NCBI RefSeq assembly: GCF_009914755.1
Contig: NC_060942.1
Reading direction: 5' to 3' (one strand)
Source of the DNA: the human T2T-CHM13v2.0 reference genome, Homo sapiens
Length of the DNA stretch: 64,000 nt
In this document: positions 1 to 64,000 of the stretch, piece after piece
How the letters are laid out: the number at the start of each line of letters is the position of its first letter
How positions within the stretch are numbered: the stretch's first letter is position 1
Program-made: the position numbers and the translations under genes
Notes under the pieces: model-generated
What the model was told of the DNA's origin: nothing
The model's database searches: none
The model's input: only the letters and a program-made list of their open reading frames with translations

Positions 1-77
1 GAAGTGGGATAGGCCAGGCCTGGAGTGCGGAGAGATGGAGAAAGCTGTAGGGTCTGGCAGACATATCCTGTGCTTAC

Positions 78-146
78 CACGATCACCACTTTGGGGGTGG
101 GGCCCTTAACCTCCCGCTGTACGGTGCCAAACCGCTGGCTGTACAT
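78..146 (-). CDS. CFAP53: CFAP53 (CCDC11) coding exon 1; gene continues left of the window
   Basis: Minus strand from ATG at 146 reads MYSQRFGTVQREVKGPTPKVVIV (23 codons), then a GTAAGC donor at 77-72. Matches the N-terminus I recall for human CFAP53. Confidence 0.93.
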
Positions 147-420
147 TTTCGAGTCCCCTTCGGGACGGGGGCGGCGTCCGCCGCGTTTCCCCCAACCGTG
201 GCGACCTGCGGGACCCGCTTCCGCGACGCAGAAGTCTGGTTGCCATGGTGCGCCTCGCGGGATTAGGGGCCGGTAGAGGTGGGCGGGTCGGGCGGAAGTC
301 GGTCTGGTCACCATGGGGGCCGCAGACGCCTGCACTCGGGACTTCCTCTTCCAGCTGAGAAGCTGAGCCTGCGCAGTCCTCACCCCGCCCCTCGGCCAAA
401 TCCCGCCGACCTTGCTCCCT
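147..420 (-). promoter_or_regulatory. CFAP53 CpG-rich promoter/5'UTR with RFX X-box-like and ETS motifs
   Basis: CpG dense. GTTGCCATGGTGC at 239-251 and GTCACCATGGGGGC at 307-320 resemble the RFX X-box typical of ciliary genes; CGGAAGT at 293-299. Confidence 0.75.
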
Positions 421-689
421 TCCTCCAGGGTTCATCAGAATGGCAGAAAAAACCTCTAGCCCAAGAAAAATCAAAGCTCTAATTACAATTCCAGTTGACT
501 TTGCTATTTATATCTTGTAATGGTCTAAAAGTATGAAAAAGGTTAGCGAACATTTTTTGGGAAGCTTAAATTTTGCACTATCTGTAGGTTAATCTTGATG
601 ACGGTAATAATCACAGGAAAACCTTATATTTGTGTAGTTCTTTACAATTTCCAAGATATTTTCACACACACAGCCTTTTAACCTCACAG

Positions 690-980
690 ATTTTTTCTGA
701 GACAAGGTCTCGCTCTGTCGCCCAGGGTGGAGTGCCGTGGCGTGATCATGGCTCCCTGCAGCCTCGTCCTCCTGGGCCTCAGCCTCCAGAGTATCTGGGA
801 CTACAGAGCCTGCGCCACCACGCCCTGCTAATTTAAAAACAAATTTTGAAGAGACAGGGGGTCCCGCTATGTTGCTCAGGCTGGAACTCCTGCTCCTGGG
901 TTCAAGCGATCCTCCCCACTGCCCCTCCCGCCGGCCTCCCAAAGTGTTGGAATTACAGGGTGCGCTACCGCGCGTGGCCG
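690..980 (-). mobile_element. Alu (AluJ-like)
   Basis: GAGACAAGGTCTCGCTCTGTCGCCCAGG...CCCAAAGTGTTGGAATTACAGG, dimeric Alu structure in reverse orientation. Confidence 0.85.
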
Positions 981-1329
981 CAAATATCTTACAGGGTTGA
1001 TAGAATAGCAAGTAATACTATCCTTATTTTCCAGCTAAGGCAAAGCTCAGGGAGCCTAAGTGCCTTGTCAAACCAAATAACCAGTAATAATAATAATTTT
1101 TTAAAACCTGTTAATAAAATCTTCCTATTTGCCATTGGCAGAAACCAGGGCTTAGACTCAGGATATCCTAGGATGGGGGCAGATCAAATGGACTAGTGGG
1201 GCAGTGGCACGACCTGGTGGAGCATAATTAAGAGTCTGAGGGTCACAGTGGACCAGGGTCAGGATGTGGATCAGAAGTCCAGTAACTGGTTTCTGAGAAT
1301 CAGGATCCAGGCAGAACAGGAAACACAAA

Positions 1330-1405
1330 TCAGGGAACCAGGACGGACCTGCAGCACAGGTGGTAACCACAGTTGCATTTCCAGTCAAGAGCAAGGTGGT
1401 AATAC
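1330..1405 (-). CDS. MBD1: MBD1 alternative terminal coding exon (R)YYHLALDWKCNCGYHLCCRSVLVP*
   Basis: tttag acceptor at 1407-1406, phase-compatible with the exon ending CCA AG at 6419; TGA at 1332-1330. Peptide matches an MBD1 isoform C-terminus I recall. Confidence 0.7.
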
Positions 1406-1644
1406 CTAAAAGCCAATTAAGAATGACACTGTGATACTCCCATTCTAAAGTGGGGGTGAGCATAGAACACTTGTGAGCACATGCAACAAATCAGTACCTA
1501 CGTCAAACTGACATATAATAAGTACAACTAATGTGTATGCCCTCTTAAGGACGCAATTTACTGTAAATTAGCATTCCTTAATCATTTGTAAACCACCCAC
1601 TTCGGATTTTGTATGTGGTATGTTTCTAAATACGAATTCCATTT

Positions 1645-1792
1645 CCTGAATTGCTGGTTCAGCTTTTCAGCCACGAAATAATGTTTTTCTTCTCTTTTAA
1701 TAATTCTGTCATTTTGTGTTCTTTTCTATAACGGTTCTTTCAATTGCAGTTCAGTAAAATACGCATTTGCATTTACTAAGAGTTTACGTGGC
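1645..1792 (-). pseudogene. CFAP53 exon-3 relic; candidate MBD1 alternative terminal exon (1726-1792)
   Basis: Strong acceptor ctaatttgtttgttttctgtttcag|G. Reads PRKLLVNANAYFTELQLKEPL* and, downstream, TELLKEK...FVAEKLNQQFR, versus CFAP53 LRELLALEENEYFTEMQLKKET...TKLLKEK...FVAEKLDQQFR. Confidence 0.75.
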
Positions 1793-1829
1793 CTGAAACA
1801 GAAAACAAACAAATTAGGTGGTCGTCTCG

Positions 1830-2460
1830 GTTTCCTGGAGTGTCCAGAGGGGCGGTTCTTTGATCTTCGAGTCCAACGGGCTCCGGGCCCGCCCGTCGGT
1901 CCGGGCGGAACCACCCCCACCACACATCCTCCGGGAAGGCGGCAATGAAAACGCCTTGGGCCCGAAGTACGGCTTGGGAAAATCGGCGCAGATTCGGGGC
2001 CGCCCGTTGGGGATTCCCAAGGTTGTGCAGCCCAAAGGGCCTCGTCGGAATTTCTGAGGCGATGGGGTAAACCGACCCTTGGCGACACCCGGCCGCACTC
2101 GAACGTCCTAGGTCGTCGAGCCCCGCCCTCACCCTGGGCGAGCTCCGAAATTTAACCCCGGTTCGGTTTTGCCTGTTTTACCACTATTTGAAGAGGGGGA
2201 CTCAGCTTCCCTCTGGCCCTAGCCCAAGTACTGGGGTTTGCGCCGGACGGAGACCACGCCCCAGGGCGGCCAGGCCAGGGGTGATGGGTGACGAGCGGTG
2301 CCTCCAGGGCCCCGGTGGGTGACTGTGGCTGGGAACTACGGGCTTTCTCGCCCCGGCGCCCCCTGGCGGACCCACCAGCAGGTTGAAGGTGTCCGGCCAG
2401 TGCTGAGCACCAAGAGCCTCAGCCTTCAGCCAACCCCCCGCCCCCGCGGCCTAGGTAAGT
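1830..2460. promoter_or_regulatory. CpG island in the MBD1 3' region
   Basis: High GC and CpG density with GC boxes; ends in a consensus plus-strand donor AG|GTAAGT at 2453-2460. Confidence 0.6.
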
Positions 2461-3059
2461 GAATCGCTCAGGGTCCTTGGAAAGAAGTGACCTTGATTTG
2501 ATCTTCCCACCCACTATCCCAGTTTCTCAGAGGCAGTCAACACTGTTCCCACCAAACCACTCCCAAAAGAAACACTAAGCATGTAAGTAAGTGGGACAAT
2601 AAAAATTTAAAAATAATTTTAAAATAGAACAGCTTAGAGATAGAAACTAAATTATTTCCAATTCCTACTGTGCCCCAAACAAGGTTCACAAAAGGGCTGT
2701 CCTCCCAACAATTTTCTGAATTCTATATATTCAGCATTAAATTCCATGATAAAGTTGGAAATCCATTCACCATTTGTAATACATATTGATGCATTTAATA
2801 AAATTGCATGGGCCGTATCTTTTGCATTTCTGTATCCTAGTATTAAGTACAGTGCCTACCACAGGCCAGGTTCTCAATACTTGAATAAATGACACAAAAA
2901 TAGCCAGGACCAGCAAGTTTTTTCTGGGTGGGCTTCATAGAATCTCTGTACTTGCTGGAATCACCATGAAATCCATGGTCTTCAGCTTTGCATTTTCAGC
3001 AACATAGTTATATTGAGTTATCCTCAGGTGAGCAGTGAGACCCTTGGGAGCGGATTCAT

Positions 3060-3722
3060 GGTAGGGTGGCTTTGTAATGTGTCACCTTGGTGAGGCTATG
3101 TTTCCCGGAACTCTCTTCCAGTAAGATGGGCCACAAGAGACATTTTGCTTGATAACCGGAGGGCGGAAGTGAAGCAGCAGCACATTGTTTTTACACTTGG
3201 AAGGTTGGTGCTGGGGCACCAGGCGTTGTTGCAGTTCACACGTTGCCATGTATCTGCTAGATCACCTCGTTGGTGTGGGCAGTAGTCAGGCCTGCAGCCA
3301 GGCCTGCAGCTGCTCCACCTTCCCCAGGATCATCCTTTCAGCTTCTCTAATTCCTGGGCCAGATGCATATTTAACTCTGTGAGGAAGGGCACCAGCTTCT
3401 TCTGCAGGACACCCACATCATCGAAGCTGGAGGTGGTGAGAGACTGACATGGGTTCCAGGCCATCCTCGTGGGTTCCAGCTCGTGCTCGTGGGCTCCACT
3501 GTGTCCTCGGTCTCCCACACTTTACATCCATCTTCCCTTCCCGAGTGCCTGCCCTGCAGACTTCAAGCTCCAGCATTAGATGCAAAGACAACAGCCTTAC
3601 AGAGACTGTTTAACCAGCTCCCACAATGGCATGCGGTCAGATCCCTATAATAAATCCCTTAAAATACATATATACATAATCTTTATCTTAGTGGTTCTGC
3701 TCCTCTGATTGTACCCTAACAT
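3060..3722 (+). mobile_element. ERVL solo LTR (LTR52/LTR41-like) containing an APOA4-like fragment
   Basis: Starts GGTGGCTTTGTAATGTGTCACCTTGG..GGGCGGAAGTGAAGCAGCAG and ends ...CCCTATAATAAATCCC...GTGGTTCTGCTCCTCTGATTGTACCCTAAC, typical ERVL LTR ends. Subfamily from recall. Confidence 0.7.
3371..3560 (-). CDS. MBD1: MBD1 alternative terminal exon exonised from the LTR: (S)LQGRHSGREDGCKVWE...SWCPSSQS*
   Basis: gaag acceptor at 3562-3561, phase 2, open for 63 codons to TAA at 3373-3371. A second acceptor 7 nt downstream gives (R)AGTREGKMDVKCG...HHLQLR*. Both match MBD1 isoform ends I recall. Confidence 0.7.
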
Positions 3723-4801
3723 AAATGGTCAGCAGAAGCTTAACTCATGAGTCTAAATGTCAATCAAATAAATTTCATATAGATCATTGTCAAAATTACC
3801 AGAATACTGGGGTTGGGTGGTTGGTTCCTGGGGGAAACAAAGCAGTATCAGTCTATCCAGTCTTGACTAGGGCTGAACTAGTTAGGATGGAATAAAGGAA
3901 GGGGTGGGGAAGGTGGCAGAGGCTGGACTGTATGAGACAGAACTGGGAAATGGCTAATCCATGTCTGAATTACTTAAAGCTGCAGGGCTGGGACTAGGGT
4001 AAGGCAAGGGAGGCACACAGGATACAAAGTTTAAGGAGGCACTCACTCAGTCCTGGCCCTGTAAAGCTGGCTAACAAATTACAGGTCTAATCTTTTTGGC
4101 ACTTTATGAATGAAGAATTGGGAGAGAGTGAGGTAGGGCTGAGCCAAGACTGGCTCTTGGGCAGGACTCGAAGCAGGAATTCAGCCTCCTAGAACACATT
4201 CAGGCTGAGGGCAGGAGCCAAGCACAAAGGTGATCACAGGGCAGGAGATGCACGTTGTCAGGAAAGATGAGCCAGGCTGGCAGCTTTAGTTACAAAGACT
4301 GCTCTGGCTGAAGAGGGGGAGTCAGGGTAACAAGCAAAATGGACAGCAGCCAGTGGGGAGATATATCCTGTAGGGTTTGAGGAATCCTATGCAGCACCTG
4401 GGGTCTGCAGGAAACCCAGTTTCTGTATGAACAGATGCTCTGACAAGGTGACCCCATCTACATTGAGCCTTGGCACTCCCTAAACCATGCTAGAGACAGG
4501 AATGTAAGGGATTTATTATAGTAATTATAGTAATCTGTGTTTTCAAGGTCACCGAAAACTCCTGTTAGTGCATACAGGATTACAGGTTACAGTTTAGTGG
4601 AGTAAAGAACAAGGGCTTTAAAAGCTGGGTTTGAGTCTAGGCTCTACTAACACCAGCTGTTCGACATTGGACAAATTAATGAGTCTCAGTTTTCCCATCC
4701 ACATAAATGGACAAAATCAATGTCTTCCCAAAAATATTATTTTAAGGATTAAATAAACTGGGTCCACAGAGGAACACACCAAATAGCAGTTCCTTTCCTT
4801 A

Positions 4802-4807
4802 TTTATT
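4802..4807 (-). terminator. AATAAA poly(A) signal for MBD1 transcripts ending in the 5282 exon (second one at 4512-4517)
   Basis: TTTATT on the plus strand about 440 nt downstream of the stop codon. Confidence 0.5.
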
Positions 4808-5242
4808 CAATTACATTTTCAATTGCTATCTCCCTGAGGAAGTATGTAGAGACACTGCCAGGTCTCATCCAGAAGCCACTTACAATTACTCATGAACATG
4901 GCTTGTTTAGGTTGTTTTGTGGTGGCTTTAATTATATTACCTTTCTCCAACCCAGCTCCCCCACCCTTAAAATCCAACTTCTTATACTCAGGCTCTTGGG
5001 GAGGAGAAGATGCACCAACTTTCTACTCTTTCTCTTCCTTTCCCGCTTACTTCTTCTAGAAGCTCAAAGTACTCTTAGGCCTGCTCTTCTGGTTTGGTAG
5101 TAGGTTTTTCCTCCTAGGGTTGATTCACACACAAGCCCTGGCAACCAATCTAGGGTCCAGCCCCTAGTAGATCAGTGTTGTCTCTCATAAAGCCAGTCTG
5201 CAAATATCACCTTGAATCCTACAGTCTGTAGAAGCCTCCAGT

Positions 5243-8200
5243 CTACTGCTTTCTAGCTCCAGGTTTTTTAAGGTCTTTGGACCTAGGGAAAAGGGAGCAG
5301 GTCTGTATGTTGAATGAGGTTTGCTATGTGCGCAATGGAGCATTACAAAACCATTTCCTACTATTCTGTGTCCTCCATCCACTTCCCCTTAATTATCCTT
5401 TATCTTTTTTTATATCTTCTAAAAACTACCATTATAGACAGCTTGTACATAGTCAGATTATAAGCTCCCTGAAGGTAGGTATCCTGTGTCTCCTGAAGGG
5501 TAAGCTTTGCAGGGCTCATTGTCCTCAATGCTGTGCACCCAACAGGAACTCAATCAATACTTCTGTAATTGGCCAAGTATAGATGAAAGGGTTTCTAGCC
5601 TGGTGGGCTGGTTTGTAGGAGCAAAGGAATCCAAGTGCTTAGGCCAATAGTTTACATCGCCAGTGTCTGGGGCTCTATGCAGGGTCTGTCAATATTCTGC
5701 AGGAGCCAGCACTCCTCTGTCCTCCCAACCACCCTAGTCCTTACAGGCATCTACCCTTTGTTCTATGCCAGGACTACAGGGACAGTTCTGCAAGGCATCT
5801 GAAGTTAATAACCTCAATAGGCTCAGGAAAGGCTCAAGAGATCCAGCCCAAGCCCTTCCACAGAGGCCGCTCCAGGAAGTGCAGGGCAACCAGAGATCAC
5901 ACAACTACGTGTGAACCCAGCTCACAAAGCCAGCTCGGAACCCAGATCTCCTGCCCATACCACTACCCAGGCAAGCCCAGCACCATTTCTCTGGTACACA
6001 TTGCTCAATGTCAGGCAACAGCCCACCCAGAGGTCTCCTGGAGACTCTAAAGGCCTTCAAGACCCAAATGATTATTCTCTGAATAAGAATTTATATATTA
6101 AAGCTGACCCCTATAGAAATTCCTTAGGAAAATAGGGACCAGACTCCCTATCTTTTTCTTTCAAATCTCATGATAGAGTACCAAGTCTTTCCCCTACCCC
6201 CAAAGGAGAGTCCTAACCTGGAATGCTATTGGGCTGGATCTCAGGAGAAATCTCTAGGGTCCTACACACACGCCCCTCATTAATTGTGACCAGCATAGTG
6301 GGTATGGGCCTTTACCTCCCACCACACCATGCCAAACTGCCGGCTATACTTTCAAAACTCAGGGCCCACATCTGGCCAACACCCACTCCTTCCCCACCCC
6401 TCACTGTGTGGGGCACACCTTGGCAACCAGACTGCTGTATCTCGGAAGCGGGTTCCACCCAGGCTGAAAATCTCCGTGATCTAGAGAAGAATTAACACCA
6501 TAGGTCAATGTGGTTGTTGGGGCTACAGCAGGGTCAGGGCAGGGTGGGGCATCCCCAGCACTGACCACGGGTGTGCCAGCCCCTCCTGCCTCTTCCTCTG
6601 GGGCCAATTTGGAGGCAGAATCATCCTTGTTCTCCTCCTTGTCCTCCTCTGGGTCAGGTGGCTCTTGCTTCACAGAAGGCAGGCCTGGGTCTACTGCCTG
6701 GGAGAAGTAGGAAACAGGCAACCATTAGAAGGGCAGAGTTCACCTGAGGAAAGTCTCTATCAGCCAACCCCTCACTGTGCTGACAAATCCTACTTCCATC
6801 ACATTTCAACACAGAAAGTCCATCTCTCTGCCTACAAAGCTTTCCCATTCCCATTCCTCACTGACCTCCGTTTTTCTGTTAGCTGGATAGCAAAGCGGGC
6901 AAAGCTAGTTGCCTGTGGGAGGTAGGGTGTCTGTTAGACAGGCGGGGTAATTCTGCAGAAACGTCGCAATCAGCACATCTATTGCTCTGCTCAAGAGAAC
7001 CATCATGGCTCATCATCACTCTGCTTACAGACCACTCCGCTACGGCACCAACAGAACATCCATCACTGCCCCCACCTTGCTAGGGCAGCCAGGCACCAAT
7101 ACGGGAGAAGTCAGGACAGCTGTGCCTGGTGTCCACTCGTCCTGGGTATCCGCCTTCTCTTGCTTCACCTGGGGTAAGGCCACAACCCAACTCAGGCCAG
7201 AGCACTGGGCCTCCTGCGTGAGGGAGGATTGCAGCAGACTTGGTCTCAGCTCCCTGGCATGCAGCTGGGTGAGGCTGGGAAGGCAGGACAGGGTGGGGCC
7301 CTCACCTGCAACAGGGCTTCTGTGGAAGCTGCAACAGGGCCCGGCACCTGCACAGGACTGCTTGCGCCTTCCCGTAAAAACACAAGGTCAGTGCCAGGCG
7401 GGGGCAGCACAAAGCCACCACCTGCTTCCTGCTTCGTTGGAGCCTGGGTATGGTCTGGTTGGGCTGTGCGTGTAGCCAAGGTGGGCTTCAAGGTAGGGCC
7501 AAGATGGTGCCGTCGGGCAGAGCTGGGCCTCTTTCGACGACGGTAAGGTGGGGGCGATCCTGCCCCATCCTCAGACTCTGACCAGACACTGGGCAGCAGC
7601 CGCTTCTATGGGGAAAGATAGGGTGCTATGGCTACCTGGTGTCCTGACCAATCACATCCACCCTGCCCGGCTCCACATGCCTGCTAATCTCCCATCAGTC
7701 CCAGCACGGAATCTGCTTACATATGAGCCCTTCATCACTGAGCCTGCTAGTCTCCTATTAGCAACACCAATGCCACCTAGACTCATTAAGCCAAGAACAA
7801 TGTCTGTTAATCCTCAACCAAAGCTACTGCCCCACCCACCCACCTACCAAGCCTGCCCACCACTTCCAGGCACTGGGGCGCCTGGCCCAACCTATCCCGT
7901 CCACCTGACCCTTCCTGCCCCACCCACCATGGCAAACTGCAGGCATTGGCGCCAACGACACTTCTGGCGCTTCTGGTTGCTGCCCCCGAATTTGGGCTTG
8001 TCGCAGCAGAAGTCGCAGCGGCCACAGTCCATCCGCCGTAGGCAGGCTGCACAGGCCCCGCACTTGCGGTTCTGCCGGCGGTTCGTGTAGGGCTGCTGGG
8101 GTGGGGGGAATGGGTGGTGCTGTCAACTAGGACTAGGAGAGGCCATCCTCAACGCCTATTCCAGTGCTGGTCCTGGTGCTCCTCTAGCCCCATAAGACGG

Positions 8201-11200
8201 AGCTACTTGCATACTAGTCTCAGCCTCCTGACTCCCCACTAGTCACTCCTCAGCATTCGCTAGTTCAACATTGGCCACTATCACTGTGCCAGCTGGCCCT
8301 CGATACCATTAGGACTGTGGCTGCTCCACTACAGTATCCACTGCTGTATTTCCTAGGCCACCACTAGCTACCAAGAAAATGTCTCTGACCCCCATTTCCA
8401 GCAACATTTTGATAACTCTCTATTAGCTCCCATCACTGTGCCTACTCTGTCGCTCATCCTAGGTGAACCCCAGTCACTATGCTAGCTGCTCCTCTGTCAA
8501 TCCCCACATCAGCTACCAGAGTGTTGGTATATGTGACATGAAGCACTCTCATGCACCTGCTGACCCCGTATTAGTCCTCCATTATCTACTCATCCCATCC
8601 TAGGACCCATTATTGTGCCTTGCTGTTCCCCAATAGGCTCATTCCAGCATCTGCTTCTTTGAAGTTAACCAAGCGTCCTGAGATTCTAGGCTTATCCAGG
8701 TAGGGTGGGGCCACTCACTAGCTCGTCCTCGTCTACACAGTAATAGATGAACTCGGCAGGTGGCGAGGGGGCCAGGGCTCTGGGGTGCTGTAGAGGCAAA
8801 TGGGGTGGGGTCAGGGCAGGTACTGGGTAAGGTCAGGGTTGTGCCTTCCCTCCACCCACTGGGGCCTCACCGGCTCTGTGGGCTCTGGGGACTGTGATGG
8901 GGGTGGTGGAGGCAGTGGCTGGGCTCCGGGGCGCCGCCTGGCAGCCATCTTGGAGTCACAGCCTCCCTTGCGGCGGGCATGTTTACCCTGGGAAAGATCA
9001 GAAAGGGTGGTTTCAGCTTGGTGGCACCAGGCAGACACAGAAACTCCCCACACCCTAAGTGCAGAAAGCATGCATGGGACAGGCAGACAGAGGGTGGCGT
9101 GAGGCACTCACAGTTGGGGGAGCCACAGCCAGGGGAGTGCGTCGCTGACATCTCTGATGACGGCGACGCAGGCGGTGAGCAAGGTGCTGGCAGACAGAGG
9201 CAGGTAGGCGGGGCCAGAAAGGCGAGCATAGGGTTAGGCAGAAAAGAAAGACATGAGGTAGGCAAGGCCAGGTTGAAAGGAAGCAGAGGCAGCGACGATT
9301 TTAACAGCAGAATGAGCTCTGCTCCCTCCAGCCCAACTCACCCGTAGGCAACGTCGCTGGACACATTTCCACTGGCGCCTGAGACCAGGGCGGGGAGGGC
9401 GAAGGCAGATGGGGCAATGGCCACAATCCTCTTGGGTCTGACAGCCCCGGCATACTCCACACCCTCGGCTCTGTTGGCGGGGGGCAGGTGGGAGCAGAGG
9501 CATGAAGCATGGGGCCAAGCCCATGGGGGCCAGGGGCCGAGGTGAGCCTTGGGCTCTTTCCACTTGCCCAACTCACCCTTTCCACAATCCGGAGGCAGCG
9601 TCTCCGTTCACACTTGCAGAACAGCCCCGATGCCACATCATGGGGCAGCTGCAGGAGGCAGGTGGAGCAGGCCCCACAGTCTTCTGTTACCTGGCAGGCT
9701 GCACACTCCCCACAGCCCACACGCTGCCAGGAATGGTAGGGACGAGATCACGGGCCTGCTCCAGAAGCACTGGTCCTCCCATGTCTACTGACCCTACATC
9801 AGCTGGCATCACCATGAATTTTAGTCCCCAATTAGCCTCATCACCGTATCTGAGAAGGTCTGGTTAGTCACCATCACTGAGGCCATTAGTATGTCTACTG
9901 GTCCCCTGTTCACTTCATCACTGTGTCTACTGATGCACTAATGGTAATGGGGATTAATTACCCCATTAATTCCCATTATTGTGTCTGCTGACCTATGGAG
10001 AGCACCCTATAAAATGACTCTTCATCCTGTGGACCCATCATCATCCCTTCAGACTCTACCAGCTCCATCACATCCTGCTCCCACTGCAGAGTTGTGAAGA
10101 GGAAGCAGGTTGTGCTTACCTTAAACATTCTCTGTTCCCGGTTGAAGGCAATTCTCTGTGCTGTGGGGAGGAAGAGGGAAGAAGAAAAGTGGAAAGGAAG
10201 CAACAGACATCTGACTTCACTCACTGCCTGTGCCCTGACTTCCACTATTCAACCTCTACCTATGCCTGCTATCTCCAATATCCAACCTCCAACCATGCCA
10301 GTAGCCTCTGTCCTGACATCCACATTCAAACCCCAGCCTAGCGTGACACTGGACCTGCTCCAGCTCCTATCTCCCGATGCCCCATCCTCTGGAGGCCACT
10401 CACCTCGACAGTCTTTGCACAACGTTTTGAGCCGCTGCCTTTGGGTGCCATCCCCTGAGAAGCTGATTCCACAGTTCTCACAGCACCTGGGATGGGAAAG
10501 GCAGGTGTGGGGCTCCAAGAGCACCCCCAATCACAACCCTCACCCATCTGGCTCACCTTAGACCAACACTCACCCAGGAGCAGGGAATGAAGCTGGGGCT
10601 GTGTCAGTGTCAGCCTTGGTCTCATCCCTCGGGGCCTCCTTCCTGACCTCACCACTCTGGGGTCCAACCTGACGTTTCCGAGTCTTGGCTGGCCTTGAAG
10701 GCTTCTTTCGCTTCTTGCTGGCAACCGCCACGGGATGGGCCTGGAAAGTAAGGGAAGGAGGAATATGGGTCAGTGGTTGGGTGTTGGGTGGCACATCCAC
10801 CCCTACCTAGGTATCTCATGTTGTGAAGTACCTTGGGGGCTGGATAGCACAAGATGCCTTGTTTGAAGTCGAAGAGGGTGAGATCACACGCAGGGCCCAG
10901 GTATCGAGTCAGCTCAACTTTGCTTCGGATCCTGTCTCCTGTGGGGCTAGGGATGGGCCATGATGGGTTAGCACCCAGGTGGAGCCAATGCCATTTCACT
11001 CATACAACCTTTTGACAGGGCTGGCAGGATATAGGAGGCAGCCTGGAATTGGCTTGTGAGCCCTGCCCAGCCCCACCTCAACTAACCTTGAAAACATAAA
11101 AAAATTAATATAAATACCAACACATATAGAAACATTAGAAACAATATAAATGTAAACAGATGAACATATTTACAACATATAATACTAGTAATACTGGAAC

Positions 11201-13734
11201 TATTTCATGTAAGTAAAAATAAACACAAATAGGAACACAAATATATTATATTTGTGTTATATATATATAACACAAATATAACATATAAATGTTAGCATTA
11301 TGTACCAAGTATATAATCAAGTAAAGAAAACACAAATATGTTTTAAAAACATATAAACAAATGCAACTACATACAAATTAAAGTATAAGTAATTGATTTT
11401 GGGACCCCCATGGGTTTCTTGCATTTTTGTATGCCCTGCAAGAGAGACAACGATTGTCCTTTTTGATAAACTATCTTTCCAAGGATGTTTGTAAAGCAAA
11501 CAACCTTGGAAGATAAGAGATAGGGTCTCCTTCCATAGGAGGAAGGGAAAGTATACTTTTTCCAAAGGGAAAGCATACTTACTGTCTTAATATTATTAAA
11601 AAAAAACCTGATTCTCTAAGCTCACGGTTCTTTTCCTATAATAATACAACCCTCTTCACGTCATGCTGTAGGAATTGGGATTCAGAAACTGGCACAAAAA
11701 TAGTAATACAGTAATTCCCCCTCTCGTGCAGGGGATACATCCCAAGTTCCCCAGTGGATGCCTGAAACCGTGGATAGTACCAAACCCTAATGTAATATGT
11801 ACTGTGTTTTTTCTATCTGATAACTGAGATGGTTACTGTGTGACTAACAGGCAGGTTGTGTCTAGAACATGGATATGGATACGGATATGGACAAAGAGAT
11901 GATTCACCTCTTGAGCAGGACTGAGCGGGATGGTGTGAGATTTCATCACGCTACTCAAAACGGCACACAATTCAAAACTAATGAATTGTTTATTTCTAAA
12001 ATTTTCCATTTAATATTTTTGGATGGTGGTTGACTGTAGGTAACTAAAGCTGTGGAAAATGAAATTGCAGATAAGGGGGAGACTACTGTATTCTGGATCC
12101 TGCAACTGTTGTAATAAACTGTCTTTGATCTGTAACCCAGGAGTCTTACCCCTCCTACCAGCATCTACAAAATTCTGACAAATTCACTATTATCTTGTCC
12201 TAAGAATGAAATCTCAGGTTCTTTATAGTTCTTGACAACTGCACTTTTAAGTTTTGAAAGTTTTATACAAGTACATAAATATGTGAATAAATTATAACTA
12301 AATATAAACAAAAAGTAATTTGTAATTTGATATTTACCTGGAAAGATAGCAACTTAGATTTAAAAAATCAGAAAGAATATAGAAACTTAATAATGTTTCT
12401 TAAACACATGTAAATGCTTATAAACATCTATGTTGACTCTCATTAGTTATGGTAGTTACGTTCTACAAAGCTATCATGAACATTGAATACAAAACCATTG
12501 CTCCTAGAAGAAATACAGGGTTAGGTTCCTGAGAGCATCTGAACTTTTGTTTTGTGTGTGTTTCTGTTTAAACACACATTACTTAATACATATTTTTTTT
12601 TACAAATGATTATTTGCATGGTCTTTGAATGACTCAAACCAGGGGACTTGGAGGCCGTATGTGTTCTGTAAGGTTTTTTGCCAATATTCTTGTTTAACAA
12701 GCCAATCTCATTGACATTGAAAACCACTCTTCCACACAACCCCTTTCCTGTACAACACTTAACAGGTATTTTTAAAATTCTTCGGAAGACCCCTGATCAG
12801 CAGAACCTGCATTGCATGCAGGTTTAACATGTTTCATGCCATGTCGCCTTTTGAAATGTGCAAGTCAGCCAGCACTAGCTGATATAACCTTAATATTTTC
12901 CTAACCCAGGGTAACATGACTTTGGCTTTCCTCAACAATGCTGTCAACTATGCTTTATTGATCGTCATTTCATGAACCCACCAATGTAGCTGCTTTCTCA
13001 TCTCTTACATAGCTTCAAGACTATAAATGCTTTCTGTACTTTCTGAAGCAGCTTTGTGCACATATTGGCAAATTTCCTTCTTTTTCTGGTTGTACCATAA
13101 TTCTGATGCATAACATTGAACTTACAGCCAACAGCATTGTAACTCAGATAACCAGCAAAGTTTATCTGCCTTGTATTTTCTCCATAAAGCACGACATAGT
13201 CTTCTCACAGAACACTAAACAGCACCTCAGCACTATGCTTGGGGACCATTTTAAAAAGCAAAATCACCAAAAAGTACAAAAATTAGAAAAATGTGACACT
13301 AAACAGACCACGAAAAGGACACCTGTTTACAGTATTAAAGCTGAAAAGGGCTCCTTCAGCCTCAGCTAGAAATACATGCATTGAGTGACAGTTTTTCACT
13401 GCTCTGTACGTATTCTTGAATAATCACAAATGCACTGTGAGTAGTGACTTTTAAGTTACAAATGAATTTTATTAAGTAGGTGAAATTCAAACATAAAATC
13501 CGCTAATAAGGATTAACTGTATGTGCATAATTTAAACTTCATCCATAAATTTAACCACACCATTTGATTTTACCAGAATCAGGCTCTACCCCACTCCTGA
13601 CTCTGCCCACTACCCACCCAGTACCTCTGGTAATAGGTGTCTGAGCGTCCACAGGTGGCCCCTGACTTGCGAAAGACTTCGCGGCGCTTCCAGCCAGGGC
13701 CCAGGGCCGGGCAGTCCAGCCAGTCCTCAGCCAT
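5243..13734 (-). CDS. MBD1: Methyl-CpG-binding domain protein 1 (MBD domain, three CXXC fingers, TRD), 605 aa
   Basis: Coding exons with GT-AG sites: 13625-13734, 10832-10946, 10574-10740, 10404-10486, 10120-10160, 9577-9723, 9342-9470, 8871-8987, 8719-8787, 7928-8095, 7306-7605, 7076-7213, 6566-6697, 6419-6480, 5243-5282. Total 1818 nt = 605 aa + stop; MAEDWLDCPALGPGWKRREV...WLPRSKDLKKPGARKQ. Confidence 0.97.
6283..6351 (-). pseudogene. CFAP53 exon-1 relic in the last coding intron of MBD1
   Basis: Reads KYSRQFGMVWWEVKAHT versus MYSQRFGTVQREVKGPT; ATG changed to AAG and donor lost. Confidence 0.7.
9112..9186 (-). CDS. MBD1: MBD1 in-frame cassette exon (HLAHRLRRRHQRCQRRTPLAVAPPT)
   Basis: ccag acceptor, 75 nt, GTGAGT donor, phase 0/0. 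Confidence 0.75.
11708..12090. mobile_element. MER2 (Tigger-family DNA transposon) nested in an old LTR (approx. 11380-12240)
   Basis: Inverted termini TACAGTAATTCCCCC / GGGGGAGACTACTGTA with TA flanks; MER2-like interior. Confidence 0.75.
12430..13522 (-). mobile_element. TcMar-Tigger DNA transposon remnant (MER82-like)
   Basis: Termini GTTGACTCTCATTAG / AATAAGGATTAACTGTA. Degenerate transposase peptide VFNVNEIGL..K.IGKKPY resembles the Tigger VFNADETGLF motif. Confidence 0.65.
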
Positions 13735-15049
13735 GGAGGCCACAGGAAGCAGCAGTAGCCTGAAAGGGGGTGGAAGGGATGAGGGAAACTGAGGCTCTAG
13801 GAAGGGACAACACTGTGCCCCAGGCCACACAAATCACTGGTATCCATTAGTGCTTGCCCAAGCCCTAGGACCTGCCACAGGCAACCAGCCCATATATGGA
13901 AAAGAAACCCCTCATATTCTCACCCCATTCTTTCCTATTCTGGGCCTAGGATATCATCATTCCTCAACCCAAGGATCCCTGTTTCTTATTCTCAGTGTCC
14001 TAATCCCCTACTCCTCTCTATCCTCAGACTGACAACCCATCATTTCTCCTCACTGCCAATCCAGAAACTTTTCATCCTTCCCCCTCATTCCTCCCTGTCA
14101 CTGACCTAAGGGCCTCTATCCCTCTATTTTATCACCCCAAGACCCCCATAGTCCCCATCCTCAGCCCCAAAGGGCCCCATTTCTCTTGCCCTCACTACTT
14201 GACTTCAGTAGTCTCTCATTCCCCCCTTCCTTGACCCAGGAGTTCCTAATTTCCCTCCTTCAGTGTTTTAACCACTCCATTCCTTCTCTGCCTGATGTCC
14301 TCTTATCCTGCTACCTCAGTGTTACAACTTCGACTTCCTCTGCGAGACACAACTGCTCCAACCCATAGCCTGAACAGCCCCTCATCTTTTCCATTCCTCA
14401 CACTGGAAGCCTCCCATGCCTCCCCTTCCTCAGCCCAAGACCTCCCCCCTTATTTTTCTTCTCCTTCAATGTTCTCACCCACAATTTCTCCCTAGTCTGA
14501 GCTCCCAAACCTTCCTCTACAGCCAAAAAGTTCCCCACTTCTCCTCCTTACTGTTCTCATCCTCCATTCCTCCCTTATCATCCAGAGAGACCCTAATTTC
14601 TCCCCTCAGCATTCCGAACCCTCCTCCATTCTCTCTGTTCTTGTCCCGGGATCATGCCATCCCTAACTGTCACCATTCTGATCCCCTACTGCTCCTCGTC
14701 CTCTATATGGGGCCTCCTATTCCTCCCTTTCAGCATTCCAAAGCCTCTATTTCTCCTGTCATCAGCCTGAGGGCCCCTCATTTCTCCCTCTCAGAGTTCT
14801 GAACCCCCATTTCTCTCTCAACTTCAGATGCCCCGATGTCTCCCTTTAGCGTTCTGATCTCCACCATTCCTCTCCGTCCTCGTCCCAGGATCCCGACACT
14901 CCTACCTGTCAGAGTTCAGAGCTGCATTCCTTCCCGTCCTCAGCCTAAATCCCCCCATTTCTCCTCGTCAGTATTCCGACGCCGCCATTCCTCCCCCTTA
15001 TCGGCCTGAGGGCCCTTCATTCCTCCCCGTCAGCGTTCTGAGCCACAAT

Positions 15050-16060
15050 TCCTTCCCATCCTCCGCCTGAGCGCTCTCCACGTCCAGCCCCAAGGCTGTC
15101 TCACCAGTTTGGCACCAGGCCGGTATCTTCCGCCACTCTAGGCCCGTGGACCCATGGCGAGGGTCCCTCCTGCACCTCCCGCCTCGCCCTCCTCCCCTTC
15201 CTCCTCCTCCGCGGCCGCCTCCTCTGAAGCGGTAGCTGTCGCCTCCGCGGCTGTTCGTTGCTCCCGGAACCGGAAGTCCGCTGCCTGCCTCTCGGGCTCC
15301 GCCTCTGGCTAAGCACCTGCGCACTATTGCCTCGATGTCGCGTGCCCTTAATAGGGAGGCTCCCGCGCCTACGGGCCGGCGCTCCGCAGCGGTGCGCGCG
15401 CCCCCCTGCCGAGAGCCAGTTGCATCTGCGTGCTGACGTTCAACGACAGCTAACCCCTTCGAGGGACTGGCAGTTGCGGCTCTCCTCGCTGCCCATCTAG
15501 CTGGCGCATGCGCTTTCCAGCCTCAACCTGAAGGGAAGCGGTCGGGGAGGGCTTGCGCCTGCGCCCTCCCTTCCCTCCCGCGGTCTCCACAGCCGATACC
15601 GAACGCGGCAAGGAAGCTGCTTCGCGCCTGCGCACTCCCTGGCCCTGCCGGCGCTCTCCTCTCCCACCTCTCGCTGGGGTCTATCCTGTGTTCGTGGGTC
15701 CCTCCGAACATCAACCCCGGGGGGGTCGTGTCCCGCTCCCTCCTCCCCGCCGAACAGCTGTGGGAGCGCGCGGGGCGGGGAAAGGGGCGGTGCCACACCG
15801 CAGGTAAACTGAGGCACGCGGGAGGGCGCGCCCCTGCAGGAGGCGGATCCTCAACGTGGGGCTTGTGGGGAAAAGGCGGGGCCTGGCGTCCACAGCGGAC
15901 GACAGCTCTGGGTGGGAGACAGGAGCATGCATGGGCGGTGTCACCACACTGAAGGCGCGCTGCGTAGACCCTCTGCCCGTGGGAGGCTGGGAATGTGGGT
16001 CCCTGGGCTCTCGCGGGGTGCAGGCGCCCCCCATCTTATCCAGAAGTCTGGAACAGTTGC
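15050..16060. promoter_or_regulatory. MBD1 CpG-island promoter
   Basis: CpG dense; tandem ETS CCGGAACCGGAAGT near 15264; NRF1 palindrome GCGCATGCGC at 15504-15513; GC boxes. Confidence 0.85.
15105..15300 (-). other. MBD1: MBD1 non-coding exon 1 (5' end approximate)
   Basis: Donor AAACTG|GTGAGA at 15105/15104; exon 2 acceptor at 13759; lies in a CpG island. Confidence 0.8.
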
Positions 16061-16102
16061 AACCGCAGCAATGTGGAGACAGCTTCCTTGGTTTCTTCAA
16101 AA

Positions 16103-16108
16103 TTTTAT
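16103..16108 (-). terminator. CXXC1 AATAAA poly(A) signal
   Basis: TTTATT on the plus strand about 225 nt downstream of the CXXC1 stop. Confidence 0.8.
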
Positions 16109-16333
16109 TAACAAAACCCAGGGAGAGGAGGCAAGGATGAGTGGACTCCGCAGCCCCACCAGGCACTGAACATGTCGACGGGGACAGTCCCTCTGATAAA
16201 GGCAGATGGGCGGTCAACCGGTGGATGGGCACAGGGAGAACCGGAGAAACAGATGAGTGGAGGAACGGACACACGGGCACCGGGCGGCTCCCCCATCTGG
16301 AATGCAGGGTGTAAGGGGTCCGGGCCAGGAGGC

Positions 16334-19300
16334 TCAGCGGTCGGCACTGGAGCGCAGGTCGGTAGTGAGGGGATCGTGCTGGATCGTCTGGTGCAGCATC
16401 AGGGCCAGCAATCCCGCGCGGTTTGTCATGGCTGTGCGCACATTGCGCTCCTGCTCAAACAGCTCGTCCAGCTTGTACCACTGCCAAGGGAGCGGCAGGA
16501 GTCCTAAGCAGGAACACCTGCAGCCCCGCCTGCCCCGGCCACGTCCGACATGGAAACCTACCACATGCAGCACCAAAACCGCACAGAAACCTACCACACG
16601 CACGCGCTCCAAGTCCACTTCCGCACGCCGCAGCTTCTCCCAGCAGTAATGGCGATTGCACTGGCGCTTGGGCAGGCGGCAGAAGTCACCCGTGAGCTCA
16701 AAGACATCACGTACAAGGGGGCACCCGCATACCTCGTCAGCTGGCACCTGCAAGGAGGCCAGGTTGGGGGGATGAATAGCGGTGATAAGGGAGAATAGGA
16801 ATGGGGGCTCAAGGAGGGAGAAGGAAAAGAATGGAGGGTTCAGGGAACGGTGAGGAGGCATGGAAAAGGAGGAATGGAGGGTGAAGCAGCAGGGAAGCTG
16901 AGAGGAAAAAGTGAAGGAAAAGTGAGGTGAGGAAGGAAGGGATGAATGTGGGACAGCGAGGCAGGGAGGAGGGGCAAAATGGGAGGAGCTGAGGGAAAAC
17001 CTTACTTTGGGGTCCCGTGAGTGCTCGGGGCACAGCACCTGGAGCCGCTTACAGTATGTTTTGCTCTGAGGATTATACACATCACAGAAGAGTCGTGTGG
17101 CCCTGGGGATTTGGAGTAGAGAGGGCAGTAGAGGGAGGGAAGGGAGGTCCATCTGTCCTGGCTGGTTGCCCGTATCCTGCCCCAGCTCCACACACATCCC
17201 ACTTCTGACCCCCGCCTTAACCCCCCACCTCTCACTGCGTGTCACCCTCACTTACCCTTCAATGCGTGTGGGGTACATGGACCCAAAGGACGTCTGGCTC
17301 TCATACTGGAGGGATGAGCACAAATGGAGGGAACTGTGGATGTGCGCTGCATGCCCTCCCAAGACACCACCCAGACAACAAATCTGTCCCCCACTGGCCC
17401 ACTGATGTTCCCACATGGTCCGCCCCCTCAGTCTGACACCCCAACCTTGGCGTAGCAGCGCTCCATGTGGCGCAAGGCAACACGTGGGTTGATGGGGTGC
17501 CCACAGGAAACACAGAAGATCTGCAGGTCTGTGTCATCACTGTCACCCTCGTTGCTCTGCATGGAATGGAAGGAACAATAAGGCTGGGAAGGACAAAGTA
17601 CAGGCCCTGCTCTGCTGCGCCCCTGCTTGCTCACCTCCTCATCCTCGCGCACAGCCTGCTGCTTGGCACGTAGAATGATGGCCTCAAGCTCATGGAATCG
17701 GCGTTCCATTTCCTGAAGGCGGGTGCGGGCACTCTGCTGCTCTCGGCGAATGCGTTCGAGCAGCTTCTTGCCGTGCTCTTCAGCAATGCAAGGGCTCTGC
17801 TGCCACTGCTGGATGCGCTGGGGGAGGATCTCGTAGATGCGGCTGCAGGGAAGGTAGCAAGCAACAGAATGAGTGAGGTGATCAGTAAGTGAGAATGGCA
17901 AAATAGACGCAAATGGCAAAAGGAGAAGTAAATAGGTGACTGGCGGAATGGTGGCTGGATGGACACACGGGCAGGTGGGTGGGTAGGTGGATGGGTGAGT
18001 GGGTAGTGGCTGTTTGGTGACTGGTGGATAGCTGATTGACTGGTAGACATACAGAAGGCTGTGGTCAGGCCCTACCATGCACTTCCTGACTCCCTTGAAC
18101 CCCTCAGGAATGACTCACTTGGCTGCCAGCTTCATGCCACAGTCATCTGAGCAATACTTGGAGCTGGGCTGGGCGGGGCGCACACAGCCGGGCCCCAGGC
18201 ACTGGGGCAGTGACGCAGGGTCCTTGGCATCAGCCCTCTCTGGGTGTTTCCATTTATCCTTGTGCTTCTGCTTCTGCCGATGCCGCTTGTATCGCTCCTC
18301 CTTCTGTTGAGCAAGACAAGTCAGGTCAGGGTGGAGTCAAAGTCAGCCCCAGACCCCAGACCCTTGCTCCATTCTAGCCCTTTCTGGCTCTTGCCCCATT
18401 CAGCCTCTGACCTCTGCCTCTCCCTCAACCCCACCCTCTGCCTTTCCACATCCACTTTACCCTCTCCATCACCTTCTTCTCAGACTTCTTCTCCCGACGC
18501 TTCACATGCTTCACTTTCACTGCCCTCTTCCGCAGCGCGGGGTCCAGGAATGGGGACTCTTCTGTGTCGCTCATCCAGGGCTGCAAGCAGGGCATGCACT
18601 GACCCACCTGCCCCGCTCGTGACAACCCCACCACCTACTCATGTCCCATATCAGCCTTCCATACCCTCTGTCTCCTCATTAGGGATACTCTCTGCTTCTG
18701 TAACCTCCACCCTTCCACCAGTGGATGCTCCTGTCTGCTCACCAGGCCATGGTCATCAAAGGCCCCTGCACAGAAGTCCTGATACAGGTCAGGATCCAGA
18801 GGTAGGTCCTCATCTGAGAGTGGCTCAGGTGTGGCTGTAGCCTCAGGAGGCTCCTTGACTGTTGATGACGCCACTGCCCCCTCATCTTCACGGATGCGCC
18901 CTAACTTCTGTGATGGCTGTGGCTGCTGTTGGGTGGGCAGTGGCCGGCGGGGCCTTGGCAGGGACTCTGAGGGCGTCACTGGTGAGAGCTGCAGGGCAGA
19001 ATCTCAGGACTGGCCCTGACCGCCCTGCCCGCATGCCCCACCCCACCCTGGGGGGCTGGACTCACCGAGGAAGGGAAGTACTTGTACGATTCCTGTGCCG
19101 GCAGGAGGAAGGCCCAGGTCAGCCCCAGGTGGATGGAGGGCGGCCTTGCCCTAGCCCTACCCACCTGGCCTGGCCTTACCTCCCCAGACACACCTCCCCG
19201 CTACCCCTCATTGCCAGGAATGCTCAGCCCTGCCTGATCTGTACCGACATGCATGACCACCTGAAAACACCTGGCCCCACTCTGTCTACCCAGGGTTGGT

Positions 19301-21330
19301 GGGGGTGTTCTGCCAGCCCAGCATACCAGGTCATGCCCCATTCATCTGGACATGACAGGCCCCTTCCCACCTGTCAGGATACAGTCAGGCCCAATCCCAC
19401 CTGGTTTATCCATGCCTAGACTTAACTAACCATGCATGGACCCACCAGCTCTCCCACACCTGACCCTACCCAGCTCTGTCCATGCTCACCCGGGCCCGCA
19501 GCTGGCACTGGCGCAGCCGGCACTTCTGCCGGATCTTGTTGGGGCCCCCGAACTTCTTCATGTCCCGACAGAAATCACAGTGACCACAGTCCTCAGTGCG
19601 CCGACATGCCTCACACTCACCACACATGCGGGCTGACCGTTTGATCTGCTGCTGCTGCTGCTGGTGATGCTGCAGGAGGGGGCCCAGAACAGAAATCATG
19701 GACCCAGGCAGGGCTGAAACGGAACCACTTTACACATCCATTCACTTTATGCAGCCACTCACCTGGCTGGGTGTGGCCACCAAGGGCTGCGGAGAGGATT
19801 TGTGGGGCGAAGCAGAGCCCCGAGCAAGCATGGCCCCAACCCCTGTCCCTGACCCTGCCCGGCGCTGCAGGTCTGGATCAGGGACAGGCCTCTTGCGCCC
19901 TCCACCCTCATCCCGGGGCTCACTGCTGTCCCGCTCATTGCCATCCCGCTCCCGTGACTTCTTGTGCCGATAGCGAATCTCTAGCTTGGGGTCTTTCTCT
20001 GTGGGGCAGAGAGTAGGGCCAAAGTGAGTGAGCACTGGATGGCTTGAATGGTCCCAAAACCTCTTTCTTCCTCTTCGCTCCCTTACTGACCCACCCACCT
20101 ACTCTGCACCCCTGTCCAGGGCAGAGCTGCCTCTTCCCGTGGGATCTTCTATTACTCACAATGGAGCCCCATTCCAGCTCACCACAGACGTGTATCACTA
20201 ATCCCCATAACCCCCCCTTGTGGCTCCTCCTCCTCCCTTGAAGCCCCACCTGCCTTCCCTGTCCATCCATGGCCCTCACCTCTGCACTCCCGACAGTACC
20301 ACTCCCGGATGGCCTTGGCCATCTTCTCAGTGATCCGGATGCAGTCCCCATGGAACCACTCATTGCAGTTGTCACACCCGCTGCAGAGGATGGGGCAGGC
20401 GATGGAGATGTGAGGGGCGCGGCCCATCGGCCTCACCCCACCCTGCCAGTGTCAGCCCCGCCCATCTCTCCCGCGCTCACATCATGAAGCAGTTGATGTC
20501 CGGTTTGCGGCAGATGCAGTAGATGGGCGCATTCTCCCCATTCTCGGACTTGCTGTCCTCCCCGGCATCTGGAGGCTCTGGGTCTGAACCATCTCCCTCC
20601 TGCAGGACACCCCCATTACGGATCCTTAAGCAGCCCCCACCGTGGCGGCTCATCCCCCCATTACAACTCCACCGTGGTCAGCAGGGATCCCCACTCTGCC
20701 TGCAGATTTCACATCGGGGCCCCCAAAAAACCTCTCCATCACAGTCCCCACTGACCCCCATCCCTTCCTCTGACATCCTATTACTCTGCTCCATACTTCC
20801 CATCACGCACCCACCGACACCCGCTCCCTGCGTCCACACTCGCTAATGGGTCATGGCGACCCTCCATCGTGGCGCCTCACAGACCCCGCGTAACTCACTG
20901 CGGACTTCCCATCGCGGTTCTCCACGCACCCCTCCCTGTTTATCTCATAGACCCACCTGGCACCCGCACCCACCCCCAGTCGCGGCTGTCCACGGATACC
21001 CGGACACGGACTCCTCGTCACGGCTCACTACAGACCACTCAATGTGACTCCTTACAACCCGCTTATCCCTCTGCCCTAAGAACCCCCGATCATGGTTTCC
21101 CACGGAACTGCCACACGGAGTCCCCACTAAACTTCTATTAAGGAGCCCCCCACCGTGGCTCACCATAGAACTCCCAGATGGTTCATCATTCTGCCCATAG
21201 ACTCCCGCCGTTCAGTCCACAGACTCCGGTTATGGCTCACCACAGACCCCTGAGTCGGCCGACAGACCCCACTGTTGCCAACCGACCGACCTCCACCGCC
21301 GAACCCCTCCCTGGACCCGCTACTTACCAT
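16334..21330 (-). CDS. CXXC1: CXXC-type zinc finger protein 1 (CFP1; PHD and CXXC domains, SET1 complex subunit), 656 aa
   Basis: Coding exons: 21328-21330 (ATG only), 20481-20599, 20280-20380, 19763-19998, 19490-19669, 19066-19092, 18743-18988, 18473-18580 (alternative donor at 18461 adds VMER), 18119-18303, 17635-17842, 17446-17556, 17256-17305, 17006-17102, 16595-16747, 16334-16480. Total 1971 nt; [14 protein letters not shown]...[10 protein letters not shown]. Confidence 0.97.
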
Positions 21331-22060
21331 ATCTCCGCTCCCGGCGCACTCCCTCACGACCCCCGCCAGCGACCCGCGAACCTGCACAGACCACTCGGCG
21401 GCGTCCCAGGCGGTTGCAAAGGCGCCCACAACTACTTCCGCTTCTAGTCACGCCTCCCAGGCAGCGTACTCCTATTGCGCAGGCCCCATGCGTCGTCTCC
21501 GCTGCAAACCAGTAGGTGGCCGGCCTAGAGCCCCCAAGACCCCTCAGGCGCCGCCATCTTGCTTATCGTATCCGTATGGTGGCCGAATCCATATGTTCGC
21601 CGGGAACATGGCCGCGCTCCAATGTGGCTTTCCCGAGGGCGCCGCCACCTTGTCAGTAGAGTCCGTACGGCGGCTGCTTGTACGGCCTCGACGTACAGGC
21701 AACATGGCTGCACCTACTGCGTGACTTCCTCATAGATGCCGTCATCTTGGAATCCGATTCCGTACGTGGGTCGAATTCCGTACGTTCCTAGGCGACATAT
21801 GACGGCGACCTAATTGCGGATTCTTCACGGGCGCCGCCATCTTGGTGGTTGATTCCGTACATTGCCCGTTTGTCAGGCAGAGAGGTTCACAGGTAAAGTG
21901 ACCGCTTCCGAAGCACGACCTGGATCAAGTTGTATTCATTCCTCCATTCAGTCTCTTTCCCCTTCCACATGTATTAATGGGGCGTCGGCAGGCTGTGTGC
22001 CTTGCGGGGCGGAGGAAACCAGTTCCTCTGTCGTCTCCGACTTCACCTGCCACCACTCTT
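21331..22060. promoter_or_regulatory. CXXC1 CpG-island promoter with tandem YY1 motifs
   Basis: GCCGCCATCTTG at 21550 and 21833, variants at 21641 and 21738; CpG dense. Confidence 0.85.
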
Positions 22061-22381
22061 TCCGGCTTTTACTCCTCCCACTTGTCATTCTTCTGCCAGG
22101 CCTGGCACGGTTCGGCTTCTATTTATTTTATTTTTATTTAAAAACAATTCTTAAACTAATATCAAATCTTATTTTAGTTCTATAAGCTGCACAATAAGCC
22201 TAAACACAGTTTACTTATCCATTTCTTTATTGTTTAGCATTTAGAACATTTTCAAATATTATTCTAAATAAAGTTGCAACGAACATTCTTAAACATAGAT
22301 CTGTATGCTCATCCCTGATTATTTCTTGTGAAATGTGATATACAAATTTACAAATATACAAATGTGATATACCAGGTGTAA

Positions 22382-22899
<518 letters not shown>

Positions 22900-23289
22900 T
22901 GAATTGGTCCAAACTGCAATGACCACACAGTCCTGGAAACCAGCTATATTTCACTAGTGCTGCGTCTCCTGAACAACAACCAATGAACTATGGACTGATG
23001 CCAGCCAGCCGCCTCCACCAATAATAATTTCTTTAAAAGAACTTGTGTAATCACCCTTAGCTTCCTTTTTCTTTTTCTTAAAAACTCCTTCTCCCCTTCC
23101 TATCTTTGGAGTACAATTTGACTTCGAGCTGAATCTGTGTCTCCTGAATTGCAGTTCCTAATGCCCCAATAAACTCCTGCATTGCAGCTTGGTCTCTTGC
23201 CTCTTCTTAGTTGACTCTCCTTAGAGATAAAATTCTAAAAGTAGAATTACTTTGTAATTGGCTATAAATATTGTAAGACATGTTCAAAT

Positions 23290-23700
23290 TTATAGGAGGT
23301 CATTAGTTTGGACAGAGCTCCTGCTCTAGGCCCCACCAAAATGGAGTCACTCACGCTGAAGTTCCATGCCACCAAGCCAAAACTAAATTGTTCATCTGAC
23401 CTTCCAAGGAGAAAGAGACAGGATAATAGCCAAATCCCCATACAAGCCACTTTTAGCTTGAAAGTCCCCTTTGCTTTAACCTTTATAAAAAAGCAACCTG
23501 AAGCAATCTGATGTTAACCAATCAGCTTTAAAAAAAAAATTGTTCTTTTTCCTTGCTCCAACCTTACAAAATTCACTGCTCTGCTATTTCCCAGGAAAAG
23601 CTCTCGTTCTATTTTGTATAATGGGATCTGCCCCAATTCATGAATTGCAAGTAAAAGCCATTACATCTGTAACTAAATTTGTTGTAATTTTGTCTTTCAA
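23290..23700 (+). mobile_element. ERV1-type solo LTR remnant
   Basis: AAAATGGAGTCACTCACGCTG...CCAATCAGC...GTAAAAGCCATT...TTTTGTCTTT, similar to MER57/LTR54-type LTRs. Confidence 0.5.
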
Positions 23701-23781
23701 TGGTTGATACATATATTTCTACCAGCAGTGTATGAAGGTTCCTATATCAGAGCCTTATTAGGTTATTAGATTAGTGCGAAC

Positions 23782-24080
23782 TTTTGTTGTTGTTGTTGAG
23801 ACGGAGTCTCACTCTGTCACCTAGGCTGGAGTGGAGCGGGCAATCTCGGCTCACTGCAACCTCCGCCTCCTGGGTTCAAACAGTTCTCCTGCCTCAGCCT
23901 CCCGAGTAGCTGGGATTAGAGGCCCGTGCCACCACACCCAGCTAATTTTTGTATTTTTAGTAGAGATGGAGTTTCACCATGTTGGCCAGTCTGGTCTCTA
24001 ACTCCTGACTTCAAGAGATCCACCCCCACCTTCGGCTTCCCAAAGTGCTGAGATTACAGGCGTGAGCCCCTGCGCCCGGC
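23782..24080 (-). mobile_element. AluS
   Basis: Full Alu flanked by AGTGC(G/A)AACTT duplication. Confidence 0.85.
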
Positions 24081-25134
24081 CAGTGCAAACTTGTAAATTC
24101 ATCACCCTTGTCAGTAAAAAACTGTCAGCATTCACAGCCATTTTATAAATACTACACATTACCACAGCAATATAGTGCAAAAATCAGAAACCACATAAAA
24201 TACATATTTAAAGGAATGAGATAAAAATAAATATAAACATCTCTCATATTTTCTCAAATCCCCAGCACCATCTGAAATGCTGCCCTTGAGGAGCTCCCAG
24301 TTTACACTATTGGTGCTCACTTTGATCTGTGTGCAGTCTGGTATGGACATGGTGAAGCAAACAAAGATTAGTATTTTGTCAAATAGTAAATTTTTCATAA
24401 GTCTAGCTTGATGATGATGGTAATAGTCATAATTTTAAAAATCTTCTATTTGGTTAATGGTTGATAGTTCGCAAGATACTTTCGCACATGATAGTTTATC
24501 TGATCCTAATTGCCTTATACGGTGAATGGAGCAGGAGCCTTATTGTCCCCACTCTGCAGTGAAAGCAATTGAGACTCAGGGAGCCTAAGTCCCTTGCCAG
24601 GTCACACAGCCAGTAATAATGGATCTGATATTAATAGTAAAATCTTCCTACTGTGAGTGTTGGGCTGTGGGCTGGAATCAGGGAATAGACTCAGGGAAGC
24701 CCCAGGACGAGAGAAGCTAGATAAAAAAGTTCATGAGGCAAGCACAGAATGGAGCAGATTCTGAAAGCTAAGGGTCACAGTGGACCTGAGTTCAGGAAAT
24801 GGATCAGAAGTCCAGGGGATCAGACACCAGGAATCAGGATTAGGTTCTTAGGCAGGAGAACAAACAACACAGAATGAGAAACTAAGTACAGGATCTCAGC
24901 ACAAGGTGGGGATCACAGGAAAGGGAAAGGAGAGCTCAACTCTACCAAAGATTCCTGGGAGGGGGACGGAAGTCTTCCAGACACTTCTTGCAAACAGCAA
25001 GGATGACATAAATATCCGAAATTCAATGACAAAACCATGCTTAGCACTTCAATTCTAATTTGCCAGCAAGCACAGACAAAATCAGTACTGGAATCATTCG
25101 CTGAGGAATATACACAGTCTTGCTTTCTGAAGTT

Positions 25135-25920
<786 letters not shown>

Positions 25921-26944
25921 CTGTTCAGTTTAGTTGAATTCTGTTTTTTGGACCAGTCTGAAAATCATTCTATTATAATGACTATTAAATTCATTTACTG
26001 ACATTGATATAATATTCAAATGAACTCAAAATTGGCTAAAAAAAAATCAGGGCTTAAGGTATCTACAGATGCCTAGACTCAGTGTGGATTAGGTAGGGCA
26101 GGGCTGGGGTGGGGAGAGAGCAGAGGGGTGTAGCAGAGGGCTAGGTCCCATTGAGTTAGAACTGGGAAGTGACTAAGCCATATCACAATGGTCTAAAACA
26201 GTATGAAAAACAGACTGTGGCCCTCTAATCTTTCTGGCATTTTGTGATTGCGGGAGGCAGGGACTGGGTCAAGACTGGACCTTGGGCAAGAATCAAAGCA
26301 GGTACTCACTCTCCAAATGGACACAGGGGCTGAGAGCAGGAACCAAGCCTAGAAGTCATTCAAGTGCAGGTGAATTGAATAAGGAGCAGGGAGGAGCCAG
26401 GATGGGTGACGGTGGTACTGACAACCACTTTGGCCCAGGGGAGAGTGGACTTGAGAATCAGCAAAAACAGCAGCCAGTGGGAGGGATATATTTAGAGCCC
26501 AGGCCATTCTATGCAGCATCCCTAGTCTGGAAAGAACTCAGACTCTGAATGCAAAGGAACTATTGTAGGTCTCTCATGAGGTTAATGTCCATTCAGGCAC
26601 AAATTCAGGCAGAATTTGCTGAAACATGCCAGAAAAATAAGACCAAGGGATTCAATATCTATCTTATGTTTTCAATGACACTGAAATATTCTGTGGCTAT
26701 TGCAATATCTTAAGTCATAGTTTTTAGAGGTATATTTTACAGTTCATGCCTTCAAGAACAAAGTGTTACAGCTTGAGTTTGATTCTAGGCTCTACTAATA
26801 CTAGCTGCTTTACATTGCAGAGTGTAGTTAATCTTTCTGAGACCTTTTTCTCATCTATAAAAATGGGCAAAATTAACATCCTCCTAGAAAGACATCTGAG
26901 AGAATAATATGAATTAGGTCCAGAATGGGAACTCTCCAAATAGT

Positions 26945-27835
<891 letters not shown>

Positions 27836-27912
27836 CAAATATCCTTTTTCCTCATATATTATACTTTCAAGCTGATGTCTCTGAAATGTTTAAAGACTGC
27901 CAAATGTCATGA

Positions 27913-28310
<398 letters not shown>

Positions 28311-29629
28311 CACATTTCTTATCACACTCAGGTTCCTAGAGAGGAACAAGTGCACCAGTTTTCTAATCTGACTTCTTCCTTTCCCACTTACGCCCTCTGA
28401 AAAAACCAAAAAGAATTAAATAGGCTTGCTTCTCTGGTTTGGTGGTAGATTCTTCTACTTTTTATTCCTACCCAACTCCTACGAACCAATTTCTATCCTG
28501 AATAGGTCAGTTTCTATCCATCGCAAAGCTCATCTGTAAATATCACCTTGAATTTTATAGCCTGCAGAAGCTTCCAGTTTGTGGTTTTTTAGCCCCAGAT
28601 CATGATGTCCTTGGTCCTACAGAAGACAGAGCAAATCTGAGGTTTGTCATACACAAAATGGAGCATTATAAAACCCTTTGGTACTGGTCTGTGTTCATGA
28701 TAATTTTTTTTCTTGATTATCCCTGTGTTCTCTTCCAAAAGTTGCCGTTACAGACACCAGAACACTCCTGTAATTTTGTTAATCTGCAATGGTTTCATAT
28801 ATGAGCAAGTTGTTTCCTCAATGAAATTATAAACTCCCTGAAGGTAAGAACTAAGCATCTCTTGAAGAGTAAACCACACAAGGTGAATTGAATCCACAGT
28901 TGTGTTTCCTGCAGTGCTGTGAACACAGAATTGGTTTCATTACCATCTCTGTAATTGTCTATGTGCAAAGGGGGTTTTTAATGTGGCTTCTCGGGGTTGG
29001 TTTGAAGGAACAACAGAATAGAGGTGCTTGACCAACAGTTTAAGTTGCCTTCGTCTGGAGTACTGTGGAAGGCCCATCAATAATCTGCAGCACGCAGCAT
29101 TCCCCAGGCCTCCTTCGCTGTTTCTGTCCTTGAAGGTACCTGCTGTTCCCATTTCCAAGCCTGCAGGACCAACTCTACACAGCAAGTTCTCACAATTCAA
29201 TTACAATCAAATCAAGCAGGCTCAGGAAAATCTCAAGAGTCACTTAGAGCAGCAGGAACCCAGGAACACATGGCTGGTTAACCACCTATTCAGGCACTGT
29301 CTCCTGCCTGGGCCAATCCCCTTTTCCATGTCACACACTACACATAGCAAGGGGACAACTATCCTGGGAGTCTAGGGGAGAGTAAAAGTGTTCACGATCC
29401 CAGTGATAATTCTCCAGGTATGGAATTTGTATATTTTAAATCTGGCCTATGAGAGATGTGGGGTGGGGGAATTAGGGGCCCTCATTAGCTTTCCTCATCT
29501 TTCAAATCCTATCACACCCCTTTCCTTAAAAAAAAGGGGTTCCTTCTTTCAAAACCCACTTTTTTCTATTAACCAATCTTTATGCATTTAAATAAATCTT
29601 TCCGAACGCTAGTGAAAGGCATCGAGTAT

Positions 29630-30927
29630 TTTTCTAAAAACAGCTTTATTCAGATATAATCCAAATACTATGCAATTTACCCATTAAAAGTTTACATTTC
29701 AATGGTTTTAGTATAATCACAGACTTGTGTATTTACTGCCCTGATCATCTTTTTCCTTTAATTAATTTTTTTTATAGAGATGGGGTCTCGCTATGTTGCC
29801 TAGGCTGATCTTGATCTCCTTGGCTCGAGCAATCCTCCTGCCTCAGCCTTCAAAAGTGCTGGGATTACAGGCCTGAGCCATGCACCTGGCCTCCCAGTCA
29901 TTTTTTAGAACTCTTTCACTACCTCCAAAAGAAACTGCACCATTTAGATACCACTCCCCAAGCCCCTCCCCATAGGCAACCACTAATCTTTCTATCTCTG
30001 TATATTTGCCTATTCTGGATATTTCATATCAATAGAATCATATTATATGTGGTTTTCTGTGACTGACTTCTTTCACTTAGCATGTTTTTAAGGTTCATTC
30101 ACATTGTAGCATGTATTGGTACCATTTCTTACTATGGCCAAACAATATTCCATTGTATGAACATAGCATGTTTTGTTTATTCATACATCAGCTGATAGAC
30201 ATTTAGGTTGTTTCCACATAATGACTGTTATGGATTTTGCAGCTATGAACATTCATATACAAGTTCTTGGTGCACACATTTTCATTTCTCTTAAGTATAC
30301 AACTAGGGGTGGAATTGCTGGGTCATATGGTATGTTTTACTGACTGAAGAAACTGCCAGACTGTTTTCCAAAATGGTTGCACCATTTTACATTCCTGCCA
30401 GCAAGTTATGAAAGTTGTAATTTCTTCACATCCTTTCCAATACTTGTAATCTGTCTTCTGGATTACGGTCAAGCTAGTAGGTGGGAAGTGGTATCTTACT
30501 GTCGTTTTGATTTGCATTTCCCTGATGGCTAATGATGTTCGGCATCTTTTCATGTGTTTATTGGCCATTATATATCTTCTTTGGAGAACTATCTAACCAA
30601 ATACTTTGCCTATTTTTTTCATTGTGTTATTTGTTCTTATTATTCAGTTGTAATAGTTTTACAAAATTCTGTATACATGTCCTTTATCAGATATATGATT
30701 GCAAATATTTTCTCCCATTCTCTGGGTTGTCTTCACTTTCTTGATGGTGTTCTTTGAAGTGCAAATTTTAAATTTCGATGATTCCATTTATATATGCCTG
30801 CTGAGGTGGGAGGATTGCTTGAGTCTGGGAGGTTGAGGCTGCAATGAGGTGTGACTTCACCCTGCACTCCAGCCCCAGGCAAGAGCAAGACCCTGTATCA
30901 AAAAAGAAAAAGAAAGAAAGAAAAGAG

Positions 30928-30974
<47 letters not shown>

Positions 30975-31465
30975 AGGAAGGAAAGGAAGGAAGGAAGGAA
31001 GGAGGAGAAAGAAAGAAACAAAGAAAGAAAGAAAGAAGGGAGGGAGGGAGAGAAGGAAGGAACGAAGGAAAGAAGGAAGGAAGGAAGGAAGAAAGGAAGG
31101 GAGGGAGGGAGGGAGAGAAAAATCAAATCAATTGACCATAATATGAGGGTTCATTTCTGGACTTTCAATTCTATTCTATTGATTTATATGTCTATCCTTA
31201 TGCCAGTACTGAGTATCTGTATGTCTTGATTACTGTGGCTTTATAGAATTTTGAAACTGGGAAATGTGAGTCCTCCAACTTTGTTCTTTTTCAATATTAT
31301 TTTGGCTATTTTGGGTCCCTTAAATTTTCATGTAAATTTGAGGATCGGCTTGTCTAATTTTGCAAAAAAAGTCAGCTTGGAGACAGGAGTTGCGTTGAAT
31401 GCGTAGAACAATTTCAGGAGTATTGCCACCTTAATAATATTAAGTCTGACTTAGTAACATGGGAC
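29630..31465 (-). mobile_element. Old L1M (L1MB-like) 3' end and ORF2 remnant with FLAM/Alu fragments
   Basis: ORF 30323-30568 ([16 protein letters not shown]...) is L1 ORF2 C-terminal sequence. Confidence 0.8.
30901..31120 (+). repeat. (GAAA)n/(GGAA)n polypurine tract grown from an Alu tail
   Basis: Directly follows an Alu right-arm fragment at about 30795-30900. Confidence 0.9.
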
Positions 31466-31627
31466 GTCACCCTTTCCTCTTAAAGTGAGCCCTCACTGCC
31501 AGTCCAGTAGGGCTGGGCTGGTTGGGCCTGGGAGTGGGGGCACCTGGACAAGTCTCTAGGGTCTTGGGCCCAGGTCACTAACTCCCTTCCTCCCCAAGCC
31601 TCCTTCTCCACACCCACCCCCAACGCT

Positions 31628-32053
31628 CCACGACCCCCAAGAGGGAGTACCAGACCCTTCACCTTGCCACACCCTGCAAAGCCAAAATCCTGACATAGTC
31701 AGGATCCCACAATCGCAGGGACTGCAGAGGCTTTAGGGATACTGCATTCTGGTTGTCACGGGCTATCCTCGTATTAGGGCGGGTGGCTAGGGGTGCGTTT
31801 GCGCCCGGCCGGAAGTGAGGAGAGTCACCATGGGAACCGTGGACGCTGAAACTAGCCACTTCCTCTTGGCACTGAGAAGCTGAATCTGCGCGATCCTCAC
31901 ATCAACCTCGGTCTCTGTGGCTGGATATTTATCGGGTTCTGCCTGAAAGGCCGTCTAACGCCTTTCCTCTTGGAAAAGTCGCAGGTCTTAATAATACAGC
32001 TTCAGTTTATACGTTTCTTTGTGCCTTATAATAGTCATAAAGGTCTGGTTAGC
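31628..32053 (-). pseudogene. Diverged copy of CFAP53 exon 1, promoter and upstream flank
   Basis: 31809-31900 CCGGAAGTGAGGAGAGTCACCATGGGAACCGTGGACGC...ACTTCCTCTTGGCACTGAGAAGCTGAATCTGCGCGATCCTCAC aligns to 292-383; similarity continues to about 547/32053. Confidence 0.75.
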
Positions 32054-32940
32054 TCTCCACTCCGTCGAGGAGCGCTCCAGGAGCTCACAGTTGGGCCTTT
32101 CGTAGCACTTAGGGAAAGATCCTTGCTATTTTGCTATTTATTGTACTGGCTTAAAATGGGGGTGGGCAGGCAGGAGCGCCCTTTTCGGAGCGGGCGGGAA
32201 AGGGCGGCGACCACGGTTGGCCCCCCGCAGACCCCGCAACTCCTGCTGTGCCCCTCAGCTGCCATTAGAGTCCCCATGGGGTCCCTCCTGCCTGTGTCTC
32301 CACAAGAGGGACCCCATGGGAACTCTACTGAGAGCCCTGCATCCTACCAAGGAGCCCCCAGAAGTCGGGCCCTGCGTGGGGTCGGTTGGCCTGGTGGAGT
32401 GTGTCCAACCTCTGACCCGCTTTTGGGAGGATCAGAACCCCGCGTCCGGGCGGCCGGCGCGCACCTGGAGCACTAAGGGCCTGGTCGCGGCGCGGGCTGT
32501 CCCCGAGTCCGCACCATTCCGGGAAGCCCCACAGCCCTGGGTGGCCCTCGGCGGAGCCCCGCGGCCCTTCACCGTCACAGGGAAAGCTGGATCGGCGGCA
32601 GGAAAAGCCCGCGGCCAAGCCGCTCCTGCCCTGGAGGGACTAGACCCTTTGTCTCCACGTCGGGCGTTGGGTGGGGGGGCGGGTGGCGACAGATCGCATG
32701 GCTAGGTCCTACAAGCCCACACCTGGGGACAGGCGGGACGAGGAGCACAGCCCGGGGAAGCCACAGGTTGAAAGCAGTGAGAATGTCAGGGGCCTCATGA
32801 AACTTGACACAACCTGGAGCACAAGGCTAAGAAACCTGCCACTTGAGCCAACTGGAGGCTGTGGCGCAGCTGAGAGCCAGAGTCACGGGGCTCTTGGGGC
32901 AGGCGACCTAAGCCCCTTTCCTCGATTATCTGACTGAGTC
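31650..32940. promoter_or_regulatory. Orphan CpG island with ETS and X-box motifs
   Basis: CpG dense; CCGGAAGTG at 31809; GTCACCATGGGAAC at 31824-31837. Confidence 0.7.
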
Positions 32941-33927
32941 TGTAACATCCCAATGGGTATGCTGCACAAATAAAGACCAGGGCATTGCAGTAAAGAAACA
33001 ATTTAGGCCAGTGGGGTGGCTCATGTCTGTAATCCCAGCACTTAGGGAGCAGAATTGGGAGAATCCCTTGAGCCCAGGAGTTCCAGACCAGCCTGGGCAA
33101 CATGGTGAAACCCATCTCTACAAAAATATAAAAATTACCTGGGTGTGGTAGTGCGGCCTATAGTCCCAGCTCCCGGAGGACTGAGGCAGGAGGACTGCTC
33201 CAGCCCAGGAGATTCAGGCTGCCATGAGCAGTGATTGCACCACTGCACTCCAGCCTGGGCCACAGAGCCAGACCCTGTCTCAAAAAAACAAAGAAAAAAG
33301 GAAAAAAAAAATAAAAAGTCTGACATGAGGCCAGTCACACCACATGGGAGATGCCATTTTATTACTCAAAATCAATCTCCCCAGAAATTCAGGGATGGGG
33401 TTTTTAAGGATAAATTGGTGGGTAGAGGGTCAGAAAGTGGGAGGTGCTGATTGGTCAGGTGGAAGATGAAATCACAGGGAGTTGAAGCTGTTCTTTTGTG
33501 CTGAGTTCATTGGGAGGGTGGTGGCGGAGTGGGGGGCGGGTTACAAGACCAGAAGAGCCAGTTTATCGATCTGGATGGTGTCAACTGGTACATCGGAATG
33601 TAGGGTCTGCAAAAATATCTCAAGCAGTGATCTCAGGTTTTGCAACAGTGACTCCTAAACCGTAATTTCTAATCTTGTTGCTAATTTGTTAGACCTGCAA
33701 AGGCAGTCTAGTCCCCAGGCAAGAAGGGGGCTTGTTTTGGGAAAGAGCTGTTTTGGCATTTGTTTCAAACCTAAACTATAATCTAAATTCCTCCCAAAGT
33801 TAGTTCCACATACACCCAGGAATGAACAAGGACAGCTTGGAGGTTAGAAGCAGGATGAAGTCAGTTAGGTCATATCTCTTTGACTGTCATAATTTTCTCA
33901 GTTACGATTCTTGCAAAGGTGGTTTCA
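32941..33927 (-). mobile_element. LTR8-like solo LTR interrupted by AluJ (33005-33315)
   Basis: Reverse complement starts TGAAACCACCTTTGCAAG...CTTCTAACCTCCAAGCTGTCCTTGTTCATTCCTGGG. Confidence 0.75.
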
Positions 33928-35539
33928 AGTCAGCCCCTATCCCTTCTACTCTCTGTGGCCCTTGAGTGCTGAGATAGAAGGAAGATAGCAGGTTTGCAGG
34001 TTCACAAGGGGGGAGACCTTCTGCTGGAGGCTGAAGCATGTTTATTGCTATTCTTTCCCAGACACCACTTTTCACACCACAGCTGAATAAAATTTATTGT
34101 CACTTTGTGTCAAATTGTCACCCACACCGTGATATTACTTTGTCCCCCTGCTGTGTCCCCTGACTGACCCTTTCTTTAGGTTTAGGAAGATAAAACAAAT
34201 GTTTCCAACTTCAGAACGCTTATTCTAGGCTTCCAAGTTATGTCTTAGCTTTGCTTTATTTTTTTTAATTTTTAAAACTATTTTTTTAAAAAAAAACTAT
34301 AATTGTTCCAATTTCTATTGGTCTCAAGCATACCAGGAAATTGTGTGAAAACAAAGAGACAAAAAATAATTTTTGTGTAATTCTTTTGAAATAGTTTGCA
34401 GTAGTTTTTAGTGTTTTACTTTGATATCAGCAGTGTTTTTGTTTGGATTAAAAAAATGACCATAAAACCTTTGTTCTTAAACATGTTATTAGATGTAATT
34501 CAATATGAATTTATAACATATGTATTTATTTTTGCTTATTTATATAAAAGGGTTTGTTTTTTGAGAAGTAATTTGTAACACTACAAAGAACAACATATGT
34601 CAAGGCTTCTGTTTTCATTTGGATAAATATTTTCCTTTAACAAAAATGAGAGAAGAGGGAAGGCAATGATTTTTTTCAATCACTATAGTATTTTAAGATT
34701 ACTTACAACTCTTCCTTAATAAGGTAACTCAGCACTGCACAAACCCCTGCCTTAGCCTATCAGGAAGAATCTTTGGGCCAGATCTTGGTTTTTTGGGTGT
34801 CCAGATCTCCTTTTTGGAACATACTATGTTATTTATAGGAGTGAGCAACGCAAGGACCATGGTAAACCTTTCATGGATTGTGTAAAATAACACAAATAAA
34901 AGTTGCCGCCAGGAAGTGCTTTACTTAGTTGCCAAGTAAGACAGCCACTGGCATGTATAGGACTGAAAAGTACAGCAGATCTAGTCACTGACCACCTACT
35001 GAGCACCAGCAAGTACTTTGCTAATCGGCTTTAGGTGTGTCCCTTAGTCTGACAGTAGGGACAACGTAGATGGCTCTTGGTGGGAGGACAGTTGGACTTG
35101 ATCTTTTCCTCTTGTCTTGGAGGAAAAATAGGTCCCTATCATCTGTTTTCCTGAACTTCATAAATTGAATTTTTAAAACATTCATTTGTCTTTCCTGTGT
35201 CTATATCTCTTAGATCCGCTCTCCCATAATTACTTCTGGAAATGTCAGCTTCCTTATTTACACTGTGACGGCTCTACCAGCCTTTCTATCGCTGTATCTG
35301 TGCCCAGGAGACTATCTTTTGGTCCCACAGATACCTCAGGTTCTCCCTTGTTGACATCTTTCCCAGATGTGGACAAAACCTTCCCAACTTGGCCCCAACT
35401 CACACTTGATTTTCTGAGCTTTTTGCCAACCCTCCCTACGCATCAGTGTATGAGCTGTGCTTACATTGAAAGTCAAAAATCCCTCTTGTGTGTCTAACAC
35501 TGCTGCCTTGTATCGAGAAAGATGAAACCACTATCTCAT

Positions 35540-37050
35540 TGTATTCCTCTCTAATTTGGTCTTGAGGTCTGTCTTTGGAGAATGGCCATAAACCATAATA
35601 CTGCCTTAGTGGGGGTCCAGGGAATTTTTTTTTTTTAGAGGCAGGGTCTCCCTATGTTGCCCAGGCTGGTCTTGAGCTCCTGGGCTCAAGCAGTCCTCCC
35701 ACCTCGGCCTCCCAAAGTGCTGAGATTACAGACCTGAGGCACTGCACCTGTCGTCTCTGGGGAATTTGGTCATGTACGTTTACAGTGTGCCTTTCACATG
35801 CTACTTTTTTATCCAGGTGGATGATCCAATGCCTAAGTGTCTAGCCACTTCCTCTTGGCACTGAGAAGCTGAATCTGCGCGATCCTCAGATCAACCTCGG
35901 TCTCTCTGGCTGGATATTTATTGGGTTCTGCCTGAAAGGCCGTCTAACGCCTTTCCTCTTGGAAAAGTCGCAGGTCTTAATACAGCTTCAGTTTATACGT
36001 TTCTTTGTGCCTTATAATAGTCATAAAGGTCTGGTTAGATCTCCACTCCCTCCAGGAGCGCTCCAGGAGCTCACGGTTGGGCCTTTCATAGCACGTAGGG
36101 AAAGATCCTTGCTATTTTGCTATTTATTGTACTGGCTTAAAATGGGGGTGGGCAGGCAGGAGCGCCCTTTTCGGAGCGGGCGGGAAAGGGCGGCGACCAC
36201 GGTTGGCCCCCCGCAGACCCCGCAGCTCCTGCTGTGCCCCTCAGCTGCCATTAGAGTCCCCATGGGGTCCCTCCTGCCTGTGTCTCCACAAGAGGGACCC
36301 CATGGGGACTCTAATGAGAGCCCTGCATCCTACCAAGGAGCCCCCAGAAGTCGGGCCCTGCGTGTCCAAGTGTCCATCTCACAGGAAACTTATGTTGGCA
36401 GATGCTCTTGTGGCTCTTGTCTGACCTGTGTCCAGTTTATTTCTACCAAGATAGCCAATCTAGGAGAGCTCTGACCAAGAGAAAAGTCAGGTTCAAGTGT
36501 GCCAGTAGAATGGACAGAGGCAACAAAACCCATGAAATAGCAGAAGCATTTTCTTACAGCACCAAAGATGAGAAGAGTAAAAATGAGGGCCAGTAGGAAG
36601 GTTGCAGGTACAATATGCTCAACCAGGGGCCAGACAGAAAGATGAACCCATGGGCCAAGGCCTTTGTTTGGGGTCCAGGGTGTTCTTACCCAAGCAGGTC
36701 TCCTTCAGAGAGTTCTAAGTGGTGGGTTTAGAGCAAGCAGGCATGCATCCCATGGGGTCATGCTGTGACTGAGAAGTCACTGTGGCATATCTGTGTAGTC
36801 TGTGTGGCATGTGGGGTCAGTGGGGCCAGTTGGGCCAGTTTAGTGGGTTGTATCTAGCTGCCTTGTGGAGAGGTGGTAACCAAGAGCCAGTTGTATAAGG
36901 TAGATATGTGGATTAAGAACATTGAGAAACTAGGAATAGGCAGAAAGCTGGAAACTGTGTCCAGGGTGACTAAGCCAGCTTCTGGAATGAGAAAGTTAAA
37001 CCTACTTTCAAAACAGATGCAGAAGTGACATGATAGGAATTCATTACATC
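35540..37050. mobile_element. MER31/MER67-like LTR sequence containing a FLAM/Alu fragment and a 524-bp insertion
   Basis: GGAATTTGGTCATG...AATGCCTAAGTGTC | insert | CAAGTGTCCATCTCACAGGAAACT...GTGTCCAGTTTATTTCTACCAAGATAGCC. Confidence 0.6.
35841..36364 (+). repeat. Recent direct duplicate of 31852-32378
   Basis: About 525 bp with roughly a dozen substitutions and one 3-bp indel, counted by eye. Confidence 0.95.
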
Positions 37051-37059
37051 CATGGTCAG

Positions 37060-40000
37060 AACTAAATGTATTTTATAGTTCATTTATTTTAGTTTACATG
37101 AAGTCTACTTATATTAGCATACAAATATTCATAGTTATGTAACAACCACCCCACTCAAGACACAGAACTCTCTTATCATCCTCAGTGATTCTTATGTGCC
37201 GCCCCATTTTAGTCAACCTGTCCCTCATCCTTAGCACCTGGAAACCACAGGTCTATTTTCTGTTCTTATAATTTTGCCTTTTCCGAAATATCATATAAAA
37301 GGATTTTTTTTTACGTAGGCTCCTTTCACTTGGATGAATGCTTTTGAAACCCATGTTGTTGCTTGTATCAGTAGTTTCTTCATTTTAATAGCGGAGTTGT
37401 AGTTCTTTGCATGGATGTACTATATTTTGTTTATCTATTTACCTATTGAAGGACATTTACGTTGTTTCTACATTGTGGTGGTTAGGAATAAAGCTGCTAG
37501 AAATATTTGTTTACAATTTTTTTGAGATGGTCTTGCTCTGCTGCCCAGGCTGGAGTGCAGTGGCATAATCATATCTCACTGCTAGAAATATTTGTTTACA
37601 ATTTTTTTGAGATGGTCTTGCTCTGCTGCCCAGGCTGGAGTGCAGTGGCATAATCATATCTCACTACAGCCTTGACCTCCTGAGCTCAAGCCATCCTCAC
37701 AGCTCTGCCTCCTGAGTAGCTGCGACTACAGGTGGACGCCACCACACTTGGTGTTTTTTTGGTGAAGATAGGGTCTCACTATTTTGTCCAGACTGATCTC
37801 AAACTCCTGGCCACATATGATATGATTTTGCCTATGGATCTAGTGGCTCCGGCACTATTTCACTACTTCAGTTATTTGTTGAAGAAACTGCTTTCTCCAT
37901 TGAACTACCTTTGTATGTTTGTGAACATATATAAGTGTATTTGTTTACAGATTCTCTACTGTGATCCTCTATTCTAATTTTGTCTAAAATCACACACTCT
38001 TGATTACTGTAGCTTTATAAGAAGCCTTGAAATCAGATAGTGTAAGCCTTCTTCAACTTTATTCTTTTTCAAAACTGTTTTTTCATTCCTTTGCCTTTCC
38101 ATATCAATTTTCTATAAAATGTCTTGCCATGATTTTGATTGAAATTGCATCGAAATGATAGTGTAAGGAGAATTGACCTCTTAACAAGACTGAGTTTTTC
38201 TTTCTTTTTTCTTTTCTTTCTTTTTTTTTTTTTGAGACACAGTCTTGTTCTTTTGCCCAGGCTGGAGGGCAATGACACAATCTCGGCTCACTACAACCTC
38301 CACCTCCTGGGTTCAAGCGATTCTCCTGCCTCAGCCTCCTGAGTAGCTGGGATTACAGGCACATGCCACCACATCCAGCTAATTTTTGTATTTTTGTTTT
38401 TTTCTTTATTGTATTTCTATTTTCAATTTTGTAAGTGCTCTTTTTGTATTTTAGTAGAGATGGGGTTTCACCATGTTGGCCAGGCTGGTCTCAAACTCCT
38501 GACTTCAGGTAATACACCCACCTTGGCTTCCCAAAGTGCTGGGATTACAGACGTGAGCCACTGTGGCTGGCCAAACTGAGTTTTTCAATCTATAAACATG
38601 CTATATATCTCCACTTATTTAGGTTTGCTTTAATTTTTCTTCACTTTTTTGTTTTCAGCATACAGAACTAGCATATATATTGGTGTGTGTGTGTATATAT
38701 ATATATATGTCTAAAAGTTAAAGATTTCTATTTAAAATCTTGATTTTCATATATTCATTGCTTATAGAAATTCAACTGATTTTTGTATCATGCCCTTGCA
38801 TTCTACAACCTTGTTAAACTCAATTATTCTAGATTTTAAAAATTTTATTGCAATTTTCTATGTAGACAGTCATGTTATCTAAGGATAGATAGTTTTATTT
38901 CTTCCTTGTCAATTTTATGCCTTTTATTTTTTCTTGCCTTATGGCATTGGCTAAGACTTCCAGTACAATGGTTAACATAGGTGATGTATACACTCCTACC
39001 TGTTTCCTGGCCTGATAAGAAAGAATTCAGTCATCAAGTATGCTGTTAGCTATAGGTTTTTTATAGCAGCCCTTTTTCAGTTTACCAATGTCCCCTTTTT
39101 GTTACAATCAGATATTGAAGTTTTTCAAATGCTCTTTTTGAATCTGCTGAGATGATCATTCATCTACTGATATGGTGAATTACATAGATACATTTTCAAT
39201 AATGAACTAGATTTGCATTCCCAGATTAAATCCCAACTAATCGCTACTTAAAACCTTTTCTTGTTATACTGCTGGATTTGATATGGTAATATTTCATTTA
39301 GGATTTTTGCAGCTATGTTCATGAGAGATATTAAGTTTCTTTACTTGTAATTTCTTTTCCTGGTTTTGGTATCAGAGTAATACTGCCTTCATAAACTGCA
39401 TCAGACAGAGTTATTTTCCTTTATATTTTTTAGACAGTTTATGTAGAGTTGGTATTATTTATTTTTAAAAGGTTTTATAGAATTTGCCAGTGAAGCCAAT
39501 TGGATCTGGAGTCTTTATTGTTTTTTAGTGGAGAAGGATTTTAAATGTAAATTTAATTTTCTTAACATATATAGGACTATTTAGGTTTAGCTATTTCTTC
39601 AATAAAATTTGGTAGTTTGTGCCTTTTAAAAAATGTGTCCAATTCATCTACATTGTCTAATTAATAGGCATATAATTATTTGTAATATTCTTGCAATATC
39701 CTTGTAGTACTTGTAGGTTCTTCAGTGACCCTGATATTGGTAATTTTTGTCTTCTCTTTTTTGTCAGTATGACTAGAGGCTTATTGATTGATATTTTAAA
39801 AGAATGAGTTTTTTATTTTTCTTTATTGTATTTCTATTTTCAATTTTATTATTATTCCCTTTCTTCTGCTTGTTTTGTATTTTATTTGCTCTTCTCTTTC
39901 AAGTTTATTAAGGTGGTTTATCACTAATTTTGAGACCTTTTCTAATCAATGTCTTTCTAAGCACCATTTTAGCTGCATCCCACAAATTTTGAACTCTTCA

Positions 40001-40290
40001 CTTCCATTTAGTTCAAAATATTTACCAATTGACATCTACTTCTGCTTGGATTCATGGGTTATTTAGAAGTATGCTGTTTAAATCTCAAATATCAAGTAGT
40101 TTTTCAGACATCTGTAATTTTTAGTTTAACTATTTTATGTTTAGAGAAAACATTTTGTATAGTTTCAATTTTTAATAATTTGTTAAGGTGTGTTTTATGG
40201 CTTAAAATGCGATGTATCTTTATCAATGCTCTATGTGTACTTGAAAATAATGTGTATTCTGTTCTTTGTTGGGTGGGGATATTCTAATAG
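37060..40290 (-). mobile_element. Old L1M remnant with Alu insertions (about 37510-37815 and 38195-38572)
   Basis: T-rich antisense L1 ORF2/3'UTR-like sequence; recognisable Alus. Confidence 0.7.
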
Positions 40291-40295
40291 ATATA

Positions 40296-40327
<32 letters not shown>

Positions 40328-41396
40328 ATATATGATACAATGATACATAACGACCTATAGATCAAGTTAATAGCATTGTTTAAGTCATAGTTTTAAACTG
40401 AATTTTCTGGAGCCCTGAAGTCCAATCTCTGGGTTGGAAGAGGATCTTTAAGTTTGAATACAGAATCCAATCAAAATAGATCTGTTTTTGTTGCTTGTCA
40501 AGTCTATCTATAAACACTGCCTTGAAGCCTGCAGTCTGCACACACCAGATTGTTTACTAGCTCCGGGTTCTAATGTTCTGGGACCTAGAGATATTGTGTT
40601 AGTCTATAATAGTTTCATGCATGAGCCAATTCTTTTCTGAATTCGATTTTAATATCCCTGAGTATTTCCTAAAGGAAAGGAGGTTTTCTGGACTGTTATA
40701 CTGGCTAGGCAGAAACAAAGAAATTAGGGTGCTTAGGCCACCACATGTTGTGTCTGTAGTGCTATGCAAGACCTGCCAACATTCTACCGCGGGCGGCATT
40801 CCTTTGGTCTCCTCCACAACCACAGTCCTTCCAGTCTTTCATCCTTCCTCCAGTTTCCTGGTGTGTAGGGCCAGTTCTGCCAAGCAGCTCCCAGGGGTGA
40901 ACTGATAACGAAATGCAGTCTTAGAAGGCTGAGAGACAGAGGCTTGAGAGAAGCCCACAGCTCCATCACATTCCACAAACCACTCTTCAGAGGAGCAGAG
41001 CGAGTTTCGGATCACAAAGCTGGGTAACGGCCAGTTCAGAGCCCAGATCTTCTGCCTCCCAGCCCTGTGTCCCTCTTGGGACATACACACCCCTTCACAA
41101 GGGGACTGACCTTCTGGGTGACTTGCAGACTAATGGGCCTTCAAGACCCCAAGTGACAATTTTCCAGAGACATAATTTATGTATTAAAGCTGGCTAGTGG
41201 GGGATGTTTCTTGAAGGTAGGGTAGGTGGTTAACAGGTTTTCTTTATATTTAATCACCTAACAAATCTTATACCAGAGCACACTCCCCTTATAAAGGGAG
41301 GGCTGATCGCGGTCTAGGTGGGTGGGCTAGGCCTGGGGGCGGGTAAAGCCGGAAAAATCTCAGGGTCTTGCACGCTCCCCCAACTCCTGCGTTTAC

Positions 41397-41680
41397 CAGG
41401 ATCACCACGTTTAGAGTGGAGCCCTTTATCTTCCGCAGCAAGGGGTCAAACGGCTGGCCTTATGCGTATTTTTGTCTTTCCTGGGTGCGCCCGGAGCTAA
41501 GAAGGGAAACCGTGGCGGTTAGAGACCAGAAGTAGGCTCTGTCACTATGGAAACCGAGGACGCTGGGGCTCGTGCCCTCCTATTGGGGCTGAGTTGCTGA
41601 GTCTGCGCAGTTTTCATCTCATGTCGGTCACGCCCCCAGCTGCGCTGCACGCTGGCTCTCGGGTTCAGCCCGAAAAGTGG
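41397..41680 (-). pseudogene. CFAP53 exon-1 relic (41397-41469) with promoter copy
   Basis: 47/63 nt ungapped identity to 78-140. Reads GQPFDPLLRKIKGSTLNVVIL|GTAAAC; no ATG; X-box GTCACTATGGAAAC at 41541-41554. Confidence 0.8.
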
Positions 41681-42425
41681 AGACTGAGGAAATAGGTGGT
41701 GGTGAATACAACATTCTTTCTCATGAGACACTCACCGTGTGGTTGGAGAAATTACGTAAAAAAAAACAATTTCAGTTTTTAAAAAGTGCCATTAATAACA
41801 GAGGAGTGCAAATCGAGACAGCACCTTCTGAAGGATAAATAATTTACCAGTGTAATGTGTAGGAATAACGGATGCTGTGGGGCACCCGGTTCTACTTCCA
41901 GACTCAAGAATGTGTTCCTCCAGTTGCAGGGTGTGTTGCTAGCAGAAAGCGTTGCTAGCAGAAAGCCTTCAATTGTAAGTCCTCTTCTGAGTTGCCTAAG
42001 CCAAAGAGAGTTACACACTGAAGGTCACGCCCGTTTCCTGGACAGTTCACATCCAATGACGCATCAGTGACATGGAGTATAAAGCCTTTCCTGATTGCCT
42101 CAATCCTGGGCAATTCTTGCAGGTTGTCCCAGCTTCAGAGCTCCATGTGCTGGGCGGTGGATTTCAACATCTCATGTTGAACGGCTATGGCAGTTCAACA
42201 TCTCACTCTGCCCAATTCTGCTTTCTTCCACTCTGTACGTTTTTCTATTAGTGGTGATTTCATGAACAAAAATGAGAAATTTTCTACTGTGAAGCAGCTA
42301 TTTTTATTTTCATTAATCTCTTCTTTAAACAGAAAACAGTACCTTTGGTCAGTTTTAAGCCCTTGGAAAAAAAATTTTTTTTCACTCTCTGGTTACTAAG
42401 GAAAAGTCTGCATTTCAATCATTGC

Positions 42426-42922
42426 ATGTGACAGACTGCCACGGTTACTACTTGAGACCGTCAGTGGGGCAGTTACTACTGTCACTACTTGAGACCATCA
42501 TTACAAGAGTGAATGAAGGGACGAACATAGAAATGAAAACTTAAGACAACAGAAACTGTTTTAAAGGAAGGGGCCAGAGGAAGAAGAAGAGAGCTCCCTG
42601 CTTCTAGTGAGCAAAGGCAGCCCCTGAGCTTCTACAGCCCTTCGTATTTATTGGGTAGAAAAAGCAAGGAAGAGGAGGTAACGATTGGTCAGCTGCTTAA
42701 CTGATCACAGGTTCATATTATTACTAACAGGCTTCAGATGTACCTAATCACAGGAAACACTGCGCTTGGGGTGTGACTGCCCTCAGCATTCCTTCTGGGT
42801 GGCAGACGCAGTTTGACAGTTTGCCAACATTCTGCATTTATGAGAACAGTTTGCTGTTTACTCATATAGCCTCCAGTGGTATACTGAGTTGATCACGACC
42901 CTCACTCTTTTGGCCTGCAATA
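42426..42922 (-). mobile_element. Solo LTR (LTR18-like)
   Basis: Reverse complement TTGCAGGCCAAAAGAGTGAGGGTCGTGATCAACTCAGTATACC...CCCAATAAATACGAAGGG. Confidence 0.65.
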
Positions 42923-43199
42923 ATTGTACCCCTATATGTGTTGTTTTCCTTCAGCTGCTTTCAGTAATTTTCCTTTACGTTTGGTTTCGGTGGTTTAATT
43001 ACAACATGTTTGGGTATGGTTTTCTTTTTTTAGTCTATTTTTGAGCCCGTTTGGGGTTCATTGAGCTTCTTGAATATGTAAATTTATGTATTTCACTAAA
43101 TTTGAGATGTTCTAGCCAATTTTTCCAAATATATTTTTTTGCGCACTAATCTCATTTTCTTCTTCTGAGACTCCAATTATATAGAAGTTAATTTTTTCA

Positions 43200-43640
<441 letters not shown>

Positions 43641-43848
43641 TGACTTTTTCTAGGTTCAAGTGATCCTCCTACCTCAACCTTCCAAGTAGTTAGGACTATA
43701 GGCATTCCACTGTGCCTGGCTTCATTGCTTTTCAGTCTTATTTTTCTCTATTTTTCAGATTGTATAATTTGTGTTGACCTATTTTTAAATTCCCCAACTT
43801 CTTCCTCTGTCATCTCCATTCCGCTATTGAGCTAACACGGTGACTCAG

Positions 43849-44201
43849 TGTTTTAGTCCATATTCACGTTGCTGATAAAGACATACCCGAGACTGGGAAG
43901 AAAAAGAGGTTTAATTGGACTTACATTTCCACACAGCTTGGGGGGCCTCAGAATCATGGTGGGAGGCAAAAGGCATTTCTTACATGGCGGCAGCAGGAGA
44001 AAATGAAGAAGCAGCAAAAGCGGAACCGCCTGATAAACCCATGAGATCTCTTGAGACTTATTCACTATCACGAGAATAGCATGGGAAAGACCGCCCCCAT
44101 GATTCAATTACCTCCCATTGGGTCCCTCCCACAACACGTAGGAATTCTGGGAGATACAATTCTAGTTGAGATTTGGGTGGGAACAAACCCAAACCATGTC
44201 A
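43849..44201 (-). mobile_element. THE1 (MaLR) solo LTR
   Basis: GCTGATAAAGACATACCCGAGACTGGG...GAGATTTGGGTGGGAACAAACCCAAACCATGTCA; 5-bp TSD CTCAG on both sides. Confidence 0.9.
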
Positions 44202-44396
44202 CTCAGTTTTATGTTAATTACGTTTTTGTATTTTTCAATTCTGAAGTTTCTATTTGGGCCTTTTTCATCTCTGGAGAATTTCTGATTTTCCATTCATTTC
44301 AAGGGCATTCACCTTTACCTTGTGGAAGATGATTACATGGCTGCTTTAAAGTCTTGTATGACAATTCCAGTGCTTGATTTTTTTGTGGTTGGCCTA

Positions 44397-44861
<465 letters not shown>

Positions 44862-45448
44862 TTATTAGGCAAACAGAAGAAAGGTTATATTATTCATGTT
44901 CAGTTTAAGCAGTTTAGACTCAGGAGCCTAAGTCCTTTGCCAGGCTGTACAGCCAGTAGTAATAAATTCGATATTAATAATAAATCTTCCTACTCTGAGT
45001 GCTGTAATTAGCCTTGGGCTGAAGTTAGGGCATAGGCTCAGGGAAACTCAGGACGGGAGAAACTAGATGAAAAAGCTAACGGAGCAGCCATAGCATTGAC
45101 TGGGCATGGTGAAGACCAGGGTTCTGAAAGCTGAGGATCACAGTGGACCTGGATCAGGACATAGATTTAAAAATGCAATTAAGCTCCAAGGTTTAGAATT
45201 CCAGGCATGGGAACAGGCAATGCAGAACAAGGAACTAAGAATCAGCTCAAGTGGGGACCACAGCGGCAGGAGAGGAGAACACAGATCTACCAAAGACCTC
45301 TAGGACAGAAACTTTCAAGGTACTTCTTGCCAGGGGTAAGACTGAAGCTAATATCTAGAATTCAATTACAAAATCGCACTTTGGTTCCTCCATGCTAACT
45401 TGAGGTTGAACACAGAACTCTAGAGCACAGACAAAATCAATATCTGCA

Positions 45449-46317
45449 TGTGTTGCGGCTTCCTAAGGCCAGCTCCAGTTTTGATGATTTGCCAGAAGGG
45501 CACACATGACTTAGCACATAGTCATAATCATGGCTAAGATTTGCTGCAATGAAAAGATACAAGGCAAAATGAGCAAAGGTAAAAGGCACATGAGGCAAAG
45601 TCCAAAGGACCACAGGCACAAGTTTCCAAGAGTTCTCTCCCAGTGGAGTTGCACAAGACATACTTCCTCTAGCAATGAGTGTGACAATGTGTGATATGTT
45701 ATCGGGGTGTCATTAGAGACTGTCCCTAAGGCTTTTACTGGGAGCTGGACATATAGGCATTCCCTGCCTACCATGTACCATGATTCCAGATACCCAGATG
45801 GAAAGCAGTTGTTCAGCATAAACCATACTGTCCACACAGTCTAGGCACAGTGAGCCACCCTTATCATTTAGGGAAAGTGTTTTATTTTATTTTACTTTTT
45901 TAGAGGCAGGGTCCTGCTCTGTCACCCAGGCTGGAGTGTAGGGGTTTGATCAGAACTCACTGCAGCATTAAACTCCCAGGCTCAAGCAATCCTCCTGTCT
46001 CAGCCTCATAGTAGCTAGGACTACAGATGTGTGCCACCACACCTGACCAATTTATAAAATATTTTTGTAGAGACGGAGTGTTGCTATATTGCCTAGAACT
46101 TCTGAACTTCTGACGTCAAGCAATCCTCCTGCCTCAGCCTCCCAAGGTTATAGGATTACAGGCATGAACCACTGTGCCCGACCAAGGGAAAGTTTTATAT
46201 CAGTGTAGGTACCTGTTTACCAGTTAAGTTCCCAGATGTCAGCCAAGGGCCAACTTTGCAAGCAGGCCTTTCTAAGAATAGCAGTCTCAGGTCTGCTTTG
46301 CTAGTTCTTTTCTACAC
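45449..46317 (-). mobile_element. MER21/MER77-like LTR containing AluJ (45885-46183)
   Basis: AAGTTTCCAAGAGTTCTCTCCCAGTGGAGTTGCACAAGAC...GCAAGCAGGCCTTTCTAAGAATAGCAGTCTCAGG. Confidence 0.65.
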
Positions 46318-46449
46318 ATTGTATTATATACTGATGCATATTTTTACCAACATATAAGGGTATGACTGATGTGTATCCACTCTTAAGGCTGTTATTTCTG
46401 TAAATTGGCATTTCCAAATTCTTTTTAATATTCTCACGTTAGTATTCTC

Positions 46450-46510
46450 TCAGTTGCTTTATTTTATTCTTACATTTTAGTTTTTCCTCTCTCATTCTGT
46501 CTTCTTGAAA
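46450..46510 (-). pseudogene. Fragmentary CFAP53 exon-3 relic
   Basis: GAAGACAGAATGAGAGAGGAAAAACTAAA encodes roughly EDRMRE-KTK versus CFAP53 KDRMREKTK; the adjacent 46330-46440 aligns to 1490-1600. Confidence 0.5.
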
Positions 46511-49500
46511 CCATCCTCATAATAACATGCCAGGTTTTGGGCTGAAGGGCAGTCAAGCATTAATCAGGCTACACTTTGGCCCACTTCGCTGTAGTTGCTA
46601 ACTAACCGAAAGTCACGTAGGCCAGAACACAGACCATGAACTTCCTCATTGTTCCTATAGATAGCATCTTTAGCATTAGAAGTCTGAAACTTTCCATTCA
46701 AGATGATTTTCAGATTCTGAATTCTTTTTTAAAAATTGTATTATTATTATTTTTAGAGACAAGATGTTGCTCTGTCACTCAGGCTGGAGTACAGTGGCAT
46801 GATCACAGTTCACTGCAGCCTCTAAACTTCTGGGCTCAAGTGATCTTTCCACCTCAGCCTCCCAAGTAGCTGGGACTATAGGTGCTTACCACCGCACCCA
46901 ACTAACTTTATTTTATTTTTGTAGGAACAGAATCTTGTTCTGTTGCCCAGGCTGCTCTTGAACTCTTGGCTTCAAGAGATCCTCTTGCCTTGGCCTCCAA
47001 AAGTGCTGGGATGAATCTCTGTCATGGTGGCATGAGCCACCATGCCTGGCCCAGATCCTGAATTCTAGCAGGACAGCTCATGCCCACCAGTCTGAAGACA
47101 CCAAAAGGAGAACTGACTCAATGCAAGAATGCAATTTCTTTAGTTCCATGACGTCACCCTTCATTCTTCAACCAATCAGTGATCCTTATACCTTGGCCCA
47201 CTAACCATCCAAACCCCTTAAAATCCCTAGATCCTAAACTCCTTGAGGAGGTGGATTTGAGGTTTCCTCCAGTCTCCTTGTTTGGCTGCCTTGTGATTAA
47301 ACCTCTTTCTCTGCTGCAATTCTTTGTGTCTTGGTGTATTTACTTACCACACATTGGACATTTTACCAAGAACTAAAAATAGAACTACCATTTGACCCAG
47401 CAGTCCCACTACTGGGCATCTACTCAAAGGAAAAGAAATCATTCTATCAAAAAGACACCTGTACTCCTATGTTTATTGCAGTACTATTCAAAATAGCAAA
47501 GTCTATTTATGTTATAATCAGATTTGTATTACAACTGTTTTATATTACAATAGCTTTATATTATAAATATAATTATGTAACCTATATATAGTACTCAGTT
47601 ACAATTGTTTGTGTGTGTGTAACTATGTCTGTGTTGTAAAAATTATTCTACCAAAATGGGAATGGTAGGTAGAAAGTATATGCAGATAATTTTGTCTAAC
47701 AATTTTGTCTTTCATTTTTGTCCAACAAATGCACTGTTTACCTTTTGCCACCGTACTCTCTGCCTCAGAGGGCTGACCTTTGTGGACTGTTTCATGAGTA
47801 GCCTTTGACTTTTGGCTTACAGCTGGTTTAATCACTGGGGAGGATCACCAGGAGACCTAGAGACTGGGAGGTGAATGAGGGAGGGTGGTTGCTGTCCTGG
47901 GAAGTGAACGAGGGAGGGTGCTTACTGTCCCAGATCTTTCCCTGTCGATTCTCTATGGGTTACCAAGTACCCTAGCAAATTTCACAGCTCCTCTCAGATG
48001 GCCCTCTCCCATACAGCTGTTCTCAATAGGTTTCCATAAACATTGCCTTCCAGGCTAGATGTAGTAATAGTTCCCTGGTGTTGCAAACTGTAGGGAACCT
48101 ACTATTGCTTATTGCTTTCCCTAAATACTATCTGCACATTTTGCTGGAATTCTGACTGAGATATGTACTCCTTTTTCTTCAAATAGATTAACTCATGCTT
48201 TCAAGTCTTATAAATCTCTTATTACTAAATATTGGAGAAATTTCCTACCATAAAGCTCCTACATTGATTCACCTATATTGTTTAAATAAGAGGCCAATGC
48301 TCTAATTTCCAATTACCTCTGAGCCTCTCTGGCATCCAGCTCACATTATAGGTAGTCAGAATTTAAGATATCTTTCATTCATTGTTTGGGTTGGACATTT
48401 CATCTTCCCATAAGTAGAAACATTTCAACAAAAATGTGAAGTGTTGTGATATTTGCATCCTAACTTCAAATGGTTGAGAACAAAATTTTCAAAGAAAATG
48501 AGAATACAAAAATAAAAAAGTGATTAATCCATACATAGATAGAGATAAACAAATGAGGAAAATATTAGTTGGTAAATCTTGGTGTTCTATGTAGTAGCAG
48601 TATTCCATTTTTCTGCAAGTTTGAAGTCTTTCAAGTAAAATATTGAGCAGAAATATTGCTGTGAAGAAATTTTTGACTAGCCTGATTTTTCTATTGTGCA
48701 TGATATTTTTTCTTTCTTGCTTTAAAGCTTGCACAAATATCTTTTTATTCTTGAAGTTCATTATGTCAATTAAATTGTGTTTCTGTGTTAAGAATCTTAC
48801 GTTAAAATTTCTCAGAGCATGGCATTTTTTTTCCAGATGGTGGACAAGTGTGGTGCAGCTGTGTATTTACCTAATCTTTTTTCAAAGTCAGAATTATTAA
48901 AGATCTAGAATGAACAGAAAAGATTCAAATTAAGAGTGACTATTTGAGAGTCATTAAAAGTCTGTGAAACGAGGGGATGTCTGGGAGTGCAGCTGGGCGG
49001 CAGCATCATGACGTCACAGATGAAACACAAGCACTGGAGCCAGGGAAACTGACTCCTCCATTCAAATTCTGACTTTACCATTTGTCAGATGTGGAACCTT
49101 GGTCTGATAATGCAACATTTCTGAACCTCAGTTTCCCCATCTGTAATATGGGGTGAATCTCTGTCTTATAAGATTGATGACAGAATTAGAGACAAGGAAT
49201 GTAGACACTTAGTCTGCAATAAGTAGACTTATTCAGTGGAGCTCAATAAGTAATTGGTCATTATTTTTCGTACATTAAGGGCTAGGTTACTGAAACCTTA
49301 CAAATGCTTTCAGAAATTGGCAGGAGGAAACCACACATGTGTACTCAAGCAAGGACACCACACGGAGATACTGTGTTAAGCAGTTAGGCAAGAATAGAGT
49401 CAACTAATCATAGCAAGCCTTCACTCCTCCCCCTATATTACCTGAATGGAAGGAACACTAGAGAAACACAAATTTTTGCTGCAGCATTGCCTTTTCACAC

Positions 49501-49915
49501 TTAGGTATATGTCATTATTCTAGAAGAACATGTACCAACAACATTTGCTTGTTCATTTAAGGCAGTTTTTGCTGCACCTTGTGAAATATCTGTTCCCACA
49601 GGTGGCTTTATTTCTTCACAAGTTTATTCGTTTCACTGTTGTAGTCTCAATATTAAAATTGTGTGGTACATTGAAATTGTCAAAAGACAGAAGTTAAGTT
49701 CTCTGCCTCATTGGTATGAGCCCATTTAATAAGTTTCCTGCAGAGTTTCTGAGATAATTGCCTTCTTTCTCTTTAGCTGGGTCTGATTATATAACAAGAA
49801 TAGATCCTATAATGAGAGACTTTATGCAAACATTAGACATCATAATTCCTTTCAAGCAATTAATTACCCTCAAGATTAAGTAAATTGATGCAACACTTGA
49901 TAAATGTTTCAATTA

Positions 49916-50337
<422 letters not shown>

Positions 50338-51326
50338 CTGTATGTATCAAAACAGTGTGGTAATGGCATCAGGCTGGACATATAGATTAATGGAATAAAT
50401 TGAGAGTCCAGAAATAAACCCATACATCTACGGTCAATTGATTTTTGACAACAGTGCTAAAATCACTGGAAATCTGAAGTTTCATCTGGGAAGACAAATT
50501 GCTGGGCATGACTCCTATGGCTTAGGCCTGAATCACCTAGTTGCTTCTCCACTTATGTCTGGTCCCTGTGCTATAATGACCAGTAAAGTGTGTGCTTTAA
50601 TGACACAGTAAAGTGTGTGCTGTCAATGACAAGAGTTACATATGGCCTCTCAATGTAGATTGGACTTCATCACAGCATAGTGACTTTGGAGTAGTCATAG
50701 TTTTATATGGCGGCTTAGGGCTACTGTGTGTATGTGTGAGCAAGTCAAAAGCTGTATAGTCTCTTATGAGCTAGCATTGGAAGTCACATAGCATCACTTC
50801 TACTATACTCAGTGGTCAAAGCAGTCAGAAACTCACGAACATTCAAGGTGAAGAGAAACAGACCAACCTCTTGATGGGAAGGGATTCGAAGAGTTTGAGG
50901 CCATTTTTTAAAACTACCACAATGAAATTTTCAGCCATCACTTTGCAAGCAGAAAGAAATAGAAATTATCCACTTAAAACGTTAAGAATTCTGAGATTTC
51001 TGAAGGCAAGGAAAAGGAAAAATATCTATTGTACAAAAAGGACATATTACAGAATGAAATTGCCATGCTAAGAGTGGAACTGAACAAAATAAAAGAATCA
51101 AGATCATGAGATCTCAGAAGGGCCAGGTGAAAAAATTATGAAAATTATAAATCAAGATCAGAGAAAATATATTGAGGATATTAACATTTTAACATAAAAG
51201 AATTTTGATATTCAAAAGATAATAAAACTGGGCAAAGAAATATTAGCCAAAACAATATTCAGTATAATGGACTACTTTATGCAGTAATACCTGAGAAAGC
51301 AGCATTGAACTCAAATTAATAAATGA

Positions 51327-51976
<650 letters not shown>

Positions 51977-52726
51977 TTGAATCATCAGGTTCCAATATTT
52001 TCATTCGTCTGAACTAAAATATAACCATGATGTGCCTTCTCAATAATGTTGAAAACTAAATGTTAAAGTAGTAACCTACACAATGAGCTTTATCGCACTA
52101 AAGTTACCCTCTGAACCAAAAGATATTGGTTAGACCTCCTATCACAGAATGTAAAAAGAAGGAAAGTGAATACATGTGACAACATGAACGCACAAAATGA
52201 ATATATTATACGATAAAAAACCTTAAAGAAATGATCACTGAAACTACAAAGTAAAAATATATTGTTTTCAAACAATGGGGTAATATGCACAAAAAGATTA
52301 TGAAATAGAAAAACACAATGACTAATATAAAAGATAAATTGTGTAAGTATGCACAACAAATCAAGCTGAGAGTGAAAAACAAACACATGCTGGAAGAAAG
52401 AAATAACTAGTTATTCAAAGAATATCATCACTTGAAAGAAAAAAATAGGTATGAAGTTGGCAAAGCAGAGAGAGGGATTATAGTGTGACAACTTTGATAA
52501 GATCTTGCTGATACTATAAAAAAAATCTGCATTGGAGGCCTTCCTGAAGGTCACATACCTTTATCACATTTATTCAGAAAAAAAAGGCTAAAGATATAAA
52601 GGAGATAATAGGTCAAATCATATGCCAGTTGGAAGTAGTGCAAGATGGACAAACACCGGTGATGTGGTATGCTGAGAAGGCACAGTAGCAGCAGATGCAG
52701 AAGTCTGAAATAGAAAATGCCAGGTT

Positions 52727-52822
52727 TTCTATGGCATACCAACCTGAGTGTGCCCAGTCTCATCCAATCTCAGAACGTAAGCAGGATTGGGCCTGGTTAG
52801 AACTTGGATGGGAAAATGCCAG
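52727..52822 (+). pseudogene. 5S rRNA pseudogene, 3'-truncated
   Basis: TCTATGGCATACCAACCTGAGTGTGCCCAGTCTCATCCAATCTCAGAACGTAAGCAGGATTGGGCCTGGTTAGAACTTGGATGGGA aligns to the first ~85 nt of 5S rRNA; flanked by GAAAATGCCAG repeats. Confidence 0.9.
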
Positions 52823-53399
52823 TTAAAATCTGTACTAAAAAATTTAAGCAGGCAAAATCAAAGTCAAATTGCATCAAAGAATCTGTTAGGGCAAGTTTTT
52901 CTGATAAAGCAAAAGAGAAATTAAATACATTTATTATATTAAATAATCGGGACTATTACGTGGACCAAGAGGAGAAAAACAATACATTTTTCATTTTTCA
53001 TTCAAAAAAGAGATTACTGGATTGATGACATTATAGCAAAATTTAAAAATAGCATATTTTAATGATTAGAGGGTTGGGACTTTGTGCCTCACTTCACAAC
53101 CTCTGAGGACAGGAGAGAGGATGAAAGTTAAATTGATCATCAATGGCCAAGGATCTAATCAATCATACCTGTGTAACAAAGCCTCCATAAAAACCCAAAA
53201 GGACTGGGTTTGGAGAGCATCTGGATGGCTGAATAAGTGGAGGCTCCAGAGGGTGACACACCGGGGAGAGCATGGAAACTCCACACTTCTTCTCGCACAT
53301 AGCTTGTTCTATGTATCTCTTAGTGTGTATCTTTTATAATATCCTTTATAATAAAAATTGGTAAATGTAAAAAAAAAACTCCAGTATCTTTAAAATGTA

Positions 53400-55800
53400 T
53401 GTATCAGAGGCTTCCAGTTTCTGATAATATCCAAGTAACTCCTACTGAACAAATTTTCTTTCACATAACAACTGTAATTTCTGGAAGAAATATTTAAAAC
53501 AGTTACTTTGAGGCACTAGAGAGAGCGAATGAAAGTAAACAGATAGAAGAAACTGATGGGAAAAGCACCAAACAAAAAGTAAAATTGTAGACTTAAATCT
53601 AACCATATCAATAGTTAAATTAAATGATAATGAAGAAACTCTCCAAGTATAGCAAGGCTCAACTATATGCTGTTTACAAAAACTACACCTTAAATATAAA
53701 GAGATGAGTTAAAAGTAAGTGCACAAAAAAAACTATATTATGAAAACATAAGACAACTGAGCTGTTTAGTTGTATTACTATTATGTAAAGTAGTCTTTAA
53801 GATGAAGAGTATTAACGGTGATAAAAAGGGACAATTCATAATGATAAAAGTTTTTGTTTATCAGGAAGACAAGGCAACCATAAAACTATATTCTCCTAAT
53901 AACAGAATACAGGACATGAGTAAAAAATCTACAGCTACCTTCCTGTTTATTGGGAAAAGAATGTCTAAATGCTTTCTTTCTGTGATTGAGAACAAGGTAA
54001 GATGCCCACTCTATATATTTCTAGTCATTATTATATGGGAGAGCTTAGCTAGTGCATTTAAGCAAGGAAATGAAACAAAAGGCATACAGATAGAAAGGAA
54101 GAAGTGCAGTTTGTTTTATTCAACTTGAGTATCTTTCTAAAATTTTTTTGAATCTTCGAAACAGCTATTAGAACTTGCAGCTGAAATTAGCAAAGGACAG
54201 CGTCTAAGCCAATATATAAAACTCAATTATATTTCTACGTACTATTAAGAAACAGTGGCAAAAGAAATTTTTAAAATAACATCAAAATATAAAATGCTTA
54301 AGGATAAATGTTATAAAATATGTTCAAGACCTATAAACTAAAAACTACAGAACATTGCTAATAAAAATTGAAAATAACATAAGATTTACTTATCTATTTA
54401 AGATACATTATGCTTATGGTTTGGAAAACTTAACATTGTTACGGTGTCTTGTCTCCCCAAATTGCTCAAAATTTAAGAAACCCAAATCCAAGTCCCAGCA
54501 GGCTTTTGATGGGGGTAGAAATTAGTAAATGGATTCTAATGGTTATACGTGAATGCAAAAGCAGTACAATAGTGAAGACAACAACATTAGAAGACTCTTG
54601 AAATCTGATTTTGAGGTTTATTACAGAGTCATGCAAATTTAAAAGGGCATAGTGGTGCAAGAATAGAAATGCAGATTAAGAGAACGAAAGAGCTGAGAAA
54701 AAGAAACCTAACGTATGTGGTTAAGTGGTTTTCAACAAAGACGCCAAAGTAATTCATTGGATAAAGCATAGTCTTTTCAACAAATAGTGCAGAAAAAAAT
54801 AGCTATCCATTTGAAAAGGAAAAAAGATAACTATTTCTTAGATAAGAAAGGATAAACATAAACCATAGAGGGAAAAATTGATAAATGGGACATGATAAAA
54901 AATTTAAATACCTGACTTTTGAACAACTTTTTAAAGAAAATGAAACTACAAGTCACATACTGGGAGAAAATATTTGAAATATGTGTATCTGACAAAGGAC
55001 TTGAATTCAGAAGATGTAAAAACTTCTATAACTCAGTAATAAGAAGACAGCAACACAATAAAAGAAACAGCCGAGAAATGAGAACAGACATTTCACAAAG
55101 AATAGATACATGCAAAGAGCAAATAAGTACATGAAAAGATATTTTGTTTATTCATCAGGAGAGTGTAAATTAAATTCTGATAACACTACATACGCATTAG
55201 AAAATATAAAAAGACTGAGATAGCAAGTGTTCATGTGGATGGGAAGCAACTGGAACTCTCAAACATTGCTTCTGAAAACATAAAACGATACAACCATTTT
55301 GCAAAACAGTTTGGCAATTTCTTATAAACATACACTTACTATCTGACATAGGAATTCCACTCCTATGTACTTAAAAAGAGAATTAAAAGCATATGTTCCC
55401 AATGACCCATTGGTGAATAATTATAGCAGTATTATTTGTAATATCCCAAAACTGGACAGGGATCAAATGTCCACCAAAAACTGTATAAATAAACTAATTG
55501 TGGCATAGCCATATAATGGAATACTACTTGGTTAAAAAATAGAATAAAATATGGCTACATGTAACAAGATTGATAAAGAAACCAGATACAAAAGAGTGTA
55601 AAACAAGCAAAACTAATTTATAGTTATAAAGAGCAAATTAATGGTTGCTTGGGACTGAGAGTATGAGGTGGTGTATGTGTACTACAAAGGAAATATTCTA
55701 TATTTTGCTAATGGTGATATGGATGTTTAAATTTGTCAAAACATCAAACTGTATACTTAGGATGGATACATTTTAATGCATATCAATTATACTTTGATTT
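53400..55800 (+). mobile_element. Old L1M remnant
   Basis: A-rich; degenerate ORF2 peptides (YWEKIFEICVSDKGLE) and an L1M-type 3' end. Confidence 0.7.
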
Positions 55801-55969
55801 AATATATATCAGTGTACATAGTATATTTGTCAGTATATTATAATTTTTTAAAGTTAACATGTTTTTTCTGGTTTTCTCTTTCTTAAAAATAATTTTGTAT
55901 TTTTAAATAGATCACAAATTTGCAGAAAAGCAAAAAATAACTTTCTTCTGAACCACTTGAAATTAAGTC

Positions 55970-56327
<358 letters not shown>

Positions 56328-56754
56328 TAACTTAGTATTTCCTACAAACAAAAAGCTTCTCCTGCGTGACCAAGTTATAATAATCAAAATCAGAACGTTA
56401 ACATTGATACATTAACTTTGATAGCACTGATATATTAACATTAATAACTTTCATCTTTAGACCTCAGTAACTTTTTGTGAACTGTCCCAATAACAGTCTT
56501 TTAAAGAAAATGATTGTATTTAGTATCATAGTTTGCATTTAGTTGTCATGTCTCTTTCCTGTCCTTCAGAAAGGAACAGTTCTGCAGGCTTTTTCTGAGA
56601 TTCATGACTTTGATGCTTTTCAAAATTATAGGCCAGTAATTTTGTAGAAAGTCTATCAATTTGCATTTGTCTGATATTTCCTCGTGATTAAATTTATCTT
56701 TTGGAGTAATATCGCAGACTGATGCTCTGTTCTTATTGCATTCTATCTGACGGC

Positions 56755-57760
56755 AGTTTCATGAAATGATTGATGCCTTACAAAAAGTTTATGGGGACAA
56801 TTCCCTGAAGAAATCCGCAATTTACTAATGGATAACTTATTTTAGGAAGGGATGAGATGATGTCGGAGATGAGGCCTGCAGTGGCAGACCATCAACATCA
56901 ATTTGCAAGGAAAAAATTCATCTCGTATCTGCCCAAATTGAGGCAGACCAACAGTTAACAATAGAAACAAATAGTCAACACTGTAGACATCTCTATTCGT
57001 TCAGCTTACACAATTCTGACTGAAAATTAGTAAAGTTTGGCAAACTTTCCACTCAAGGGGTGCCCAAACTGTTGTGCCCAGATCAGCTTCAGACAAGAGC
57101 AGAGCGCTTTCAGTGGAAATTCTAAACAAGTGGGATCAAGATCCTGACGTATTTCTTCAAATTGTAACAGGAGATGAAACATGGCTTCACCAATACAATC
57201 TTGAAGACAAAGCAAAATCAAAGCAATGGCTACCAAGAGGTGGCAGTGGTCCAGTCACCCCAAAAACAGACTGATCAGGAGCAGAGGTCATGGCAAGTGT
57301 CTTGGCATGCTCAAGGCGTTTTGCTTGTAGACATTCTGAAAGGCCAAAGAATGATAATATCTGCTTATTATGAGAATGTTTTGAGAAGGTTAGCCAAAAC
57401 TTTAGCAGAAAAATGCCTGGGAAGCTTCATCAGAGAGTCCTTCTCTGCCACAACAATGATCTTGCTCATTCCCCTCATCAAACAAGGGCAATTTTGTGAG
57501 AGTTTTGATGGGAATCTACCTTACAGTCCTTATTTGGCTCCTTCTGACTTCTTTTTGTTTCCTAATTTTAACAAAATCTTTAAAGTGCACTCATTTTTCT
57601 TCAGTTAATAATGTAAAAAAGACTGCATGGACATGGTTAAATTCCCAGGATCTTCAGGTTTTTAGGGATGGACTAAATGGCTGGTACCGTTCCTTACAAA
57701 AGTTTCTTGAATTTGATAGAACTTATGTTGAGAAATAAAGTTTATAATTTTTATTATGTA
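56755..57760 (+). mobile_element. HSMAR2-type mariner transposase remnant
   Basis: Peptides FLQIVTGDETWLHQY...SKQWLPRGGSGPV and PYSPYLAPSDFFLFP (mariner YSPDLAPSD motif), with frameshifts. Confidence 0.88.
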
Positions 57761-57764
57761 TGTA

Positions 57765-58377
<613 letters not shown>

Positions 58378-58479
58378 CACCTTTGTCCCTTTTAAGTCAA
58401 ACTGATGGTGTTTTCACTAATGATTATTTCAAAAATGCCATGTGTTTTCCTGTTAGGATTTGATCTCCGCCTAAAGCTA

Positions 58480-58927
58480 TTTCTTCTTCTTCTTCCTCTT
58501 CCTCTTCTTCTTCTTCTTCTTCTTCTTCTTCTTCTTCTTCTTCTTCTTCTTCTTCTTCTTCCTCTTCCTCCTCCTCTTCCTCCTCTTCCTCTTCCTCCTC
58601 CTCTTCCTCCTCTTCCTCCTCTTCCTCTTCCTCCTCCTCTTCCTCCTCTTCCTCCTCTTCCTCCCCTTCCTCTCCTTCTCCTCCTCCTCCTCCTCCTTCT
58701 TCTTCTCCTTCTTCTCCTTCTCCTCCTTCTCCTCCTTCTCCTTCTCCTCCTTCTCCTCCTTCTCCTCCTTCTCCTTCTTCTCCTTCTCCTTCTTCTTCTC
58801 CTTCTCCTTCCTCCTCCTTCCTCCTCCTTCCTCCTCCTTCCTCCTCCTTCCTCCTCCTTCCTCCTCCTTCCTCCTCCTTCTCCTTCTTCCTTCTTCTTCC
58901 TTCTTCTTCTTTCTTTCTTCTTCTTCT

Positions 58928-58964
<37 letters not shown>

Positions 58965-58975
58965 TCTTCTTTTTT
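58480..58975. repeat. Compound (CTT)n/(CCT)n trinucleotide tract
   Basis: About 495 bp of C and T only; pure (CTT)19 at 58504-58560. Confidence 0.95.
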
Positions 58976-59259
<284 letters not shown>

Positions 59260-59402
59260 TCCTAAAGTTATTTCTTAATTTTATCATTGCTTGTCCTGGA
59301 GAGGCTGAGGACAAAATTTTAGCACCCTGTCTAGAAATCTCCTTAGCTAGATCATCCATTGCATTAAGTAAAAATTTCTATTTTTCATGTGATGGCAGCT
59401 GA

Positions 59403-59690
<288 letters not shown>

Positions 59691-60011
59691 TTTTGCTTTA
59701 CTTTCAACCAGTACATAACAAGGGTCCTCCTTCCTCCAGCTACTGATAACATTGTCCTCACTTTCCTTTAGTACTTCCAGGTACTTTCTGCCAACAGCAA
59801 AGCCAAGATTAGATTCTAACATACTTGGAACTTTCATTCTCAGTGTAGGCCAGGTCAGAACACAAGAGCACAAATACTGATAATGGTGTCATTCATTGAT
59901 TAACATACTCTCTAAGGCTATAATTTACTGTAAATTGCCATTTTGAAATATTCTTTAATCTATACATTTCAGATTCTCAATGTATATTTTTCTAGATTTG
60001 GATTACACTAC

Positions 60012-60198
60012 CTGAATTGCTTGTCTAGTTTTTCACCCACAAAATCTTGTCTGTTACTTTACGTTATTTTCTATGTATGTATTTTTTACTTTCTCTCATT
60101 CTTTTATTTTTTTCTTTTCCTTTAGTTGTTTCTTCTTTCAATTTCATTTTGGTAAAATACTCATTTTCATCTCCTTCTAAGACCTTTCTTCATATTCC
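60012..60198 (-). pseudogene. CFAP53 exon-3 relic retaining both splice sites
   Basis: tttctttcag|...RKVLEGDENEYFTKMKLKEET...KRMRE...RQDFVGEKLDKQFR|gtagtg versus CFAP53 RELLALEENEYFTEMQLKKET...DRMRE...RQDFVAEKLDQQFR; contains a stop and a frameshift. Confidence 0.8.
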
Positions 60199-61483
60199 CT
60201 GAAAGAAATAAAGAAATTAAGCTGTTTTCAGAAGGAAGTTCTGTAGGCGGATTGTTTACCTGCGACTCCAACACAAACTCCCCCATGGGAAGGATGCATT
60301 CAGTGACAACTACCCAAGCACAGTGAGACCACCTGCCACATTTTAGAATTCCTGAGCACTAAGACCTTGTTATCAGAGGGTAGCGGTTAGGTGGTGAGGA
60401 CACCTTGGCTCAGGTGATAGATTCAGGAGTGGGGCTAGAGACGGGTGGGGCTTGGCAAGAGGGGCGGAGCCTGAGTGGAACCAAGCTTGGCAAGAGGACT
60501 GGAGCCATTAGGGGTGACTGCAAAGGCCAGGCTCTTGCCAAGCTGGTCACAATCTGTACTGAGCTATGACACCCTGAGCTGCTTGGCCCTTGATTGAAAA
60601 AAACTGCTAGAAACTCAGAAGGTTCAGAGTGTTCTCTCTGCTCCCCTCTCAGAAGACAGAAAAACTGAGGCCCCCAAATGGAAGGGTTTTAGGTGGTCCT
60701 GGTGTCCTCCTCGAGCCATGGTTTCAGAGCAGCCCCTTAAAACTGGTGTGACAAAGGCAAGGGGCACAAAAAGGTGTAGTTCATAAAGCATGGTTTAGAG
60801 GAACCTCAAATCAGAAATGATAAGCAATGCTCACCCCTCAATGGACTTCTAGGAGCACCCTCCATGCGTAGAGATCTTGGAGAACATATTGTGTAGTATT
60901 TGGCTGACTTGACTGATCACAGAGTGGGAATATCTCGACTGAAAGGGGGGAAATACCTCCTTGATGAAGAAGTGGATTCACTAAGAAGGAGAATCTAAGG
61001 GGACAAATTCCTGTATAAAATCAGAGTGGTGGTTATCCAAAGGGGATAGATTTGTTTTCCAGAGGAGAATGAGTCCCTCATGGTGGGGCACTTGGGGGAA
61101 CAGGCACTTCCAGGTATGTCTCTGGAAGTCCCAAGAGTTCAGCTCCCAATGGCCTCTATTTTATCTTTCAGTGGAAGGCTGAGGAACCTGCTGAAGGTGA
61201 AGGAGTGAGAATCTTTTTATAATTTGAGACTATTTGGTTTAGATGGATTGCATTTTGAATCTATCATATAGAGGGTCAAAATCTCATTATACTATCCAAA
61301 TCAACATCAGAAGTTAGTGAGAGATTCAGCATTCTGAAAGCTGAAGTTCATATATAGCTGTCTCAACTCTGGCTCAACTCAGTAGAGCAGGGCTGGAGTG
61401 GCAAGGTGGCACAGAAGTATGGCAGAGGTACATTACATGAGTTAGAGTTGAGATGTGGCCAAAAGGTATCAGAATTCCCTAGA

Positions 61484-61970
61484 GCAGCAGTCCCCAACTT
61501 TTTGGCACCAGGGACCAGTTTCGTGGAAGACAATTTCTCCACAGACCGGGGAAGGCGGGAGGGGATGGCTTAGGGATGATTCAAGTTTGTTACATCTGTT
61601 GTACACTTTGTTTCTATTATTATTACATTGTAATATCTAATGAAATAATTATACAACTCACCATAATGTAGAATCAGTGGGAGCCCTGAGCTTGTTTTCC
61701 TGCAACTAGACAGTTCCATCTGGGGGTGATGGGAGACAGTGACAGATCTTCAGGCATTCCATTCTCATAAGCAGCCCACAACCTAGTTCACAATAGGCTT
61801 CATGCGCCTATGGGAATCTAATGCCACCGCTGATTTGACATGTGGTGAAGCTCAGGTGGTAATGTGGGTGATGGGGAGTGGCTGTAAATACAGATGAAGC
61901 TTCGCTTGCTTGCCTGCCACTCAAGTCCTGCTGTGCAGCCTGGTTTGTAACAGGCCACAGATGATACCAT
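61484..61970 (+). mobile_element. MER1A-like hAT DNA transposon
   Basis: Starts CAGCAGTCCCCAACTTTTTGGCACCAGGGACCAGTTTCGTGGAAGACAATTT. Confidence 0.85.
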
Positions 61971-62589
61971 GGAAATAAAAGAAGCCCTGATTTGTAGAAT
62001 TTCACACTTTCCCTTGGTTAATTATACCCACTATGGGAAATTTAAAGTTCACAATCTGATGTAACTGAAAGAGTGGAATTGGAGAGATGCACAGTAGTAC
62101 AGCATTACAGAGCACTTCCACCATAGACGCAACAGACAAAATAACATCAAGAGCACAAATAATAGTAAAATGTAGTATAATAATTAGAAGGGTGAGCTTT
62201 TAGTATTACCTCTGGGATTTTTAAAAACATCTATGTTGAAATATAATTCACATACCATAAAATTCACCCATTTAAAGTAAAATAATTCAGTGATTTTAGT
62301 ATATTTTTAGAGTTTGTAACCATCACTACAATCAGTTTTAGAACATTTTAATCATCTCAAGCAGCAACATTATATAAATTTGCAGTCACTCCCCATTTAC
62401 CCCCAAGTGCCCTCCTCCTTGGCTCTGGGCAACCACTGATCACTGCCTATTGCACAGTTACCCTTTGTGGACATTTCACAAAGTCTATTGTGATTTGCTT
62501 CTTAGCATATTGTTTCCATGGTTCATCCATGTAATGACATGTATATAGCCTTACCCATTTTGTTGTATTGGCATCCTTGTTGAAAATCA

Positions 62590-63817
<1,228 letters not shown>

Positions 63818-64000
63818 GAAAATCATAAATGTAAAGATTATTTCTGGACTCTCGAGTCTATTCTGCTGATCCATATGTCTATCCTTACACCAGTCCCACA
63901 TAGTTTTGATTACTACATTACTTCATTCCTTCTTTTTCCTAAGTAATATTCCATTGTATGGATATACCACATCCATGAGTGGTGGACATTTGAGTTATTT

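What the first reader, a model, noticed from the sequence alone, without database searches (positions are those of the whole stretch)
1645..1817. CFAP53 exon-3 relic is a ready-made alternative last exon for MBD1 (chimeric C-terminus)
Seen: branch point, pyrimidine tract and AG are intact at 1817-1793. The phase matches the MBD1 exon ending CCA AG, predicting ...AVWLPRPRKLLVNANAYFTELQLKEPL*. It lies between two other MBD1 alternative last exons (3371-3560 and 1330-1405). From recall, unverified: mouse Mbd1 ends ...WLPRLHKLLAVNENEYFTELQLKEEVL, which is even closer to CFAP53 LRELLALEENEYFTEMQLKKET. Inference: an axonemal coiled-coil exon was recruited as the C-terminus of a chromatin repressor and may be the ancestral eutherian MBD1 ending.
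Basis: partly seen in the sequence, partly recalled or inferred. Interest (0 to 1): 0.85.

Follow-up and report, generated by a model that had tools for sequence, protein, structure and literature searches.

The report
Decayed CFAP53 exon copy inside MBD1
This is a real but decayed copy of a cilia-gene (CFAP53) exon, left in the tail of the chromatin gene MBD1 by an old local duplication that supplied MBD1's present 3' end, and no catalogued MBD1 product uses it.

Summary
Window 1646-1792 (- strand) is a paralogue of CFAP53 exon 3. All 4 PDB hits are CFAP53, aa ~102-160. The only other match in the genome is the true exon 3, 6.8 kb away. The acceptor is consensus-like, the MBD1 phase fits, and 22 residues are read before a TAG.

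The relic is one piece of a roughly 5-6 kb ancient duplicate of the CFAP53 5' region, exon 1 to intron 3, that now forms the MBD1 3' end. A third copy lies at window ~24.5-31.9 kb. Every catalogued MBD1 C-terminus maps to other parts of this block, none to a CFAP53 exon copy.

The relic shows decay. Its donor is GT>GA, it has indels that shift the frame, and its divergence looks neutral. It ends 0 of 120 primate MBD1 isoforms, 0 of 150 cluster representatives, and appears absent from the RefSeq exon list.

The claim that mouse Mbd1 ends in this exon could not be checked here. Most likely this is an unused or rarely used cryptic terminal exon. Known MBD1-CFAP53 read-through chimeras are the nearest precedent.

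The parts
1646..1792 (-). Pseudo-exon: paralogue of CFAP53 exon 3. It is 147 nt against 174 nt for the true exon at window -5186..-5013.
   Evidence: PDB phmmer gave 4 of 4 hits to CFAP53 aa ~102-160. The only other genome match is true exon 3. The pairwise alignment gives 77.7% identity over aligned exon columns, with 27 gap columns.
1793..1817 (-). Inherited 3' splice site: CTAAT branch-point-like site, T-rich tract, CAG.
   Evidence: Homologous to the CFAP53 exon-3 acceptor, 18 of 25 bases identical. Its features equal or exceed those of several used MBD1 acceptors. A crude PWM built from this window's own acceptors puts it in the top 7% of 1302 AG sites but below the median of annotated acceptors.
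1726..1792 (-). Open frame in MBD1 phase: a split R, 21 codons, then TAG at 1728-1726.
   Evidence: The first 20 codons are in the CFAP53 frame with one 3-nt deletion. A frameshift precedes the stop.
1644..1645 (-). Destroyed 5' splice site: GA where CFAP53 has GT.
   Evidence: Alignment CAG|GTAATG (CFAP53) against CAG|GAAATG (relic).
1696..1701 (-). ATTAAA, the only common poly(A)-signal hexamer between 1800 and 560 on this strand.
   Evidence: Function not tested.
1379..1645 (-). Paralogue of the start of CFAP53 intron 3. It contains the acceptor of the annotated MBD1 alternative last exon 627-1405.
   Evidence: 72% identity for 1644-1530. The exon at 1405 is confirmed by isoform tails.
1238..6456 (-). 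Copy B of the duplicated CFAP53 5' block, which forms the MBD1 3' end.
   Evidence: A colinear, same-strand chain of 12 blastn matches of 60-70% identity pairs window 1238-6352 with window -5980..147. A further 93-nt inverted match reaches 6456. The tested pieces are near-unique in the genome.
6244..6399 (-). Pseudo-exon 1: copy of the CFAP53 exon 1 coding start and 5'UTR, with the ATG lost. It lies in the MBD1 intron, 20 nt below the exon ending at 6419.
6365..6456 (-). 3' half of the MBD1 exon (encoding GTRFRDTAVWLPR), its donor and 54 nt of intron. It is homologous in inverted orientation to the CFAP53 TSS and 5'UTR region.
   Evidence: blastn of window(+) 210-302 against (-) 6456-6365 gives 71% over 93 nt, E=1.7e-11. 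It is also inverted relative to copy C at 31730-31761, E=7.5e-4.
210..302 (+). Inverted counterpart of the MBD1 exon end, overlapping the CFAP53 transcription start at 237.
24541..31900 (-). Copy C: a third, orphan copy of the block beyond CXXC1, with no recognisable pseudo-exons.
   Evidence: No exon 1, 2 or 3 similarity was found. Three-way distances are 0.33-0.64 with no consistent closest pair.

Best explanation
Window 1646-1792 is a pseudo-exon. It is the exon-3 piece of an ancient local genomic duplicate of the CFAP53 5' region, covering a 5'UTR/TSS fragment, exon 1, intron 1, exon 3 and the start of intron 3, with the exon-2 copy no longer detectable. That duplicate now makes up the 3' end of MBD1, starting from the middle of the exon that ends at 6419.

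MBD1 takes its alternative C-termini and 3'UTRs from parts of this block that match no CFAP53 exon (acceptors at 5282, 3827, 3560/3553/3548 and 1405); the 5282 exon and much of the 3' UTR exon align to CFAP53 intron 1, and 1405 to intron 3.

The exon-3 copy kept a consensus-like acceptor that is in phase with MBD1. It lost its donor, acquired frameshifts, and diverged at about the neutral rate. In human it is therefore most likely an unused, or at most rarely used, cryptic terminal exon. It could be reached only by the minority of MBD1 pre-mRNAs that read past the main poly(A) site near 2588.

Shown: homology, the extent of the block, the decay, and absence from catalogued isoforms. Inferred: non-use in vivo, and an age at or before the eutherian radiation.
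For: Homology to CFAP53 exon 3:
- 4 of 4 PDB hits are CFAP53.
- the only other match in the genome is the true exon 3.
- homology runs through the acceptor tract and at least 115 nt of the downstream intron at 72% identity. This points to a genomic copy, not a retrocopy.

The wider block:
- a colinear same-strand chain pairs window 1238-6352 with -5980..147.
- pseudo-exon 1.
- the inverted segment covering the end of the MBD1 exon.
- a third copy.

Decay:
- donor GT>GA, 27 nt of deletions, and a shifted middle frame.
- pre-stop identity 73% (49/67), post-stop 81.5% (66/81), intron flank 72% (75/104).
- All six residue differences in the first 20 codons depart from residues shared by CFAP53 of human, cattle and mouse (alignments).

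Non-use:
- Hub annotation: none of 165 RefSeq MBD1 transcripts lists an exon here. This assumes the list is sorted.
- 0 of 120 primate isoforms.
- 1 hit, an unspliced ORF.
- 112 of 112 hits cover the full exon.
- 0 of 150 representatives.
- the peptide words occur in 0 papers.

Age:
- Jukes-Cantor distances between the three copies are 0.33-0.64.
- a homologue 81% identical to human MBD1 already ends in the tail encoded inside the block.
Against: - The acceptor looks as good as or better than acceptors MBD1 does use, and the frame fits.
- An ATTAAA lies 25 nt after the stop.
- MBD1 transcripts do pass this point, both those using exon 627-1405 and the read-through into CFAP53 (PMC4450057 and PMC5053695, passages).
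- No RNA-seq or long-read junction data could be consulted, so low-level or tissue-restricted use is not excluded.
- The protein database is clustered at 90% identity, so an isoform differing only in a 22-residue tail could be hidden behind a representative. Its first stage also needs several shared 5-residue words.
- Four RefSeq alternative exons were not shown in the hub table.
- The paralogue comparison has only 67 pre-stop sites.
Confidence: 0.7

Rival explanations
1. The relic is a genuine but uncatalogued MBD1 alternative last exon in human. It would be low in abundance or restricted to tissues where transcription reads past the main poly(A) site, such as testis or ciliated epithelia, and would give an MBD1 isoform ending RPRKLLVNANAYFTELQLKEPL.
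For: - Consensus-like acceptor, correct phase, and ATTAAA after the stop.
- The neighbouring cryptic acceptors at 1405 and 457 are used in catalogued human and macaque proteins.
- Read-through into CFAP53 has been validated in human cells (PMC4450057 and PMC5053695, passages).
Against: - Absent from 120 primate isoforms, and apparently from 165 RefSeq transcripts (hub table).
- No database protein carries this tail.
- Neutral-like divergence.
- The peptide words occur in no searchable paper.
Confidence: 0.15
2. The exon-3 copy was the coding end of MBD1 in early eutherians and still is in rodents, as the reader recalled for mouse. Primates abandoned it and it has since decayed.
For: - The block is old enough.
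- The CFAP53 frame and phase are kept for 20 codons.
- The exon ending at 6419 joins a CFAP53 exon 3 in frame in a dog model.
- Human-specific departures from the CFAP53 consensus (alignments) fit decay after loss of use.
Against: - No MBD1 protein with a CFAP53-like short tail was found.
- The two non-primate eutherian-type representatives end in SK[G/D]LKKPGTRKQ, encoded at 5243-5282.
- The mouse sequence rests on recall only.
- These searches have limited power for diverged short tails.
Confidence: 0.25
3. The similarity to CFAP53 is chance, low-complexity coiled-coil resemblance, or a processed retrocopy fragment.
For: The protein E-values are modest, 0.0014 to 0.09, and the sequence is rich in K and E.
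Against: - DNA-level match E=1.3e-23, and the only other match in a 3.1-Gb genome.
- Homology continues into the acceptor tract and intron 3.
- About ten flanking segments are colinear with the CFAP53 locus.
Confidence: 0.01

Closest known systems
MBD1-CFAP53 (MBD1-CCDC11) read-through / cis-spliced chimeric RNA, and the predicted MBD1-CFAP53 fusion proteins of other mammals
   Same: MBD1 transcription runs past its poly(A) sites, and the exon ending at 6419 (or one further upstream) splices to CFAP53-type exons. The phase is compatible. Human chimeras are reported in PMC4450057, PMC5053695 and PMC11995180 (passages read). In one search, 93 of 112 hits were longer than 700 aa and are MBD1-CFAP53 models from ruminants, carnivores, a pangolin and a rodent. 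Dog P0216 joins directly to the true exon 3.
   Different: Those products use the true CFAP53 exons 1, 2 or 3 and carry on through the whole TPH coiled coil. The relic is a separate, decayed copy 6.8 kb upstream. It could add only 22 residues, and it appears in none of these models.
Catalogued MBD1 alternative last exons (acceptors at 5282, 3827, 3560/3553/3548 and 1405)
   Same: They have the same upstream donor at 6419, the same phase, and the same origin inside the duplicated CFAP53 5' block. All give short tails.
   Different: They map to parts of the block that match no CFAP53 exon, where aligned to CFAP53 introns, and are present in RefSeq and UniProt proteins, 120 of 120 primate isoforms between them. 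The relic is the only candidate derived from a CFAP53 coding exon, and it is catalogued in none.
Chimeric gene ends created by partial gene duplication and exonisation (general class; from my own knowledge, not from a call)
   Same: A partial duplicate of one gene placed beside another supplies new terminal exons and poly(A) sites.
   Different: Here the host gene mostly recruited parts of the duplicate that match no CFAP53 exon. One breakpoint carries a small inverted piece that now encodes the last 13 residues of a constitutive MBD1 exon.

Membership tests
Genomic (non-processed) paralogue of CFAP53 exon 3 | Protein-level similarity to CFAP53 residues encoded by exon 3 | tested here: met
   4 of 4 PDB hits are CFAP53, aa ~102-160, best E=0.0014.
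Genomic (non-processed) paralogue of CFAP53 exon 3 | DNA homology extending into both flanking introns, with neighbouring segments colinear | tested here: met
   The acceptor tract is 72% identical and the intron-3 flank 72%. The colinear chain runs from 1238-6352 to -5980..147.
Functional CFAP53-type coding exon | Open frame across the exon with both splice sites intact | tested here: not met
   TAG at 1728-1726, indels that shift the frame, and donor GT>GA.
MBD1 alternative last exon | Usable 3' splice site in phase with the exon ending at 6419 | tested here: met
   plus CDS arithmetic from the hub table (1778 nt, phase 2).
MBD1 alternative last exon | Presence in catalogued transcripts or proteins | tested here: not met
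   0 of 120 primate isoforms. One search found only an unspliced ORF. The hub exon list shows none here, with 4 exons unlisted.
MBD1 alternative last exon | Poly(A) signal downstream of the stop | tested here: inconclusive
   ATTAAA at 1701-1696 and no AATAAA down to 560. Cleavage was not tested.
MBD1 alternative last exon | Spliced-read or cDNA evidence for the 6419-to-1792 junction | not testable with these tools
Ancestral or rodent MBD1 C-terminus | Orthologous exon encodes the end of Mbd1 in mouse or other mammals | not testable with these tools
   No mouse genome or named mouse Mbd1 sequence could be retrieved. Searches found no such tail but have limited power. Three older MBD1 papers were not held under the PMC ids I tried from memory.
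Processed pseudogene / retrocopy | Lacks intron sequence, with cDNA-like exon junctions | tested here: not met
   Intron flanks are homologous on both sides. Pseudo-exon 1 lies 4.5 kb away, in the colinear position.

The most novel reading that the evidence does not exclude
A complex duplication with an inversion of the CFAP53 5' region rebuilt the 3' end of MBD1 in an early mammal. It removed a ~150-residue C-terminal region that more distant MBD1 homologues still carry. It supplied the last 13 residues of the exon ending at 6419, read from an inverted CFAP53 5'UTR piece. The in-phase copy of CFAP53 exon 3 became the original new coding end. That ending would still be used in rodents and is now a fossil in primates.
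Probability: 0.2. Interest if true: 0.65.

Novelty: new member of a known kind. Interest (0 to 1): 0.42.

Why it matters
MBD1 is a much-studied reader of DNA methylation, and its isoforms differ at the C-terminus beside the repression domain. This analysis indicates that every one of those alternative ends, and the 3'UTRs, comes from a duplicated piece of the neighbouring cilia gene.

That gives one explanation for three things:
- the unusual number of MBD1 3' ends;
- the recurrent MBD1-CFAP53 read-through chimeras seen in human tissues and tumours;
- the MBD1-CFAP53 fusion gene models in other mammals, and probably the PDB depositor's name 'Methyl-CpG binding domain protein 1' on bovine CFAP53 chains.

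It also suggests that the mammalian-type MBD1 lost a C-terminal region found in more distant homologues.

The relic exon itself matters only if it is spliced. If it is, it adds a coiled-coil-derived 22-residue tail of unknown effect. If it is not, it is an ordinary pseudo-exon.

I found no paper describing the duplication. Searches returned only the read-through chimeras. Subscription journals were not searchable.

Tried and rejected
- Relic peptide against 5.8 billion proteins, 129-2000 aa: one hit, P0001, an unspliced ORF on a short contig, which says nothing about splicing.
- I tried to list weaker candidates by raising max_evalue above 10. I stayed within the limit afterwards.
- For one search I gave a 300-codon conceptual translation of genomic DNA, with stops as X, and scored only the 60 residues of true exon 3. 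This made the 'longer' option search proteins of 526-2000 aa and skip ordinary 514-aa CFAP53. It returned 112 hits, none of them a short tail.
- A search of 1.84 billion cluster representatives with human MBD1 found no CFAP53-like tail in the best 150. The library carries no names, so taxa are unknown.
- Text searches for two peptide words from the relic found 0 papers. Supplementary tables are not indexed there.
- Three older MBD1 papers were not held under the PMC ids I tried from memory. The ids may have been wrong.
- bioRxiv 10.1101/2025.10.17.682569 (passages read) concerns the CXXC-3 exon of MBD1, not the 3' end.
- A copy of CFAP53 exon 2 was sought in the block by tblastn and blastn and not found.
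- Pseudo-exons were sought in copy C and not found.
- Remnants of the distant-homologue C-terminal region were sought in the window and the genome. No hit came from that region: the window hits were all E>=0.065 and the genome-wide hits all fell in residues 1-250; the genome-wide search ran with a stricter filter. Pfam does not recognise that region.
- Rfam over 1-7000 gave only sub-threshold Alu-type hits at 719-978.
- Rejected readings: chance similarity, a retrocopy, and shared interspersed repeats as the cause of the colinear chain. The tested pieces have at most two other matches in the genome, all local.

Full report
**1. The observation**

On the - strand the window reads CTAAT, a T-rich tract and CAG at 1817-1793, followed by G1792.

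The annotated MBD1 coding parts sum to 1778 nt at the end of the exon at 6419-6480. That exon therefore ends two bases into a codon (...CCA AG|GT), and G1792 completes an arginine codon. The phase claim is correct.

**2. Is it CFAP53?**

- phmmer of the 73-residue read-through (stop as X) against all PDB chain sequences returned four sequences. All were CFAP53 from axoneme structures, aligned to residues ~102-160, with E from 0.0014 to 0.092.
- A DNA search of the window's own 3.1-Gb assembly with 1560-1900 found two places only: itself, and chr18:50,462,737-50,463,008 at 70% identity, E=1.3e-23.
- I fetched 40 kb of the CFAP53 locus. That second place is the true exon 3: 174 nt at window -5186..-5013, flanked by TTTCAG| and |GTAATG, and encoding LRELLALEENEYFTEMQLKKE....
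- The relic's exon-equivalent is 147 nt, at 1792-1646.
- Homology starts in the pyrimidine tract and continues past the exon through the intron to about 1379. The relic is therefore a genomic copy, not a retrocopy.
- The former donor is GA (1645-1644) where CFAP53 has GT.
- The relic keeps the CFAP53 frame for 20 codons, with one 3-nt deletion. It then shifts frame just before the TAG and returns to frame only near ...FVAEKL. The long 'open' look of the post-stop part is thus partly accidental.

**3. The surroundings**

*Copy B, inside MBD1.* blastn between the MBD1 3' region and the CFAP53 5' region gives a colinear, same-strand chain of matches at 60-70% identity, E down to 3e-51, running from window 1238-6352 to window -5980..147. 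The chain includes:
- a decayed copy of CFAP53 exon 1 with its ATG lost, at 6244-6399, only 20 nt below the MBD1 exon that ends at 6419;
- copies of intron 1;
- the exon-3 relic;
- the start of intron 3.

A copy of exon 2 was not detectable. In its place lies a unique GC-rich stretch, about 61-71% GC at 1800-2400.

*The inverted piece.* The 3' half of the MBD1 exon (encoding GTRFRDTAVWLPR), its donor and 54 nt of intron (6456-6365) match the opposite strand of the CFAP53 start region (window 210-302) at 71% over 93 nt, E=1.7e-11.

*Copy C, beyond CXXC1.* A third copy lies at about 24,541-31,900. No pseudo-exons are recognisable in it. Its version of the inverted piece has the CFAP53 orientation.

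*Not interspersed repeats.* Four pieces of the block were searched genome-wide. Their only non-self matches were other copies of the block, and two pieces matched only themselves at that tool's sensitivity.

*Age.* Jukes-Cantor distances among the three copies are 0.33-0.64 in four three-way segments, with no consistent closest pair. Against commonly quoted human-lineage neutral divergence (my own knowledge), this places the duplications around or before the eutherian radiation. That dating is an inference.

**4. What MBD1 actually uses**

I fetched 120 primate MBD1 isoforms. Their last 25 residues fall into six classes:

| Tail ending | Isoforms |
|---|---|
| ...SSQS | 51 |
| ...HLQLR | 35 |
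| ...ARKQ | 24 |
| ...SVLVP | 7 |
| ...YLIDI | 2 |
| ...HSDEP | 1 |

Five of the six classes mapped by tblastn:
- ...SSQS: 3562-3374
- ...HLQLR: 3555-3421
- ...YLIDI: 3833-3756
- ...SVLVP: 1407-1333
- ...HSDEP (one macaque protein): 457-428

The canonical ...ARKQ tail itself gave no hit. The annotated coding part 5243-5282 and the match of P0234's equivalent tail at 5302-5246 place it there.

All lie inside the block or between it and CFAP53. Each matches a part of the block that is not a CFAP53 exon copy; where the block aligns, the counterpart is CFAP53 intron 1 or 3. None of the 120 ends in the relic peptide.

**5. Searches for any protein using the relic**

- The relic query against 5.8 billion proteins (129-2000 aa) gave one hit. 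It is an unspliced 133-aa ORF that simply reads through the genomic DNA. By my estimate from the reported scores, an identical 22-residue tail would have scored near E=1e-4.
- True exon 3 as query, restricted to proteins of 526-2000 aa, gave 112 hits. Every one covered 98% of the exon.
  - 93 of the 112 are longer than 700 aa; the table lists MBD and/or CXXC domains with TPH for nearly all of them, and I confirmed all three only in P0216.
  - They are MBD1-CFAP53 read-through models from ruminants, carnivores, a pangolin and a rodent.
  - No MBD1 with a short CFAP53-like tail appeared.
- Human MBD1 against 1.84 billion cluster representatives gave 150 listed proteins. None has significant similarity to exon 3 or to the relic.
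  - Two representatives carry the mammalian-type exon end, and both finish SK[G/D]LKKPGTRKQ.
  - After the conserved PVI[TM]EI[FY]SL motif, 22 more distant homologues continue into a ~150-residue region (...LPAHWEVL...TTVDEVVELICDLEAY...).
  - That region has no Pfam match. I could not find it in the window, or, at reduced sensitivity, in the human genome.
- These negatives are solid for primates and weak elsewhere. The database is clustered at 90% identity, and candidates must share several exact 5-residue words with the query.
I did not use it in any call.

**6. Signs of selection**

| Segment | Identity to CFAP53 paralogue |
|---|---|
| Acceptor tract | 18/25 |
| Pre-stop part | 49/67 (73%) |
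| Post-stop part | 66/81 (81.5%) |
| First 115 nt of intron | 75/104 (72%) |

The part that would be translated is no better preserved than the intron, even though its partner is a constrained coding exon. By eye from the alignment, about eight replacement and two silent changes separate the first 20 codons. All six residue differences depart from residues shared by human, bovine and mouse CFAP53. This looks like neutral decay on the human lineage. The sample is small.

**7. Could it still be spliced?**

By simple features the acceptor is good: pyrimidine fraction 0.82, CAG|G, a 33-nt AG-free zone and CTAAT at -21. A crude matrix trained on 35 acceptors from this window puts it in the top 7% of 1302 AG sites, but below the median of the annotated acceptors.

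ATTAAA lies 25 nt after the stop.

Reaching the relic requires reading past the main 3' end near 2588. Transcripts that do so exist:
- those using exon 627-1405;
- validated MBD1-CFAP53 (MBD1-CCDC11) read-through chimeras (PMC4450057, PMC5053695, PMC11995180; passages read).

A dog TrEMBL model joins ...AVWLPR directly to the true exon 3 in frame. Occasional use is therefore plausible and cannot be excluded without junction data.

**8. Verdict**

The relic is more interesting for its context than for itself. It marks an old local duplication, now present in three copies, of the CFAP53 5' end. MBD1 draws its whole 3' end from one of these copies, apparently including the last 13 residues of a constitutive exon.

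The specific claim that this exon is, or once was, an MBD1 coding end is not supported by anything I could retrieve. For non-primates it remains open.

I file it as a pseudo-exon and cryptic terminal exon within a partial gene duplication. That is a new instance of a known kind. I found no description of it in the searchable literature.

Noticed in passing
window 24541-31900 (- strand): A third, orphan copy of the CFAP53 5' block lies beyond CXXC1. It is colinear with both other copies, interrupted by Alu-type repeats, and has no recognisable copies of exons 1-3.
   Followed up: partly
window 210-302 (+) against 6365-6456 (-): The end of the MBD1 exon encoding GTRFRDTAVWLPR, with its donor site, is an inverted homologue of the CFAP53 transcription-start and 5'UTR region. 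Distant MBD1 homologues lack these 13 residues.
   Followed up: partly
proteins P0238-P0261 and others; no counterpart found in the window: After the conserved PVI[TM]EI[FY]SL motif, 22 of the 150 MBD1 representatives carry a ~150-residue C-terminal region (LPAHWEVL...TTVDEVVELICDLEAY...Cys-rich end). It has no Pfam match and is absent from human MBD1.
   Followed up: partly
window 1800-2500: A unique GC-rich island (61-71% GC) sits where the exon-2 and intron-2 copy should be, between the main MBD1 3' end and the relic. RefSeq marks an enhancer at 1829-2018 and a silencer at 2179-2448. It could be an unannotated promoter.
   Followed up: no
L006 about 5960 (window about -4039), the CFAP53 exon 2 acceptor: The acceptor reads TTTTCAGAG. 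Using the AG two bases downstream would put MBD1 (phase 2) in frame with CFAP53 exon 2. This matches dog models that read ...WLPR|AKPPK and the 'in frame' entry for the human chimera in PMC5053695.
   Followed up: partly
PDB entry 7rro chain 3: Bovine CFAP53 chains carry the molecule name 'Methyl-CpG binding domain protein 1'. The likely reason is that cattle gene models merge MBD1 and CFAP53.
   Followed up: partly
window 1406-1412 against window about -5425: The acceptor of the MBD1 alternative last exon 627-1405 (TTTTAG|GTATTA) is conserved in the paralogous CFAP53 intron 3 (CTTTAG|GTATTA). CFAP53 may therefore hold a matching cryptic exon.
   Followed up: no
window 314-72 (- strand): The 570-aa primate 'CFAP53 isoform X1' models only start at an upstream in-frame ATG within exon 1. 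No extra exon is involved.
   Followed up: yes

What the first reader, a model, noticed from the sequence alone, without database searches (positions are those of the whole stretch)
3214..3419. Apolipoprotein A-IV-like coding fragment captured inside an LTR, then partly re-exonised by MBD1 in another frame
Seen: the minus strand reads [28 protein letters not shown] / ILGKVEQLQA(WLQA)*LLP / TNEVI*QIHGNV / ELQQRLVP, with frameshifts and a 12-bp duplication at 3287-3310. From knowledge: human APOA4 has [65 protein letters not shown]. The fragment is antisense to the LTR and sits between normal LTR ends. Inference: the retroviral progenitor transduced host APOA4 mRNA. The MBD1 isoform ending ...MMWVSCRRSWCPSSQS reads the same bases in a shifted frame. 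Repeat-library notes may already mention the capture.
Basis: partly seen in the sequence, partly recalled or inferred. Interest (0 to 1): 0.72.

Follow-up and report, generated by a model that had tools for sequence, protein, structure and literature searches.

The report
APOA4 gene fragment inside ancient LTR family
A roughly 190-base piece of the apolipoprotein A-IV coding sequence was picked up long ago by a family of retrovirus-like repeats and spread around the human genome, and the copy near the end of MBD1 now supplies splice sites, a few tail codons and a stop codon to some MBD1 transcripts.

Summary
Window 3413-3214 (minus strand) is 70% identical (142/203) to APOA4 exon 3, codons 74-137. 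APOA4 is the only gene among the whole-genome matches (E 2.7e-12).

The piece is not a local insertion. It is a fixed part of an old, dispersed LTR subfamily, MLT1/MaLR-like by recalled end motifs. At least 72 genomic places carry it. It is present in 28, and weakly in a 29th, of the 29 nearest LTR relatives. It has diverged as much as the flanking LTR.

In a tree the LTR copies group with APOA4, not APOA1, APOA5 or APOE (98/95 support). The 12-bp tandem duplication (3310-3287) is private to this copy.

MBD1's last exon starts at acceptors inside the LTR. If the 72-nt exon is skipped, acceptors 3560 and 3548 give ...MMWVSCRRSWCPSSQS*. Its last 13 codons and its stop lie in APOA4-derived DNA, one base out of the APOA4 frame.

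Not supported: "antisense to the LTR"; both lie on the same strand by recalled library orientation. mRNA versus DNA origin cannot be resolved. No mention was found in print. This is a new member of a known kind, LTR-mediated capture of host sequence.

The parts
3059..3727 (-). Solo LTR of about 669 bp, MLT1/MaLR-like, in the same orientation as MBD1
   Evidence: Homology with dispersed copies reaches from window about 3720 to about 3065. The copies share a 5' end TGTATCAGTCAGGGTTCAATCAGAG-like and a 3' end ...ACATTACAAAGCCAC(C/T)ACA. The family name is from recall of the MLT1 consensus. No clear target-site duplication is seen (CTGAC versus TGAAT).
3214..3413 (-). APOA4-derived segment: exon 3, codons 74-137 of the precursor, sense on the minus strand, with frameshifts and stops
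   Evidence: 142/203 identical to APOA4 ORF nt 85-276; the ORF is identical to PDB Apolipoprotein A-IV residues 60-396 but for one residue (E 2e-209), which fixes the codon numbers; clade with APOA4 at 98/95 support.
3287..3310 (-). Exact 12-bp tandem duplication (GCTGCAGGCCTG twice), private to this copy
   Evidence: absent from APOA4 and from 22 of 22 other LTR copies aligned.
2588..3560 (-). MBD1 terminal exon (annotation). Its 5' 502 bases (3560-3059) are LTR-derived. Alternative acceptors 3553, 3548 and 3657 also lie in the LTR.
   Evidence: Hub annotation. Every acceptor is preceded by AG. Acceptors 3560, 3553 and 3548 lie in the LTR motif GAAG|TCTGCAG|GGCAG|GCAC.
3371..3560 (-). Alternative MBD1 C-terminal coding stretch ...LQGRHSGREDGCKVWETEDTVEPTSTSWNPRGWPGTHVSLSPPPASMMWVSCRRSWCPSSQS with stop TAA at 3373-3371. 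The last 13 codons and the stop are APOA4-derived DNA read one base out of the APOA4 frame.
   Evidence: the coding exons up to 6419-6480 total 1778 nt (phase 2). Joining them to 3560 gives 655 aa and to 3548 gives 651 aa, with the same end. ORF 3371-3562 is listed.
3418..3553 (-). Second alternative C-terminal frame (acceptor 3553): ...AGTREGKMDVKCGRPRTQWSPRARAGTHEDGLEPMSVSHHLQLR, stop TGA at 3420-3418, five bases before the APOA4-derived piece
   Evidence: 637 aa. ORF 3418-3609 is listed.

Best explanation
Before an old MLT1-type (ERVL-MaLR) LTR subfamily amplified, its master copy acquired once, in the middle of its LTR, about 190 bases of the host APOA4 coding sequence (exon 3, codons 74-137). 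The piece was then copied with the LTR to roughly a hundred places and decayed neutrally. The most likely route (inferred, not shown) is two template switches by reverse transcriptase, from the element's RNA to a co-packaged APOA4 transcript and back, which leaves the host piece in sense orientation. The piece is a passenger with no shown function for the element. One solo LTR landed in sense orientation downstream of MBD1's coding exons. Its conserved ...GAAGTCTGCAGGGCAGG... motif now serves as a cluster of 3' splice sites for MBD1's terminal exon. In the selected transcript the LTR is 3' UTR only. In transcripts that skip the 72-nt exon 5211-5282, the LTR supplies the last 44-63 codons, depending on the acceptor. 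With acceptors 3560 or 3548, the final 13 codons and the stop codon come from the APOA4-derived DNA in a shifted frame.
For: APOA4 origin:
- 70% identity over 203 columns to APOA4 nt 85-276.
- APOA4 locus hit at E 2.7e-12 genome-wide.
- PDB APOA4 hit at E 1.8e-6.
- locus L021 is APOA4.
- APOA4 plus 23 LTR copies form a clade at 98/95, excluding APOA1, APOE and the APOA5-position paralogue, which are labelled.

Part of the family, captured once:
- 38 other places match the segment.
- APOA4's own segment finds 38 non-gene places, 4 of them shared, so 72 distinct places in all. Nearly all full-length matches start at APOA4 nt about 80-87, and none passes nt 276.
- 35 of 64 distinct LTR loci held match human APOA4 directly at E <= 0.01, all within nt 82-276.
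- 24 of the 29 loci found with the LTR 5' part alone show the piece.
- the other 5 show it when queried with other copies' segments (hit by 9, 11, 2, 9 and 11 of 23 queries).
- the LTR copies are monophyletic (99/92).
- a 2-base deletion relative to APOA4 is shared by 18 of 22 other copies.

Same age as the LTR:
- mean identity to the window copy is 0.691 in the LTR 5' part and 0.715 in the APOA4-like part, over 24 copies.

Direction gene to LTR:
- the 64 codons align without gaps with APOA1, APOE and the APOA5-position paralogue.

MBD1 use:
- (frames, AG acceptors, stops) together with the hub annotation.

Mechanism precedent:
- Passages of PMC5131818 describe microsimilarity-dependent template switching between LTR-element RNA and host mRNA, with later re-amplification of the chimera.
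Against: - The LTR family name and its sense orientation come from my recall of the MLT1 consensus. No repeat library was available.
- No full-length element was found. The one candidate pair of LTRs is a 95%-identical recent duplication. Flanks of 18 3' ends and 13 5' ends share no internal sequence.
- No 'empty' sister subfamily was recovered, so the junctions and any microsimilarity are untested, and the template-switch step is inference.
- Pfam's apolipoprotein model does not hit the window's frames. One other copy reaches only E 0.39.
- No target-site duplication is visible.
- The 34 places that adds could not be fetched, so their LTR context is unverified.
- The tree rests on 199 columns.
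- The exon-skipping MBD1 transcripts were derived from the exon table, not seen.
Confidence: 0.85

Rival explanations
1. A fragment of an APOA4 processed pseudogene or cDNA was inserted locally into a pre-existing LTR at the MBD1 locus.
For: This is the simplest reading of a single window. The 12-bp duplication is indeed local to this copy.
Against: The same piece, with the same limits and contiguous with the same LTR flanks, is found at 72 or more dispersed places. It is as diverged as the LTR itself.
Confidence: 0.01
2. The piece was taken not from APOA4 itself but from a now-lost APOA4-like duplicate or pseudogene of the ancestral genome, or was captured as genomic DNA by recombination or repair in a master copy and not by template switching on mRNA.
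For: The fragment lies inside one exon, so nothing in it marks mRNA origin. The tree only says 'APOA4 lineage after the split from APOA1, APOA5 and APOE'. A host piece inside the LTR differs from the internal-region replacement described in the passages read of PMC5131818.
Against: No second APOA4-like gene is seen among the PF01442 matches in the genome (above the cut-off only APOA1, APOA4, APOE and the APOA5-position gene). Sense orientation, by recalled LTR orientation, fits RNA template switching.
Confidence: 0.12
3. The resemblance is convergent or compositional, from amphipathic 22-mer repeats and CTGCAG-rich DNA, and there is no common descent.
For: Apolipoprotein repeats are internally repetitive. 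Pfam finds nothing apolipoprotein-like in the window frames.
Against: The match is collinear over about 190 bases to one specific place in APOA4. Other APOA4 repeats and the paralogues give only 9-26-base matches. The genome-wide E is 2.7e-12. Thirty-five independent copies each match the same APOA4 interval.
Confidence: 0.01
4. The transfer went the other way: APOA4 exon 3 took up a piece of the LTR.
For: None beyond the similarity being symmetrical.
Against: Codons 74-137 align without gaps with APOA1, APOE and the APOA5-position paralogue and form the start of the PF01442 domain match. The segment is therefore older than the split of these paralogues.
Confidence: 0.01

Closest known systems
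LTR-mediated retroposition or transduction of host mRNA, such as FAM8A1 captured by HERV-K (Jamain et al. 2001, seen only as cited in passages of PMC5131818), and the maize Bs1 and yeast Ty cases cited there
   Same: A partial host coding sequence is embedded in an LTR retroelement. The chimera itself then amplifies as a non-autonomous element. The host piece is truncated at both ends.
   Different: Here the host piece sits inside the LTR, not in place of internal ORF sequence. It is far older: median end branch 0.27 changes per site, against primate- or rodent-specific cases. It reached about 100 copies. It has no exon junction, so screens based on exon-exon junctions and lineage-specific presence, as described in the Methods passages of PMC5131818, would not find it. 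Microsimilarity at the junctions is untested.
MLT1 subfamilies of ERVL-MaLR (Smit 1993, not held and recalled only; passages of PMC10735291)
   Same: TG...CA ends. The 5' motif TGTATCAGTCAGGGTTC... and the 3' motif ...GTTGACACAT.A.AA..CACCACA are recalled and are seen in copies. The copies are dispersed solo LTRs with high divergence. PMC10735291 says that most MLT1 members are widespread in eutherians and absent from opossum.
   Different: The middle third of this subfamily's LTR is host APOA4 coding sequence. I could not name the subfamily or check whether its library entry notes this.
Exonisation of LTR elements in human genes (PMC2008291, Piriyapongsa et al. 2007; title, abstract start and a term search only)
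   Same: A sense-oriented LTR provides 3' splice sites, alternative C-terminal codons, a stop codon and 3' UTR to a host gene.
   Different: The term search found no MBD1 or MLT1 in the main text of that paper. Here part of the exonised DNA is second-hand host coding sequence, read in a different frame from its source.

Membership tests
MLT1 / ERVL-MaLR LTR | Match to a library (Dfam/Repbase) consensus of an MLT1 subfamily | not testable with these tools
   No repeat library is on hand. The assignment rests on recalled end motifs.
MLT1 / ERVL-MaLR LTR | Dispersed, diverged copies with shared, sharply defined ends (TG...CA) and unrelated flanks | tested here: met
   5' ends (TGTATCAGTCAGGG-like) and 3' ends (...CAC(C/T)ACA) are shared; 0 shared pairs among 18 downstream flanks. 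One shared pair among 13 upstream flanks lies at different offsets and is probably a common repeat.
MLT1 / ERVL-MaLR LTR | Occurs as paired LTRs around an internal region with a primer-binding site and a polypurine tract, which fixes orientation | tested here: not met
   No full-length element among 92 loci. The L062/L093 pair is a 95%-identical recent duplication. Only solo LTRs were seen, so this is not evidence against membership.
MLT1 / ERVL-MaLR LTR | Short target-site duplication (5 bp, recalled) | tested here: inconclusive
   Window flanks are CTGAC and TGAAT. Decay is expected at this age.
Apolipoprotein A1/A4/E family (PF01442), as a derived fragment and not a functional member | Significant match to the Pfam model | tested here: not met
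   the five window frames tested give no PF01442 hit at E <= 10; the only hit is DUF1805 (E 0.023, below its cut-off) in frame 3286-3417; one other LTR copy (L049) reaches E 0.39 only. The fragment is broken and covers about a third of the model.
Apolipoprotein A1/A4/E family (PF01442), as a derived fragment and not a functional member | Collinear nucleotide and protein homology to a specific member (APOA4) | tested here: met
LTR-mediated host-sequence capture (template-switch retroposition) | Host fragment flanked on both sides by sequence of one LTR element, with the chimera re-amplified | tested here: met
LTR-mediated host-sequence capture (template-switch retroposition) | Intron loss, proving an RNA intermediate | not testable with these tools
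   The fragment lies wholly within APOA4 exon 3, which starts in codon 59.
LTR-mediated host-sequence capture (template-switch retroposition) | Microsimilarity between element and host mRNA at the switch points | not tested
   This needs the insert-free sister LTR, which was not recovered.

The most novel reading that the evidence does not exclude
This would be the oldest and most widely amplified capture of host coding sequence known for a mammalian LTR element, and the first placed inside the LTR itself. An entire eutherian-age MLT1-type subfamily would carry APOA4 codons 74-137 as the middle of its LTR, unrecorded in print. That would identify host mRNA as one source of the unexplained, subfamily-specific central regions of MaLR LTRs. 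It would also leave about 100 neutral 'fossil' copies of an early-eutherian APOA4 sequence, one of which now encodes the end of MBD1 isoforms in a shifted frame.
Probability: 0.4. Interest if true: 0.62.

Novelty: new member of a known kind. Interest (0 to 1): 0.5.

Why it matters
1. It gives a concrete origin for the central part of one MaLR LTR subfamily. By my recollection these LTRs share their ends but differ in unexplained middles.
2. It extends LTR-mediated capture of host sequence in mammals to a much older case. Passages of PMC5131818 report three retrocopies in human. This case lies within the LTR and is highly amplified, and junction-based screens cannot see it.
3. It has practical effects on annotation. 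About 100 dispersed APOA4-like stretches can produce spurious apolipoprotein hits in translated searches. One copy already gives a weak PF01442 match.
4. It documents that MBD1's terminal exon, its tandem acceptors and the alternative C-termini of its longer isoforms are LTR-derived. Thirteen residues and the stop come from frame-shifted APOA4 DNA. This bears on whether those tails are functional.

Tried and rejected
- Literature. No relevant paper came up for 'MLT1' + 'apolipoprotein A-IV' (0 papers). The same holds for 'MaLR' + 'apolipoprotein' + 'LTR' (32 papers held all three terms, 15 were listed by title and abstract start, and one, PMC2008291, was term-searched; its only apolipoprotein mention is the APOC1 promoter reference). 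Also nothing relevant for 'MBD1' + 'MLT1' (2 irrelevant), 'APOA4' + 'MLT1' (1 irrelevant, checked), 'apolipoprotein A-IV' + 'endogenous retrovir' + 'transduc' (2 irrelevant) or 'apolipoprotein A-IV' + 'Repbase' (1 irrelevant).
- PMC3597677, a screen of host genes in transposable elements, has no apolipoprotein, MLT1 or MaLR in its main text. Its supplements were not read.
- PMC12587658, on MLT1 in placenta, has no APOA4 or MBD1.
- Smit 1993 and Zdobnov 2005 are not held.
- Orientation by a full-length element: L062 looked like two LTRs, but they are a 95%-identical duplication. Shared internal flanks: none.
- Other relatives inside the window: none.
- Insert-free copies: the five candidates (L056, L068, L070, L076, L078) turned out to carry diverged versions of the piece.
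They remain unexamined.
- A weak PDB hit of the LTR frame to CIAO1 (E 7e-4, short repeated 'aWnP' motif, no stretch significant on its own) and a DUF1805 Pfam hit (E 0.023, below cut-off) were judged chance.

Full report
**1. The observation**

- ...[29 protein letters not shown] (frame 3330-3521)
- ...ILGKVEQLQAWLQA (3286-3417)
- ...TNEVI (3257-3337)
- ...ELQQRLVP... (3082-3261)
- the MBD1-type frame ...MMWVSCRRSWCPSSQS (3371-3562)

The 12-bp duplication is exact: GCTGCAGGCCTG at 3310-3299 and again at 3298-3287.

**2. Is it APOA4, and beyond chance?**

- The first frame piece hits PDB 'Apolipoprotein A-IV' (9hx4_F residues 73-99) at E 1.8e-6.
- A search of the window's own 3.1-Gb genome with window 3440-3200 found a place on contig 11 (locus L021) at 70% identity over query 28-227, E 2.7e-12.
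- L021 holds a 351-codon open frame. Its residues 15-351 match PDB APOA4 residues 60-396 with one residue different, E 2e-209. L021 is therefore APOA4, exon 3 starts within codon 59, and the matched interval is codons 74-137.
- The pairwise DNA alignment is 142/203 identical with 14 gap columns, window 3413-3214 against ORF nt 85-276.
- The exon-level ORFs of APOA1 (L031, labelled), APOE (L033) and the paralogue about 31 kb away give only 11-17-base matches. That paralogue (L034) is APOA5 by position and recall. One search shows it is a distinct family member.
- Pfam's PF01442 does not reach any window frame. The evidence is therefore nucleotide homology and the PDB hit, not a domain call.
- No retroviral family was found in these frames either. 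The one Pfam hit at E <= 10 is DUF1805 (E 0.023, below its cut-off) in frame 3286-3417.

**3. It is a family feature, not a local insertion**

- One search listed 40 matches (79 candidates, 40 scored): the window itself, APOA4, and 38 dispersed places.
- Aligning the fetched loci to window 3800-3000 shows that most are collinear from about 3660 through the APOA4-like piece to about 3294. Some continue to 3181, 3135 or 3065.
- Searching with the LTR 5' part alone (3730-3420; 217 candidates, 40 scored) gave 29 non-self loci. Of these, 24 show the piece in alignments to the window or to APOA4.
- The other five (L056, L068, L070, L076, L078) carry diverged versions, which are found when the other copies' segments are used as queries. 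They are hit by 9, 11, 2, 9 and 11 of 23 queries. L070 is weak.
- Searching with the LTR 3' part (11 candidates, 11 matches, one of them the window itself) again found members that are collinear through the piece, such as L086 over 3712-3065.
- Of 64 distinct LTR loci held, 35 match human APOA4 directly at E <= 0.01, all within ORF nt 82-276.
- Using APOA4's own interval as the query returned 38 non-gene places. Four are shared. Identity reaches 84%, nearly all full-length matches start at nt about 80-87, and none passes nt 276.
- together therefore give 72 distinct places. The LTR-based searches add about two dozen more. These are lower bounds, because each search scores only 40 candidates.

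**4. Same age as the LTR; single origin**

- In 24 copies that span both parts, mean identity to the window copy is 0.691 in the LTR 5' part and 0.715 in the APOA4-like part.
- The tree used the window piece, 22 other copies (those with at least 110 aligned bases, three duplicate loci dropped) and the homologous 64-codon segments of APOA4, APOA1, APOE and the APOA5-position gene. Those gene segments come from a gap-free protein alignment.
- The tree puts APOA4 with all 23 LTR copies at 98/95 support, and the LTR copies together at 99/92 (199 columns, IQ-TREE).
- The median end branch is 0.27 changes per site, so the copies are old.
- Passages of PMC10735291 state that MLT1 members other than MLT1A1 and MLT1C2 are widespread in eutherians and absent from opossum. 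That is the age range I infer here.
- In the alignment, 18 of 22 other copies share a 2-base gap relative to APOA4 just after GAAGG. L016 has 3, the window 1, and L018, L020 and L026 none.
- The 12-bp duplication is in none of the 22 other copies nor in APOA4, so it is private to the MBD1 copy.

**5. The carrier**

- Copies share a 5' end of the type TGTATCAGTCAGGGTTCAATCAGAG and a 3' end ...ACATTACAAAGCCAC(C/T)ACA, with unrelated flanks. This places the window LTR at about 3727-3059.
- From memory, these are the ends of MLT1 (MaLR) LTRs in library orientation. No repeat library was available to test this or to name the subfamily.
- On that orientation, the LTR, the APOA4 sense strand and MBD1 all run on the minus strand.
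- I tried to fix the orientation independently and failed. The only apparent LTR pair (L062/L093) is a recent 95%-identical duplication. No shared internal flank exists among the loci.
- The window holds no other relative of this LTR.

**6. Mechanism**

Shown:
- There was one capture before amplification.
- The direction was gene to element, because codons 74-137 are shared with the paralogues.
- The piece has decayed neutrally since.

Inferred: a double template switch during reverse transcription onto a co-packaged APOA4 transcript. This is the model laid out, with precedents, in the passages of PMC5131818 that I read.

Limits and differences:
- The fragment lies within one exon, so RNA versus DNA origin cannot be told.
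- Without the insert-free sister LTR, junction microsimilarity is untested.
- The cases described in those passages replace internal ORF sequence. Here the piece is inside the LTR.

**7. MBD1**

- By the hub annotation the terminal exon is 2588-3560, with alternative starts at 3553, 3548, 3657 and 3827.
- All are preceded by AG. The starts 3560, 3553 and 3548 lie in the LTR's GAAG|TCTGCAG|GGCAG|GCAC motif.
- The coding exons through 6419-6480 total 1778 nt, which is phase 2.
- The selected transcript stops in the 72-nt exon 5211-5282 (605 aa, ...KKPGARKQ*). For it the LTR is 3' UTR only.

If the 72-nt exon is skipped, one search gives:

| Acceptor | Protein length | C-terminal end | Stop codon |
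|---|---|---|---|
| 3560 | 655 aa | ...MMWVSCRRSWCPSSQS* | TAA 3373-3371 |
| 3548 | 651 aa | ...MMWVSCRRSWCPSSQS* | TAA 3373-3371 |
| 3553 | 637 aa | ...SVSHHLQLR* | TGA 3420-3418 |
| 3657 | 596 aa | ...VWLPRDLL* | TAA 3647-3645 |
| 3827 | 613 aa | ...LTMIYMKFI* | TGA 3766-3764 |

- APOA4 homology begins at 3413. For acceptors 3560 and 3548, the residues VSCRRSWCPSSQS and the stop are therefore encoded by APOA4-derived DNA, one base out of the APOA4 frame.
- I derived these exon combinations from the exon table. I did not see the individual transcripts.

**8. Comparison and novelty**

- The kind is known: capture of partial host coding sequence by an LTR element, followed by re-amplification. 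Examples are FAM8A1/HERV-K, Bs1 and Ty, as cited in PMC5131818.
- This case differs in position (inside the LTR), in age, in copy number, and in its secondary exonisation in another frame.
- Seven full-text searches found no mention of it.
- Repeat-library notes, Smit 1993, Zdobnov 2005 and the supplements of PMC3597677 could not be checked, and any of them may record it.
- I rate it a new member of a known kind, with moderate interest.

**9. Left open**

- Subfamily name and library notes.
- LTR orientation by an independent test.
- Junction microsimilarity.
- Phyletic distribution.
- The 34 unexamined places that adds.
- Expression and translation of the LTR-ended MBD1 isoforms.

Noticed in passing
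L062 / L093 (contig 17, L093 411-674 and 1864-2127): Two stretches holding the 5' part of an LTR of this family lie 1.45 kb apart and are 95% identical. That is far more alike than the family's copies, which are about 70% identical, so this is a recent local tandem duplication and not a 5'/3' LTR pair.
   Followed up: partly
L004 / L049 (contig 15, about 72019647-72019824): One LTR copy keeps a 104-codon open frame through the APOA4-like piece and gives a weak PF01442 match (E 0.39, profile positions 18-67). This is the kind of copy that can produce spurious apolipoprotein-like gene predictions.
   Followed up: no
L083 (contig 24) and L084 (contig 23): Copies on the two sex chromosomes give near-identical alignments to the window LTR (3630-3128 and 3690-3128). 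They are presumably one insertion in an X/Y-homologous region.
   Followed up: no
L018, L020, L026 versus the other copies (alignment): Three copies lack the 2-base deletion that most copies share relative to APOA4, and they branch early in the tree. This hints at an older sub-lineage whose APOA4 frame was still continuous at that point.
   Followed up: partly
One search places, such as contig 6 at about 107969114-107969223 and contig 18 at about 22827356-22827506: Some APOA4-like places are noticeably closer to human APOA4 (84% and 78%) than the copies studied (about 70%). They could not be fetched, so it is unknown whether they are LTR copies of a less decayed lineage or something else.
   Followed up: no
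window 3553-3418, minus strand: With acceptor 3553 the MBD1 frame stops at TGA 3420-3418, five bases before the APOA4-derived DNA begins. The three tandem acceptors thus toggle between two LTR-encoded tails.
   Followed up: partly
Genome-wide PF01442 search, such as L036 on contig 10 at about 1674179-1674562: Several sub-threshold PF01442 matches lie outside the known apolipoprotein genes (best 50.8 bits, E 2.6e-10, 316-codon open frame). They were not examined and may be coiled-coil look-alikes.
   Followed up: no
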